From: Pristiophorus japonicus
Lineage: Eukaryota
Length of the DNA stretch: 64,000 bases
Direction: 5' to 3'
Assembly (NCBI RefSeq): GCF_044704955.1
Contig: NC_091982.1
Location: 235,662,001 to 235,726,000 of the forward strand
The notes beneath the pieces were generated by a model, which did no database searches, was not told the origin of the DNA, and saw only the letters and a list, made by a program, of their open reading frames with translations. Each line of letters opens with the position of its first letter. Positions within the stretch are counted from its first letter, which is position 1. Both the position numbers and the translations under genes were made by a program. Of the stretch, positions 1-64,000 are shown piece by piece.

Positions 1-502
1 CGAGCTGTACAAGCCGAGAACGCGATGAGGTGAAGTTCAGTTACAGTTTGGAAATCCCTGCGAGATTTACAAACTCTCTTTGTGAATGAGTGCAGTGCTG
101 GAATATAGTCCATTGTGTAGCACTGTATAGTCAGTCGTACATCGAATGGTCAGTTAGCAATCGTCAATCATCCAGTTCCTAGTATGAAAGTTGGACTTTG
201 AGGGACCAGATTGCATGGTGAAAGGGCTCGCTGCGTCACACCTATGGACACTCAACAACAGCGCTGAAGTGTTCACTTTTTTGTGTAAAATTCGTTATGG
301 TTTCTCTCTAGTTTTTCGCCTCTCCCAAGAGATCACCTGGCTTTCAGCTGAGGTGGGGAGTGTATATACCGGGATGCACAAGGCATCGCAGTTGTGCGAG
401 ACAGGCTGGATGGACCAATGGCTCTTTCCCTGTTCACCATTGTTTGCATATTTCCAGGGGAATGGTAGCACAGCGGTTATGTTACTGGACTGGACTGGAC
501 CC

Positions 503-700
503 ATAAGAACATAAGAAATAGGAACAGGAGTAGGCCATATGGTCCCTCGAGCCTGCTCCGCCATTCAATACGATCGTGGCTGATCTGATCATGGGCTTGG
601 CTCCACTTCCCCGTCCGCTTCCCATAACCCCTTATCCCCTTATCGTTTAAGCAGCTGTCTATTTCTGTCTTAAGTTTATTTAGTGTCCCAGCTTCCACAG
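503..700 (-). mobile_element. CR1 LINE 3' end fragment
   Basis: Minus strand encodes the CR1 ORF2 C-terminus (FKTEIDS..DKGIRGYG-like), then the 3' UTR hairpin and a (TTCTTATG)n-type tail. Confidence 0.8.
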
Positions 701-710
701 CTCATGGAGA

Positions 711-1072
711 CGTGAGTTCAAATCCCACTACGGCAGCTGGGGAATTTAAATTCAATTAAATAAATCTGGAATTAAAAGGCTAGAATCAGTAATGGTGACC
801 ATGAAACTGCCGGATTGTCGTAAAAACCCATCTATTTCGCTAATGTCCTTTAGGGAAGGAAATCTGCCGCCCTTACCTGGTCTGGCCTATATGTGACTCC
901 AGACCCACAGCAATGTGGTTGACTCTTAACTGCCCTCTAAACGGCCTAGCGAGCCACTCAGTTGTATTCAAGAAGGCGGCTCACCACCACCTTCTCGAGG
1001 GAAATTGGGACGGGCAATAAATGCTGGCCTTGCCAGTGACGCCCACATCCCGTGAATGAATTTTTAAAAAAA
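711..1072 (+). mobile_element. tRNA-derived SINE sharing its 3' tail with the LINE at 17055-19384
   Basis: B-box-like GAGTTCAAATCCC at the 5' end; 3' end GGCTCACCACCACCTTCTC...AATAAATGCTGGCCTTGCCAG matches the end of the 17-19 kb LINE. Confidence 0.7.
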
Positions 1073-1479
1073 GTTAATATTTGCATTGATGAATTGTGAC
1101 TCAGTTGCAGCTAAACAGGAATTTAACATGAGGGTTGATGTGAAGTGATGCATTGTGCCACTGGGTGGTTTTGAATACGGAGGATTGCAACAGTTACTGG
1201 CAGACACACCGCTACTCAGTAGCAATCATTTCCTGCAGTAACTTGACTGATTTCACTAACTTCTGTCCGTGGTCTGGTTACGGAAAGTCTGTGGTCATTG
1301 AGCGCTTGTCTCCCACAATTTAATTCACAAGGAAGTTTTTTAATGAAACCAGCCACGTCAGAATGCTGGTTGTACTGCACGTGGGAACACCAGCGGCAGG
1401 TCGGGGCCAGAACAGGAAGGGTGTGCGGCCCGGAAGCAGCATGGAGGCATATCACTGCAAGGGTACAGCGCGAGCTGGT

Positions 1480-1946
1480 GCAGGAGGGCGACGGCAGTGA
1501 AGAGTGACGTCATCAAGGTCCAGGTCGGTGATTGGAGCGTGGGCAGATGCAGCAGGAGCGGCAAGATCAGTGCGAAGGAGCTGTGAGAGGCTGTGGAGGG
1601 ATGTGATCGGGGCCCAGGAGAGACGTGAGTTCGGGGCCAGAGGCTCAGGAACAGGACTGGCCCAGCCCACACTGCGATACGTGTGCGCACTAGGCCCATG
1701 CAGCAGAGCTGGTCTCCAGTCGTCTTGGGTAATCCTTGCCACTGGACCAAGATCTAGCTCTGTCAAGCCCGTGTGGTGGCTGGTGTGCAACGGCCACCAC
1801 ACGTTAAAAAAAATCCATGCACAGGCATCTTCCACCCTTCAAGATGTAGTTCGGGTCCTTCATTGAAACATCTGCGAACTCATCCTTTTTTGGCGTGGAA
1901 GCAAGTCATCCTCGTTTCGAGGGACCGCCTATGATGATGATGATGA
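1480..1946 (+). mobile_element. Non-autonomous RTE-tailed element (SINE-like)
   Basis: Non-coding body ending in GTGGAAGCAAGTC..CCTCG..TCGAGGGAC.GCCTATGATGATG, the RTE 3' tail seen throughout the window; related copies at 35938-36285 and 52914-53150. Confidence 0.7.
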
Positions 1947-1955
1947 CTTGGGAAC

Positions 1956-2255
1956 TTATATATGCAGACTATAGATATACTCTGTGTAGTCACTGTATAG
2001 TTGCATGAGATGGAAACTTGTTACCTGATGTACTATCAACAAGGTTTACACTGTGTATATACTATGCTGGGACCACTAGAGGGTGCAACTGGTGGAGACC
2101 AGGGTTTCCTGCCCCGGTGGCAGGGGCTGTATAAAAGGGTAGCCACCATGTGGCTGCCTCACTCTGGAATTACGAATAAAGGACCAAGGTCACTACAGTT
2201 TGAGCACAACACATTGCCTCGTGGAGTCATTCATAAGTGCATTACAGACATAACA
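1956..2255 (+). mobile_element. Solo Gypsy-type LTR
   Basis: Flanked by 5-bp TSD GGAAC (1951-1955, 2256-2260); has TATAAAAG and AATAAA; 3' end ...GACATAACA resembles the LTRs at 21788 and 24827. Confidence 0.75.
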
Positions 2256-2608
2256 GGAACGGTGGGTAGGATGCGGGCAGGTGGCGTCCATCCCTTGCAA
2301 TGCTGCGTTAGTTGGTTTGGGAAGGGCATGTCGCTACAGGGGGAAATTTAAAGGAGGTTTGTACTGACGCTGCTCCTGTCCACTTCCAAACGGCAAATTC
2401 CAGAGCTAGTTTGAGAGCAGCTTCAAGGAAGGACAGGGTTGACTGGGCTACATCACCTTCCCAATTGCCCAATGGGAATTGCGTCAGATGCCGTCTCAGC
2501 CCATCAGGTGAAGAAATCAAAAGCACCAACCCATATCCTCTCTCTCCTTGTGGTTGTTCACACTTTAAGAAGAACTAGTGCTGCAGTGTCTAAAGTAAAT
2601 TCCTGTGT

Positions 2609-3072
2609 GTCAGCTGTGGCTCAGTGGGCAGCACTCTCACCTCTGAATCAGAAGGTTGTGGGTTCAAGCCCCACTCCAGAGACTTGAGCACATAAATCTA
2701 GGCTGACAGTCCAGTGCAGTGCTGAGGGAGCGCTGCACTGTCGGAGGTGCTGTCTTTCGGAAGAGACATTAAACTGAGGACCCGTCTGCTCTCTCAGGTG
2801 GACATAAATGATTCCATGGCACTATTTTTTGAAGAAGAAGAGCAAGGGAGTTATCCCCGGTGTCCCGGCTAATATTTATCCCCCAATCAACATAACAAAA
2901 ACAGATTATGTGATCATTATCACATTGCTGTTTCTGGGAGCTTGCTGTGTGCAAATTGGCTGCCGCGTTTCCCACATTACAACAGTGACGACACTTCAAA
3001 AGTACTTCATTGGCTGTAAAGCGCTTTGGGACATCTGGCGGTCGTGAAAAGCGCTATATAAATGCAAGTCTT
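2609..3072 (+). mobile_element. tRNA-derived Deu-domain-type SINE with L2-like tail
   Basis: A box TGGCTCAGTGG, B box GGTTCAAGCC, conserved central body, tail AAAGCGCTTTGGGAC...GCGCTATATAAATGCAAG; other copies at 20843, 44112 and 59577. Confidence 0.8.
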
Positions 3073-3303
3073 TGTCATTCAAACGAAGTCACTAATTTTG
3101 CGCATCACTTTAAAAATGCAACCAGTTGCATTATGAAACAAATGTGGAACGAAGAAAACTAAAAAGATATGTAGTTAAGAAAAAATCTGTTTAATATTCA
3201 CAAGTGTTATATTCTGCATCAAGTATGAAATCTTGGAAAACGGAACTGAGTGTTATTAGTTGAATTGGCTGAAATGTTGAGCTTTATGTAAATTACATAC
3301 TTT

Positions 3304-3583
3304 GGGCTCAATTTTCCCCAAAGCATTTTTTTGGCGTACTTGAAGAGTTATGCCCCATTTTTTGGGGCCCAAGTACGGCAAAAAAAAATGTTCTAAGTTT
3401 CCCCGTTGGATTTCTTCATTTTGGCGTGGATTAACCCGACCTTTAGTTTTGGGGGTGGAGCCTTGATCTGCGCCAAAAAGATCGGGCTGCCATGGTAACT
3501 AGGGACACAGTGCGAGCTGAGGCTGCAAAGTGAAGCATACAGCCAGCTCCCAACACACAGAATTGAAAAACACACAGCACCAA

Positions 3584-3638
<55 letters not shown>

Positions 3639-3925
3639 AACCGCCGACTTCCTTAACTCTCGAAGGTTTTTCTGCAGAGGCCACATACGCTGCCTAATCA
3701 GAACTGGAATAACTCTCAGCTGGCCAAACTTCCCTAAATCGCCAGAATTGGTGTCGGTAGCTGGTTACGCCCCCTTTGACTGAAAAAATACTGACTTAAA
3801 AAAATCGTAACTAACTGAGTTACGCTGGTACAAATTGATTGGGGAAGCTGTGGTTTTTCAACTTCGGCCAAAAAGAGCAGCCTGCTCCAAAAAAACGGTG
3901 CAAATCACTGGGGGAAATTGAGCCC
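3304..3925. mobile_element. MITE (PIF/Harbinger-like), containing a (TC)n microsatellite at 3587-3635
   Basis: TIRs GGGCTCAATTTTCCCC / GGGGAAATTGAGCCC with 3-bp TTT flanks; a second copy is inverted at 11272-11885. Confidence 0.75.
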
Positions 3926-6443
3926 TTTAACTTGCATTCTTTCCATTCTGTTATTACTAGGGTTCCTGTTATCGGCATTGCATGATCAAGAAGTTACTGG
4001 TTTTATGAAAGTTTGAAACAATTTTAAATAGAACAACATTTATTAGCTCCTTCTAGATTACAAACTCCAGATTGCGTGACTTGTACCTAACTAGTTGGTT
4101 AATTGCATCATTGATGCAGGACTTACAGAATCAAGAACGGTTACAGCGCAGAAGGAGGTCATTTGGCCCGTCGAGCCCGTGCCGGCTCTGCAAGAGCACT
4201 TCAGCTAGTCCCACTCGCCCGCCCCTACCCCGGAGCCTGACAAATAATTTTTCCTTCAGGTACTTATCCAATTCCCTTTTGAAAGCTGCGATTGAATCTG
4301 CCTCCACCACCCTTTCAGGCAGTGCATTCCAGATCCTAACCACTCTCTGGTCCCAAGGTGAAGTCTCAAATATCGCACTCAAACCAAAAAATAGATACAT
4401 CGTTATAAACGCAGTAGTTAATTTTAACTCGTTATTTAAGCAAAAACAATCACATGAGCATTCGATAAAAATAGAATATGCTGGAAACACTCAGCAGGTC
4501 ATCTGTGGAGAGAGAAACTGAGTTAACGTTTCAGGTTGGTGACCAGAAGTGGAAGGAATTAGCGATTTAACAGTTTTTAAGCAAGGGCAGAGCCCGGGGA
4601 AAATGATGAGGGGATGGGGGGAGGGGAGGAAAGAACTAAAGCGAAGATCTGTGATGGGGTGGAGGGCAGGAGCGATTTAAATGTCAAAAGGGATGGTCGT
4701 GCAAATGATGAGAACATAAGAAATAGGAGCAGGAGTAGGCCATTTGGCCCCTCGAGCCTGCACCGCCATTTAATAAAGATCATGGCTGATCTGATCTTGG
4801 CCTCAACTCCACTTCCCATAATCCTTGGCTCCCTTATCATTCAAAAATCTGATGGTGAGGAAACTCCCTCACTACTTGTTTAACTTCTCCTCCTTCGGAG
4901 TAAGCATGACTAACTGAAGGGTTGTTCATGGGAGGAATTAACTCAGGCAGCTACCATTAACGGCATTTTGGTTTTTACAAGTAAAGATTGCTCATCAGTT
5001 CCAGGTCTGGTTAAAAGGGGAGAAGAAGAATATGATGAATTTCATAGAATAGTACCGCACAGAAGGAGGCCATTCGGCCCATCGAGTCTGCGCCGGCTCT
5101 TTCGAAGAGCAATCCCATTAGTCCCGCCCCTCCGCTCTTTACCCATAACCCTTGCAACTTTTTCCCATTCAATTCCCTTTAGAAGGCCACTGTTGACTCT
5201 GCATCCACCACCCTATCAGGCAGTGCATTCCGAATCCTAAACACTCGTCGCGTAAAAAAGTTTCCCCTCACGTGGCCTCGGGTTCTTTTGCCGATCACCT
5301 TCAAATTTGAGCCAGAAAGTTATAGATTTGGCAAACGGGTTGCCTCCCCATCCCCTCCAACTGTTCACCCGCTAGTAAAAGTGAAGGGAAGAAACGCGGT
5401 GAGCAACATTGTAAGCGACCTCCAGCGATACACAAACAGGACCAGCTATTTTTTTTTGCACAAAGGATCACACAGCTTGAAAACTCTAGGCACAACATGT
5501 AATGTTTCTCCAGAATAATTGCCTCTGTCATTGATTTATTTATCTTTTTGCGCCATCAGCTTTTTAAAAAAAAATGTCTTCTTTGCCGTGAGATGTATCC
5601 CGGCATTGTATTGAGGCACAATTAGCGATACACAGCAGCGCATCTGATTTTTCATAAATTTAGGACGAGCTTGCATTTATATGCTGCCTTTTGTGTCCCG
5701 AGAATATCCCTTAAAAGGCTTTGTTAACCAATGTATTTAATGTTTGAAGTGCGGTCACTGTTTTGTAGGCAAATTCAGCAGACATTTTGCACACAACAGG
5801 ATGCCACGAGCAGCGGAGAAATGAATGGGTTGAATTACTGGTTAATCTGTTCTTGGTGTTCATTGAGGGATGTGTGTTGGCCAGGACACCGGGGAGATCG
5901 CCACTGCTCTCCCTATTTATTTATTTTTGGAATAGTGGAATCTTTTGCATCCGCTTGCAGCTGGTGCACTGGATGCCGCCACAAGATCCTGCAAATCCTC
6001 TGGGAGGACAGACGCACCAAAGTTGGCATCCTCTACCAGGTCAACATCCCCAACATTGAAACACTGACCACACTCGATCAGCTCAGCAGGGCAGGCCACA
6101 GTTCGCGTGCCCGACACGAGACTCCCAAAGCAAGCGCTCTACTCGGAGCTCCTTCACGGCAAACGAGCCAAAGGTGGACAGAGGAAACGTTACAAGGACA
6201 CCCTCAAAGCCTCCTTGATAAAGTGCAACATCCCCACTGACACCTGGGAGTCCCTGGCCAAAGACCGCCCTAATTGGAGGAAGCGCATCCGGGAGGGTGC
6301 TGAGCACCTCGAGTCTCATCACCGAGAGCATGCAGAAATCAAGCATAGAAACATAGAAACATAGAAAATAGGTGCAGGAGTAGGCCATTCGGCCCTTCTA
6401 GCCTGCACCGCCATTCAATGAGTTCATGGCTGAACATTCAACT

Positions 6444-9350
6444 TCAGTACCCCATTCCTGCTTTCTCGCCATACCCCTTGATCCCCCTAGCAGTAAGGAC
6501 CTCATCTAACTCCTTTTTGAATATATTTAGTGAATTGGCCTCAACAACTTTCTGTGGTAGAGAATTCCACAGGTTCACCACTCTCTGGGTGAAGAAGTTC
6601 CTCCGCATCTCGGTCCTAAATGGCTTACCCCTTATCCTTAGACTGTGACCCCTGGTTCTGGACTTCCCCAACATTGGGAACATTCTTCCTGCATCTAACC
6701 TGTCTAACCCCGTCAGAATTTTATATGTTTCTATGAGGTCCCCTCTCATTCTTCTGAACTCCAGTGAATACAAGCCCAGTTGATCCAGTCTTTCTTGATA
6801 GGTCAGTCCCGCCATCCCGGGAATCAGTCTGGTGAACCTTCGCTGCACTCCCTCAATAGCAAGAATGTCCTTCCTCAGGTTAGGAGACCAAAACTGTACA
6901 CAATACTCCAGGTGTGGCCTCACCAATGCCCTGTACAACTGTAGCAACACCTCCCTGCCCCTGTACTCAAATCCCCTTGCTATGAAGGCCAACATGCCAT
7001 TTGCTTTCTTAACCGCCTGCTGCACCTGCATGCCAACCTTCAATGACTGATGTACCATGACACCCAGGTCTCTTTGCACCTCCCCTTTTCCTAATCTGTC
7101 ACCATTCAGATAATAGTCTGTCTCTCTGTTTTTACCACCAAAGTGGATAACCTCACATTTATCCACATTATACTTCATCTGCCATGCATTTGCCCATTCA
7201 CCTAACCTATCCAAGTCGCTCTGCAGCCTCACAGCATCCTCCTCGCAGCTCACACTGCCACCCAACTTAGTGTCATCCGCAAACTTGGAGATACTACACT
7301 CAATCCCCTCATCTAAATCATTAATGTACAGTGTAAACAGCTGGGGCCCCAGCACAGAACCCTGCGGTACCCCACTAGTCACTGCCTGCCATTCTGAAAA
7401 GTACCCATTTACTCCTACTCTTTGCTTCCTGTCTGACAACCAGTTCTCAATCCATGTCAGTACACTACCCCCAATCCCATGTGCTCTAACTTTGCACATC
7501 AATCTCTTGTGTGGGACCTTGTCGAACGCCTTCTGAAAGTCCAAATATACCACATCAACTGGTTCTCCCTTATCCACTCTACTGGAAACATCCTCAAAAA
7601 ATTCCAGAAGATTTGTCAAGCATGATTTCCCTTTCACAAATCCATGCTGACTTGGACCTATCATGTCACCTCTTTCCAAATGCACTGCTATGACATCCTT
7701 AATAATTGATTCCATCATTTTACCCACTACCGATGTCAGGCTGACCGGTCTATAATTCCCTGTTTTCTCTCTCCCTCCTTTTTTAAAAAGTGGGGTTACA
7801 TTGGCTACCCTCCACTCCATAGGAACTGATCCAGAGTCAATGGAATGTTGGAAAATGACTGTCAACGCATCCACTATTTCCAAGGCCACTTCCTTAAGTA
7901 CTCTGGGATGCAGTCCATCAGGCCCTGGGGATTTATCGGCCTTCAATCCCATCAATTTCCCCAACACAATTTCCCGGCTAATAAGGATTTCCCTCAGTTC
8001 CTCCTCCTTACTAGACCCCCCGACCCCTTTTATAACCGGAAGGTTGTTCGTGTCCTCCTTCGTGAATACCGAACCAAAGTACTTGTTCAATTGGTCCGCC
8101 ATTTCTTTGTTCCCCGTTATGACTTCCCCTGATTCTGACTGCAGGGGACCTACGTTTGTCTTTACTAACCTTTTTCTCTTTACATATCTATAGAAACTTT
8201 TGCAATCCGTCTTAATGTTCCCTGCAAGCTTCTTCTCATACTCCATTTTCCCTGCCCTAATCAAACCCTTTGTCCTCCTCTGCTGAGTTCTAAATTTCTC
8301 CCAGTCCCCAGGTTCGCTGCTATTTCTGGCCAATTTGTATGCCACTTCCTTGGCTTTAATACTATCCCTGATTTCCCTTGATAGCCACGGTTGAGCCACC
8401 TTCCCTTTTTTATTTCTATGCCAGACAGGAATGTACAATTGTTGTAGTTCATCCATGCGGTCTCTAAATGTCTGCCATTGCCCATCCACAGTCAACCCCT
8501 TAAGTATCATTCGCCAATCCATCTCAGCCAATTCACGCCTCATACCTTCAAAGTTAGCCTTCTTTAAGTTCTGGACCATGGTCTCTGAATTAACTGTTTC
8601 ATTCTCCATCCTAATGCAGAATTCCACCATATTATGGTCACTCTTCCCCAAGGGGCCTCGCACAACGAGATTGCTAATTAATCCTTTCTCATTACATAAC
8701 ACCCAGTCTAAGATGGCCTCCCCCCTAGTTGGTTCCTCGACATATTGGTCTAAAAAACCATCCCTTATGCACTCCAGAAAATCCTCCTCCACCGTATTGC
8801 TTCCAGTTTGGTTAGCCCAATCTATGTGCATATTAAAGTCACCCATTATAACTGCTGCACCTTTATTGCACGCACCCCTAATTTCCTGTTTGATGCCCTC
8901 CCCAACATCACTACTACTGTTTGGAGGTCTGTACACAACTCCCACTAACGTTTTTTGCCCTTTGGTGTTCTGCAGCTCTACCCATATAGATTCCACATCA
9001 TCCAAGCTAATGTCCTTCCTAACTATTGCCTTAATCTCCTCCTTAACCAGCAATGCTACCCCACCTCCTTTTCCTTTTATTCTATCCTTCCTGAATGTTG
9101 AATACCCCTGGATGTTGAGTTCCCAGCCCTGCTCATCCTGGAGCCACGTCTCCGTAATCCCAATCACATCATATTTGTTAACATCTATTTGCACAGTTAA
9201 TTCATCCACCTTATTGCGGATACTCCTTGCATTAAGACACAAAGCCTTTAGGCTTGTTTTTTTAACACCCTCTGTCCTTTTAGAATTTTGCTGTACAATG
9301 GCCCTTTTTGTTCTTTGCCTTGGGTTTCTCTGCCCTCCACTTTTCCTCAT
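6444..9350 (-). CDS. CR1 ORF2: apurinic endonuclease + reverse transcriptase (968 aa from first ATG; frame is open further upstream)
   Basis: APE motifs LNARS, ITETW, YRPP, MGDFN, SDH; RT motifs [27 protein letters not shown]. Confidence 0.95.
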   Translation of the reverse strand: MRKSGGQRNPRQRTKRAIVQQNSKRTEGVKKTSLKALCLNARSIRNKVDELTVQIDVNKYDVIGITETWLQDEQGWELNIQGYSTFRKDRIKGKGGGVALLVKEEIKAIVRKDISLDDVESIWVELQNTKGQKTLVGVVYRPPNSSSDVGEGIKQEIRGACNKGAAVIMGDFNMHIDWANQTGSNTVEEDFLECIRDGFLDQYVEEPTRGEAILDWVLCNEKGLISNLVVRGPLGKSDHNMVEFCIRMENETVNSETMVQNLKKANFEGMRRELAEMDWRMILKGLTVDGQWQTFRDRMDELQQLYIPVWHRNKKGKVAQPWLSREIRDSIKAKEVAYKLARNSSEPGDWEKFRTQQRRTKGLIRAGKMEYEKKLAGNIKTDCKSFYRYVKRKRLVKTNVGPLQSESGEVITGNKEMADQLNKYFGSVFTKEDTNNLPVIKGVGGSSKEEELREILISREIVLGKLMGLKADKSPGPDGLHPRVLKEVALEIVDALTVIFQHSIDSGSVPMEWRVANVTPLFKKGGREKTGNYRPVSLTSVVGKMMESIIKDVIAVHLERGDMIGPSQHGFVKGKSCLTNLLEFFEDVSSRVDKGEPVDVVYLDFQKAFDKVPHKRLMCKVRAHGIGGSVLTWIENWLSDRKQRVGVNGYFSEWQAVTSGVPQGSVLGPQLFTLYINDLDEGIECSISKFADDTKLGGSVSCEEDAVRLQSDLDRLGEWANAWQMKYNVDKCEVIHFGGKNRETDYYLNGDRLGKGEVQRDLGVMVHQSLKVGMQVQQAVKKANGMLAFIARGFEYRGREVLLQLYRALVRPHLEYCVQFWSPNLRKDILAIEGVQRRFTRLIPGMAGLTYQERLDQLGLYSLEFRRMRGDLIETYKILTGLDRLDAGRMFPMLGKSRTRGHSLRIRGKPFRTEMRRNFFTQRVVNLWNSLPQKVVEANSLNIFKKELDEVLTARGIKGYGEKAGMGY

Positions 9351-9427
9351 CTCCTTTCTGTCTTTTGTTTTTGCCTCCTTTTTGTTTCCCTCTATCTCCC
9401 TGCATTGGTTCCCATCCCCCTGCCATA

Positions 9428-10375
9428 TTAGTTTAACTCCTCCCCAACAGCACTAGCAAACACTCCCCCGAGGACATTGGTTCCGATTCTGCCCAGGTGC
9501 AGACCGTCCGGATTGTACTGGTCCCACCTCCCCCAGAACCGGTTCCAATGCCCCAGGAATTTGAATCCCTCCCTGCTGCACCATTGCTCAAGCCACGTAT
9601 TCATCTGAGCTATCCTGCGATTCCTACTCTGACTAGCACGTGGCACTGGTAGCAATCCCGAGATTACTACTTTTGAGGTCCTACTTTTTAATTTAGCTCC
9701 TAGCTCCTTAAATTCATTTCGTAGGAACTCATCCCTTTTTTTACCTATGTCATTGGTACCAACGTGCACCACGACAACTGGCTGTTCTCCCTCCCTTTTT
9801 AGAATGTCCTCCACCCGCTCCGAGACATCCTTGACCCTTGCACCAGGGAGGCAACATACCATCCTGGAGTCTCGGTTGCGGCCGCAGAAACGCCTATCTA
9901 TTCCCCTTACAATTGAATCCCCTATCACTATCGCTCTTCCACTCTTTTTCCTGCCCTCCTGTGCAACAGAGCCAGCCACGGTGCCATGAACTTGGCTGCT
10001 GCTGCCCTCCCCTGATGAGTCATCCCCCTCAACAGTACTCAAAGCGGTGTATCTGTTTTGCAGGGGGATGACCACAGGGGACCCCTGCACTACCTTCCTT
10101 GCACTACTCTTCCTGCTGGTCTTCCATTCCCTCGCTGGCTGTGGACCCTTCTCCTGCAGTAAGACCAACTCGCTACACGTGATACTCACGTCATTCTCAG
10201 CATCGTGGATGCTCCAGAGTGAATCCACCTTCAGCTCCAACTCCGCAACGCGGACCGTCAGTAGCCGGAGGTGGACACACTTCCCGCACATGTAGTCGTC
10301 AGGGACACTGGTGTTGTCCCCGTGTTCCCACATGGTACAGGAGGAGCATATCACGTGACCGAGCTGTCCTGCCAT
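9428..10375 (-). CDS. CR1 ORF1p: N-terminal CxxC zinc finger/leucine zipper + SGNH esterase
   Basis: CSSC...CGKC, heptad leucines, IGDSIVR, CLPGA, HVGTND, DGLHL motifs. Confidence 0.93.
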   Translation of the reverse strand: MAGQLGHVICSSCTMWEHGDNTSVPDDYMCGKCVHLRLLTVRVAELELKVDSLWSIHDAENDVSITCSELVLLQEKGPQPAREWKTSRKSSARKVVQGSPVVIPLQNRYTALSTVEGDDSSGEGSSSQVHGTVAGSVAQEGRKKSGRAIVIGDSIVRGIDRRFCGRNRDSRMVCCLPGARVKDVSERVEDILKREGEQPVVVVHVGTNDIGKKRDEFLRNEFKELGAKLKSRTSKVVISGLLPVPRASQSRNRRIAQMNTWLEQWCSREGFKFLGHWNRFWGRWDQYNPDGLHLGRIGTNVLGGVFASAVGEELN

Positions 10376-10555
10376 GACTTAACCCTTAGATACACTTAAA
10401 TTGCCGACAACAATGTTAAAAGTTACTGACTAATAAAGAAAAAGAAAAACTACTCACCAATCAGCAGCCAATCACTTACCACGTTGGCTGTGACGTCACC
10501 TTTTGATTTCCTTCTACTTTTTTGCCTTCTCTCCCAGCTGGAGCTGCACCGCTAC

Positions 10556-10824
10556 GCCTCTCTGGACTCCCGCCTCTCTCGACGCTCCCCGGACTGCTGA
10601 GCCTTTTATAGGCCGCTGCCTCTCTGGACTCCCGCCTCTCTCGACGCTCCCCGGACTGCTGAGCCTTTTACAGGCCGCTGCCTCTCTGGACTCCCGCCTC
10701 TCTCGACGCTCCCCGAATTGCTGAGCCTTTTATAGGCCGCTGCCTCTCTGGACTCCCGCCTCTCTCGACGCTCCCCGGACTGCTGAGCCTTTTACAGGCC
10801 GCTGCCTCTCTGGACTCCCGCCTC
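10556..10824 (-). repeat. About 4.3 copies of a 62-bp monomer in the CR1 5' UTR
   Basis: Units start at 10556, 10618, 10680, 10742 and 10804; each full unit has CCTTTTA(T/C)AGG (TATAAAAGG or TGTAAAAGG on the element strand). Confidence 0.9.
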
Positions 10825-11271
10825 CGCACAGGCAGCGGAAAGAGCATGTGGCAAACCTGTCCCACCCTCCCTTTCCCTCAACGATTATCTGTCCCCCTGT
10901 AGACTGTGGCTTTTGTATTGGACTGTTCAGACACCCGAGGACTCATTTTAAGAGTGGAAGCAAGTCTTCCTTGATTCCGAGGGACTGCCTATGATGATGA
11001 TGATGACGGTCCTTGTTCGAACGCCTCGCCCGAAGGACGGCATGTGCGACATTGTAGCACTCCCTCAGCACTGCACCGATGTGTCAGTTTAGATGATGCA
11101 CTCAAGTCGCTGAAACCCAGCAGCGTCTGCTTTCGAGAGTGCCGTGACTGTGCCGAATCGGACACTTTCTTTTATCCGAGGTGACTCATTTGGCCTATTT
11201 CTTTCACTTAATACCTGCGCCCCACTCTCGGCCTAATCAATAATCCAATCTATGCATCCATGCAAAATAAT

Positions 11272-11885
11272 GGGCTCAATTTGTGCTGTTTTTTGGGAGC
11301 AGGCTCTCTTTGGCCTAAGTTGAAAAACCACAGTTTGCCGGATCAATTTGCACCAGCATAACTCTGTTAGTTACGATTTTTTTTGGTCAGTTTTCTTTTC
11401 AGCCAAAGGGGTAGAAACCAGCCACCTATGCCAATTGCCATTTCGGGAAGTTTGGCCAGCTGAGAGTTACTCCAGTTCTGATTAGGCCAGTCGAATGTTG
11501 CCTCTGCAGAAAAACCTTCCCGAGAGTTAAGGAAATTGGCGCAGCAGATGCCCGGACACACACAAAGAATTGAAAAACACATAGCAGCAACTTACCTCCA
11601 ACCCCACCCGAAGGGCTTGCTGGTCCAGTCCCATTCTCCCGGTCCGGTCCCATTAGCGAGAGAGACTCAGCTTGCAGTGTGTCCCTGGTTACCATGGCAG
11701 TCTGATCTTTATCGCGCATAACAAGGCTCCACCCCCAAAACTAAAGGTCGGGTTACGCCACGCCAAAATGAACAAATCCAACGGGGAAACTTAGAATATT
11801 TTTTTTGCCGTTCTTGGGGCCCCAAAAAATCAGGCGTAACTCTTCAAGTACTCCAAAAAAAAATGCTTTGGGGAAAATTGAGCCC
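11272..11885. mobile_element. MITE, same family as 3304-3925, opposite orientation
   Basis: GGGCTCAATTT...GGGGAAAATTGAGCCC termini; body is the reverse complement of the first copy. Confidence 0.75.
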
Positions 11886-12777
11886 ATTGTATCAATGGAT
11901 TGATTACTTAGAACATAATATAAGAAATAGATGCAGAAATAGGCCATTTGGCCCCTCGAGCCTGCTCCGCCATTTAATAAGATCATGGCTAATCCGATCA
12001 TGGACTCAGCTCCACTTCCCCACCCGCTCCCCATAACCCTTTACTCCCTTATCACTCCAATCTTTCCATCTCTACCTTAAATTTATTCAGTGACCCAGCC
12101 TCCACAGCTCTTTGGGGCAGAGAATTCCACAGATTTACAACCCTCAGAGAAGAAATTCCTCTTCTCCTCAGTTCTAAATGGGCGGCCCCTTATTCTTAAA
12201 CTATGCCCCCTAGTTCTACTTGAAAATGATCACTGAGGAAATGAAAGATAACAAGAAGATAGAAAGTAGTTGCTCCTCAAATGGATGCCCTAACCATGGT
12301 TATAATCATTTATCCAATCATATCTTAATCAAACACAAGTTTAATTAAATAACATATATAAAAAATATAATTTCATATCGCACTGAATAACATGAATAAG
12401 TTGGAAATCTGGTTATGTTCTCATTGCATGAATTAAACTCTTTCAAAAGATGACAAACATATATAATCTATCTTTTGTCCCAAGTGCACTTTCAGCTTTC
12501 GAGTATATTTCTTTGCTCAAACTAGTTTCCTCACATTCCTATAGCGCGTCCTGTTGGCTCGGACAAATTGTGCTTTGGTCCAAATTATAAAAGCCCAAAG
12601 TACGAATGTTGTAAAAGTGATTTTTTTGTTTCTTTCTCAGTCTATTTGTCAAGTAATCAGGGGCACCGCAGCAAAAGGTTAAAAATAAAGTTTTAAAATT
12701 TCTGCGATGGGTTTTAAGATTCCCGCATTATACAGCTTTCAAGCAGCACTAGCGGAATATACAAGACAGCATCCATT

Positions 12778-13776
12778 TTATTTGCACAATGTTAAGCTGG
12801 TCTCGTTTGCCCCCTCTTCATCCCCACTTCTCTTCTTGCGCTGGATCTCTTTAGTTGATCCAAAGGTTTCCGTAATTTTTGATCGGAATGATTTGCAGAG
12901 GTAGAAATACAAAATGGGATCAAAGCAGAGATTGAGAACAGCTAAAAGGAACGTGGACTCCTTTGCCAGAAACAGGGCTCGCTGTACAGTGCAGTCTCTC
13001 ACTGGCTTGTATTGACTGAGAGTGTACGGAGTCCGCACAATGTGGTACGGGACGAAGCAAATAACGTAGACGCCAGTCAGTATGAAAATATGCCTCACTG
13101 TTTGCTGCACGTCTTTCTGCATTTCTCTATCCTTGTTGTTATAGAGTTTTTTCACCACGAGGAAGTTGGAGGTTAGCAGCACAACTGAAACATTCATGAA
13201 TATCGCGATGCAGATAAAGTTGGTGAGGACATGCCAGTGCAGACCCAACGTGGTCTTGATCTCCGCGCACCTCAGGAGAGGCTTTGCGTCTATGCTTTTG
13301 ATGGGGATTGCCATGTTTGGCACCATCAGCAGCAGGACCATTCCCCACACCACGACGGACATCATTTTCGCGAAACCTGGTTCCTGTATCCGTTGGAATC
13401 TTGAGTTTCCTGATAGCTGAATGTATCGATCTATGCTCACGAAGCCCAGAAATATAATCGATGAATACATATTAATATAGATAAGGCAAGCCGTGACCTG
13501 ACAGTGGAAGATCTTCAAATTCCAGGGAGCAATACCCAAGTTAACAGCTATTTTGAAAGGTAGAGCCAAACTCAGCAGAAAATCGGCAGTCAGTAGGTTA
13601 ATTAGATAGATATTAAGGCATTTTCGAGCCTTTCTTTGGCTAATGAATGCCCAAAGTGCTATGAAACTCCCAATAATGCCAATCAGGAAGATTAAATAAT
13701 AGAAGTAAGTGAGAGCCTCCAAATTGTTGTTGATTATACACCGAGTACTGGAGCTGTTTGAAGATTCGGAGCTCAT
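12778..13776 (-). CDS. GPR171: G protein-coupled receptor 171 (P2Y12-like subfamily), 332 aa, single coding exon
   Basis: 7TM with YLINLLTADFLL, LKIFHCQVTACLIYINMY, DRY, CFVPYHIVR, AKESTFLLAVLNLCFDPILY typical of GPR171; first true ATG at 13776 follows a splice acceptor (cttctcgtttcAG, 13819-13818). Confidence 0.92.
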   Translation of the reverse strand: MSSESSNSSSTRCIINNNLEALTYFYYLIFLIGIIGSFIALWAFISQRKARKCLNIYLINLLTADFLLSLALPFKIAVNLGIAPWNLKIFHCQVTACLIYINMYSSIIFLGFVSIDRYIQLSGNSRFQRIQEPGFAKMMSVVVWGMVLLLMVPNMAIPIKSIDAKPLLRCAEIKTTLGLHWHVLTNFICIAIFMNVSVVLLTSNFLVVKKLYNNKDREMQKDVQQTVRHIFILTGVYVICFVPYHIVRTPYTLSQYKPVRDCTVQRALFLAKESTFLLAVLNLCFDPILYFYLCKSFRSKITETFGSTKEIQRKKRSGDEEGANETSLTLCK

Positions 13777-16177
13777 TGTGTGCAGTCTCAAACAACAACT
13801 TGACAATTTATTCCGATCTGAAACGAGAAGCAAGAATGAGATTGAAAATGAATTTCTGCATTGCTTTTAAATCAAATCAAAGACATTCAATTATTCAGGC
13901 ATTTCTGACTTTGGGGGAGAAGGAGGGGCGGGGTGTGTGGGGAGAATCTATACAGGAGAGATTTTAATGGGTTAATATAGCCGAGGGTGAGAGGGAACCT
14001 CGTAAAATAAATTTAGATGACATCAAAGTAACCATAAGAGAAAACATACTTTACTATGTTGACGCTTTAATAAGGCAACTTGCCTAGTGTGTTGAAATTT
14101 TCAACCAGATGAGCAAACAGTTTGTTATCTCGACAAGGTAGATTCTTGCTGACCTGGAGTTGCTGCCGTATCCAAGTGAGGGTATTGTAGCTGCGAATAT
14201 AGTCGTCCTTTTTCAGAATGGAGCACCAATGTTGCACAATGATGAGTTTGGGGTGACACTGATGTTTTAAGTCTCCAAATCCCTCTGCAGCTTGAATAAA
14301 TTTGAGAAAGGAAGTATGTTAGCACCCTCGTATCTTGTTTCTCTTCGAAGGAAACAGCTTGTAGGAAATGCTTAATGAGTGAGAAAATGTGTCACCTGCG
14401 CTCAGTGGAAGGCTATTAATGACCTTTTTAAGAAGTTAATCACCATTTTTTTCGCCTGTTGATTCGGTCATTAACGTAACTTTTACATGCCAACCACCTT
14501 GTACATTCCCAGCGGTGCTGCACTCCCTCCCTGAATTTCCCTTATTACTCACACTCTGCATCAGCAGTTGGCTTGTTTCAGTTTACTAGAAACATGAGTT
14601 ACAGTAATAGTCTTTCTAAAGTGTAGTCTGTGTTATTGGGAGCTATTAAGACATCTGCAATTCTCAGTTATCAAGTAGCTCTTGGCTGCAAACATAATGC
14701 TTACTGATCAAGTTCTACTTCAGGCGCTGCAGCAGTCCCTGTAATCCCTACCCTCTTTACATTGATTACAGTGCTTGGTTCCTGATGGCAGTGCTTTTCA
14801 ATGGTAGATTTTTAGGGACAGCCGAGCGGGTCTCAAACAATTTCCAGTTGATTTTCAGAATTCTTCAATCTTATTTTTCTCTCCAACACACAAATGACTC
14901 AAGCGGCCCTTTAAACATTCATTGCTGCAAAAGGAAATTAGTGGAACAGAAAGAGATGTTGATGTGACAAGCCTGCAAGACTGAAGGGAGGAGGAAGTGA
15001 AATAGATTCGACTTTAGATAAATGTTGTGGTAGCGACAATAATCAGTAACGGGCACGAAAGCAACAAATGGTTCAGGTGGAGCAAACATTTTTGCTTGTT
15101 GACGGGTTTAACAATTACGGAGAGAGTGATTCCATTCAGCTTTGTCAGCTATATATTGCTGTTCTTTAACTTCAGAGGACGGTGGGGGGTGGGGGGGAGA
15201 GAGAAAAGCTGTGTTAAAAGCAGGATTGATTGTCGCAGGATCCTGAAAAGACTGATTTTTAAAAAAAAATTAAAAATCCTGGAAGCCCATGTAATGAAAA
15301 CCCAATTTGTCTTTGTTCAATCACTGACCCTCATTGTAAGGCCTCTTTATATAATATGGGCAGGTGCACAATATTAACATTTTTCACAACAAAAACACAT
15401 GCAATTGCAAAATGTGATTCTAACAGCACTGTAAAGCCTGGAATCCAATGTAATAAGAACACAACGCAACCACTCGGTCACCTCAAACCCGTGGCTCTGG
15501 CCATGTCCATTTTCTTTCACTCTGCGGACAGATTTAGCTGGATCGCGGCAGGATTGACGGGACCGTTATTTCACAGACTGCCTCCGAATGGCTAAACCTA
15601 TCCCATCATGCTCTTAGTGTAGCACCAGAGTAAACTTTATTTATATATTTTCTGTTTTAAAAAAAGTGATTTTTCAAAACTATGCTGACAGGCATATACA
15701 TAAGAAATAGGAGCAGGAGTAAGCCATACAGCCCCTCGAGCCTGCTCTGCCATTTAATATGATCATGGCTGATCTGATCATGGACTCAGGTCCACTTCCC
15801 TACCCGCTCCCCATAACCCCTTATTCCCTTATCGGTTAATAAACTGTCTAGTTGCTGGAAAAATCATCAATGTTAAAACGTTGCAATGGTATTTGTAGTT
15901 TGCAAAGCCTTGGGTTAACATTTTTAATTTAAAACAAATGCCTGGTCTATCACCATTTCTGAATTGTCAGCAGAACACACTGGCAAGAGCGAAGTCGTGG
16001 GCCGACATTTTTTAATCCAGCAGTTTTTCTACAAAATATGCTTTTTTTAAAAAAAAAAAGTGTTTAAGATGTTTGGTTTTCACATGTAAACACTTTACCT
16101 CCTGATCAATTAACAATCACAGCGCAAAATAGTTTGGTGTCTTTTAAGGTACCAAAATAAAAATATAACTTCCATAC

Positions 16178-16400
16178 CTGATTCACAAAACAGCTAATTC
16201 TGTTTCTGAATGAGCTCCATTAGACGGGAACCTTGGTTGCATGAGGAGAAGCAGCTGGCTGTTTGAGTCGTGTACTGTCGACAGCAGTGCCGTGCAGCAG
16301 TCTAACCACGTTACTCTGATTCAGAGGAAAACATGTGTATCGTTCGCTGTGGGATGTGTGGTCTTTTGAAAAGATTGACGTAGATGAAACCAAACTGTCA
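16178..16400 (-). promoter_or_regulatory. Candidate 5' UTR exon/promoter region of GPR171
   Basis: Minus-strand donor CAG|GTATGG at 16178/16177 in repeat-free sequence, with TGTGGT (RUNX-type) and GAGGAA (ETS-type) motifs nearby; upstream boundary is a guess. Confidence 0.35.
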
Positions 16401-17054
16401 CAGAGCCAGACCGCTGTGCATATGTGATGGTATTCTCTGCACCCAAAGTGCCTCGTGCAGATTTGGACTTGACGCTTTTTGTTCATGTAAGAGCCTTTTT
16501 TAAAAAGACAGTTGTCCCTCCTGAAATAGCTTTGTGTGGGCAGCTTTGCCTCCTCCCCACTGTTTCACAAACATGTGTTGTGATAAGATTAGTGCCTGAT
16601 TTTATCTGCAATGCCATTACAATAAGTGTAATGGTCGCTCCCTTTTACAAAAATGGTGACTTTTTAAGAAGTCATGGGTCATGGGTCTCATGTCAGGGTG
16701 GTGCAACCGTCCCTCTCTTCAGCTGCCTTTGCCCGAAGTGCTAGAATTACCTTCCTAAACCTCTATGTGTCTCTCCTCGTTTGAGACGTTCCTTAAAACC
16801 TACCAGTTTGACCAAGCTCCTGTCCTAATATCGCTCTACGTAGCTTAATGTCAAATTTTGTTTGATAACACTCATGTGAAGCACCTTGGGACATTTTGCG
16901 ACATATAAATGCAATTTTCTTTATGGCTCTAAACCAAATATTCTTGTTTTTACATTGAAGTTTGTCAGTATTCTAAAGTGTAGTGTAGGGAGGACGTATA
17001 GCCAAAACAGTCCAAATAATGGTCCTTATTGTATTATATCCTAAACATTTTTAT

Positions 17055-19384
17055 CAAGTCATGGCGCCCTCCTTCAGCTGATGAATCGCTACTCTTCCAT
17101 GTTGAACACCACTTGGAAGAAGCACAGAGTAGTAAGGGCACTGAATGTACACTGGGTGGGGGACTTCAATGTCCATCACCAAGATTGGCTCGGTAGCACC
17201 ACTACTGATCGAGCTGGCCGAGTCCTGAAGGACATAGCTGCCAGACTGGGCCTGCAGCAGGTGGTGAGAGAACAAACACGAGGGAAAAACCTGCTTGACA
17301 TCATCCTCACCAATCTACCTGTCACAGATGCATCTGTCCATGACAACATTGGTGGCAGTGATCACTGCATAGTCCTGTGGAGACGAAATCCCATCTTCAC
17401 ACTGAAGACACCCTCCATAGTGTTGTGTGGCACTACCACTGTGCTAAATGGAATAGATTCAGAACAGATTAAGCAGCTCAAATCTGGGCATCCATAAGGC
17501 GTTGTGGGCCATCAGCAGCAGCAGAATTGTATTCCACCACAATCTGTAACCTCATGGCCCGGCATATCCCTCACTCTACCATAACCATCAAGGCAGGGAA
17601 CCAACCCTGGTTCAATGAGGAGTGTAGAAGAGCATGCCAGGAGCGGCACCAGGCACACCTAAAAATGAGGTGCCAGCCTGGGGAAGCTGCAACACAGGAC
17701 TACATGCACGCTAAACAACAGAAGCAGCATGCGATAGACAGGGCTAAGCGATCCCACAATCAATGGTTCAATCAAAGCTCTGCAGTCCTGCCACATCCAG
17801 TTGTGAATGGTGGTGGACAATTAAACAACTAACGGGAGGAGGAGGCTCCATCAATATCCCTATCCTCAATGATGACAGAGCCCAGCACGCGAGTGCAAAG
17901 GACGAGGCTGAAGCATTTGCAACCATCATCAGCCACAAGTGCCGAGTGGATGATCCATCCCGGCCTCCTCCTGAGGTCCCCACCTTCACAGAAGCCAGTC
18001 TTCAGCCAATTCGACTCACTTCACGTGATGTCAAGAAACAGCTGAGGGCATTGGATACAGCAAAGGCTATGGGCCCCAACATCCCGTCTGCTGTGCTGAA
18101 AACTTCTGTTCCAGAGCTTCTGTCAGGACCACTTGGCTCCAGACCTCATTACAGCCTTGGCCGAGGCCTAAACATGGAGAAAAGAGCTGAATTCCAGAGA
18201 TGAGGTGAGAGTGACTGTCCTTGACATCAAGGCAGCATTTGACTGAGTGTGGCATCAAGGAGCCCGAATAAAACTGAAGTCAATGGGAATCAGGGGGAAA
18301 ACTCTCCATTGGCTGGAGTCATACCCATCACAAAGGAAGATGATTGTGGTTGTTGGAGGTCAATCATCTCAGCCCCAGGACATCGCTGCAGGAGTTTCTC
18401 AGGGCCGTGTCCTAGGCCCAACCATCTTCAGCTGCTTCATCAATGACCTTCCCTCCATCATAAGGTCAGAAGTGGGGATGTTCACTGATGACTGCACAGT
18501 GTTCAGTGCCATTCGCAGTTCAGCAGATAATGGAGCAGTCCATGCCCGCATGCAGCAAGACCTGGACGATATTCAGGTTTGGGCTGATAAGTGACAAGTA
18601 ACATTCGCGCCACACAAGTGCCAGGCAATAACTATCTCCAACAAGTGAGAATCTAACCACCACCCTCTAACCTTCAACGGCATTACCATCGCTGAATCCT
18701 CCACCATCAACTTCCTGGGGGTCACCATTGACCAGAAACTTAACTGGACCAGCCACATAAATACTGTGGCAACAAGAGCGGGTCAGAGGCTGGGTATTCT
18801 GCGGCGAGTGTCTCGCCTCCTGACTCCCCAAAGCCTTTCCACCATCTACAAGGCACAAGTCAGGAGTGTGATGGAACCCCCCCCACTTGCCTGGATGAGT
18901 GCAGCTCCAACAACACTCATGAAGCTCGACACCATCCAGAACAGAGCAGCCCGCTGGATCGACATTCCATCCACCACCTTCAACATTCACTCCCTCCACC
19001 ATCGGCGCACCGTGGCTGCAGTGTGTACCATCTACAAGATGCACTGCAGCAACTCGCCAAGGCTTCTTCAGCAGCACCTCCCAAACCCGCGACCTCTACC
19101 ACCTGGCAGGACAAGGGCAGCAGGCGCATGGGAACACCACCACCTCCGCGTTCCCCTCCCAGTCACACATCATTCTGACTTGGAAGTATATCGCCGTTCC
19201 TTCATTGTCGCTGGGTCAAAATCCTGGAACTCCCTCCCTAACAGCGCTGTGGGAGCACCTTCACCACACGGACTGCAGCGGTTCAAGACGGCTCACCACC
19301 ACCTTCTCCAGGGCAATTAGGGACGGACAATAAATGCTGGCCTTGCCAGCGACACCCATATCACATAAAGGAATTTAAAAAAAT
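17055..19384 (+). mobile_element. Degenerate, internally deleted CR1-superfamily LINE (Zenon-like 3' end)
   Basis: VGDFNVHH, GSDH, PWFNEEC, GVSQGRVLGP, FTDDCT, YKAQVRSVME pieces across frameshifts; ends AATAAATGCTGGCCTTGCCAGCGAC..A-rich. Confidence 0.85.
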
Positions 19385-19757
19385 TTACAGTATTGTAGCT
19401 TAATTAGCAATTTCCTCTCCCATTTGTTCGCCCCCATCCCACCTGTATGCCGTGACCGACCTCGTCCAAATCAGGGTTTCCCCCTAAGCCTTCGATTACT
19501 TTTGAAAATAAATCTTTCCGGTTGGCCCTTTGGAACATTTCAATACAGTTTGATCTATATTAATCTGTCAGCTTTTAAGTTCACACTTTCCAGCTACAAA
19601 ACCTCGCGTGCCGGTAAAACATTATGACTTGTTAATATATATGTTTCCTTTACTGCCCTGTTATTGTATATTGTGCTTAAAACAACAAATTAATGGGTGT
19701 GAGCAGAGGCCATTTTCAGTGTAAAGAATTTCTAACCTCTACCCATTTAAGTAACTT

Positions 19758-20306
19758 TTTTTTTAAAAGAACTGAAGGTTTTTAATTTCTCTCCAAAATA
19801 TCACGCGCCCCCGCGTTGAATGTTTTCTTGCTCACTGCTGCAACCTGACCCGCGATTCTGTCCAAGTCTCTCTGCCCCTGTGGAGTCAGCCTGCGACCAC
19901 CGTTGGGGTCCTTCTCCACCATCTTCAGCCCCTCGAGGGACTGCAGCACCCTCCTGGCGACGGACTTGGAGCCGCGGCTGAAGTGACTGGGCTTCACGCC
20001 GTTGCGCTGGCGGCCGCCATAGATCTTGGTCATGGCTCCCACGCCGACCCCTCCCCGCAGGTACAGGTGACGCACCGTGGAGGCAGCTCGGGTATAATAC
20101 CAGTTCTCATCGTAAGGGGCCAGCTCCTTGTGTTTGCCCAGCTTCACTGTGTCGACCCAGTCAGAAACCTTTAGCTTGCCCGACTTCTTGAGAAAGGCGC
20201 CCAGAGCTCTGACGAACTCCTGCTGATTCACGTCTTTGACCGTTACGCCAGGCATCGTCTCTATGCTGCCGCCTGCACTCTGCACCAGAAAAAACAAAAG
20301 GGCTAT
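19758..20306 (-). pseudogene. RPS19: Processed retrocopy of 40S ribosomal protein S19 (ORF 19782-20255, 157 aa)
   Basis: [18 protein letters not shown]...[12 protein letters not shown] without introns; 5' pyrimidine (TOP-like) tract, ATTAAA signal, A9 tail, 7-bp TSD GTAACTT (19751-19757, 20307-20313). Confidence 0.93.
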
Positions 20307-20318
20307 GTAACTTGTTCG

Positions 20319-20553
20319 TTTTTTTTTATTTGTAGCCAATCTTTCCAATTCTTTGTCAAATCACAAACGCCAGAGGTCACCTTGCACACATCAAGGATCA
20401 CTCTGCGCCAATGCTCTTAGCCAAAAGGCCGAGAGCCACTGCACCGTTCCTGGAAGTACTGCAATACCAGGTTCGTGCCATGGAGGTGGATGGATCAGCA
20501 ACCCCACACACCTCCGTGGAGGTGGATGGGTCAATCCGCCCCACCCACCTCCT
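20319..20553 (-). mobile_element. U2 snRNA-derived, circularly permuted, poly(A)-tailed retroposed element
   Basis: Minus strand: U2 3' stem-loop IV (ACCTGGTATTGCAGTACTTCCAGGAACGGTGCA, 20472-20440) precedes the U2 5' end (TCTCGGCCTTTTGGCTAAGA, 20434-20415), then unique sequence, AATAAA and A-tract. Confidence 0.75.
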
Positions 20554-20842
20554 ATAGCTGCTTAGAGTCACCTACAGCTGTAAATAATCAAATGTATTCC
20601 ATTTGGCTGTGCAGACCCATTACTTTAAATTCCTAAACTTGAGCACTCCTTTCTGCGAATGGTGACAGTGAAAAACGACACAGAAATTGGTTGTAGTCTG
20701 TTGACGAGGGAAACTTTCCGACTTGGACCTGTCCTGATTGGCATCCAGGACTGCAAAAGTGGACGTTCCTCTGAGGGGCAGGGGCTTTTTCAAGAGCTTG
20801 TATTTTAATTTAGCTGGATATGTTGCTAGAGCCTCTGTGGTG

Positions 20843-21060
20843 TCAGCTGTGGCTCAATGGCAGCACTCGCGCCTCTGAATCATTAATGGTTGTAGGTTCA
20901 AGTCCCACTCCAGAGACTTGAACATAGGCAGACACTCCCAGGGAATGCTGAGGGAGTGCTGTGTTGTCGGAGGTGTGCCGTCTTTCCAGGGCTCCTCGGC
21001 CCTCTTGAGTGGAAGTAAAAAGATCCCATGGCATTATTTCAAAAGAGCAGGGGAGTTGTA
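20843..21060 (+). mobile_element. Partial Deu-type tRNA SINE
   Basis: Same head and body as 2609-3072. Confidence 0.75.
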
Positions 21061-21186
21061 AGATTACAAGCACAGATCACACACAGACACCCAAAGGGAT
21101 TTGTAAGGTGTTTTATTGAAGAGCTACAGTTTTAAAGCACAATCAGATATGACGTACGGTTAGGATAGCTATAATAGACATACATC

Positions 21187-21787
21187 CCACCCTCCTGTAT
21201 GGCTCAGAAATATGGACCATGTACAGTAGACACCTTAAGTCCCTGGAGAAATACCACCAACACAGTCTCCGCAAGATCCTGAAAATCCCCTGGGAGGACA
21301 GACACACCAATGTTGCCGTCCTTGTCCAGACCAACATCCCCAGCATTGAAGCACTGACCACACTTGACCAGCTCTGCTGGGCGGGCCACATTGTCCGCAT
21401 GCCAGACATGAGACTCCCAAAGCAAGCGCTCTACTTGGAACTCCTTCACTGCAAACGGGCCAAAGGTGGGCAGTGCAAACATTATAAGGATACCCTCAAA
21501 GCCTCCCTGATAAAGTGCAACATCCCCACTGACACCTGGGAGTCCCTAGCCAAAGACCGCCCTAAGTGGAGAAGTGCATCCGGGAAGGTGCTGAGCTCCT
21601 CGAGTCTCGTCGCCGAGTGCATGCTGAAAACAAGTGCAGGCAGCGGAAGGAGCGTCCTACCCTCCCTTTCCCTCAACGACTGTCTGTCTCACCTGTGACA
21701 GAAACTGTGGTTCTCTTATTGGACAGCCACCTAATAATTCATGTTAAGAGTGGAAGGAAGTCTTCCTCGATTCCGAGGGACTGACTG
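21187..21787 (+). mobile_element. RTE LINE 3' fragment; its tail is interrupted by an LTR element
   Basis: MYSRHLKSLEKYHQ..RMPDMRLPKQAL; tail GAGGGACTGA| resumes as CTATGATGATG at 25050. Confidence 0.85.
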
Positions 21788-24700
21788 TGTCATGTATCCT
21801 ACATGGCTATTGTTGGTGCTATCACAAGGTGTGCTACCAGAGGGCACAGCAGTGGGAGACTTGTAGATTACCTGTACAGGTGTGCCTGGCCTAGTATAAA
21901 AGGCAGGCCATCAGGTGTGATCCTCACTTTGGAGTTAACAAATAAAAAGACTAAGGTCAATACATTCAAATACATCACATTGCCTCTTGGAGTCATTATT
22001 AGAGCATACGAGGTCATAACAATTGGCGATGAGATTACAGACTTTCATGCAAAAATGTCTACCCTTGGTACGTTGCAGCAGTTCACCGATTGGGACGCCT
22101 TTCTGGAGAGGCTCGACCATTTCATCACAGCAAACGACCTGGCAGGAGACGACCCGGCCACACTGGTTGATAAGCGCAGAGCTATCCTGCTAACCAGTTG
22201 TGGGCCCACCATCTATGGCCTCGTCAGGGACTTGCTGGCACCAGCGAAGACAATGACCAAGACGTACGAAGAGCTCGTAACCCTGTCCATGTACAACTCA
22301 AGCCCAAGGAGAGCATCCTCACAGCCAGATACCAGTTCTACACTCACCGACGGCCCAAAGGCCAGGAAATCGTGAAATACACCGCAGACCTCGGGAGACT
22401 GGTGGCACCGTGTAATTTCGGCACCCACCTCACCGAAGCGTTGCGGGACATTTTTGTCATTGGAATCGGCCATGAGGGCTTTCTTTATAAGCTACTGCTG
22501 GCGGATACCACAGTCACACTGCAGAAGGCCATCTCTGAGAGCCAGGCATTCATGACCTCGACCTGCGGCTCTAGGCAAATGACTCACCCTCAGGACTCAA
22601 ACCCGGCAGGTACTGTGCACCGAGTGGCGCCTTTTAGAAGCTGGACTGTAGAACACAAAACCTTTCGGGGGAGAGAGAGAACAGGCCCCTGAGTCCCTTG
22701 TCTCAGAGTCTGCCGAGGGGGGCCAATCGAGTAGCTCCATGATGGCGTTGTGGAGGGAATCACAGGGCTCACCAGTGCCGCTTTAAAGACTATGTATGCA
22801 ACGGCTGCAGCACAAAGGGCCACCTCCAGCGAATGTGTAAGAGAAATATGACTCACTGTGTCGACGAAGAGTCTGCAGATGGCCATGAATCCAGCACGGA
22901 TTACGAAACGATAGGCAGAGAGGCAACTCATCCCCATGTTAAGGTATATAGCATGTTTACCTGCACCACCGATTGTGCCCCGTTGAGGATGGAAGTCGAG
23001 ATAGATGGCGTTCCAGTCTTCATGGAAGTGGACACGGGGGTGAGCAAGTCAGCAATGAAGCAAGAAGCCTTTGTCCCATAGCCTCTCAATCAAGCTGAAC
23101 GACCCAAGTTGGTCCCGATTCAGACAAAGCTGTGCACCTACATCGATGAACTTATCCCATTGCAAATGTTAAGGTACTCCATGATGGTGCGGTGCACAGG
23201 TTACCTCTGTGTGGATTGTTGCAGGTGAAGAAGATGGATGGAGAAGATCCATCGGAAGTGGGAAGACTTCACCCCTCCAGCGGTCGACGTCCTCTTCGTT
23301 CAGAGGCACAGCAAGCCTTCACCTGAGGCTGGATCCGGCACCAGAGAGCAGCACAGACCGCCCAGCACGACTCTGTGGAGATGATCCAGCTGGGACGACC
23401 CGAAAGCACCTTCCAGGCTCCAGTGGCAGGACTCCGGAGGAAGAAAATCGGATCCAAGGACGACTTCCCAGCTTCGGTGGCAGAACCCGGGGAGAAGAGG
23501 ATCACCGCAGTCGACATCGTGGATGGAGGAAAGATGGCGCCCAAACCACGAGGTGAGGTGCTGAAGAAAAAGATGGCCGCGGCCAGACCACGAGGTGCAG
23601 CGCTGATGGAGCAACACATGGCGCCAAACGGAAAAGAGGATTGGTGTAAAGATAGCAAGGCTCTCTTAAAGGAGGCCTGCGACCCACTACAATTAAAGGG
23701 ACAGTTCCACACACTCAAGCAATGTAATAGCAACTGTAAGTTAGAGATAAAATGTATAACTGATGATCAGAATTGTGCACATGCAACCAGCGAGGAAAAG
23801 TCGCGCGATCGCGATCGGAGCTACAGGGTATTCACAATAAGTAATGAAACATTGTGCGATGTAGGATTTCAACTGCACGCAGCCAATGCAGCGGGCAGAC
23901 GCCCATCGGGAGCACACAGGTCCAGCGAGCTACACAGTGCTGGGGCCTGCGTACCTGGGACCAGGGTTATACATCATGGAGTGTGGCCACAAGCAGCCAA
24001 TACACACGACCTGCAAGCAAGCGATCTCAGGAGGGCAATGGCACCGGTATCAATACTCTGCCCCTGATCGGCTCCACCTCTCGGGCACCCGATGGAATCA
24101 ACCGCCACAAGCCTGAAAGAGCAAACCGCGCTAAGGCGCAGCCCCCAGACCCCATCGCCACCAAGGCCACACCCAGAAATGAAGGGTCACCCGCTACAGT
24201 CTCCCCAAAGGGGACCGGGACCAGCCAGGATCCCAAACCAAACAATGCCCAGGCTAGCGAGTCAGCAGTTCCCTGTGCACTGCTAGACGACAGCTCCTCA
24301 GGGAGCAGCAGCGACCCAGGGCGCAAAGAAAGGACAGGGAGGTCACAGGCATCTGTGAACCGGCCCGACGCTAGGAACCACGGCAACAGCCCCAAGTGCA
24401 GGCAGCTTGAGCCAACTGGGTTCCCACTGCCAGCACTGGGCACCACGCCGCCACCAGACTGCAGGGACACCATCCAGCAGTTCTGGAACTAGTTTGTCCT
24501 CACGCACTGGTCACCACATCGATCATGTACCTCACCAGTCCAACGTACTTGTCTCACAACGGAACCACAAATGTAATGCAAACTTGTTTTTCTGAACTTG
24601 AATGTATATGAATGCAATGAGCCTCCGGCATAATCAGTATGTGTGGTGGGGAGAATGGAGTGGTCAGGGATACACCAACAGCAACCACCAGCACTCTACT

Positions 24701-25049
24701 GCACCAACCACTCACCCAAGATTGAAATGCCCTGCCAAGGGTCAACCAGATAGAGCCCATATAGAGCTAAGCCCAGAGCACAGTCAATGCAGAGGCGATT
24801 TGCACTAAAGGCTTGGGGGAGAGTGGTGTCATGTATCCTACATGGCTACTGTTTGTACTATCACAAGGTGTGTCACCAGAAGGCACAGCAGTGGGAGACT
24901 TGTAGGTGTGCCTGGCCCAGAATAAAAGGCAGGCCATCAGGTGTGTGATGCTCAGTCTGGAGTTAACGAATAAAGGACTAAGGTCACTACAGTTCAAGTA
25001 CAACACACTGCCTCGTGGAGTCATTATTAGAGCATCCAAGGACATAACA
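21788..25049 (+). mobile_element. Non-autonomous Gypsy-like LTR element (gag + protease only)
   Basis: LTRs 21788-22021 and 24827-25049 (TGTCATGT...ACATAACA); PBS TGGCGATGAG; PPT GGGGGAGAGTGG; frameshifted gag with a CNGCSTKGHLQRMC knuckle; protease MEVDTG; no RT or integrase seen. Confidence 0.85.
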
Positions 25050-25297
25050 CTATGATGATGACATCTCGTGACAGTTGAGTGTGATTTACGGGGAGGGAAA
25101 CAGGCGGACAGACAGACAGACAGACCGTCGGATGCCTGGCGAGGCAGAGCAGTGGTCTTGGGTTGGTGGATCCCTGTGGTTTGCAGCAGCAGTTGTTTCC
25201 GCTGGGTTGTTCCTCCAGCTGTTGGAGGTGTTAGGATGGTAATTAGCATTGATCCACCTCAGAGATTAAAACGTGACCAAGATGTTAGGCTGCAACA

Positions 25298-25490
25298 TTT
25301 ATGTTTAGAATAACTCCACATGACTTAAGCTCAAACTGTTGTGACCTTGCTCTCTATTGTAACTCCAGAGTCAGGAGGCAGCATGGTAGACTGCCTTTTA
25401 TACCTGCTTGCCCAGGGTGTGCAACCCTTGGGTCTCCCACAGATGCGCCCCCTGTTGGCAGGTGTTACACATTGGTAATGTTTACATACA
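25298..25490 (-). mobile_element. Degenerate solo LTR
   Basis: Reverse-complement similarity to the other LTRs (CCTTTTATAC, ACTCCAGAG, GTGACCTT). Confidence 0.55.
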
Positions 25491-27379
25491 CCCCGCATTA
25501 ATACACCCCGCATTAATCCATCTCGAGGAAGCCTCGGCCCCTGACTGTTTGTTTTCTCCTCCCGCTTTGTATACTTTATTTCGATGGACCGGTGGCCACC
25601 CGGTGTCAATCGTCTTTGCCCATCCTATAGTGGAATTACCAGGAGAGGGTATCACTGACAGTCCCCTCTCCTCCCCTCCTGCTGAGGCCAGCTTTTTTCT
25701 TATCTCTGTGCAAGATTATATTTCTTAAAGATAGCTTATTGTCTGTCTTGGCTCCACACTGTCTCCTCTCGGCATTTCTTGGAGTATCTTGTTTATTCTC
25801 CCGCTCGGCGCTGACCCCTCATCACTTCAAACATGTCTGCGGTGGTCTTCTCCCTGTTAACCTCTAAGTATTTGTTCTGATCAGATCTTCGCTGACATTC
25901 CTTTCGCCAGCTGGGTTGTAAAGCCTGTTTTTCACTGGTTTAGTATCCCTTTCTAACTTTAAAATTTCTTTGGATTTAAAACCCTACTTTGAGATTTAAA
26001 GATTTCTGGGCCAATATTTTTATCCCACAGCTAACATCACTAAAACAGATTTTCTGGTCATAATCGTCGTATCATAGAAATTTACAGCCATTTCGACCCA
26101 TCGTGTTAGCACCGGCCGACCAAGAGCTCGCCAGCCTAATCCCACTTTCCCGCTCTTGGTCCGTGGCCCTGTAGGTTACGGCACTTTTAAATGCACATCC
26201 AATGATTTTTTTCGTCGTTGAATGTGCATAAGTTGGCTGCCGCGTTTCCTACATTACAACAGTGACTACACTTCAAAAGTACTTCATTGGCTGTAAAGCG
26301 CTCTCGGATGTTCTGAGGTCCTGAAAGGCGCTATAAAAATGCAAGTTCTTTCATTTTCTTGTCTTGCCCTGTGCAGCATTTTCCTTTTGTGAATTGCAGC
26401 TTTGTGATCACGTACAAACTTGCAGCCATTTGCACGGGAAAGAAGCATCACGTGATGTTGCCCTGAGCAGTCTAGCAACGTGAAAACAATCCAAGGGATA
26501 GGCGGTCAGTGGTGCGGGGGGCATTTATGTTCTCTGACAGTGTTGTGTTACCCTCCATCTCCTGAAGTGGAGCGGCATTTATTCAGGGGCAGCAGTACAG
26601 CCTGAGTTTACACCGATAGGACAGACATCGCCAGCAACGCTGCGGTAAAACAGGAATGGGCATTCTGTCACAAATTAAAAATATGAGTTTGCATTCCTCC
26701 CGTGTTGCTGGATTGTTCCTTCAGTTAGATGTTGAGAGGTTGTTTCCCCTGGCTTGGAGAGTCTAGAACTAGGGGTCGTTGTCTCAGGATAAGGCTTGGC
26801 CATTTAGGATTGAGTAGAGGAGAAACTTCTTCACTCAGAGGGTGGTGAATCTTTCAAATTCTCCACCCCAGAGGGCTGAGGCGGACCAGTCGATGAGTAT
26901 ATTCAAGACAAAGATGGATAGAATTTAGGGCACTAAGGGAATGCAGGGATATGGGGATTGGGCGGGAAAGTGGAGTTGAGGTTGAAGATCAGCCATGATA
27001 TTAAATGGCGGAGCAGGCTCAAGGGGCCGGAGGGCCTACTCCTAGAATCGTAGAAATTTACAGCACGGAAGGAGGCCATTTCGGCCCATCGTGTCTGCAC
27101 CAGCCGACCAAGAGCTATCCAGCCTAAACTCCTGCTCCTATTCTGTTCTACCTCTTTGAATTTTGTGAGGCTTCATGCGGAGTGGTCGGTGTTGGGGGGG
27201 GCGGGTGGGGGGGGGGGGTGGTTGCTTATTCTCTACATTGCAGTTTATGGATTTAATCCTAAATTCCCCAATTGCAGTACGGAGAATACACCTCCCTCCT
27301 CTCCAAACCTGATTGGAAATGGAGGAATCAATGGAACAAAAGGTACCTTCAGCCAGCGATGTGAGGCAGGAGCCACTGG

Positions 27380-30300
27380 GAAAATCATAGCAAGAATCCT
27401 CGTCAAACATCTTCTCCCTGTGGCTGAACAGCTCCTCCCAGAGTCACAATGCGGAATCTGACTACTAGGGGGTACAACGGACATGATCTTCACCACGCGA
27501 GAACTACAAGAGAAATGCAGGGAACAGCACCAACCCTTGTACATGGCCTCCTTTGACCTCACAAAGGCCTTTGACACTGTCAACCGTGAGGGACTATGGA
27601 GCATCCTCCTCCGTTTCGGCTGCCCCCAAAAGTTTGTCACCATCCTCCGCCTGATCCACGATGACATGCAAGCCGTGATCCTGACCAATGGATTCACCAC
27701 AGACCCAATCCATGTCCGGACCGGGGTCAAGCAGGGCTGTGTCATCGCACCGACACTCTTCTCGATCTTCCTCGCTGCAATGCTCCATCTCATTCTCAAC
27801 AAGCTCCCCGCTGGAGTGGAACTAAACTATAGAACCAATGGGAAACTGTTCAGCCTTCGTCGTCCCAAGGCTAAATCCAAGGTCGTCCCATCCTCTGTCA
27901 GCGAACTACAGTACGCGGATGACGCTTCCGTCTGCGCACATTCAGAGGCCGAACTCCAAGCCATCGCCAACATCTTCACTGAGGCATACGAAAGCATGGG
28001 CCTTAAATTAAACATCCACAAGACATGGGTCCTCCACCAACTTGATCCCATCACACAGCACTGTCCCCGCCCGGTCATCAAAATCCACGGCGTGGCCTTG
28101 GACAACGTGGGCCATTTTCCATACCACGGGAGCCTACTATCAGCAAGGGCATACATCGACAATGAAGTCCAACACCGCCTCCAGTGTGCTAGCACAGCCT
28201 TCAGTTGCCTGAGGAAGAGAGTGTTTGAAGACCAGGACCTCAAATCTGGCACCAGGTTTATGGTCTACAGGGCAGTAGTGATACCCGCCCTCCTATATGG
28301 CTCAGAGATGTGGACTGTATTGTGTTCCTAACACAGCTGAGGCCGCACACAACAAGGTTAAAGTAACAGTGACCTCAGTCTTTAATAAGACACTCCAGAG
28401 TGAGGTACAGGCCTTGGGGGCTGGCTTATATACAGTGCTCTAAAGGGATGCTGGGATCCCTTGGGACTTCAGGGGATGAGCTCCCTGGTGGCGGAACATG
28501 GGGGTACATGCTTTACAGATACACAACATCACTCCCCCCTCTTTCTCCCCCCCCCCCCCCCCCCCCCCCCCAAAGTCAAAGTGAAAACTATTTACAAGGT
28601 GAGGCAGTCGGGAGCCTTTCTTTTCCTGGTGGACCGCCTCGGTATAAATGTGTGAGCCTGGCCTTGTTGGTCGTGATGGGTTCGATTTCCTGGTCCGGCG
28701 TGGTGTCGTTGATCCTTTGGGTGTGTGTTGTGGGCTTGAAAAAGGTGGTGTCTGCTGTGGGTTGTTCAGGGCAGCCTGTGAAACCCAGCCTCGTTTGGTC
28801 CAGGTGCTTTCTGCAAATTTGTCCATTGTCTAGTTTGACTACAAACACCTTATTCCCTTCTTTAGCTATCACCGTGCCCACGATCCACTTGGGACCATGT
28901 CCATAGTTTAGCACATAGGGTCATTCAGATCAATTTCCCGTGACACAGTGGCATGACCATTGTTTACATTTTGTTGCTTCTGCCTGCTCTCTACCTGATT
29001 ATGCAGATTGGGGTGAACCAGAGAGAGTCTGGTTTCAAGTGTCCTTTTCATGAGTAGCTCAGCAGGGGTCTCGTGCGGTAGCTGAGCAGTACTTGGGACA
29101 GGTGGGTTTGGAGTGAGCCTTCTGTGACTCATTTAAGGCTCTGTTTGATGGTTTGTACTGCCCGCTCTGCCTGCCCATTGGAGGCTGGTTTAAACGGGGC
29201 CGAGATGACATGTTTGATCCCATTGCGGATCATGAATTCTTTAAATTCGGCACTGGTGAAACATGGCCCGTTGTCACTGACCACTATGTCAGGCAGGCCG
29301 TTGGTTGCCAACATGGTCCTCAGGCTTTCAATGGTGGTGGTGGTGGTGCTTCCCGACATTATTTCACACTCAATCCATTTTGAAAAAGCATTCACCACCA
29401 CCAGAAACATTTTACCGAGAAATGGGCCCGCATAGTTGACATGGACCCTCGACCATGATCTGGAGGGCCAGGACCACAAACTTAGTGGTGCCTCTCTGGG
29501 CGCGTTGCTCAACTGAGCACACACGCTGCATTGCCGTACACAGGACTCTAAATAAGAGTCAATACTGGGCCACCACACGTGGGATCTGGCTATCGCTTTC
29601 ATCATTACTATACTGGGTGTGTGGTGTGGAGATCCGAGATGAATGTCTCCCTGCCCTTTTTTGGTAACATTACATGGTTACCCCACAACATGCAGTCTGC
29701 TTGAATGGACAGCTCGTCCTTTTGCCGCTGGAACGGCTTGATTGGCTCTTGCATTTCAACGGGGATGCTGGCCCAACCTCCATGCAGTACACCGTTTTTT
29801 ACTAGGGACAACAGAGGATCTTGACTGGTCCAAGTCCTAATCTGGCGGGCCGTGACAGGTGATTTATCATTTTCAAACACTTCCATGACCACCAACAAGT
29901 CTGCGGGCTGCGCCACCATCAACAAGTTTGCAGGCTGTGCCATTTCCACCCCCGTGGTGAGCAATGGTAGCCGACTGAGAGCATCCGCACAGTTCTCGGT
30001 GCCTGGCCTGTGGCGGATGGTATAGTTATACGCTGATAGCGCGTGTACTCACCTTTGTTTGCGTGCTGCGGCATTAATATTTATCCCCTTGTTTTCAGCG
30101 AACAGGGATGTGAGGGGCTTGTGATCGGTTTCCAGCTCAAATTTGAGGCCAAACTGGTACTGATGCATTTTCTTTACCCCGAACACACACGCTAATGCCA
30201 CTTAATCATGCTGTACGCCCCCTCGGCCTTGGACAAGCTCCTGGAAGCATAGGCGATAGGTTGCAACTTCTCCGCAACGTTAGCTTGTTGTAATACACAC

Positions 30301-33300
30301 CCGACTCCGTATGACGACGCGACACGTGCTAGCACAAGTCTTTTACACGGGTTATACAATACAAGCAGCTTGTTGCAGCATAAAATGTTTCTGGCTTTCT
30401 CAAAAGCAATTACTTGTTTTTTTTTTCTCCACACTCAGTTCACACCTTTTGCGCGATAACACATGTAGGGGCTCTAAAAGGGTGCTTAACCCCGGTCGGA
30501 AGTTACCAAAATAGTTGAGTCGTCCCAGGAAATACCACAGCTCCGTGACGTTCTGTGGCTTGAGCGCGTTCCTGATAGCCTCTGTTGTGGCGTCTGTGGG
30601 CCGAATGCTATCCGCTGCGATCTTTCTCCCCAAAAACTCCACTTCTGTTGCCATGAGGACGCATTTTAACCTATTCAGCCACAGCCCTACGCGATCCAGT
30701 CGCTGGAGGACCTCCTCCAGGTTTTGTAGGTGCTTGGCGGTGTCCCGACCCGTGACCAATATGTCGTCCTGAAAGACCAGCGTGGTACCGACTTGAGTAG
30801 GCTCTCCATGTTTCTCTGGAAGATCGCTGCAGTCGACCGAATTTCAAACGGGCATCTGTTGTAGATGAACAGTCTCTTGTGCGTGTTGATGCAGGTGAGG
30901 TCCTTCGAAGACTCTACCAGCTCCTGCGTCATGTAGGCCGAAGTCAGGTCGAGCTTGGTGAACATCTTGCCTCCTGCCAGCGTCGCAAATAGGTCGTCTG
31001 CCTTAGGTAGCGGGTATTGGTCCTGTAGTGAGAAACGATTAATAGTTACTTTGTAATCGCCGCAAATCCTGACTGTGCCATCACTTTTGAGTATTGGAAC
31101 AATCGGGCTGGCCCACTCGCTGAATTCCACTGGGGAGATGATGCCCTCGCATTGCAGCCTGTCCAGCTCGATTTCCACACACTCCCTCATCATGTGAGGT
31201 ACCGCTCGCGCCTTGTCGTGAATGTGTCTGGGACCAAGTGGATCCGCACCTTCGCCCCAGAAAAGTTTCCAATGCCTGGCTCAAAAAGGGAAGGAAATTT
31301 GTTAAAAACCTGATTACATGAGGCCTCATCGACATGTGATAGCGCTCGGATGTCAACCCAGTTCCAGCAGATTTTGCCCAGCCAGCTCCTTCCAAGCAGT
31401 GTGGGGCCATCACCCGGGACAATCCAGAGTGGCAGTCCGTGCACCGTGCCCTCGTAGATGACCTTGGCCATGGCGCTGCCCAGGACAGTGATAAGCTCTT
31501 TGGTATACGTCCTCAGTTTCGTGTGGACGGGGCTCAGGGCTGGTCTGAATGCCTTGTTGCACCAGTCTCTCAAACATCTTTTTACTCATGATGGATTGGC
31601 TAACGCCAATGTCCAGTTCCATGGCTACGGGTAAGCCATTCAATTTTACGTTTAGCATTATAGGTGGACATTTCATCGAAAATGTGTGCACCCTGTGTAC
31701 TTCAGCATATGCCTCCTCTCTCTCAGACTCGAAATTGCTTTGATCCACCATGGACCGATCTTCCTCTGCCATGTGGTGGTTAGCAGGTTTTGCAGAGCTT
31801 GCAGCTCATTTGCAAGCTCGTTGGAGATGCCCCATTATTCCACAGCTCTTGCAAACATTCCCTTTGAAGCAGCATGAATAGGCTGAATGGAAGCCTCCAA
31901 AACGCTAACAAGGTGTGAATTGCCCTGCATTCATCCTTTGTTGGGGACTCTGAGTCATCTGGGTTACCTGAGGCCTGCTGGCAGTTGTAGACTCGTGGGT
32001 TCTGCCCTGTACATTTCTGCTCGCAAAAACAGTTCCAATTAATTTATGAACATTGCTAGCAATTGTGTGCTGAGAGATTTGTTTGGTGGTATCACTGGTG
32101 GACATAAACGCCTGTGCTATTGCAATGGCCTTCCTGAGGGTCGGTGTCTCTACAGTCAAAAGTTTTCGTAGGCTGGTCTCGTGGCCAATGCCCAGTACAA
32201 AAAAGTCTCTGAGCATTTGCTCCAGGTAGCCATCAAACTCACATTGTCCTGTAAGTCGACTTATCTATGGGTTTCACCGGAGCCAGAAGATTCTTCATGA
32301 GGCTGTAGGTCGGTGCCCTGCAGACCGTGAGGAGGACCGCTCTCCTTTTTGCAGCGCTTCCTTCTCCATCCAGCTTGTTGGCTACAATGTACTGGTCTAA
32401 CCGTTCGACATAGGCTTCCCAGTTCTCACCCTCCGAGAACTTCAGGATGCCCACAGTTTGCCGCTGCTTTGCGTTGGATTCGTATTCTCGTCGCCCGTTA
32501 TTGTGTTCCCAACACAGATGAGGCTGCATACAGGGGGATTAAAGTAACAGTGACCTCAGTCTTTAATAAGACACTCCAGAGTGAGGAACAGGCCTTGGGG
32601 GCCGGCTTATATACAGTGTTCCCAAGGAATGCTGGGATCCGTTGGGACTTCAGGGGATGAGCTCCTTGGTGGCGGAACATGGGGGTGCATGCATTACAGA
32701 TACACAACAGACTATATACAGCAGACACCTCAAAGCGCTGGAGAAATACCAACAGCGCTGCCTCCGCAAGATCCTGCAAATCCACCGGGAGGAAAGACGC
32801 ACCAACGCCAGTGTTCTCGATCAGGCCAATGTCTCCAGCATCGAAGCACTGACCACACTCGACCAACTCCGTTGGGCGGGCCACATCGTCCGCATGCCTG
32901 ACACAAGATTCCCAAAGCAAGCGCTCTGTTCGGACCTCCTACGCGGTAAGCGAGCCCCAGGTGGGTAGAGGAAACGTTACAAGGACACCCTCAAAGCCTC
33001 CTTGATAATGTGCAACACCCCCACTGACACCTGGGAGTCCCTGGCCAAAGACCGCCCTAAGTGGAGGAAGAGCATCTGGGAAGAGCGCTGAGCACCTCGA
33101 GTCTCGTTGCCGAGAGCATGCAGAAACCAAGCGCAACAGCGGAAGGAGCGTGCGGCAAACCAGACTCCCCACCCAACCTTTCCTTCAACCACTCTCTGCC
33201 CTACCTGTGATAGAGACTGTAATTCCTGTATTGGACTGTACAGTAAGCTGAGAACTCACTTTTAGAGTGGAAGCAAGACTTCCTCGATTTCGAGGGACTG

Positions 33301-33312
33301 CCTATGATGATG
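27380..33312 (+). mobile_element. RTE LINE (RT region to 3' tail) split by a Gypsy insertion (pieces 27380-28317 and 32710-33312)
   Basis: DLTKAFDTV, GVKQGCVIAP, QYADD motifs; GSEMWT|IYSRHLK continuity across the insertion; RTE tail at about 33290-33312. Confidence 0.9.
28318..32709 (-). mobile_element. Full-length decayed Gypsy LTR retrotransposon
   Basis: 211-bp LTRs 28318-28528 and 32499-32709; PBS GGGCGACGAG; G-rich PPT; TSD GACTG/GACTA; gag, MELDIG protease, RT (CGDYK, KLDLTSAY, FQDD), RNase H and integrase (VSDNGPCF, SNGQAERAV) with frameshifts. Confidence 0.93.
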
Positions 33313-33650
33313 AGGAGGCAGGAGCATGTGGAACAACATCACTGAAAAATAGCTGCTTCCCGTCCTCTCCTGGTGCAGTGGGACCTCCTTGGCCCCATCC
33401 ACCCCAGCGCTACCTGCCACTGACTTCAGCCGCTCCCGATCCTGCTGCTGATCCTTGCCGGTTTATCAACTTTGACCTTGTGCTGCCTGTCCTTCCCCGT
33501 TCCTGGGCTTGCTTGGCTTGGCTGCTGTGAAACATGTCTGTTTACTTTATAAACACTGAGCGCTTCAAAATAAACAATTACTCAAGCAGATATATTGGGC
33601 CAAACCTTGCTGGAAAAGTAACAGCGCATTCCCAACACCATTATTAATAC

Positions 33651-34607
33651 GTAGGATCTTGTGGAGACATCGTTGGTGGTATTTCTTCAGCAACTTGAGA
33701 TGTCTACTGTACATGGTCCATGTCTCTGAGCCATACAGGAGGGCGGGTATTACTACAGTCCTGTAGACCATGAGCTTGGTGGCAGTTTTGAGGGCCTGGT
33801 CTCAGGCGGCCGAAGGCTGCACTGGCGCACTGGAGGCGGTGTTGGATCTCATCGGCGATGCCTGCTCTTGTTGATGGGAGGCTCCCGAGATATGGGAAGT
33901 GGTCCACAGTGTCAAGGGCCGCGCTGTGGATCTTGATGACTTGGGGGCAGTGCTATGCGGCGAGGACAGGCTGGTGGAGGACGTTTGTCTTACGGATGTT
34001 TAGCATAAGCCCCGTGCTTTCATACGCCTCAGTAAATCCGTCGACCATGTCCTGGAGTAGGATCCGCAAGATCCTACAAATCCCCTGGGAGGACAGACGC
34101 ACCAACATATTAGCGTCCTCGGCCAGGCCAACATCCCCAGCATTGAAGCACTGACCACACTTGATCAGCTCTGCTGGGCAGGCCACATTGTTCGCATGCC
34201 AGACACGAGACTCCAAAAGCAAATGCTCTACTCTGAACTCCTTCACGGCAAACGAGCCAAAGGTGGGCAGCGAAAGCGTTAAAAGGACACCCTCAAAGCC
34301 TCCCTGATAAAGTGCTACATCCCCACCGACACCTGCAAGTCCGTGGCCAAAAACCGCCCTTAGTGAAGGAAGTGCATCCGGGAGGGCGCTGAGCACTTTG
34401 AGTCTCATCACCGAGAGCATGCAGAAATCAAGCGCAGGCAGCGGAAAGAATGTGCGGCAAACCAGTCCCACTCTCCATTCCCTCAAGGAATATCTGTCTC
34501 ACCTGTGGCAGAGTCTGTGGCTCTCGTATTGGACTGTTCAGCCACCTAAGGACTCATTTTAAGAGTGGAAGCAAGACCTCCTCGATTCCGAGGGACTGCC
34601 TATGATG
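33651..34607. mobile_element. 5'-inverted RTE insertion (33651-34056 minus, about 34060-34607 plus)
   Basis: Adjacent RTE segments in opposite orientation, sharing CAAGATCCTAC at the breakpoint; 8-bp TSD ATTAATAC at 33643-33650 and 34608-34615. Confidence 0.8.
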
Positions 34608-34699
34608 ATTAATACATAGATCGGCCAGCAAGGATGAAGATGTGGAGGGGTGTGGACAAAGCAGTCGCTTGATCAGCATTACGTCCACTAGCTTAAACA

Positions 34700-35050
34700 T
34701 CTATGGCCGGCAAACTGTAGTTACAGTGTGTACCATCTCAACAAGACTTATTCAACAGCTCCCCCGAAACCTGAGACCTGCACCACCGAGGGCAGCAGGT
34801 AAATGGGAACACCACCACCTCCAAGTTCCCTTCCAAGTCACACACCATCCTGATTTGAACATGTATCACTGTTCCTTCATTGTCGCTGTCGAAATCGTGG
34901 AATTCCCTCTCGAACGGCACTGTGGAGGCACCTTCCCCACACGGACTGCAGCGGTTCAAGGTGGCGGCTCACCACCACCTTCTCAACGGCAATTAGGGAT
35001 GGGCAATAAATGCTGGCCTTGCCAGGGACACTCGCTTCCAAAGAATGAAT
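34700..35050 (+). mobile_element. 3' fragment of the 17-19 kb LINE family
   Basis: Same 3' sequence GGCTCACCACCACCTTCTC...AATAAATGCTGGCCTTGCC. Confidence 0.7.
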
Positions 35051-35403
35051 TGGAAAAATTAAGTTGAGTTTTGAAAAACTTTTCAGTTGAGCAGACAACA
35101 AATTACATCAAAAGTCAAAAGCAAAATACCGCGGATGCTGGAAGTCGGAAATAAAAATCAAAAACTGCTGGAAACACTCAGCAGGTAAGGCAGCATCTGT
35201 GGCGAGAGAAACAGAGTTAACATTTCGGGTTGATGACCCTTCGTCAGAACTGGAAAAAGTTAGAGATGTAACGGTTTTTAAGCAGGTGCAGAGGCAGGAA
35301 AAGGGGGAGGAGGAGTGGAGGAAAGAACAAATGGGAAGGAGGGGAGGATGCACACATTATATCACCTGTTTGTGTTTTACCTTTGCCTTGTGAAGCTAAT
35401 TAC

Positions 35404-35882
35404 ATAGAACATAGGAACATAGAAAATAGGTGCAGGAGTAGGCCATTCGGTCCTTCGAGCCTGCACCACCATTGAATAAGATCATGGCTGATCATTCACC
35501 TCAGTACCCCTTTCCTGCTTTCTCTCCATACCCCTTGATCCCTTTAGCCGTAAGGGCCACATCTAACTCCCTTTTGAATATATCCAACGAACTGGCCTCA
35601 ACAACTTTCCTTGGTAGAGAATTCCACAGGTTCACAATTCTCTGAGTGAAGAAGTTTCTCCTCATCTCGGTCCTAAATGGTTTACCCCTTATACTTAGAC
35701 TATGACCCCTGGTTCTGGACTTTCCCAATATCGGGAACATTCTTCCTGCATCTAACCTGTCCAATCCTGTCAGAATTTTATTTTTCTATGAGATCCCCTC
35801 TCATTCTTCTAAACTCCAGTGAATACAGGCCCAGTCGATCCAGTCTCTCCTCATATATCAGTCCTGCCATCCCGGGAATCAC
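35404..35882 (-). mobile_element. CR1 3' fragment
   Basis: RTRGHSL..FFTQRIVNLWNSLP plus tail repeats. Confidence 0.85.
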
Positions 35883-35937
35883 CTATGTTGATCTGACTGC
35901 AAAGTTAAAATTACAGCTGTGTTAGTTGCAATAAGTC

Positions 35938-36285
35938 ATCATCATAGGTGGTCCCGCGAACGAGGATGACATGCTTCCACGAGAGTTCACAGATGTTTCA
36001 ATGAAGGACCTGATGTTCCAGTCCTGAACTCTAATTGAGAGGGTGGAAGATGCCTGTACGTGGATTTTTTTTAATACGTGGTGACTGTTGCATACCAACC
36101 ACCACACGGGCTTGACAGAGCTAGGCTTTTACCCAGTGGCAAGGGTTAACCAGGACGATTAGAGACTTGCTCTGCTGCACGGACCTAGTGCGCGCACATA
36201 TCGCAGTGTGGGCAGGCCCGTGCTGCCCCTGGGCCCTCGGCTCTTCTGGGCCCCGTACCCTCATTCGCCGCACCTTCGCCCACGA
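35938..36285 (-). mobile_element. RTE-tailed non-autonomous element
   Basis: Reverse complement of the 1480-1946 family. Confidence 0.7.
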
Positions 36286-36732
36286 TGCAATAAGTACACA
36301 GACGGCAGTTACTGTACTTGGGCAAACTTTGAGGTTTCCTGCATTTCTTTACTGCCAGACCCTAGTTCTCCCCAATGTCCCGCTTGGTACTGCCAGACTT
36401 CACCCCTCCCCCCACTCCCTACATGTTGCCAGACCCGTGTTCCTCTACTCCCTGCTCTTCCTGGCTCCAGATGCTTGAGAAAAAGGAAAATGCAGTCCTG
36501 GTCTTCTTCCAGCTGTGCTCGAGGGGGGGGGAATATATATAATTGTGGTTCTCCTTCCTGCTCTTTAGCAACAGACCTTAGTTCAACTTGAGATTTGCAC
36601 TTTCTGGCTCTGCAAACGTAGCTGCTGAAAGTGAAACGAAAGGCTGCTTACAAAAGTAAACTACAAACTCTGCTCTGCTTCCCGCTTTTCCAGGTTCTCT
36701 GATTTAAAAAAAATACTCCGTTGCTGCTTCAG

Positions 36733-37310
36733 ACTTGTTTAAAAAAATAAAACCCGGGCTCCCAGCGGTTAATTTTTAAGAAACAAATTGTTATATTTTC
36801 CATATTTGAATAAAGCAGCGCACCTTCCGACTCTTTGTGACTAACAGTGTGTGTTTGTACGTACGTACGTGCGTGTATATCCGTTCTACAGACCCCAGAC
36901 TACCCACGAGCGACATCACAGGATATTTACCGATGGTTACAAAAGGTCTTGCATCTCCGGCATTGAAAATGCCCCAGGTGCGAAGTACGTCACACTGGCA
37001 TCTGATCAGCTCAAATGTCACATTCATAAACTAGCAACCGATCAGATAGAAAGCCACGGACAAGTGCCCTTACCTTGATCATTTCTTCCTTCAAGGTGAG
37101 GAACACGTAGGTGCCAGTTTAGTCAAACTTGCAACATCAATTAGTATCTAATTGTCTGGGGCCTGTGGAATGGTTATACATGCACGTAAGTAACACAGTT
37201 AGTCATAGAGTCGGAAGATACGATGCTTTATTCAAATATGGAAAATATACCAATTTGTTTCTTAAAAATTAACCGCTGGGAGCCAGGATTTTATTTTCTT
37301 TCAACAAGTC
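36733..37310. repeat. Long imperfect inverted repeat (foldback/MITE-like), arms of about 140 bp
   Basis: GGCTCCCAGCGGTTAATTTTTAAGAAACAAATTG.TATATTTTCCATATTTGAATAAAGCA mirrored by TGCTTTATTCAAATATGGAAAATATA.CAATTTGTTTCTTAAAAATTAACCGCTGGGAGCC. Confidence 0.85.
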
Positions 37311-37372
37311 AAGGTGTGCCTATTTGCAGCAATTAAACGTTGTGGCTTTTAAGGCTCGCATAGAATTACAAA

Positions 37373-37954
37373 GGGGGAGAAATTGGGATCGTTGGCACCT
37401 TCCCTTGGTGCTAATGGGGCGCAGACGACTTTTCGCCCGGGTTCAGGGGCGCTAACCACTCCTGCTAAATTCGGCGGGGGTTTAGCGGCGGCGGTAACCA
37501 GTAACCCCCGCCCTGCTCCGCTGCGCCGGCAATGACTACATCATCACCTTGCGCAGCGTCCCCTTTTTGCCCCGGAACAAAAAAAAGCTGCGCCGGGCGA
37601 CGGCAGCATCAGCTTCAGGGAGCATGACCGGGACGGCAGGAGGCTCGCAGGGCGCTAGTGAAAGGGGAGGTGTCGGCCATCTTGGAAATAAAATGTCGTC
37701 CTTTTCCTGAGCGCCCCGAGCCTCCGTGCCACAATCTGGCAGCCCGGCACTCCGCTTGAGTGCGCAGCGCTGCGCCCCGCTCTGTTTTGCTCCCGCCACG
37801 TGAGCGCCCCAGAGAGGAAGTAGAGCGCTTTACTTCCTCTCTGGAGCAGTAACTCCAATTTCGAGAGCGGAGTGGGGCTTCCCCGCTTGGCTCACAAAAT
37901 CCCGCCTCGCCGATGTTACTGTCCCTAAATGGGACGCAACGGAATTTTTCCCCC
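37373..37954. mobile_element. GC-rich MITE (Harbinger-like)
   Basis: TIRs GGGGGAGAAATT / AATTTTTCCCCC. Confidence 0.6.
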
Positions 37955-38082
37955 ATAGAATGTACAGCACAGAAACACGCCATTTGGCCCAGCTGGTCCA
38001 TATCGGTGTTTGTGCTCCACACGTGCCTCCCCCCACCCCTACTGCATTGAACCCCATCAGCATATCCTTCCAAGCTTGTTAC

Positions 38083-39272
38083 TCATCATCGTAGGCAGTC
38101 CCTCGGAATCGAGGAAGACTTGCTTCTATTCCTGAAGTGAGTTCTTTGGTGGCTGAACAGTCCAATACGAGAGCCACAGACTCTGTCACAGGTGGGACAG
38201 ATAGTCATTGAGGGAAGGGGGGAGTGGGTCTGATTTGCCGCACGCTCCTTCCGCTGTCTGCGCCTGACCTCTTCATGCTCGCGGCATTGAGATTCAAAGA
38301 GCTCAGCGCCCTCCCGGATGCACTTCCTCCACCTAGGGCGGTCTTTGGCTTGGGACTCCCAGGTGTCAGTGGTGATGTCGTCCTTTACCAGGGAGGCTTT
38401 GCGGGTGTCCTTGTAACGTTTCCGCTGCCCACTTTTGGCTCGTTTGCTGTGAAAGGAGCTCCGCATAAAGCATTTGTTTAGGGAGTCTCCTGTCTGGCAT
38501 GCGAACTGTGTGGCCTGCCCAGCGAAGCTGATCGAGTGTGGTCAGTGCTTCAATGCTGGGGATGTTAGCCTGGACAAGGATACTAATGTTGGTGCGCCTC
38601 TCTTCCCAGGGGATTTGCAGGATCTTGCGGAGACATCGTTGGTGATACATCTTCAGCGACTTAAGGTGTCTTCTGTACATTGTCGATGACTCTGATCCAT
38701 ACAGGAGGGTGGGTATTACTACAGCCCTGTAGACCATGAGCTTGGTGGTAGATTTGAGGGCCTGGTCTTCGAACACTCGTTTCCTCAGGTGCCCGAAGGC
38801 TGCACTGGAGGCAGTGTTTAATCTCTGCATCAATGTCTGCCTTTTGTTGATAAGAGGCTCCCGAGGTATGGGAAACGGTTTACGTTGTCGAGGGCCGCGC
38901 CATGAATCTTGATGATTGGGGGGCAGTGCTGTGCGGCGGTGACAGGCTTGTGGAGGACCTTCGTCTTACGGATGTTAAGCGTAAGGCCCATGCTTTCATA
39001 TGCCTCGGTGAATACATCGACTATGTCCTGTAGTGCAGCCTCTGTATGTGCACAGACGCAGGCGTTGTCCGCGTACTGTAGCTCAACGACAGAGGTTGGG
39101 GTGGTCTTGGACCTGGCCTGGAGACGACGAAGGTTGACCAGCTTCCCACTGGTTCTGTAGTTCAGTTCCACTCCAGCGGGGAGCTTGTTGACTATGAGGT
39201 GGAGCATGGCAGCGAGGAAGATTGAGAAGACGGTTGGAGCGATGACGCAGCCCTGTTTGACCCCGGGCTGGA
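38083..39272 (-). mobile_element. RTE LINE 3' fragment
   Basis: GVKQGCVIAP, QYADN, RMPDRRLPKQ; CATCATC tail on the plus strand. Confidence 0.88.
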
Positions 39273-39560
39273 CGTTAAAACAGATCCACTTAGCAGCAGA
39301 ATGATTGTGCATTACACAGTATAGTATTCCTGTTGTGAAACAGTGTATCTTCCAATTTACCACGAGCAATGCCGTGGCAGTTCGTTATTATTACAAATGC
39401 TTGTGGTGAAGACTCAGCAGCGTGAGTGATTGCAAAATCATCTCGTGGTTGTGTTCCGAACATGCGGGTTACTGGATGCTGGCAAGCACGCATGAAATAA
39501 TGTGCTAATAGCATTATGTAAGCTGGATTAATTAAAAATGATACAGGGCTGTAGATGTTT

Positions 39561-40261
39561 TATTGTGTTCCGAACACAGATGAGGCTGCACACAGGGAGG
39601 TTAAAATAACAGTGACCTCAGTCTTTATTAAGACACTCCAGATTGAGGAACAGACCTTTGGGGCCAGCTTATATACAGTGCTCACAAGGGATGCTGGGAT
39701 CCCTTAGGACTTCAGGGGATGCACTCCCTGGTGGCGGAATATGGGAGTGCATGCTTTACAGATGCTCAATATCACCCCCCCCCCTCCGAAAGTCAAAGTG
39801 AAAACTATGTACAAGGTGAGGCGGTCGGGAGCCTTTCTTTCCCTGGTGGACCGCCTCGGTACAAATGTCTGTTCTGGTGTGTTGGCTGTGCCCTCGCTGG
39901 GCTGGCGTGTTGTTGGCCCTGCAGGGCTGCTAGGTGAGCGTGGCCTTGCTGGGCTGTTGGGCATGATGGGTTCGATTTCCTGGTCCGGTGTGGTGTCGTT
40001 GATTCTTTGGGTGTGTGTTGTGGGCTCAAAAAAGGTGATGTCTGCTGTGGGTTGTTCAGGGCAGTCTGTGAACCGCAGCCTCGTTTGGGAGGTTAAAGTA
40101 ACAGTGACCTCAGTCTTTAATAAGACACTCCAAAGTGAGGGACAGGCCTTAGGGGCCGGCTTATATACAGTGCTCCCAAGGGATTCTGGGATCCCTTGGG
40201 ACTTCAGGGGATGAACTCCCTGATGGCAGAACATGGGAGTGCATGCTTTACAGATACAGAG
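39561..40261 (-). mobile_element. Internally deleted mini-copy of the 28-32 kb Gypsy family
   Basis: LTR, PPT, about 300 bp of post-integrase tail, then a partial second LTR. Confidence 0.8.
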
Positions 40262-40469
40262 CAGATGTCAAATGTGCTATTTGCGTATCTGAGCAGATCT
40301 GTGTGTGTATGTGTAAGAACATATGAAATAGGAGCAGGAGTGGGTCATTTGGACCCTCGAGCTTGCTCCACCATTTAATACGATCACGGTTGATCTGATC
40401 ATGGACTCAGCTCCACTTCCCTGCCTGCTCCCCATAACCCTTTATTCCCTTATCGCTCAAAAAGCTGTC

Positions 40470-40683
40470 TGATGCGTTCATAATAAAGGATGAAACTAAG
40501 TACTGTGAACAAAGAGCAAGTGTGACCTTACCTCCTTTTAATAAGACTCCAGAGTGCAGGTACCTCGTGGGTGGCCTGCTTATATACTGTGCTCCCAAGG
40601 GATGCTGGGATCCCTTGGGACTCCCAACGGGTAGACCCTCTGGTGGTAGTGTGATACAGGTGACGAGGGTTAAATCCATAACA
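40470..40683 (-). mobile_element. Solo LTR inserted in a CR1 3' fragment (about 40316-40945)
   Basis: TG...CA ends with 5-bp TSD CTGTC. Confidence 0.8.
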
Positions 40684-41029
40684 CTGTCTATCTCCGCCTT
40701 AAATATATTCAGTGACCCAGCCTCCACATCTCCCTGGGGTGGAGAATTCCACAGATTTACAACCCTCAGAGAAGAAATTCCTCCTCATCTCTGTTCAAAA
40801 TGGGCGACCCCTTATTCTGAGACTATGTCCCTAGTTCTAGATTCCCCCACGAGGGGAAAAATACTGTCTGCATCCACCTTGTCCAGCCCCCTCAGTTTCT
40901 TTTATATTTCAATAAGGTCACCTCTCATTCTTCTGAACTCCAATGTTGTGTTTTATTTTCTCATTACGAAGTGCTTGAATGTGACCTTCACCTTTGCATG
41001 TTTAATTTGGTTGTTGAGTTTGCAATACA

Positions 41030-41837
41030 GGGGCTGAAATTCAGGTCTGCCCGGAAACTGATCGCACCAACTGCTGTTGAAGTGTTTTTTCCCGCTGCTG
41101 TGGATGAGGCGGCCTCTTTCGCGAAAGTCAGCTCTGTGGTAATATTTTTGGAGCGGGCTGGAAGCTGGTCATACTGGAGGCGGACGTAGGGCGCTAAGCG
41201 CTCTGTCGGGGCGGAAGTGGATGTGGGACGGGCGTCTCCGCCGCCTGCCGCTGATGACATCATTACACGTGTGCATCACCGCGGCTCTCGCCTTCACTTA
41301 CAGGGAAGAAGGGCCTTCGCCATTTTTAAACTTCGGTCCACTGGGCCACCGGGAGGGTTTCGGCCGGGCCAGTGGCTTGGGCCGAGAGGGGGGGGCATGT
41401 CGGGCTGCCGGTTGGTGGCCTGGCCGAACCCGGGGGGGGGGGGGGGGCATAATTGTCGTCCCAACCTGGCAGTCGGCCGACAGAAAAACACAAACATGGC
41501 GGCCGCGGCAGTGCGCCCTCCCCTTGAATGAGCGCCGCACCGCCAGTGTTGCACACGCTGAAAACCCAGCGCACTATTGGGGGCATCGCGCGGCAGGATG
41601 AAGATTTTTCCAGGTGAATTTGGCTGGAGGTGCGGGAGGTCGGCGATGTGCGCTTTGATGACGCACTCCGGAAGGGTCGGCAGCAGCGGGGTGGAAGTTG
41701 GGACCGACGGAAAAAGCACCAAGGTGAATTTCGTTGGCGGCGGCCATTTGACCGCAAATTGGCGGCCATCCGACTCGCCGCCTGGCTGCCGCTTTCTGAC
41801 AGTAAGAGGCCTTTTCGGGAGGCTGAATTTCGGCCCC
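41030..41837. mobile_element. GC/CpG-rich MITE (Harbinger-like)
   Basis: TIRs GGGGCTGAAATTCAG / CTGAATTTCGGCCCC; flanks ACA/ACG. Confidence 0.7.
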
Positions 41838-42785
41838 ACGGTCTTAACGTTTGCTCTGCCCCACCCCCTCCCTTCTATCCTAATCGACCCATTTCTATTC
41901 CTTCTTGGTGCCCATCCGTTCTCGTCTCCTCACTGGATAGCACTCGAGATGTTTTCCGGATGTGAAGAACACTATGTAAGTTCTATCTTTTTCCATTCTT
42001 GTTTCTTTATCATGTCCCATTCCCGGTGAAGGGCACGGGGAAGAGACAGTGTATCTCAGTGAGATTTTTTTCCCAAACTGGGCATCAGTGCACCAGGTGT
42101 GTAAAGCGGAGTGCTTGAGTTAATTACTTGGAGAATTTGTTAATGGAAAGAGAGAAGTGGGGCAAATTCATCTGCAAACAGCCTCATTCATTGAACAAGC
42201 CAATTTGTTTAAAAACAAGTCTTTTTTCTCGCCTTAATCAAAGTATAGAAATGTTAACATTAGTTTTATTTTGTAATTGCTTTTCTAAAGTTTCTGTTGC
42301 CCCCTCCAAAAGGTGCTTACTAATACTAGAGTACAGTTCCACATTGCAGGCAATCTCCCACTATCCCACCCGTTCTCCATGTGTGAGTTATACAAATGAC
42401 TGTAGGCAGGGCTGTTCTGTTGGAGGGGAAAGGGGAAAAGTCATCACATCTGACTGACCCCAATCCAGTCTTGACGTGAAGTTTGCATAATACACGCAGT
42501 GATCCTATCCTGACCATACACACTTTTCACCAGTGCCGAACAGAGATCACTAAATGCCTACCATGAACATTTCTCTCAACCACGCCCGGCACCGCCCACC
42601 GCTTCTTCCCCCCCAAACACAATAAAGCCCGAGGCCAATAATAGTACTTGTACTACTCCCATGGTTAAGATGGGCTAGCTCTGCAAGGTTCTAAAGATCT
42701 TCGCACCGCACTGTGCAGAACACTTACCCATTGAATGTGATCAATTTGATTGTTGCACTTCAGTAAGTGAGAAAAAAACCTCCCT

Positions 42786-42866
42786 ACAATGATGACATTC
42801 TCAGAACTGTAACTGTAACTGAGGACAATGATGACATTCTCAGAACTGTAACTGTAACTGAGGACA
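42786..42866. repeat. Perfect 39-bp tandem duplication
   Basis: ACAATGATGACATTCTCAGAACTGTAACTGTAACTGAGG occurs twice. Confidence 0.9.
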
Positions 42867-42989
42867 GACCAAGATGAAGATAAGCCTGTTGCCAGTCTGA
42901 GTTCAGAGCAGCTTACATGACCAGTATTCTATAGACTGTAAAGATGTTTGGCCCCACAAACCTAAGAGTTCACCTGCTCCAGATAAGTG

Positions 42990-43461
42990 GAGTAGGTCAT
43001 TCGAGCCTGCACCACCATTGAATATGATCATGGCTGATCATGCAACTTTAGGAGCCCATTCCTGCTTTCTCTCCATACCCCTTGATCCCTTTAGCCGTAA
43101 GGGCCACATCTAACTCCCTTTTGAATATATGTAATGAACTGGCCTCAACAACTTTCTGTGGTAGAGAATTCCACAGGTTCACAATTCTGAGTGAAGAAGA
43201 TTTTCCTCATCTCGGTCCTAAATGGCTTACTCCTTATCCTTAGACTGTGACCCCTGGATCTGGACTTCCCCAACATCGGGAACATTCTTCCTGCATCTAA
43301 CCTGTCCAATCCCGTCAGAATTTTATATGTTTCTATGAGATCCCCTCTCATTCTTCTAAATTCCAGTGAATATAAGCCTAGTCAATCCAGTCTTTATTCA
43401 TATGTCAGTCCTTCCATCCCGGGAATCAGTCTGGTGAACCTTCGCTGCACTCCCTCAATAG
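42990..43461 (-). mobile_element. CR1 3' fragment
   Basis: MRGDLIETYKILTGLDRLD..RGHSL. Confidence 0.85.
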
Positions 43462-44111
43462 CGAGTGTTAGGATTTCACATTTAGCCCCATTGTCTCGAT
43501 ATCTGGCACGGGCTCGACGGGCCGAATAGCAGCCTCCTGTGCTGTAACGTTCTATGATTTCAGCATCAAATGTTTCCTGTTTAGCATTTGTTTACATGGA
43601 TAGTGTTCCTATTGGATAGTGTTCTGTTCCTGCCGATTCAAACTCAGGGGAACAGAACATAATCCCTCCTGGGTCATGTAAATGTTTCTGTCTCTGCTTA
43701 CATAAACTCATTCCATGCACCATAATTCTTTGTCAAGTTAGTTGTTCAACTGTGCAAGTTGCAGAAGGATGTGCTCCAGTTTCCTCCTGGTTTCAGCCGA
43801 TCGAGGTTGAGGGAATACCCTTTTTCTGAGCGTGGTCGGAATTTGTTGGTACAGGCAACAATGGGGCTTTTTTATCTGTTGGTTCAACCTCTGTTCATGC
43901 TCTTACTAATCGAGTCCATACTTCCCATGCTCATTAATGTTTTTGAAAGCATTATCCAGCTGATTCTTTGCGTGTTAGGCAAGGGTATTAAAGGTTACAG
44001 AACCAAGGCGGGTCCGTGGTGGTGAGGTGCAGATCAGCCATGATCTAATTGAATGGTGGAACAGGCTCGAGGGGCTGAATAGTCTCCTCCTATTCCTGTG
44101 CTTTGGTTAAA

Positions 44112-44522
44112 GAAAGACTTGCATTTATATAGCACCTTTCACATCCACCGGATCTCTCAAGGCGCATTACAGCCAATTAAGTACTTTTGGAGTGTAGTCA
44201 CTGTTGTAATGTGGGAAATGCAACAGCCAATTTGCGCACAGCAAGCTCTCACAAACAGCTATGTGATAATGAGCAGATAATCTGTTTTTATGTTGATTGA
44301 GGGATAAATATTGGAAAGGACACCGGGTTAACTCCCCTGCTCTTGTTCAAAATAGTGCCAGGGGATCTTTTATATCCACCTGAGAGAGCAGACGGGACCT
44401 CGGTCTAACGTCTCATCTGAAAGACGGCACTTCCGACAGTACAGCACTCCCCCAGTACTACACTGGAGTGTCGGCCTAGATTTTTGGGCTCCAGTCTCTG
44501 GAGTGGGACTTGAACCCACAAA

Positions 44523-44561
<39 letters not shown>

Positions 44562-44562
44562 T
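44112..44562 (-). mobile_element. Deu-type tRNA SINE
   Basis: Reverse complement of 2609-3072. Confidence 0.8.
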
Positions 44563-45356
44563 GGTTGACACAGGCTACAAGACCTCTTCTCGTTCACACG
44601 AAACATAGGTCTCCTGGAGCTTAAACCAAGCCCACTTACTCGTTTCAAATAGATCTTGGTCGATGCGATCATTGATTTTATACTGGGTGCTTTTCGTTAC
44701 AAATTTAAAGGACGTTATGCACAGCCTCAAATGCAGAAGAGAGGAAGCGACTGTTGGATTTCTGCACTCTGCATGGATTGCAAATTGCCTCCTCCCTGTC
44801 CCTTCTATTCCAGGTGAGAAGACCGAGAGTGCGAAAGTCGCGAGGAGTGATTTACCATCACCTTTTAACATTTTTTGGTATTTGATTTTTGTTCCACCTC
44901 TTTCTGGATAATGCTTTCTGTCAGGGATTATATTGCAGTCATGCAGTGCTGTGAGGCCATGTGTCGCACACTCATCTCTTGAATTGCAGCATTAATGTCA
45001 ATTTGAATTTGCTGTGTTGAATCTGTAAACAAAACCCCACAAACTATCCTACCACAAACACATCACTTGTAAGCAGGAAAATGTAGATCACCTTGAAATA
45101 ACACATTGCTCCGTTATCACATTTGATGGCTCTGCTACGCAAACCAACATACAACATCACCTTTTATACCCCTGGTCCAAAAATAATGGCCATTTCCAAG
45201 TGATTGTCCAAAGTTTGTTCTTTCTGTGTTACTGATTGTTTGGCTCAGTTCTCAGGAAAAATCTTTTCTCAGTTGGTGTATTTTCAGTCATTGACACAGT
45301 TTTCTTTTCCCCACTTGTAATTTTAATTGTTAAACTTCCTTTAAATTTAAGATAAT

Positions 45357-45971
45357 GGGCTAAAAATTCATTCCAGCCCGGTTTGAGGCGGTGACACCAC
45401 TTAGTGGTGAACTTTAACGCCAGGTGAGGCTTACCGGCTCCAACCGGGAAATTAATCTTAAACGCCCCAAGAGGGGAGTGGAGCGCTAACTGAAGCGTTC
45501 CAGACTCATCTTAGGGCGCTGACGGGGCGGTAACGCGGGATACCGGCATCTGAGTGCCTAAAGAGGACGTGAGGTGGTCCAGGCAACAACTGCAAGGAAA
45601 TGGAAGAAACGTTGGCACCAGTCTTCTTGAGGTCAGAAAGGTCAGTAACTGTAAATGAAGTGCAATCTGAACACTTACCTGGTCAGTCCTTCAGATATTG
45701 CCCCAGGATCCGCTTTGCAACACCTCCTTTCCCTGTCGGGAGTAACGCTACGGCAGGCGAGAGCAGTCAGGTTAGTGAACGCGGCACGAAGAGGGCGATG
45801 GATGCGCGTGACGTCACCAAGTGGGTGGCGCTAGAGTGCGCAGTGCTAAACGACCAGTGGCGTTAGCGGCAGGCTGTCATAGCTCAGCGCTCGAGTGGTA
45901 GGTGCTGAGCGGCTCATTAGTGCCCCTCTCGGGCGCCAACGGGTGGCGCTAAGCTGACGAATTTCGAGCCC
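45357..45971. mobile_element. MITE (Harbinger-like)
   Basis: Termini GGGCTAAAAATTC / GAATTTCGAGCCC around a CpG-rich body. Confidence 0.55.
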
Positions 45972-46938
45972 AAAGTGTATAAATCTGTTCTCTTCTGATG
46001 GCCAATGCCAGTTTCCCCTCGCTTTCAGTTTTGTTTTCATTTTAAATTCTGTCAAACCACTTCAGTGCCAGTTGATTTTTAACTTTTAAGAGGATGTGAT
46101 GCTCAGGGTGGTGCAGAGGTTGACCGTGGATGTGAGTCTAGGTCCACTCAAACTGTTTAAGGAGCGAGTTAGTTGGTTTGCAAGCTTTTCTCCCCCTCAT
46201 TTTAACCACTGAACATTAACAAAAAAGGAAGGCTTACACAGCGGATGTTGCATTTAGTTTGCATTTTAATCCCATTTTATTTTCTTAACCAATAAATTTT
46301 AGGTAGAGAACCTTCGAAAGTCCACAATTAAGAAATAAGGGGATCCAGTGTAGAGATTAACTATTGCCTTTTAGCTGAGAATCTTGTGTAAAGCAAAAGC
46401 AGATATCCTTAGATCTGTTCAAAGCGGAGTAAGAGAATAAAACTACTTCTGGAGGATGTGGGGATTGACGTTTATCTTGTCGCCATTATGGAGCCATATA
46501 TCACCATTGACAAACTCCATTTAACCCATCAACCAGCACAGCAGAATGTTTTCTTTGCTTTCCTCGTGGACATTTTTATAGCAAATGGCCTAGAATTCAG
46601 GTGTCCATTATGATAGGCTGAAGGGTAATATGGACAGCTATCTCCTCAATGGCGGTGGCTATTCTGATGTTTGATGGCAGCCCAAGGTTCATAGATGAAG
46701 TTGAAGACGTCCTCAGCATCTCCAAGAATAATGGAGCTTTACATTTAATGCCTGAGGTCCACCTGGAGTTTTGGCCGTAGTCTTCCTTTCTGAACAAACG
46801 TGCGATAACTATGTGTTTTGATTTTTCTTTTTACCTCGTACTGAGATCATAGTTCTCCCTCTACTGCCCAAAATTGCTGACTGCACCTCAAAGTAGTGTT
46901 AAAAGATGTATGCAAGATTAATGTGATATGTCAAAAGT

Positions 46939-47372
46939 CATCATCATCATAGGCAGTCCCTCGGAATCGAGGAAGACTTGCTTCCACTCTTAAAATGAGT
47001 CCTTAGGTGGCTGAACAGTCCAATACGAGAACCACAGTCCCTGCCACAGGTGGGACAGACAGTGGTTGAAGGAAAGGGAGGGTGGGACAGGTTTGCAGCA
47101 CGCTCTTTCCGCTGCCTGCGCTTGATTTCTGCATGCTCTCGGCGATGAGACTCGAGGTGCTCATCCCAGATGCACTTCCCCGACTTAGGGCGGTCTTTGG
47201 CCAGGGACTCCCAGGTGCCGATGGAGATGTTGCACTTTATCAGGGGGGCTTTGAGGGTGCCCTTGTAACGTTTCCTCTGCCCACCTTTGGCTCATTTGCC
47301 GTGAAGGAGTTCCGAGTAGAGCGCTTGCTTTGGGAGCCTCGCGGCTGGCATGCGGACAATGTGGCCCTCCCA
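46939..47372 (-). mobile_element. RTE 3' fragment
   Basis: TCATCATCATAGGCAGTCCCTCGG tail and RTE C-terminal coding remnant. Confidence 0.85.
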
Positions 47373-48379
47373 ACAATTGTGATCAGCGTGGCTGGACATT
47401 GTTTTTTTCTCCTGGTGTTAGCTCTGAAATATGGGTACTCAAGTACTAATGTGGTTAGATACATCCAGAAACATTGTACAAGGCTCAGGACTCTATCCTT
47501 GGATGCTCGACAGGCTGAGTAGTAGCTTAAAGAGCATGGTTTGGTCCCTCACAGTCAGAGAGTCAAGTGACGCATCTCTTAAGCATGAGCACAACACTGA
47601 GTGAGCCCTGCTCAGGGGAGGAGCATGGCAATCATTTTCAGAATTGAAGGGTCTCGTTAATCTTGAATGAGATAAGAGAATCTTTGTCTATTTTTGCCCA
47701 AGGGCCCCGCAAGTCTTGTATTCTTATACTGAACAGGCTGTGCACCTTCGAGTTCAATAGGTAGAAAGCAAGGATCATTCTAGTGACCCTGTACGTACTG
47801 CAGTAATCTTGTTTCTCCCCTGATTGACCATTTGGAGATGCATTGTCTTCAGGATAACGTGACCCTTCTTGAGAATTTTAGCAGTCAGCACCAACTAGCA
47901 GGTGGCCACTTTCTAGGTTGGATTGCTAAGGTTTTAAGTACAGTGGATTCAGTAGCTGCCTCTACCCTTCCCTGTCGCTCGTCCCCTCCCCATCCCCACC
48001 ACGCCGATCCTTCCTCTTGCCCTAACTCTTAACCCATGTCTTTCTCTAATTTATCTCCTGTCTCCCGTATCTGAGCTCAACTTGCCTGTGAGGCCCATTT
48101 CCTTCCCGCTTTTCCCCATTGCCACTAAATTGCTGACCATCTAACTTCCTTTCCTGGCTCCCTCATGCTAGTTGACATTGTAAACAATTCCCTCTCTTCA
48201 TGAACTGTCCCCCTCCCTACTGTCGTTACACTGTCCTAAAAAAAAACACCCTTGCTCCCTCTGTTGCAAACAACATAGTCCCATCTCCAACTTTTTTTGC
48301 CTCTCAAGTCCTTCAATGTACTGTTGCCTTCCAAATCTGTGCCCATCTTTCCATCAATTCCCTTTGAATTTGTCCCTTG

Positions 48380-50110
48380 CCACAGCACCAAAGCTGCATG
48401 ACTTGAAGATTGTGACTGTGACCATAGTGCATTAGTCTTCCTCATCCATGTTGACCTCTCTGCAGCCTTTACTATGGTTTACCACTCAATCTTTTAATGC
48501 CTTTCCCCATTGTCCGGGTCAATGAGGCTGCTTTTGCTTGGTTCAAGTCTTACCTATCTGATCGTAGCGGGCAATGGTGTTTCCATTATGTCTTTAGATG
48601 CTCTGATAATGGCTTCACAAGGCAATGTGATGTACTTAAACTGTAGTGACCTCACTCCTTTATTGATAACTCGAGAGTGAGGATCACACCTGGTGGCCTG
48701 CCTTTTATACTAGGCCAGGCACAGCTGTACAGGTAACCTACAAGTCTCCCACTGCTGTGTGCCCTCTGGTGGCACACCTTGTGATAGTGCACACAGTAAC
48801 CATGTAGGATACATGACAGTTTCTTTCTTCCCCTGTGCTGTTATCACCGGAGTCCCTCAAAGATCGATCATTGATGATTTCCGCCTCCTCCTCTTTATCT
48901 ACATGCTACTCCTTGGAGCCATCGTCTGCCAACTGGAGGTCAGCTTCCATATGTATGCTGATGACACCCAGCTCCACCTCTACACCACCTCTCCATGCCC
49001 TCCATTGCCACTGTGTCATCAGGCTGCTTGTCTGACCTCAAGGGGGCAATTTTAACCCCCCAAAATGGGCGGGTTTGGGTTGCAACAGTGGGAGGTTAAA
49101 GTGTTCGAAATGTGAATCCCGACTCCAGCCTGCTCACTTCCGGTTCTAACTTCCGGCCAACAGCTCCCAGGAGGCAGGTTGACACACTTCAAATATTATG
49201 ATGAGGCCGCGTCCCTCATTTTGAAGCACCATTTTAAATGTAACTCTGGGCAGCTGGGTTTCCCGGGCCTTGCCTGCTGGCGAGGACGGCTGAATCCAAC
49301 GTGCCTGTCTCGCCAACGTCCCGTGATCCAACCCCCCCACACAACTCTCCGACTTCCCCCACAAGGCCTCCGATTTCCTCCCCCGCTTCCACCACGGACT
49401 CCGATCCCTTCCCACAAGATCTCCAATTCCCCACTCTGTATTTCTGATACCCCGGCCCCAATCCCCAATTTCTTCTCCCCATTCTCTCTAACCCCGGATC
49501 TCTATCCTCTGACCCCGCCCAACCCGTCCCTCTGACTTTACGATCTCCGATCCACAGCCCCCGACCTTCCCCCTCTGGTTTTCCAATCTCCATCCCCACT
49601 GCCCTCCCTCCCTCTCTCTCTCTCACTCACTCACCTCACTCACTCAGTCACACTCACTCACTCACTCACTCACTCACTCTCAATCTGACTGACTGCGGGC
49701 AGAACAAAAACGTTAATCAGGCCCTGCCATTAAATTTGGCAGGGCCTGTGTGGCCCGACCACAATCCAGCAATCCCACCCTCCCTCCCCGCCGGCGAGTT
49801 AAAATCCTTCCCGAATTTTTGGATGAACAACAATTTCTTACTGTTAGACATCGGGAAAACCGAAGCCGCTGTCTTCAGCTCCTGCCAAATATTTTGTACC
49901 CTTCCATAGTCCATTATTCTGTTCCCCGTTCTAGCCACAACCACAGGCTGAACCAGACTGTTTGAAAACTTGATGTCCTGTTTGATCCCGAGCTGAGTTA
50001 ACGATTCCATATCCTCCCCATTACTAAGTGCCTACTTTCATCTCTGTAACAACTCCCACCTCTGCCCCTGCCTTCGCCTATCTGCTGCTGAAGCCCTCAT
50101 CCATGCCTTT
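48380..50110 (+). mobile_element. Old L2-like LINE RT remnant, interrupted by a solo LTR and a MITE (about 49042-49812)
   Basis: GVPQ.S, SFHMYADDTQLHL and DLSAAF-like motifs. Confidence 0.65.
48584..48818 (-). mobile_element. Solo LTR of the 21788-25049 family
   Basis: Reverse-complement match to those LTRs; 5-bp TSD GTTTC. Confidence 0.8.
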
Positions 50111-50258
50111 TGTCATTGTTGCTAAATAAACGTGCGTTGTTCACTTGAGTAGTCACAAAGTCAGTCGGTGTTTCTGGTTACACTCACTTTATTATTTACT
50201 TCATCATAAAAAGCAATTTGCAAGCGGAGTTTTATCAGCAGGCAGAGCACAATTAAAT

Positions 50259-52050
50259 GAACATAAGAACATAAGAACATAAGAATTAGGAACAGGAGTA
50301 GGCCATCTAGCCCCTCGAGCCTGCTCCGCCATTCAACAAGATCATGGCTGATCTGGCCGTGGACTCAGCTCCACTTACCCGCCCGCTCCCCATAACCCTT
50401 AATTCCCTTATTGGTTAAAAATCTATCTATCTGTGATTTGAATACATTCAATGAGCTAGCCTCAGTTGCTTCCCTGGACAGAGAATTCCACAGATTCACA
50501 ACCTTCTGGGAGAAGAAATTCCTTCTCAACTCGGTTTTAAATTGGCTCCCCCATATTTTGAGGCTGTGCCCCCTAGTTCTAGTCTCCCCGACCAGTGGAA
50601 ACAACCTCTCTGCCTCTATCTTGTCTATCCCTTTCATTATTTGAAATGTTTCTATAAGATCACCCCTCATCCTTCTGAACTCCAATGAGTAAAGACCCAG
50701 TCTACTCAATCTATCATCATAAGGTAACCCCCTCATCTCCGGAATCAGCCTAGTGAATCGTCTCTGTACCCCCTCCAAAGCTAGTATATCCTTCCTTAAG
50801 TAAGGTGACCAAAACTGCACGCAGTACTCCAGGTGCGGCCTCACCAATGCCCTGTACAGTTGCAGCAGGACCTCCCTGCTTTTGTACTCCATCCCTCTCG
50901 CAATGAAGGCCAACATTCCATTCGCCTTCCTGATTACCTGCTGTACCTGCAAACTAACTTTTTGGGATTCATGCACAAGGACCCCCAAGCCCCTCTGCAC
51001 CGCAGCATGTTGTAATTTCTCCCCATTCAAATAATATTCCCTTTTACTGTGTTTTTTTCCAAGGTGGATGACCTCACATTTTCCGACATTGTATTCCATC
51101 TGTCAAACCTTATCCCATTCGCTTAACCTGTCTAAATCTCTTTGCAGCCTCTCTGTGTCCTCTACACAACCCGCTTTCCCACTAATCTTTGTGTCATCTG
51201 CAAATTTTGTTACACTACACTCTGTCCCTCTTCCAGGTCATCTATGTATATTGTAAACAGTTGTGGTCCCAGCACCGATCCCTGTGGCACACCACTAACC
51301 ACCGATTTCCAACCCGAAAAGGACCCATTTATCCCGACTCTCTGCTTTCTGTTCGCCAGCCAATTCTTGATCCATGCTAATACATTTCCTCTGACTCCGC
51401 GTACCTTTATCTTCTGCAGTAACCTTTTGTGTGGCACCTTATCGAATGCCTTTTGGAAATCTAAATACACCACATCCATCGGAACACCTCTATCCATCAT
51501 GCTAGTTATATCCTCAAAGAATTCCAGTAAATTAGTTAAACGTGATTTCCCCTTCATGAATCCATGTTGCGTCTGCTTGATTGCACTATTCCTATCGAGA
51601 TGTCCTGCTATTTCTTCCTTAATGATAGCTTCAAGCATTTTCCCCACTACAGATGTTAAACTAACCGGCCTATAGTTACCTGCCTTTTGTTTGCCCCCTT
51701 TTTTAAACAGGCGTTACATTAGCTGCTTTCCAATCTGCTGGTACCTCCCCAGAGTCCAGAGAATTTTGGTAGATTATAACGAATGCATCTGCTTTCACTT
51801 CCGCCATCTCTTTTAATACCCTGGGATGCATTTCATCAGGACCAGGGGACTTGTCTACCTTGAGTCCCATCCGCCTGTCCAGTACTACCCCCCCTAGTGA
51901 TAGTGATTGTCTCAAGGTCCTCCCTTCCCACATTCCTGTGACCAGCAATTTTTGGCATGGTTTTTGTGTCTTCCACTGTGAAGACCGAAGCAAAATAATT
52001 GTTTAAGGTCTCAGCAATTTCCACATTTCCCATTATGAAATCCTCATTGT
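50259..52050 (-). mobile_element. 5'-truncated CR1 (RT domain, frameshifted)
   Basis: ORFs 50365-51099, 51210-51647 and 51703-51993 carry CR1 RT motifs; (TTCTTATG)n tail. Confidence 0.9.
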
Positions 52051-52267
52051 CCTGCCTGACACCCAGAAAATGGCTTTTCCTTATCCTCTTGAGCAAACTG
52101 CAATTTTCCCTTCTCTCGCCTGAATGATCACTTTTATTACACATTACCTGATACGGTAACCTCTTGCTTAATTCTGATCATCAACTGTTGTCGCAACAAC
52201 TGTCTGGTATATTCTATTGATCGGCCATGAGCACACTAACTGACCCCATTATTTTGTATCTTTGTTG

Positions 52268-52426
52268 NNNNNNNNNNNNNNNNNNNNNNNNNNNNNNNNN
52301 NNNNNNNNNNNNNNNNNNNNNNNNNNNNNNNNNNNNNNNNNNNNNNNNNNNNNNNNNNNNNNNNNNNNNNNNNNNNNNNNNNNNNNNNNNNNNNNNNNNN
52401 NNNNNNNNNNNNNNNNNNNNNNNNNN
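52268..52426. other. Assembly gap (N run)
   Basis: Run of N characters. Confidence 0.99.
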
Positions 52427-52913
52427 CTATCCATCTTGTACATCCAGCAGTCATCTCAAGACCTGACAATGCCATCGTTCTATTGGCTGGTCTCCGAATC
52501 TCCACTGTCCGTAAAATTCAGCTCATCCAAAACACTGCTGCCCATTTTTTAACCCGCTCCCAAGTGTCGCTCACCCCTCGCCCCTGTGCTCGCTGACCTA
52601 CAATGGCCCAATGCCTCCAATTTAAAATTCTTATCCTCGCGTCTACATCCTTTCCTGATCTCGCTCCTCCAAATCTTCCCCAGCCCCACAACTCCCTCTC
52701 CCCCTGAAAACGCCACTGCTCTGAGTCTGGCCTTTCCTGCACCTCTCTCCTCCCTTCGTTACGTGAAGTGTAACTTCATACTTGAAGGTGGTCAATTAAC
52801 CGTTGCCAAATGCATCAGCAATATTTCATTACTGGGCAGATATAGTACACTGATGATGCTGGCTTTATTTGAAAAATTGACTGTTGTAGTTAATAAAGAG
52901 TTGGGGGAATTCA

Positions 52914-53150
52914 TCATCGACGGTTCCTCGAACAAGGATGGCTTCCACGAGTTCACAGATGTTTCAATGAAGGACCCGATGTTCCAGTCCTGAACTCCAA
53001 TGGAGGGGGTGGAAGATACCTGTGTGTGGATTTTTTCAATGTGTGGTGACCGTTGCACACCAGCCACCACACGGGCTTGACAGAGCTCGGCCTTTATCCA
53101 GTGGCAAAGGTTAACCACTGGACCTAGTGCACACACATATCGCAGTGTGA
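52914..53150 (-). mobile_element. RTE-tailed non-autonomous element fragment
   Basis: Matches the 1480-1946 and 35938-36285 family. Confidence 0.65.
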
Positions 53151-53992
53151 TCTGTTGGGAGAATTATGCTAAAGTTACCTAACAGAAGCATGAAGAATAT
53201 AGAGTTTGAGAACATTATTTTGCTTTTGCTGTTTATAATCGCAAGAAATTCGACATTTTGGCTATTCTGTCTTGGGGACCCAGTTGGGCTATTTACCTGC
53301 AGAAAGGTAAGAGAGGGGTAAGGGGTAGATGAGCCACTCTTTTACGCTAGTTTATAACCAGTTCAAGACCATTGCTTGCAAGGACCCAGGAGGACATTTT
53401 CTTTGCTGCACATTTTCCTGCACATTTTCTTTGGTCATAGTGTGTATTTGATAAAGAAGGTACAAAAGATGGGATAGAAAAATAAACGTGAAAGATGGTG
53501 CAAGTACATTGAAATATCCAAAAATACATTAATTCATTTCTGTTTTATAAATGTTGCTATGGATTTAAATCACAAAAACGCATGGATTTAAATCACAAAA
53601 ACGCATTGAAAAGCTGGCTTGCATGTCATCTCCTCCAGCAGCAGCACGACTAAGACCTAAGACAGATTATGCACACCACAAGCGTGTGGCCGGCACAGCA
53701 GACAACTAGTTATGTTGCACCTCCGCTACTTTTGGAGTTGTTTCCTGTTAAAAGCCACTTAAAATTGAGGTTCACTTGCTGCTGCAAACTTGCTGACAGA
53801 ATCTTGTGATTGAAATCTTCACATTAGTCATCCTGTAGTTAAAGTAAGTTGTTACTGTATTTGGAAAAGAAAATCGAAATACAATTTTTCTGGTACATGA
53901 TAGTATTTATTTGTATAATATTTTGGAATAATGTACAATCAACTGTCACCAAGTCAACTTCTGTTGATGCTTTGTGAAATTGATAAAGATTT

Positions 53993-54510
53993 TTACGAAA
54001 GGATATACTTGCTTTGGAGGCAGTTCAGAGAAGGTTCACTAGGTTGATTCCGGGGATGAGGGGGTTGACTTATGAGGAAAAGTTGAGTAGGTTGGGCCTC
54101 TATTCATTGGAATTCAAAAGACTGAGAGGTGATTTTATCGAAATGTATAAGATTATGAGGGGGCTTGACAAGGTGGATGCAGAGAGAATGTTTCCACTGG
54201 TGGGGGAGACTAGAACTAGAGGGCATGATCTTAGAATAAGGGGCCGCCCATTTAAGACTGTGATGAGGAGAAATTTCTTCTCTCAGAAGATTGTAAATCT
54301 GTGGAATTCACTGCCTCAGAGAGCTGTGGAAGCTGGGACATTGAATAAATTTAAGACAGAAATAGACAGTTTCTTAAACGATAAGGGGTTATGGGAGCGG
54401 GCGGGGAAGTGGACCTGAGTCCATGATCAGATCAGCCATGATCTTATTGAATGGCGGAGCAGGCTTGAAGGGCTGTATGGCCTACTCCTGTTCCTATTTC
54501 TTATGTTCTT
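53993..54510 (+). mobile_element. CR1 3' fragment
   Basis: EAVQRRFTRLIPG..RTRGHDL..LWNSLP. Confidence 0.85.
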
Positions 54511-55238
54511 ATTACAACAGTGACTACTCTCCAAAAAATACGCCATTGGCTGTAAAGCCCTTTGGGTCATCCTGAGGTCATGAGAGGCATTGTATGAACA
54601 CCATAGAAATTTATTTTTAAAAGTTAAACTCAACTCTACTGAAAGGAGTTAAGTAAATAAATGGCCACACGGCTTGTCGGGAACGTTGGTAATGACCCAC
54701 CTTTAGTCAAGGGTAAATGTCTTTCGGATGAGACGTCAAACCGAGGCCTCGTCTGGCGCCTCTGGGGGGATAGTTCCAGATTTCCACTGTCCTTTGTGTG
54801 AAGAAGTGCTTCCTGACATCACCCCCTGAAGTTGTAAAGGAAGATACTCCAGCCTGGTAATTTAGCAGTTGGGGGGCAAGACGGGGGGAAATATTAGGAA
54901 TGGTCAAGCTGTCATAAGCCTCATTCGTGTGCATATTTGAATATTACGGGAATCGAGGGATATGGGGACAGTGCAGGAATGTGAAGTTGAGGTCAAAGAT
55001 CAGCCATGATCTCATTCAAAGGGCCGAATGGTCTACTCCTGCTTCTAATTCTTATGTCCTTAAGACCTTTATTCGAAGGGTAATTAATCTTGGGAACAAT
55101 CTGTCAGGGTGGGTGTTAGAGCTAACAATATTAGGAAGCCTTAAAGTGTAGCTGGATGGGAGAGCCAGGGTACCAGAGGGATGAAGTTTGATGGGCCAAA
55201 TTACATTTTCCCATCCTTTGCATTTCCAGTGCACTTAC

Positions 55239-55453
55239 TGTTACGCTCATAATAAAGTGATACGACTGAGTACTGTATACAATGTGTAAGTGTGACCTTA
55301 GCTCCTTTTAATTAAACCCCAGAGTGCTGGTACAGTGTGGGAGGCCTGCTTATATACAGTGCTCCCAAGGGATACTGGGATCCCTTGGGACTCCAACAGG
55401 TAGGCCCTCTGGTGGTGGTATGATGCAGGTTGCCAAGGGTTACATACATAATA
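55239..55453 (-). mobile_element. Solo LTR (family of 40470-40683)
   Basis: Sequence similarity and 5-bp TSD CTTAC. Confidence 0.75.
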
Positions 55454-56309
55454 CTTACAGTGCAAGAATTGTGTTGAAAAAGTTACTGAAAAAACAAAGC
55501 TACAAGTATTTTAATCAGCTGATTGATGTCTTCCAGTGTAAAACTTACTTCTCCAACACTTCTCGGCATCATTATAGTCTGTTTAATAATGAACACCATG
55601 AAACTGATTGAAACTTAACGCGAGTTATTTCAGTCCAATTAATGTGCAGCTCCATCTGCTTGGCTTCACTGAGGTCATATTTCACTTATAAGGTCATAAC
55701 TGTATTTTACAGGTAAGGAAACATTAGGAACAGGAGTAGGCCATTCAGCCTCTTGGGCATGCTGCACCATCCAATTAGATCATGACTGATCTGCCCCTCT
55801 ACTCCATTTCCCTACCGTTGTTCCATATCCCTTGATACCATTAACCAACATAAATCTCTCTCAGTCTTGAAAGCTCCAATTGTCCTAGCATCCACAGCCT
55901 TTTGAGGGAAGAGTTGCAAATTTCTACTAGCCTTTGTGTGACGTAGCTCCAATTTTAAGATTGTTATGTCCCCATGTTTTTTGATTTCCCCCACCAGAGG
56001 AAATATATTCTCCGTATCTGCCCCGCCAAATCCTTCTAACATTTTAAACTATTTCCCTTCATTACAATGTAAGGATTTAAACTCAACAACCCATTTACAC
56101 AATAGATTGATATTAAAGTTGGGAGTGCCATCACTCACTTTCATTGTAACCTTCTGAAAATGGTACACTGTAAACTCCACGATCAGATAATTAATGGAGT
56201 AGATTTCAGTTGACACTGATAAATAACAGTTAATCGGGAGTTCAGAGATTAGAGTCACATATATATATGAACCTGTCTTACAGCATCGCTAGGCAAAGGA
56301 GTAAGACCA

Positions 56310-56870
56310 AGGGGATGGAGTATGAAAGCAGGGAAGTCTTACTACAGTTGTACAGATTATTGTGAGGCCACACCTGGAATACTGCGTGCAGTTCAGAAAA
56401 GGTTCACTAAGTTGATTCCGGAGAGGAGAGGGTTGAGTTATGAGGAAAGGTTGAGTAGGTTGGGCCTCTACTCATTGGAATTCAGAAGAATGAGAGTTGA
56501 TCTTATAGAAACGTAAAAGATTATGAGGAGGTTTGACAAGATGGATGCAGAGAGGATGTTTCCACTGATGGGGGAGACTAGAACTAGGGGGCATGATCTT
56601 AGAATAAGGGGCCGCCTATTTAAAACTCAGATGAGGAGAAATTTTTTCTCCTGAAGGTTGTGAATCTGTGGAATTCGCTGCCTCAGAGAGCTGTGGAAGC
56701 TGGGACATTGAATAAATTTAAGACAGAAATAGACAGTTTCTTAAACGATAAGGGGATAAGGGGTTATGGGGAGCGGGCAGGGAAGTGGAGCCGAGTCCAT
56801 GATAAGATCAGCCATGATCGTATTAAATAGCGGAGCAGGCTCGAGGGGCCTTGTCCTGCTCCTATTTCTT
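56310..56870 (+). mobile_element. CR1 3' fragment
   Basis: CR1 C-terminal motifs and 3' UTR hairpin. Confidence 0.8.
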
Positions 56871-57710
56871 GTGTACAAGTAAGTACCTGTACACTACAAA
56901 TAACAAAGGAGTAGATTGGGCCTATACTTTCTGGAGTTTAGAAGAATGAGAGGTGATCTCACTGAAACATAAGATTCTGACAGTATTAAATGTTGTTACT
57001 GCACTTGGTATTGTTGGTATTGCAGAGATGTTAGCTTGTGGCCTGCCGTTTAGAACGTTGGAACATACACTTAATCACGAGCTACATTTCCGTTATTTTA
57101 TCTTAATGCAGCAGAACACACTTTGCACTTCCTGGAGCATCTGAGGGTTTGGCTGATAATCATGGTGCAGATTAGAGAGTTTTCTCATTCACCGAATGAA
57201 GGCAGTGAGCTTCAATTGCTGTATAAAGTCTTGGGCAAATTGGCGGGTGCAGAGGCAATGAATCCATACTGAAAGAATCGAATTGGGAACCTCGGTGAAC
57301 CCTATTGTTACTGGTGTTTATAGTCCCAGCGGGTATAGTTCAAATTGAGGTCTTGAAACCTTCCTTGGCCAGCATGTGTCCCTCAGCCAACATCACCAAC
57401 AACGGACTGCTCTTATTTCAGTTTTGTGGGATCTTTCTGTGTGAAAATTGGTCACTGTTTTCGACTAGGTGACCAGCTGTGACTACACTTCAAAAACAAT
57501 TCTGTGGCTCCATAGTACTTTGGTCCATCCCGAGGGTGTGGGAGGCGTTATATAAATGCCGTGTCATCTTTCTTCCCATCCGCCCCCTCCACCCCCCCAA
57601 CCAATTTTTTTGTTTAGCACTCTTAAGGTGTTTGCTATTTCCTTCTTAGTAAAATGGAATGATGGAGAACAAGGGCACATTCAGTGTAACTCTGCAAGGT
57701 TCATTTTACA

Positions 57711-58766
57711 TTAGTTCACACGGTTGACATGGTTGTGGCTGAGTTCATCGAGTATGGAGTGTGAAGCATTAGCACGCAAGGACATATCGTTGTGGGAAAC
57801 ACTGGCCTTTGCCTTTGTGTGAAAGCCTAACTTTGACCTAAACGCCTTGCAGAACAGAAAGTAGATCACTGGATCGAAGCATGCATTGAGCGTTGACAGC
57901 ACGACGGCCGATTCTTTCAAGTGATACAGCGTCCTTTTCCAAAAACAACTGGAGATGACATTTAACTGACTTAACATGTAAGGGAGCCTTACGATGTGGT
58001 AGGGAACAAAACAAACCAAGAACACAGCCAGCAGGATTAGAATGTTGTTCTTCGCCTTGGCTTGCTTCTTGAGTGAACGTGGAGATGGGGATTTGTCGAG
58101 TCGTTTTGCAGTTTGAAAGTAAAAGAAGCAAAGTGCAATTAACACACAGAGAAACAAGATTATGCAAGCAATTTGGAGGATTACATGGAAGGAAATTCCC
58201 ACACCACTTCTAAATTCCAAGCATGTTGCTCTTGTACTGTTCTGTGGTGGCTTATTCCCCGTCAGGAGCATGTACGACAATCCAAAGCTGAGAAGTACAC
58301 ACCAGGTTCCTACGGAGAGAATCTTTGCGGACTTGAGCTTTTGAAATGCATGTATTTTGAGTGGTTTGACGATTTTCAGGTATCTGATGGCCGCAATGTA
58401 TCCCAGGAAGAGAATGCTTGAATATATGTTCAAATAGAAGATGCACGTCATAAAATTGCAGTAGATTTTTCTCATTGTTGCGACTTCCTTGTACATATCT
58501 CCGATGATTCTTATCGGCAGAGACAGGACCAGCATGAAATCGGCTATGACCAGGTTCTTCAAGTAGACAATGATGCTGTTGCTGCTGGGAATGTGACAGA
58601 AGTATACCCAGAAAGCCAGGCTGTTGAGGATGGCTCCGACTGAACAAATTACCGCATAGGCAATAATCGTAAACGTCGCAATGCCATTGGAAGCCAATTG
58701 GCAAGTAGTGTTGCCAGAGGAATTTGTCCTGGTGACCATCTCGATACTTGCTGTAGGGTCAGGCAT
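57711..58766 (-). CDS. P2Y purinoceptor 14-like GPCR (P2Y12/13/14/GPR87 subfamily), single coding exon; ATG at 58766 or 58739
   Basis: 7TM: IIVYLKNLVIADF, FYLNIYSSILFLG, IRYLKIVKP, CFVPYHIVRLPY (HxxR), KESAVVLSTLNACFDPVIY; N-glycosylation sites NSS/NTT; acceptor ctcttttAG near 58830; position next to GPR171 matches P2RY14. Confidence 0.85.
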   Translation of the reverse strand: MPDPTASIEMVTRTNSSGNTTCQLASNGIATFTIIAYAVICSVGAILNSLAFWVYFCHIPSSNSIIVYLKNLVIADFMLVLSLPIRIIGDMYKEVATMRKIYCNFMTCIFYLNIYSSILFLGYIAAIRYLKIVKPLKIHAFQKLKSAKILSVGTWCVLLSFGLSYMLLTGNKPPQNSTRATCLEFRSGVGISFHVILQIACIILFLCVLIALCFFYFQTAKRLDKSPSPRSLKKQAKAKNNILILLAVFLVCFVPYHIVRLPYMLSQLNVISSCFWKRTLYHLKESAVVLSTLNACFDPVIYFLFCKAFRSKLGFHTKAKASVSHNDMSLRANASHSILDELSHNHVNRVN

Positions 58767-58889
58767 CCCAACATCTGATGGCAAGGTAGCATAAGTTACT
58801 TTTGCTGAAAGATGTCACATAACAATTTGCTAAAAGAGGCATTAGTCCTTGAAAAGCAATATGTGCTTGGGTGGGGGGGGGGGGGTTGT

Positions 58890-59170
58890 GTGAAGAGGGA
58901 GCGAGGGGGGGTTGAGGGAGTGAAGAGGAAGTGAGGGGGGGTGAGGGAGTGAAGAGGGAGCGAGGGGGGGTGAGGGAGTGAAGAGGGGGGAGGGAGTGAG
59001 TGAAGAGAGAGCGAGGGGGGGAAGGAGTGAAGAGGGAGGGGAGGAGTGAAGAGGGAGCGAGGGGAGGGGAGGAGTGAAGAGGGAGCGAGGAGGGGGGAGG
59101 AGTGAAGAGGGGGCAGGTGGGAGAGGGTGAGGGGAGATAGAAGGGGAGAGGTAGGGGGTGAGGGGGAGAT
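58890..59170. repeat. Purine-rich minisatellite (GAGTGAAGAGGGAGCGAGGG..)n
   Basis: About 10 degenerate units of 18-24 bp. Confidence 0.85.
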
Positions 59171-59576
59171 TCAGTATTTTATTGAATAGTCATTGTTTAG
59201 TAGCAGTTTATTAATGGCCCATATTTTCCTGGACCTACAGGTGTGTACGAGGTGCATATGCACCCGTGAGGTCCCCGCGAGGTCCCCGCGAGGTCCGGTA
59301 TATGCGAAAATCCGGAACTTGCAATCTGTCAAAAATCCTCCCTGCTTTTACCAGGGTAAGAGTTTAAATGAACGTAAAAATAATGTTAAAAAAATTATTT
59401 AAATATTAAAACACCTGTAAAATAAGTTAAGGTTATTTTTAGCCCCCTTTAAATGTTTAGTTATTTTTAGCCCCCTTTAAACGTTTACAGTTAATTTTCA
59501 AACAATTAAATTTTTGTTTCAAATGTTTAATTAAAAATGATTTTTGAAAGATGTATTTGAAAAAAGAAGAAAAGTA

Positions 59577-59975
59577 AGCCTTGCATTTCTATAGCACATT
59601 TCACGACCACTGGATGTCTCAAAGCGCTTTACAGCCAATAAAGTACTTTTGGAGTGTAGTCACTGTTGTAATGTGGGAAATGCAGCAGCCAATTTTTGCA
59701 CCGCAAGCTCCCACAAACAGCAATGTGATCGTGACCAGATGATCTGTTTTTGTTATGTTGATTGAGGGATAAATATTGGCAAGGACACCGAGGATAACTC
59801 CCCTGCTCTTCTTCGAAATATTGCCATGGGATCTTTTACATCCACCTGAGAGAGCAGACGGGGCCTCGTTTTAACATCTCCTCCAAAAGACGTCACCTCC
59901 GACAGTGCAGCACTCCCTCAGCACTGCACCGGAGTGTCAGCCTAGATTTATGTGCTCAAGTCCCTGGAGTGGGAC
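59577..59975 (-). mobile_element. Deu-type SINE, probably nested in a MITE (about 59216-60183)
   Basis: Reverse complement of the 2609-3072 body and tail. Confidence 0.75.
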
Positions 59976-60697
59976 GTAAGCATGAATGGGGATCCCCTTT
60001 TTTCATTGGTTGGGTCAGCTCACGTGATCCCTGGGATATGGTGGGCCTCCATGCGTGTCTGCGCATAGCAGCCCAGGAGCACGAGTCGCTCCGTTGATAC
60101 CGAGGCACCAGGTAGGCGCAAATTTTATTTGCGGATCGGAGATATTTCCCCACCGGAAGCCTCCGACCGCAGATTCAGGCCCATTATGTTTTATATCCAT
60201 CATGAGACTCTAGAAGTACAGCAGCTGATCACTGTAGCACACTTGATGTAGGCAATAAAGCGAACAATGGCTTTCTTCAGTGAAAAACATTTAACACTGC
60301 CCGTCTCTAACATCAGCCCTTTGATATAGCAAATTCTCCAACATTGTGACAAACTATGTTATTACCGTTTGCAGACTTTGTGCCTGTTTTCATTATTCAT
60401 TAAGGGGTAAAGAAAAAAACTCGCCTTTATAGAACGCCTTTCACAACCTCAGGATGTCCTAAAGCACTTTACAGCCAATGAAGTACTTTTGAAGTGTAAT
60501 CACTGGTGCATTGTAGGCAAATGGCAGCAAGGTCCCACAGACAGCAATGCATTCAACATATTAACGCTGAATGCACCAGATCCAGTGTGGTGGATTCTGG
60601 CAAATGAATCATACAATTCTGCTAATTGAGGTGAATCAGTAAATGTATTAAACTACGTGAGGGAGGCTCAGTAGATTACTAATGTCATCTGAATTTT

Positions 60698-62596
60698 AGA
60701 AACATAGAAACATAGAAAATAGATGCAGGAGTAGGCCATTCGGCCCTTCGAGCCTGCACCGCCATTCGATGAGTTCATGGCTGAACATGCAACCTCAGTA
60801 CCCCATTCCTGCTTTCTCACCATACCCCTTGATCCCCTAGTAGTAAGGACTACATCTAACTCCTTTTTGAATATATTTAGTGAATTGGCCTCAACAACTT
60901 TCTGTGGTAGAGAATTCCACAGGTTCACCACCCTCTGGGTGAAGAAGTTTCTCCTCATCTCGGTCCTAAATGGCTTACCCCTTATCCTTAGACTGTGACC
61001 CTGGTTCTGGACTTCCCCAACATTGGGAACATTCTTCCTGCATCTAACCTGTCTAAACCCGTCAGAATTTTAAACGTTTCTATGAGGCCCCCTCTCATTC
61101 TTCTGAACTCCAGTGAATACAAACCCAGTTGATCCAGTCTTTCTTGATATGTCAGTCCCGCTATCCCGGGAATCAGTCTGGTGAACCTTCGCTGCTCTCC
61201 CTCAATAGCAAGAATGTCCTTCTTCAAGTTAGGAGACCAAAATTACACAATACTCCAGGTGTGGCCTCACCAAGGCCTTGTACAACTGTAGCAACACCTG
61301 GACTCAAATCCCCTCGCTATGAAGGCCAACATGCCATTTGCTTTATTAACCGCCTGCTGTACCTGCATACCAACCTTCAATGACTGATGTACCATGACAC
61401 CCAGGTCTCGTTGCACCTCCCCTTTTCCTAATCTGTCACCATTCAGATAATAGTCTGTCTCTCTGTTTTTACCACCAAAGTGGATAACCTCACATTTATC
61501 CACATTATACTTCATCTGCCATGCATTTGCCCACTCACCTAACCTATCCAAGTCACTCTGCAGCCTCATAGCATCCTCCTCGCAGCTCACATTGCCACCC
61601 AACTTAGTGTCATCCGCAAATTTGGGGATACTACATTTAATCACCTCGTCCAAATCATTAATGTACAATGTAAACAGCTGGGGCCCAAGCACAGAACCTT
61701 GCGGTACCCCACTAGTCACTGCCTGCCATTCTGAAAAGTACCCATTTACTCCTACTCTTTGCTTCCTGTCTGACAACCAGTTCTCAATCTACGTCAGCAC
61801 ACTGCCCCCAATCCCATGTGCTTTAACTTTGCACATTAATCTCTTGTGTGGGACCTTGTCGAAAGCCTTCTGAAAGTCCAAATATACCACATCAACTGGT
61901 TCTCCCTTGTCCACTCTACTGGAAACATCCTCAAAAAATTCCAGAAAATTTGTCAAGCATGATTTCCCTTTCACAAATCCATGCTGACTTGGACCTATCA
62001 TATCACCTCTTTCCAAATGCGCTGCTATGACATCCTTAATAATTGATACCATCATTTTACCCACTACTGATGTCAGCTGACTGGTCTATTATTGCCTGTT
62101 TTCTCTCTCCCTCCTTTTTTAAAAAGTGGGATTACATTGGTTACCCTCCACTCAAGTGCAAACCGTCCCTTTTGTACAGGTCCCACTTCCCCTAGAACTG
62201 GTTCCAATGTCCCAGGAATTTGAATCCCTCCCTCTTGCACCACTGCTCAAGCCACGTATTTATTCTAACTATCCTGCTCCCTCTACTCTGATTAGCATGT
62301 GGCACTGGTAGCAATCCAGAGATTACTACCTTTGAGGTCCTACTTTTTAATTTCACTCCTAGCTCCCTAAATTCAGCTTGTAGGACCTCTTCCCGCTTCT
62401 TACCTATATCGTTGGTACCTACATGTACCACGACAACTGGCTATTCACCCTCCCTCTCCAGAATGCTCTGCAGCCACTCCGAGACATCCTTGACCCTTGC
62501 ACCAGCGAGGCAACATACCATCCTGGAGTCTCGGTTGCGGCCGCAGAAACTCCTATCTATTCCCCTTCCAATAGAGTCCCCTATCACTATAGCTCT
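60698..62596 (-). mobile_element. CR1 of the same subfamily as 6345-10824, with a large internal deletion
   Basis: Near-identical RT and 3' end; near 62150 the RT-upstream sequence joins directly to ORF1 esterase sequence (HVGTND). Confidence 0.88.
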
Positions 62597-62624
62597 TCTA
62601 TGTTTCTATGTCTCTATGTTTCTA

Positions 62625-62879
62625 AGTGGAGGAAGTGCATCCGGGGGGGTGCTGAGCACCTTGAGTGTGATCGCCGAGAGCGTGCAGAAATCAAACGCAG
62701 GCAGCGGAAAGAGCGTGCAGCAAACCAATCCCACCCACCCATTTCCTTCAACGACTATCTGTCCCACCTGTGACAGGGACTGTGGCTCTCGTCTTGGACT
62801 GTTCAGCCATCAAAGAACTCACTTCAGGAGCGGAAGCAAGTCTTCCTCGATTCTGAGGGACTGCCTTTGATGATGATGA
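62625..62879 (+). mobile_element. RTE 3' fragment
   Basis: KWRKCIRGGAEHL..; GAGGGACTGCCTTTGATGATG tail. Confidence 0.85.
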
Positions 62880-64000
62880 GTGTGTGTGAGAGAACTCCCA
62901 ATATATTTTTGTAAAGCAATTTAGTGAAGGGAATTACATAACTGATTCTTGTAATGCTGTGTGAGTGTAGCTCTCTAAACCTTGCCATTAGTTCTTGTAT
63001 TAAACACTGGATTCATGTCTGAATAGAAGATGTAAGGATTTGATTTCAGCAGCAGTGCATTCTTCAACAAGATTCCCGTTCAAACTTTGGCCTAATGATT
63101 TTTGCCTAAAATTTCTGATGTTCAAAAACGTACTTTTGTAGGAAGAATTTTGTATTTATGTCGCGCCTGTCACTCCCTCAGCACGGCACTGGAGTATCAG
63201 CCTAGATTATGTGCTTAAGTCTCGAGGCTTGAGCCCACGACCTCTGGCACAGAAGCGACACTGCTACCCATTGAGCTAAGGTGGAAACTTTGTTGCTACA
63301 GAACTAACAAATATACTTAGCTACAGAGGGAACATTTCTTGTTGATGTGAAATGCCCGAGAGTTACGGTTCACTGAGATTTCCCCCTCAATGTTTAAGCA
63401 GTAACAAACCTCAATGCCTTGAAGGCACCTAAAAAAAAAACTAGGCTAACACTCCAATGCAGTGCTGAGGGAGCGCTGCACTGTCAGCGGTGCCGTCTTT
63501 TGGATGAGGCCCCATCTGCCCCCTCAAGTGGGCGTAAAAGATCACATGGCACTATTTCAAAGAAGAGCATGGGAGTTATCCCCGGTGTCCTGGCCAATCT
63601 TTTTCCCTCAATCAACATAGTCAATCTAAGATTGTAATGATCACTGGCATGGTTCAAATGATTGATTAAATGCATGCGTTGGAGTTCATGATAGTTTGGC
63701 TTTACTTTAACTGATTATTATACCCGAGTCAATGTTCTCAAACTTAAAAAAAAACATTTTTCCACTTGAATTGTGTAAAATCTTTCCAGAGAGGCACAGA
63801 TAGAATTCTGAAAGTGTGACCAGTCCCAAGTTGATACCAATGATCTCACACCGACCACTGTATAGGATCACACACAGACAAAAGAAAAATCGCCTACCTG
63901 AAAAAGCTTGAAAGTGTTTATTCTGAGCAGAATCCTGCAGCAATGCCACACTGGACTTGTGTGCGCGCAACAGAATGTTGTTTTTTTAAATTCTCATGAT

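Follow-up and report, generated by a model that had tools for sequence, protein, structure and literature searches.

How ORF2 of a LINE is translated from its bicistronic RNA is an open question. The published view for L1 and SART1, whose RNAs like that of CR1 carry an endonuclease and a reverse transcriptase (RT) in ORF2, is reinitiation or an AUG-independent start (PMC5009743, PMC3708506). Both models yield a free ORF2 protein and not a fusion: for L1 the relevant part of PMC5009743 gives unconventional AUG-independent initiation with no frameshifting, and for SART1 the relevant part of PMC3708506, which covers 2A recoding as well, gives a UAAUG stop-start. For Paramecium elements a +1 shift or reinitiation has been suggested (PMC5405496). 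A review legend states that a -1 frameshift is needed for ORF2 of the Dictyostelium APE-type non-LTR elements TRE5-A and TRE3-A (PMC5911963); these belong to a different clade and have a different type of ORF1 from CR1, and the likeness to the case described below extends only as far as that legend, which gives neither a slippery site nor an experiment. CR1 elements have a two-ORF layout and are the chicken's main interspersed repeat (PMC11835228). No description of CR1 frameshifting was found in the literature searched (including the parts covered of PMC4255032 and PMC7140322; early CR1 papers and Repbase notes are outside that scope), and CR1 is absent from the portion of PMC5009743 covered.

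In the 1a/1b genes of coronaviruses and arteriviruses (U_UUA_AAC or G_UUA_AAC) and in retroviral gag-pol, a slippery heptamer lies at the end of the first ORF and the polymerase is encoded in the -1 frame. U_UUA_AAC, G_GGA_AAC and A_AAA_AAC are all ranked among the most shift-prone sites (PMC5009743), and the deviation GUU is tolerated at eukaryotic -1 sites, as in equine arteritis virus, whose GUUAAAC was named in the initial annotation of the present locus and is indeed in print (PMC3542737, PMC5009743). The CR1 element analyzed here has the same arrangement of heptamer and -1 frame polymerase. It differs from the viral systems in that the carrier is a non-LTR retrotransposon, the stop codon directly follows the heptamer, minimum free energy (MFE) folds show no local pseudoknot or strong stem-loop, and a Pfam domain search found no protease domain in the ORF1 or ORF2 protein. 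On the sequence evidence given below, we consider it likely that this LINE makes a 1310-aa ORF1-ORF2 fusion protein by -1 programmed frameshifting.

The element lies in what we call the window, the whole 64,000-nucleotide stretch of Pristiophorus japonicus DNA that was analyzed, and its parts are as follows:
6344..10825, minus strand: CR1-type LINE, full length, both ORFs intact, inside an older repeat
10556..10824, minus strand: tandem array of the 5' UTR, 62 bp x 4.3, some copies with a TATA-like word
9428..10375, minus strand: ORF1, 315 aa, stop TAA at 9430-9428; Cys-rich N-terminus, SGNH esterase, C-terminal ...GEELN
10060..10100, minus strand: nucleotide-conserved island in ORF1, codons RKVVQGSPVVIPL, with a local hairpin and a donor-like site
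9431..9437, minus strand: slippery heptamer G_TTA_AAC in the ORF1 frame, T_TTA_AAC in most related lineages
9411..9420, minus strand: G-block GGGGG-AT-GGG, candidate stimulator, starting 11 nt past the heptamer; the sole recurring downstream feature
9388..9400, minus strand: third and fourth G-runs of a proposed quadruplex, with no conservation beyond the clade of the window
9234..9431, minus strand: -1 frame linker, about 66 aa, basic
6444..9431, minus strand: ORF2 as entered by the putative shift, 995 aa (linker, APE endonuclease, RT), with the Asn of LNARS at 9233
6344..6415, minus strand: end of the 3' UTR, inverted repeat and (TTTCTATG) microsatellite, read from the sequence

The approximate ends of the element, 10825 and 6344, were set by the 62-bp array and the terminal TTTCTATG repeats. 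Elements of the CR1 clade end at the 3' side in a microsatellite rather than poly(A), and the expected features are all present here: an esterase ORF1 (Pfam Lipase_GDSL_2), an APE endonuclease and RT in the ORF2 frame (Exo_endo_phos and RVT_1) and a 3' microsatellite in place of poly(A). In an ORF1 esterase tree (not an RT tree) the element groups with turtle, squamate and bird proteins, and the closest named ORF1 proteins are those of sawshark (91%) and then of other cartilaginous fish. CR1 is very abundant in P. japonicus, where the element's family gave more than 100,000 first-look candidates in the 5.9-Gb genome. A second CR1 copy in the window (60720-62620, minus strand) has an internal deletion that joins the esterase to the RT, so that the ORF1 end, the junction and the endonuclease are gone; its ORF1 and ORF2 parts are 79% and 86% identical to the main element, respectively, and it sits in the same kind of repeat. 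The window also contains an intact single-exon rhodopsin-family GPCR gene (12778-13866, plus strand; Pfam 7tm_1), which we take to resemble GPR171, and 159 N letters (52268-52426) within an older CR1 ORF2 fragment.

The initial annotation had placed GTTAAAC at 9437-9431 as the close of ORF1 (GAG GAG TTA AAC TAA), and these coordinates and the frame are correct, as is its statement that the -1 frame runs without a stop into ORF2; between 9452 and 6447 this frame has no stop, and its translation is VKLIWQGDGNQCREIEG...EMRK...LNARS. The site is thus an X_XXY_YYZ heptamer in the zero frame with the tolerated GUU deviation. Heptamers of the X_XXY_YYZ or GUU type occupy only 3 of the 1306 in-frame positions of both ORFs, and one of the three coincides with the final two codons of ORF1, so its place there is beyond chance. 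In the genome as a whole, TTTAAACTAG-N4-9-GGGGG has 6905 matches, against 42 for the reversed control.

Conservation was followed in 15 lineages, the majority sequences of 14 subfamilies of this genome and one metagenome contig (L031), defined by a clustering from which singletons and two tiny clusters were left out. Eight of the lineages came from pattern searches whose pattern held both the heptamer and the G-run, and these are therefore circular for those two features, though non-circular for frame and start codons. GTTAAAC TAA is present in 30 of 30 copies identical over the last 90 ORF1 residues, and the canonical T_TTA_AAC is found in the sister subfamily and also in an old family, whose ORF1 was located by means of a protein that shares 44% identity with that of the window. 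U_UUA_AAC is the usual site, the G form being confined to the window's sub-lineages. Searches with the proteins P0047, P0035, P0069 and P0131 returned mostly the window's clade. An unselected sample of 80 arbitrary 10-kb stretches (800 kb), searched with queries that lacked the last eight ORF1 residues, had the heptamer at 13 of 13 ORF1 ends (11 called by script, one at a site 12 nt beyond the expected position and one with a mutated stop), with the stop intact in 12 of the 13, and loci found with a distant protein had it at 33 of 33. TTA AAC occurs in all nine aligned lineages, while in the esterase region TTA accounts for 18 of 130 Leu codons and AAC for 24 of 55 Asn codons; the base ahead of it is always T or G in these nine, though the amino acid of that codon varies. 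The heptamer is thus kept at the nucleotide level beyond the need of the protein. The lineages and the proteins are related, so p-values from such comparisons are overstated.

The register is kept as well. Twelve of the 15 lineages have ORF2 in the -1 frame, without a stop from the heptamer on, over seven different linker lengths; this was read directly in 11 lineage sequences (10 majority sequences of this genome and L031), and lineage B is -1 by its modal segment lengths. The three others, A5, B2 and E, are small or old sets (3, 7 and 5 copies) that contain homopolymer runs, and their apparent frames are 0, +1 and 0, respectively. The distances from the heptamer to the endonuclease Asn are 98, 155, 164, 197, 206, 209 and 245 nt, all 2 mod 3. 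Over 702 codons in the 11 lineages there are no stops in the -1 frame, against 48 and 62 (110 together) in the two others, and when the linkers of seven lineages were shuffled each remained open in 0.2-10% of trials. The outcome that the annotation had named as refuting, no conservation of heptamer or frame among related CR1 elements, did not occur: the heptamer and the -1 register are kept in related lineages, including some that have no in-frame AUG. Lineages A4 (L069, L071, L073 and L138), C2 and C3 look recombinant; A4 joins a window-type ORF1 and linker start to a C3-type linker end and endonuclease, and such mosaics suggest template switching within the linker with the -1 frame preserved.

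ORF1 proteins of other organisms carry the trace of the same site. A C-terminal LN is present in 52 of the 67 homologues that reach the C-terminus, with varying residues before it, and in 26 of the best 28 50%-identity representatives; the LN-ending proteins bear the names of shark, ray, skate, chimaera, coelacanth, sturgeon, turtle, snake, lizard (Komodo dragon) and two birds. The C-terminus is LN in 47 of 99 distinct representatives; in the remaining 52 it is GN ten times and KN twice (background 1.2%), these being distant relatives, and FF, GN, KN or LN stands at the last or second-last place in 18 of the 52. The residue ahead of GN is Q or S and that ahead of KN is S, all of which fit G_GGA_AAC or A_AAA_AAC, the codons for GN, KN and FF being deduced from the protein ends. 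In a quick ORF1 tree, made with the last residues excluded, the named jawed-vertebrate clade has LN in 34 of 37 members and a fish clade in 0 of 8, the SGN and SKN ends share one clade (SH support 98), and the LN and FF ends share another (SH support 99). The esterase of PDB 4C1B, which we take to be from zebrafish ZfL2-1, represents the fish esterase-ORF1 LINEs; it is a homologous SGNH esterase (E 1e-39), unlike CR1 in that none of the eight rows of the fish clade has a slippery C-terminal dipeptide. Its alignment reaches just position 306 of the 310 of the profile, and because it stops there and the eight-member fish clade lacks LN, the esterase fold does not need the LN end. Residues E, Q, K, M and W precede LN in only 1 of 86 cases, a depletion that we set aside as a weak signal because positions -6, -7 and -9 are low as well.

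The ray protein P0038 crosses the junction as ...EGFKLNLQGAG..., the same -1 peptide. A search for longer fused proteins gave six gene models, which were uninformative. DNA from outside the genome consists of L031 and short contigs; the first heptamer base is T in contigs of two other organisms, which cover the junction and hardly any of the linker. No loci were found in viral_contigs (three scans), plasmids or phages, and the metagenome collection gave one; four weak matches in genome_contigs were dropped as bacterial or unrelated. In a clade of five proteins (P0191, P0193, P0223, P0232 and P0238) K-N lies 10-18 residues ahead of the C-terminus and not at the end, which may reflect an A_AAA_AAC site whose overlap is longer. 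P0006 is a shark-type ORF1 esterase that NCBI lists under Pseudomonas aeruginosa, probably as a result of host contamination.

Could ORF2 instead be reached by termination-reinitiation or AUG-independent initiation, with the TTAAAC-stop kept as a termination/reinitiation signal? This would accord with the published view of LINEs described above, the linker contains an in-frame AUG in six of the 11 lineages (at codon 20, 30, 52 or 58), and initiation right at the junction would likewise require an open frame. There is, however, no conserved AUG: five of the 11 (A2, C1, C2, C4 and L031) have none in frame before the endonuclease motif, and A2, C1, C2 and C4 have none for another 64-89 aa either. 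In the window out-of-frame AUGs at 9426, 9415 and 9405 come ahead of the first in-frame one at 9350, and the AUG nearest the ORF1 stop is not, as in a SART1-type stop-start, in frame. Reinitiation also leaves the fixed -1 register, the rule of T or G at the first base and the LN/GN/KN swaps unexplained, and we regard it as improbable, if the likeliest of the three alternatives considered here. The coding constraint ahead of the ATG for which the initial annotation had proposed a check is not borne out beyond the open frame, which is kept; constraint on the amino acids is weak (pN/pS 0.40-1.32, against 0.07-0.15 in the endonuclease). Separately, a 48-aa ORF in the +1 frame (9426-9283, minus strand) starts 1 nt past the ORF1 stop with its AUG in good context; it is found in the window clade, is missing from the C lineages and could trap reinitiating ribosomes.

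Two other routes would join the frames in the RNA or supply ORF2 protein by accident, and both seem to us very improbable, the second slightly less so. A splice from the donor-like site at 10094/10093 in ORF1 to the acceptor-like CAG at 9420/9419, with TAAACTAA as branch point, would be in frame to ORF2, and the donor-like site falls within the most synonymously conserved stretch of ORF1; yet there is no polypyrimidine tract, the branch point would lie less than 10 nt from the AG, and the acceptor phase is lost in lineages B and D. No such deletion occurs among 101 genomic stretches, the joint is absent among the joints listed for eight runs (15 of 18; 7 of 7), covered as contigs only, and a splice would leave the GN and KN swaps unexplained. 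Alternatively, the little ORF2 protein needed might come from a polymerase that slips on the G-run or heptamer, or from unprogrammed frameshifting at a low level, a suggestion favoured by the variable length of the G-run in old copies of lineage B and by the lack of a classical stimulator. Because the G-run follows the ORF1 stop, an indel in it cannot join the frames; moreover, the heptamer has no run of more than three bases, and the listings for the eight runs (contigs) show no indel there. Programmed -1 frameshifting thus remains our preferred reading.

What might stimulate such a shift is the part of which we are least certain. The initial annotation had proposed a G-quadruplex, and its four G-runs are present in the window (9420-16, 9413-11, 9400-9398 and 9390-88, with loops of 2, 10 and 7 nt), but the quadruplex is not conserved: four G3 runs occur in six of 15 lineages with loops of up to 12 nt and in none with loops of up to 7 nt. 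ViennaRNA MFE folds contain some G4 in eight of 15 lineages and none in the window family, and as of 2016 natural G4 frameshift stimulators were not known according to the part covered of PMC5009743. Nor do the MFE folds of the 15 lineages have a strong downstream stem-loop or pseudoknot (z -1.7 to +1.3). Local 3' hairpins are weak (0 to -7.4 kcal/mol), unlike the stem-loop or pseudoknot 5-9 nt downstream that is usual at -1 sites; the -7.4 kcal/mol hairpin of the window family has z -3.1 against dinucleotide shuffles, and hairpins are not significant in the other lineages. What does recur is a run of at least five G, which begins at +9 to +11 in 15 of 15 lineages, an observation that is non-circular for A, A1, A3, A4, B and L031. 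In PRRSV nsp2 a protein-bound motif, CCCANCUCC, lies about 11 nt past the shift site (PMC5009743). The CR1 G-block is like it in being an unstructured homopolymer-rich motif at such a distance and unlike it in being G-rich rather than C-rich, in following a different heptamer and in that its binding protein is hypothetical, so the two are compared by analogy only. Our best guess at the stimulator is an unstructured G-block 9-11 nt downstream that would act through a bound protein, aided by the adjacent stop.

A partner for the G-block was also sought within the element. The ORF1 island at 10060-10100 is real: it is the most synonymously conserved ORF1 stretch across nine lineages, contains the top three of 314 seven-codon windows and encodes an S-P...L-x-N-R-Y motif present in many ORF1 homologues. 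The 30 nt past the ORF1 stop pair best with ORF1 10080-10060 (-35.4 kcal/mol, the next best being -22.4), lower than in all 150 tiled windows and, by its mean, the top site in three lineage sets, and 10070-10060 is exactly complementary to 9423-9413, an 11-bp core that starts 7 nt past the heptamer. Against shuffled sequences, however, the pairing stands out in A1 and A3 alone, with A2 marginal; the upstream arm forms a fold of its own, L031 has no partner, arm swaps between lineages show no cognate preference, there is no clear compensatory change, and a core pair is broken in 23 of the 96 readable window-clade copies (24 more are unreadable). On these grounds we would not extend the duplex to a general stimulator, and keep the long-range pairing as a lead for the window's clade only. 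The 3' UTR was rejected as a partner of the G-block because that pairing (-20.8 kcal/mol) is sixth best and because A- and B-type elements have similar 3' ends but different G-blocks, and pairing with the CCLPG codons (-436) is second best with no cognate preference.

As the heptamer is kept, ORF2 lies one base back and often has no start codon of its own, the RT is likely made as a fusion. The proposal of an esterase-endonuclease-RT protein, with which the analysis began, is in this way strengthened by the kept heptamer, the -1 register and the lineages without AUG; from these observed features and the open frame we infer the slip, the fusion and a low ratio of ORF2 to ORF1 product. Most ribosomes would halt at the UAA and release the 315-aa ORF1 protein. 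In a minority, the tRNA-Leu and tRNA-Asn paired to UUA AAC would move back in tandem by one base, and the shifted ribosomes would read LIWQGDG..., the basic linker and then the endonuclease and RT, giving a predicted Gag-Pol-like product of 315 + 995 = 1310 aa with the junction ...GEELN-LIWQGDG.... The G_UUA_AAC of the window may be less shift-prone than U_UUA_AAC. A much wider proposal, speculative and in our opinion rather doubtful, is that a Gag-Pol-like -1 fusion is the source of RT in all esterase-type CR1 elements, those of jawed vertebrates as well as their invertebrate relatives, with U_UUA_AAC, G_GGA_AAC and A_AAA_AAC swapped among them. The stimulator would then be of an undescribed kind, a G-block 10 nt downstream held either by a bound protein or, in cis, by an "antisense" arm that lies 630 nt upstream in ORF1 and is first freed from its local hairpin by the translating ribosome.

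If the -1 fusion is correct, a whole LINE clade would employ retrovirus-style recoding, its ORF2 protein would carry the ORF1 esterase along with it, and ORF2 annotations that begin at the first Met would be wrong. The lack of a classical RNA structure would point to a further kind of frameshift stimulator. The seven-base site would give a clean genetic handle for tests and for CR1 retrotransposition assays.

Follow-up and report, generated by a model that had tools for sequence, protein, structure and literature searches.

SINEU retroposons, which carry U2 and U1 snRNA heads, have been described solely in crocodilians, and the accessible text of the original report records none outside this group (Kojima 2015, PMC4494074); the accessible portions of two later papers (PMC5381603, PMC5786205) mention SINEU only by citing that report. 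Crocodilian SINEU owe their mobility to Tx1-Mar elements, which group with Keno, and the same text leaves their transcription as an open question, given that snRNA genes lack an internal promoter and no transcript was found, and proposes promoters lying upstream (PMC4494074). Keno possesses an APE-type endonuclease and has its insertion site in common with Utopia, according to the available section of PMC4640811, and the 3' flank of its target is given in the available section of PMC6136364. The nearest precedent for an element living in a host RNA gene, judged from the available part of PMC3414825, is provided by the R2 SIDEs of Drosophila.

A 64,000-nt stretch of the genome of the shark Pristiophorus japonicus (the window) contains on its minus strand, at 20319-20555, a copy of a poly(A) retroposon of ~345 nt, of which the 3' two-thirds remain (Table 1). 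By its class features, the family to which this copy belongs is almost certainly a SINEU-type retroposon family assembled from pieces of U2 and U1 snRNA. A first-pass annotation of the window had described two tandem hairpins, U2 stem-loop IV and the U2 3' end lying upstream of U2 stem-loop I, and a non-U2 stretch with AATAAA and an A-tract, all of which are present in that order. Local alignment to the U2 gene of the same genome gives scores of 68 for the 3' piece and 41 for the stem-I piece, against a maximum of 26 in 500 shuffles, and the stretch folds with z = -4.9, an equally good fold being reached by none of 200 shuffles. The U2 covariance model of Rfam, a check that the annotation had proposed, recovers U2 positions 7-26 only, at 19.5 bits, below the gathering score of 46. 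The collinear U2 above cut-off that marks a U2 gene or processed pseudogene is absent, and the annotation was right that this is not an ordinary U2 pseudogene. A match to the Rfam prion pseudoknot (29 bits, cut-off 39) was put down to chance on the GGTGG repeat. The AATAAA is created at the junction of the tail's GAAT with the A-tract, and is lacking in the subfamily that occupies U2 gene arrays (see below). No target-site duplication was found at the window copy. Parts of the stretch are contained in eight sequencing runs from three studies, among which no RNA run is listed; one of the eight has a small share from a second organism.

Table 1. Parts of the window element and its immediate neighbour (window coordinates)
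Feature	Position	Strand	Basis or remark
5' truncation point	20553..20555	-	~position 117 of the ~345-nt element, immediately 3' of the Sm-site remnant
Diverged U2 stem-loop III, copy 1	20518..20552	-	aligned to U2 97-147 in full-length copies; multiple alignment; fold
Diverged U2 stem-loop III, tandem duplicate	20482..20515	-	direct repeat and alignment
U2 stem-loop IV and 3' end (U2 ~148-186)	20440..20478	-	local alignment 68, shuffle maximum 26
Second, internal U2 stem-loop I (U2 7-26)	20415..20434	-	Rfam U2 7-26
Non-U2 tail, 84 nt	20331..20414	-	alignment; no Rfam or Keno-type LINE match
AATAAA/A-tract, retrotransposition tail	20319..20330	-	A-tracts also in other copies displayed
RPS19 processed pseudogene	19751..20313	-	Pfam Ribosomal_S19e, E 7.7e-55

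An RPS19 pseudogene is inserted 5 nt from the A-tract of the SINE and is flanked by a 7-nt duplication of its own (20307-20313 and 19751-19757), on which ground a single chimeric SINE-RPS19 retrocopy was rejected. Its frame is open and extended to 155 aa, its 5' leader is rich in pyrimidines, and an A-tract is present. On the other side of the element, upstream of it at ~20840-21000 (minus strand), lies a dispersed repeat that is common to the flanks of two other loci (L010 and L011).

A genome search with the window element yielded 1,548 first-look candidates, of which 40 were scored, and all 40 are at least 97% identical; the single copy that the annotation had named as grounds for refutation is therefore not what the genome holds. 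A 22-nt diagnostic motif has 4,958 exact matches genome-wide (G000; control, 0), a lower bound for window-like subfamilies. In an unbiased sample consisting of the first 60 consecutive motif loci of contig C1, target-site duplications of at least 7 nt are present at 43 loci, compared with 12 of 177 mismatched flank pairs, and tandem copies occur at nine. The proposal of a multicopy, snRNA-derived SINE family with target-site duplications is borne out by these counts. The unit is short (~345 nt, below 500 bp) and multicopy, with a common structure and a poly(A) tail, as in SINEU; full copies contain a T5 run. Its head is U2/U1 rather than the tRNA, 7SL or 5S head of classical Pol III SINEs, and a Rfam scan of simpler copies returns U2 alone above cut-off. 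One copy, L250 (G000:C13:105039411-105039750, minus strand), shows A-to-G changes at 19 of its 35 substitutions, clustered in the 3' 200 nt, a pattern consistent with ADAR editing of an RNA intermediate fixed by reverse transcription.

Comparison of flanks places the start of most top-scoring copies at U2 +1, ~117 nt further 5' than the window copy. From this point a full copy runs through U2 2-35, U1 3-52, a repeat of U1 30-47, U2 97-147 (stem III and what remains of the Sm-site region), stem III a second time, stem IV (U2 to 186), U2 7-29, tail and A-tract; the main scores of the head pieces U2 2-35, U1 3-52 and U1 30-47 are 58, 58 and 31, where shuffles reach 26 and 28 at most. With starts taken from the alignment to whichever of several reference copies fitted best, 23 of the 60 C1 copies begin within 8 nt of +1 and 37 after position 8, with ~18 beginning at positions 110-125, as the window copy does. 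The apparent permutation is thus a head-to-tail U2 dimer viewed through the commonest truncation. Because full copies begin at U2 +1, the labels 'circularly permuted' and 'retrocopy of a circular U2 transcript' given by the first-pass annotation find no support, the 3'-before-5' order being produced by 5' truncation of the dimer. The Sm site and branch-point region that it had reported missing are indeed missing from the window copy. They are not missing from the family, in which full copies have the Sm-site region and older subfamilies the branch-point region; the U2 5' end and Sm-site region are absent from the window only because this copy is 5'-truncated at ~position 117 of 345. The hairpins left unassigned by the annotation are a diverged, duplicated U2 stem-loop III, and the U1-derived patch and the copies inside U2 genes lie outside what the window copy displays.

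Relatives of a simpler kind are also present in the genome, with 820 first-look candidates for one of them, and 190 3' modules were catalogued as a biased set. In the simplest subfamily, an almost intact U2 and 5 nt of the array gene's 3' trailer are followed by U2 7-35/38 and a ~50-nt tail, with a short microhomology at the dimer junction; the internal stem-loop I here extends to U2 35-38. In other subfamilies stem II has lost 9-12 nt; U1 patches and duplications in the tail come next, and last the stem-III duplication, which simpler subfamilies lack. Older subfamilies retain the branch-point region. This order is a putative one, read from structure. The internal U2 piece stops at or near the Keno site, which suggests a U2 gene carrying a short insert there as the ancestral core. 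Such an insert would have given rise to a core of U2 5' stem and tail, of which the internal stem-loop I is likely to be the head, and a 3'-extended U2 may then have been joined in front of the core through a template jump at the short microhomology. The stem-II deletion, the U1 patches and the duplications of stem III and tail would have come afterwards. Alignment of copies traces the tail to an ancestral one of ~50 nt, without a match in Rfam, that grew through internal duplications. The tail has no convincing match to U2, for which 22 of 500 shuffles are as good on the plus strand and 193 of 500 on the minus strand, or to the Keno-type LINE described below, for which 34-149 of 200 shuffles reach the scores. 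The comparison of the tail with LINE 3' ends that the annotation had proposed was made with this LINE, and its suggestion of a LINE 3' module found no significant match there (34/200 and 71/200 shuffles as good). At one further locus (L260), short tandem repeats of U2 positions ~12-53 lie upstream of nested SINE copies.

U2 gene arrays were surveyed over five stretches (C1003, C1832, C1868, C4309 and C19), in which 270 units were counted by their upstream end. Intact U2 is present in 238 units, 17 are SINE-headed and 15 carry a LINE, one of them together with a SINE, such that ~12% of the sampled units (32/270) are occupied by one or the other. In the 17 SINE-headed units the SINE begins at +1, replacing U2 1-37, and those units that were read onward continue through its A-tract into U2 38-191; the Keno site (U2 37/38) is the end point of SINE and LINE alike. 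The 200 upstream bases are those of intact genes in 16 of the 17 array loci checked, and the remaining locus agrees at 136 of 200 by an ungapped count. One further SINE-headed unit (L219) lies on C9, in a cluster whose upstream region differs from that of the arrays. Dispersed twins exist for two array variants: L244 and L245 match the main one with 0 differences (323 and 321 columns compared), and L248 and L249 are identical to a second; these four dispersed copies have unrelated flanks and long A-tracts. Among its 40 best matches, the main variant occupies 16 array places and two dispersed ones. The array subfamily is the sister of the window's subfamily, to which it is 89% identical.

The window's own subfamily is absent from the 270 array units, has no matches behind the array-type upstream end and was not found behind the second upstream type in the stretches examined; the commonest dispersed variant of the array subfamily likewise has no exact promoter-linked twin among the loci examined. 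Both could reflect loss through array turnover or an incomplete assembly. The upstream DNA, from its position before 238 intact U2 genes, is the putative promoter, and the copies borne by U2 genes are probably promoter-driven source genes. Two U2 gene types are present (the C1003 array; the C9 clusters; L021, L140), which differ in upstream region, 3' end and spacing, with ~764-bp units that include a GTT microsatellite as against units of 18-21 kb, and the bases of the SINE match the first type (~764-bp units). At an array end on C19 (69.6-69.73 Mb; L285-L296, L214-L216), LINE or SINE is present in 16 of 17 units, compared with 16 of 253 in unplaced array contigs, and tandem LINEs there insert into each other's U2-like heads.

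The LINE in these arrays is ~5.7 kb in length with a modified U2 1-44 head. Its ORF2 is 1,145 aa in all 19 complete array copies and its ORF1 569-572 aa in 17 of the 19; two further array LINE heads have no 3' end within the stretch examined. ORF2 possesses an endonuclease of the Exo_endo_phos type, reverse transcriptase and zf-RVT, and ORF1 a zf-CCHC domain. The closest named relatives are shark and ray proteins (71-75%), which points to a cartilaginous fish as host; identity is 37% to BAC82621.1, 'pol-like protein [Danio rerio]', a record not established as Keno, and 31% to the genome's other Tx1. Its 3' flank in U2 genes is the Keno target flank of the available section of PMC6136364, with insertion 37 nt into U2, and the LINE is called Keno-type on the basis of this insertion site and its domains. 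In a C9 U2 cluster, a copy of the sister SINE and a LINE 3' end are each followed by U2 from position 38. Use of U2 37/38 by both means that the SINE shares its target with a Tx1-clade LINE, as SINEU do, and the annotation's choice of Keno/Tx1 as the relevant LINE proved apt.

Outside the arrays, the Keno-type family is dispersed genome-wide (2,609 first-look candidates), and the SINE adjoins 7 of 13 dispersed LINE loci, several of which share one duplication; these 13 loci were chosen by LINE similarity, and one (L199) also surfaced in the SINE search. At seven matches, each lying inside an older, dispersed copy of the SINE, a window-type 3' end is fused to U2 position 38. A 4-mer like that of the U2 target follows the A-tract in 11 of 59 SINE copies, against a background of 6.2% (p about 0.001), in a test blurred by heterogeneous tails, and no significant signal of this kind is seen in dispersed LINE copies (2/20). 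In the unbiased C1 sample, none of the 60 loci adjoins the LINE and none is located at the U2-38 site. No tail in common between the SINE and the Keno-type LINE was found. The idea that the U1 patch abolishes the Keno target was weakened by one array LINE copy that sits in a SINE head at the matching position. Taken together, the Keno-type LINE is very likely to be the main mover of the SINE. A U1 gene array, too, has a 5'-truncated Keno-type LINE and a SINE copy inside its repeat unit (L194, L198; G000:C2321).

It is likely that this SINEU-type element is copied by the Keno-type Tx1 LINE and transcribed using the promoter of the U2 genes it enters. Pol II transcription of a SINE-headed U2 unit would start at +1 and run through the A-tract, and the Keno endonuclease and reverse transcriptase would return an RNA copy to U2 genes, thereby renewing the source genes. 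Relaxed specificity would deliver copies to thousands of other sites, where they would lie without U2 upstream DNA, the window copy included. An elaboration of this cycle, which we consider unlikely, would have source genes rebuilt at U2 +1, transcribed as snRNA, assembled and routed in the manner of an snRNP, and reinserted by Keno at U2 clusters. Stem I, the Sm-site-like U-run and stem IV would in that case be retained because the RNA is assembled and routed like an snRNP, and subfamilies would come and go as array turnover gains and loses source units.

With the same SINE and the same Keno helper, the copies in U2 genes could instead be mere recent landing sites, the RNA being supplied by read-through at dispersed loci or by adjoining promoters, as Kojima 2015 suggested for the crocodilian elements. 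Such a reading would accommodate the failure to find a promoter-linked copy of the window's subfamily and the lack of an exact array twin for the commonest young dispersed variant among the loci examined. It is nevertheless improbable, given that full copies begin at U2 +1, with no common flanking extension seen upstream, that each of two array variants is matched exactly by dispersed copies, and that the main variant is found at 16 array places and just two dispersed ones among its 40 best matches. More doubtful still is that another element of the L1/Tx1 clade, such as a CR1-targeting Tx1, is the main mover and that Keno accounts only for a few copies at the U2 site. The absence of U2-38 locations and Keno neighbours from the 60 unbiased loci, the lack of a tail in common with Keno, and the presence of 4 of 66 SINE loci at the target of the CR1-targeting Tx1 all lean that way. 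The exact use of U2 37/38 in genes and in older SINE copies, the SINE beside 7 of 13 Keno loci, the weak U2-like target bias of dispersed copies and the genome-wide dispersal of the Keno family itself argue for Keno. The CR1-targeting Tx1 was rejected as main helper, as it lacks a U2/U1 head in the nine loci read and accounts for only those 4 of 66 SINE loci; it is likely to move some SINE copies, and Keno may not be the sole helper. This CR1-targeting element is the second young Tx1 family of the genome (L102-L135; L127:443-4363, minus strand); its copies, 97-98% identical and with an intact 1,306-aa ORF2, insert at one site of a CR1-like repeat and are found in tandem trains.

The window copy taken alone, with its U2 3' part before its U2 5' part, would suit a retrocopied U2 RNA of circular or permuted form, a LINE 3' module, or one of many independent U2/U1 template-switch chimeras, and the recombination of U1 patches and heads between subfamilies (L004) is also in keeping with these origins. 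All three are very improbable for the family, since full copies begin at U2 +1 and have many derived changes in common, a LINE body lies upstream of the tail at none of the loci in two sets (30 and 60), and graded subfamilies lead back to an almost intact U2 and core.

As described in the accessible text of PMC4494074, SINEU-1, -2 and -3 resemble the shark family in their U2/U1 heads, repeated 5' snRNA additions, U1 patch replacement and partial duplications; in a poly(A) tail, an internal oligo-T, a length under 500 bp and tandem copies around one duplication; and in a Tx1 helper that carries an snRNA head and has no tail in common with its SINE. The likeness is drawn from structure, and the host is P. 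japonicus rather than a crocodilian. The target is the U2 gene and the element's own U2-derived body, whereas that in crocodilians is Mariner-N4, and the shark element is a U2 dimer with a tail, with copies at +1 of real U2 genes. From the available sections of PMC6136364 and PMC4640811, the partner LINE agrees with Keno in its site and in its Exo_endo_phos-type endonuclease and reverse transcriptase, but departs from it by carrying a U2 1-44 head in modified form, by its wide dispersal as well and by its likely support of a SINE. Utopia targets the same U2 site with a restriction-like endonuclease, unlike the Exo_endo_phos domain of the partner LINE (available section of PMC4640811). R2 SIDEs, in the available part of PMC3414825, are likewise non-autonomous residents of a multicopy RNA gene that use the machinery of a site-specific LINE and a host-gene transcript; however, they are internal deletions of R2/R1 released by ribozymes from rRNA co-transcripts, whereas the shark element is itself built of host snRNA and is dispersed in thousands of copies. 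No shark SINEU or Keno-dependent SINE was found in the openly available literature searched; there is an appreciable chance, though well below even, that the family is already catalogued in Repbase, Dfam or a subscription journal.

The family extends snRNA-headed SINEs from crocodilians to a cartilaginous fish, and one genome displays a graded series that leads from an almost intact U2 to a U2/U1 mosaic. With a SINE at +1 of U2 genes, identical young dispersed copies and an intact helper LINE alongside, candidate source genes become available for the question raised by SINEU. If the proposed cycle is true, the promoter of the U2 gene would answer how snRNA-headed SINEs are expressed.
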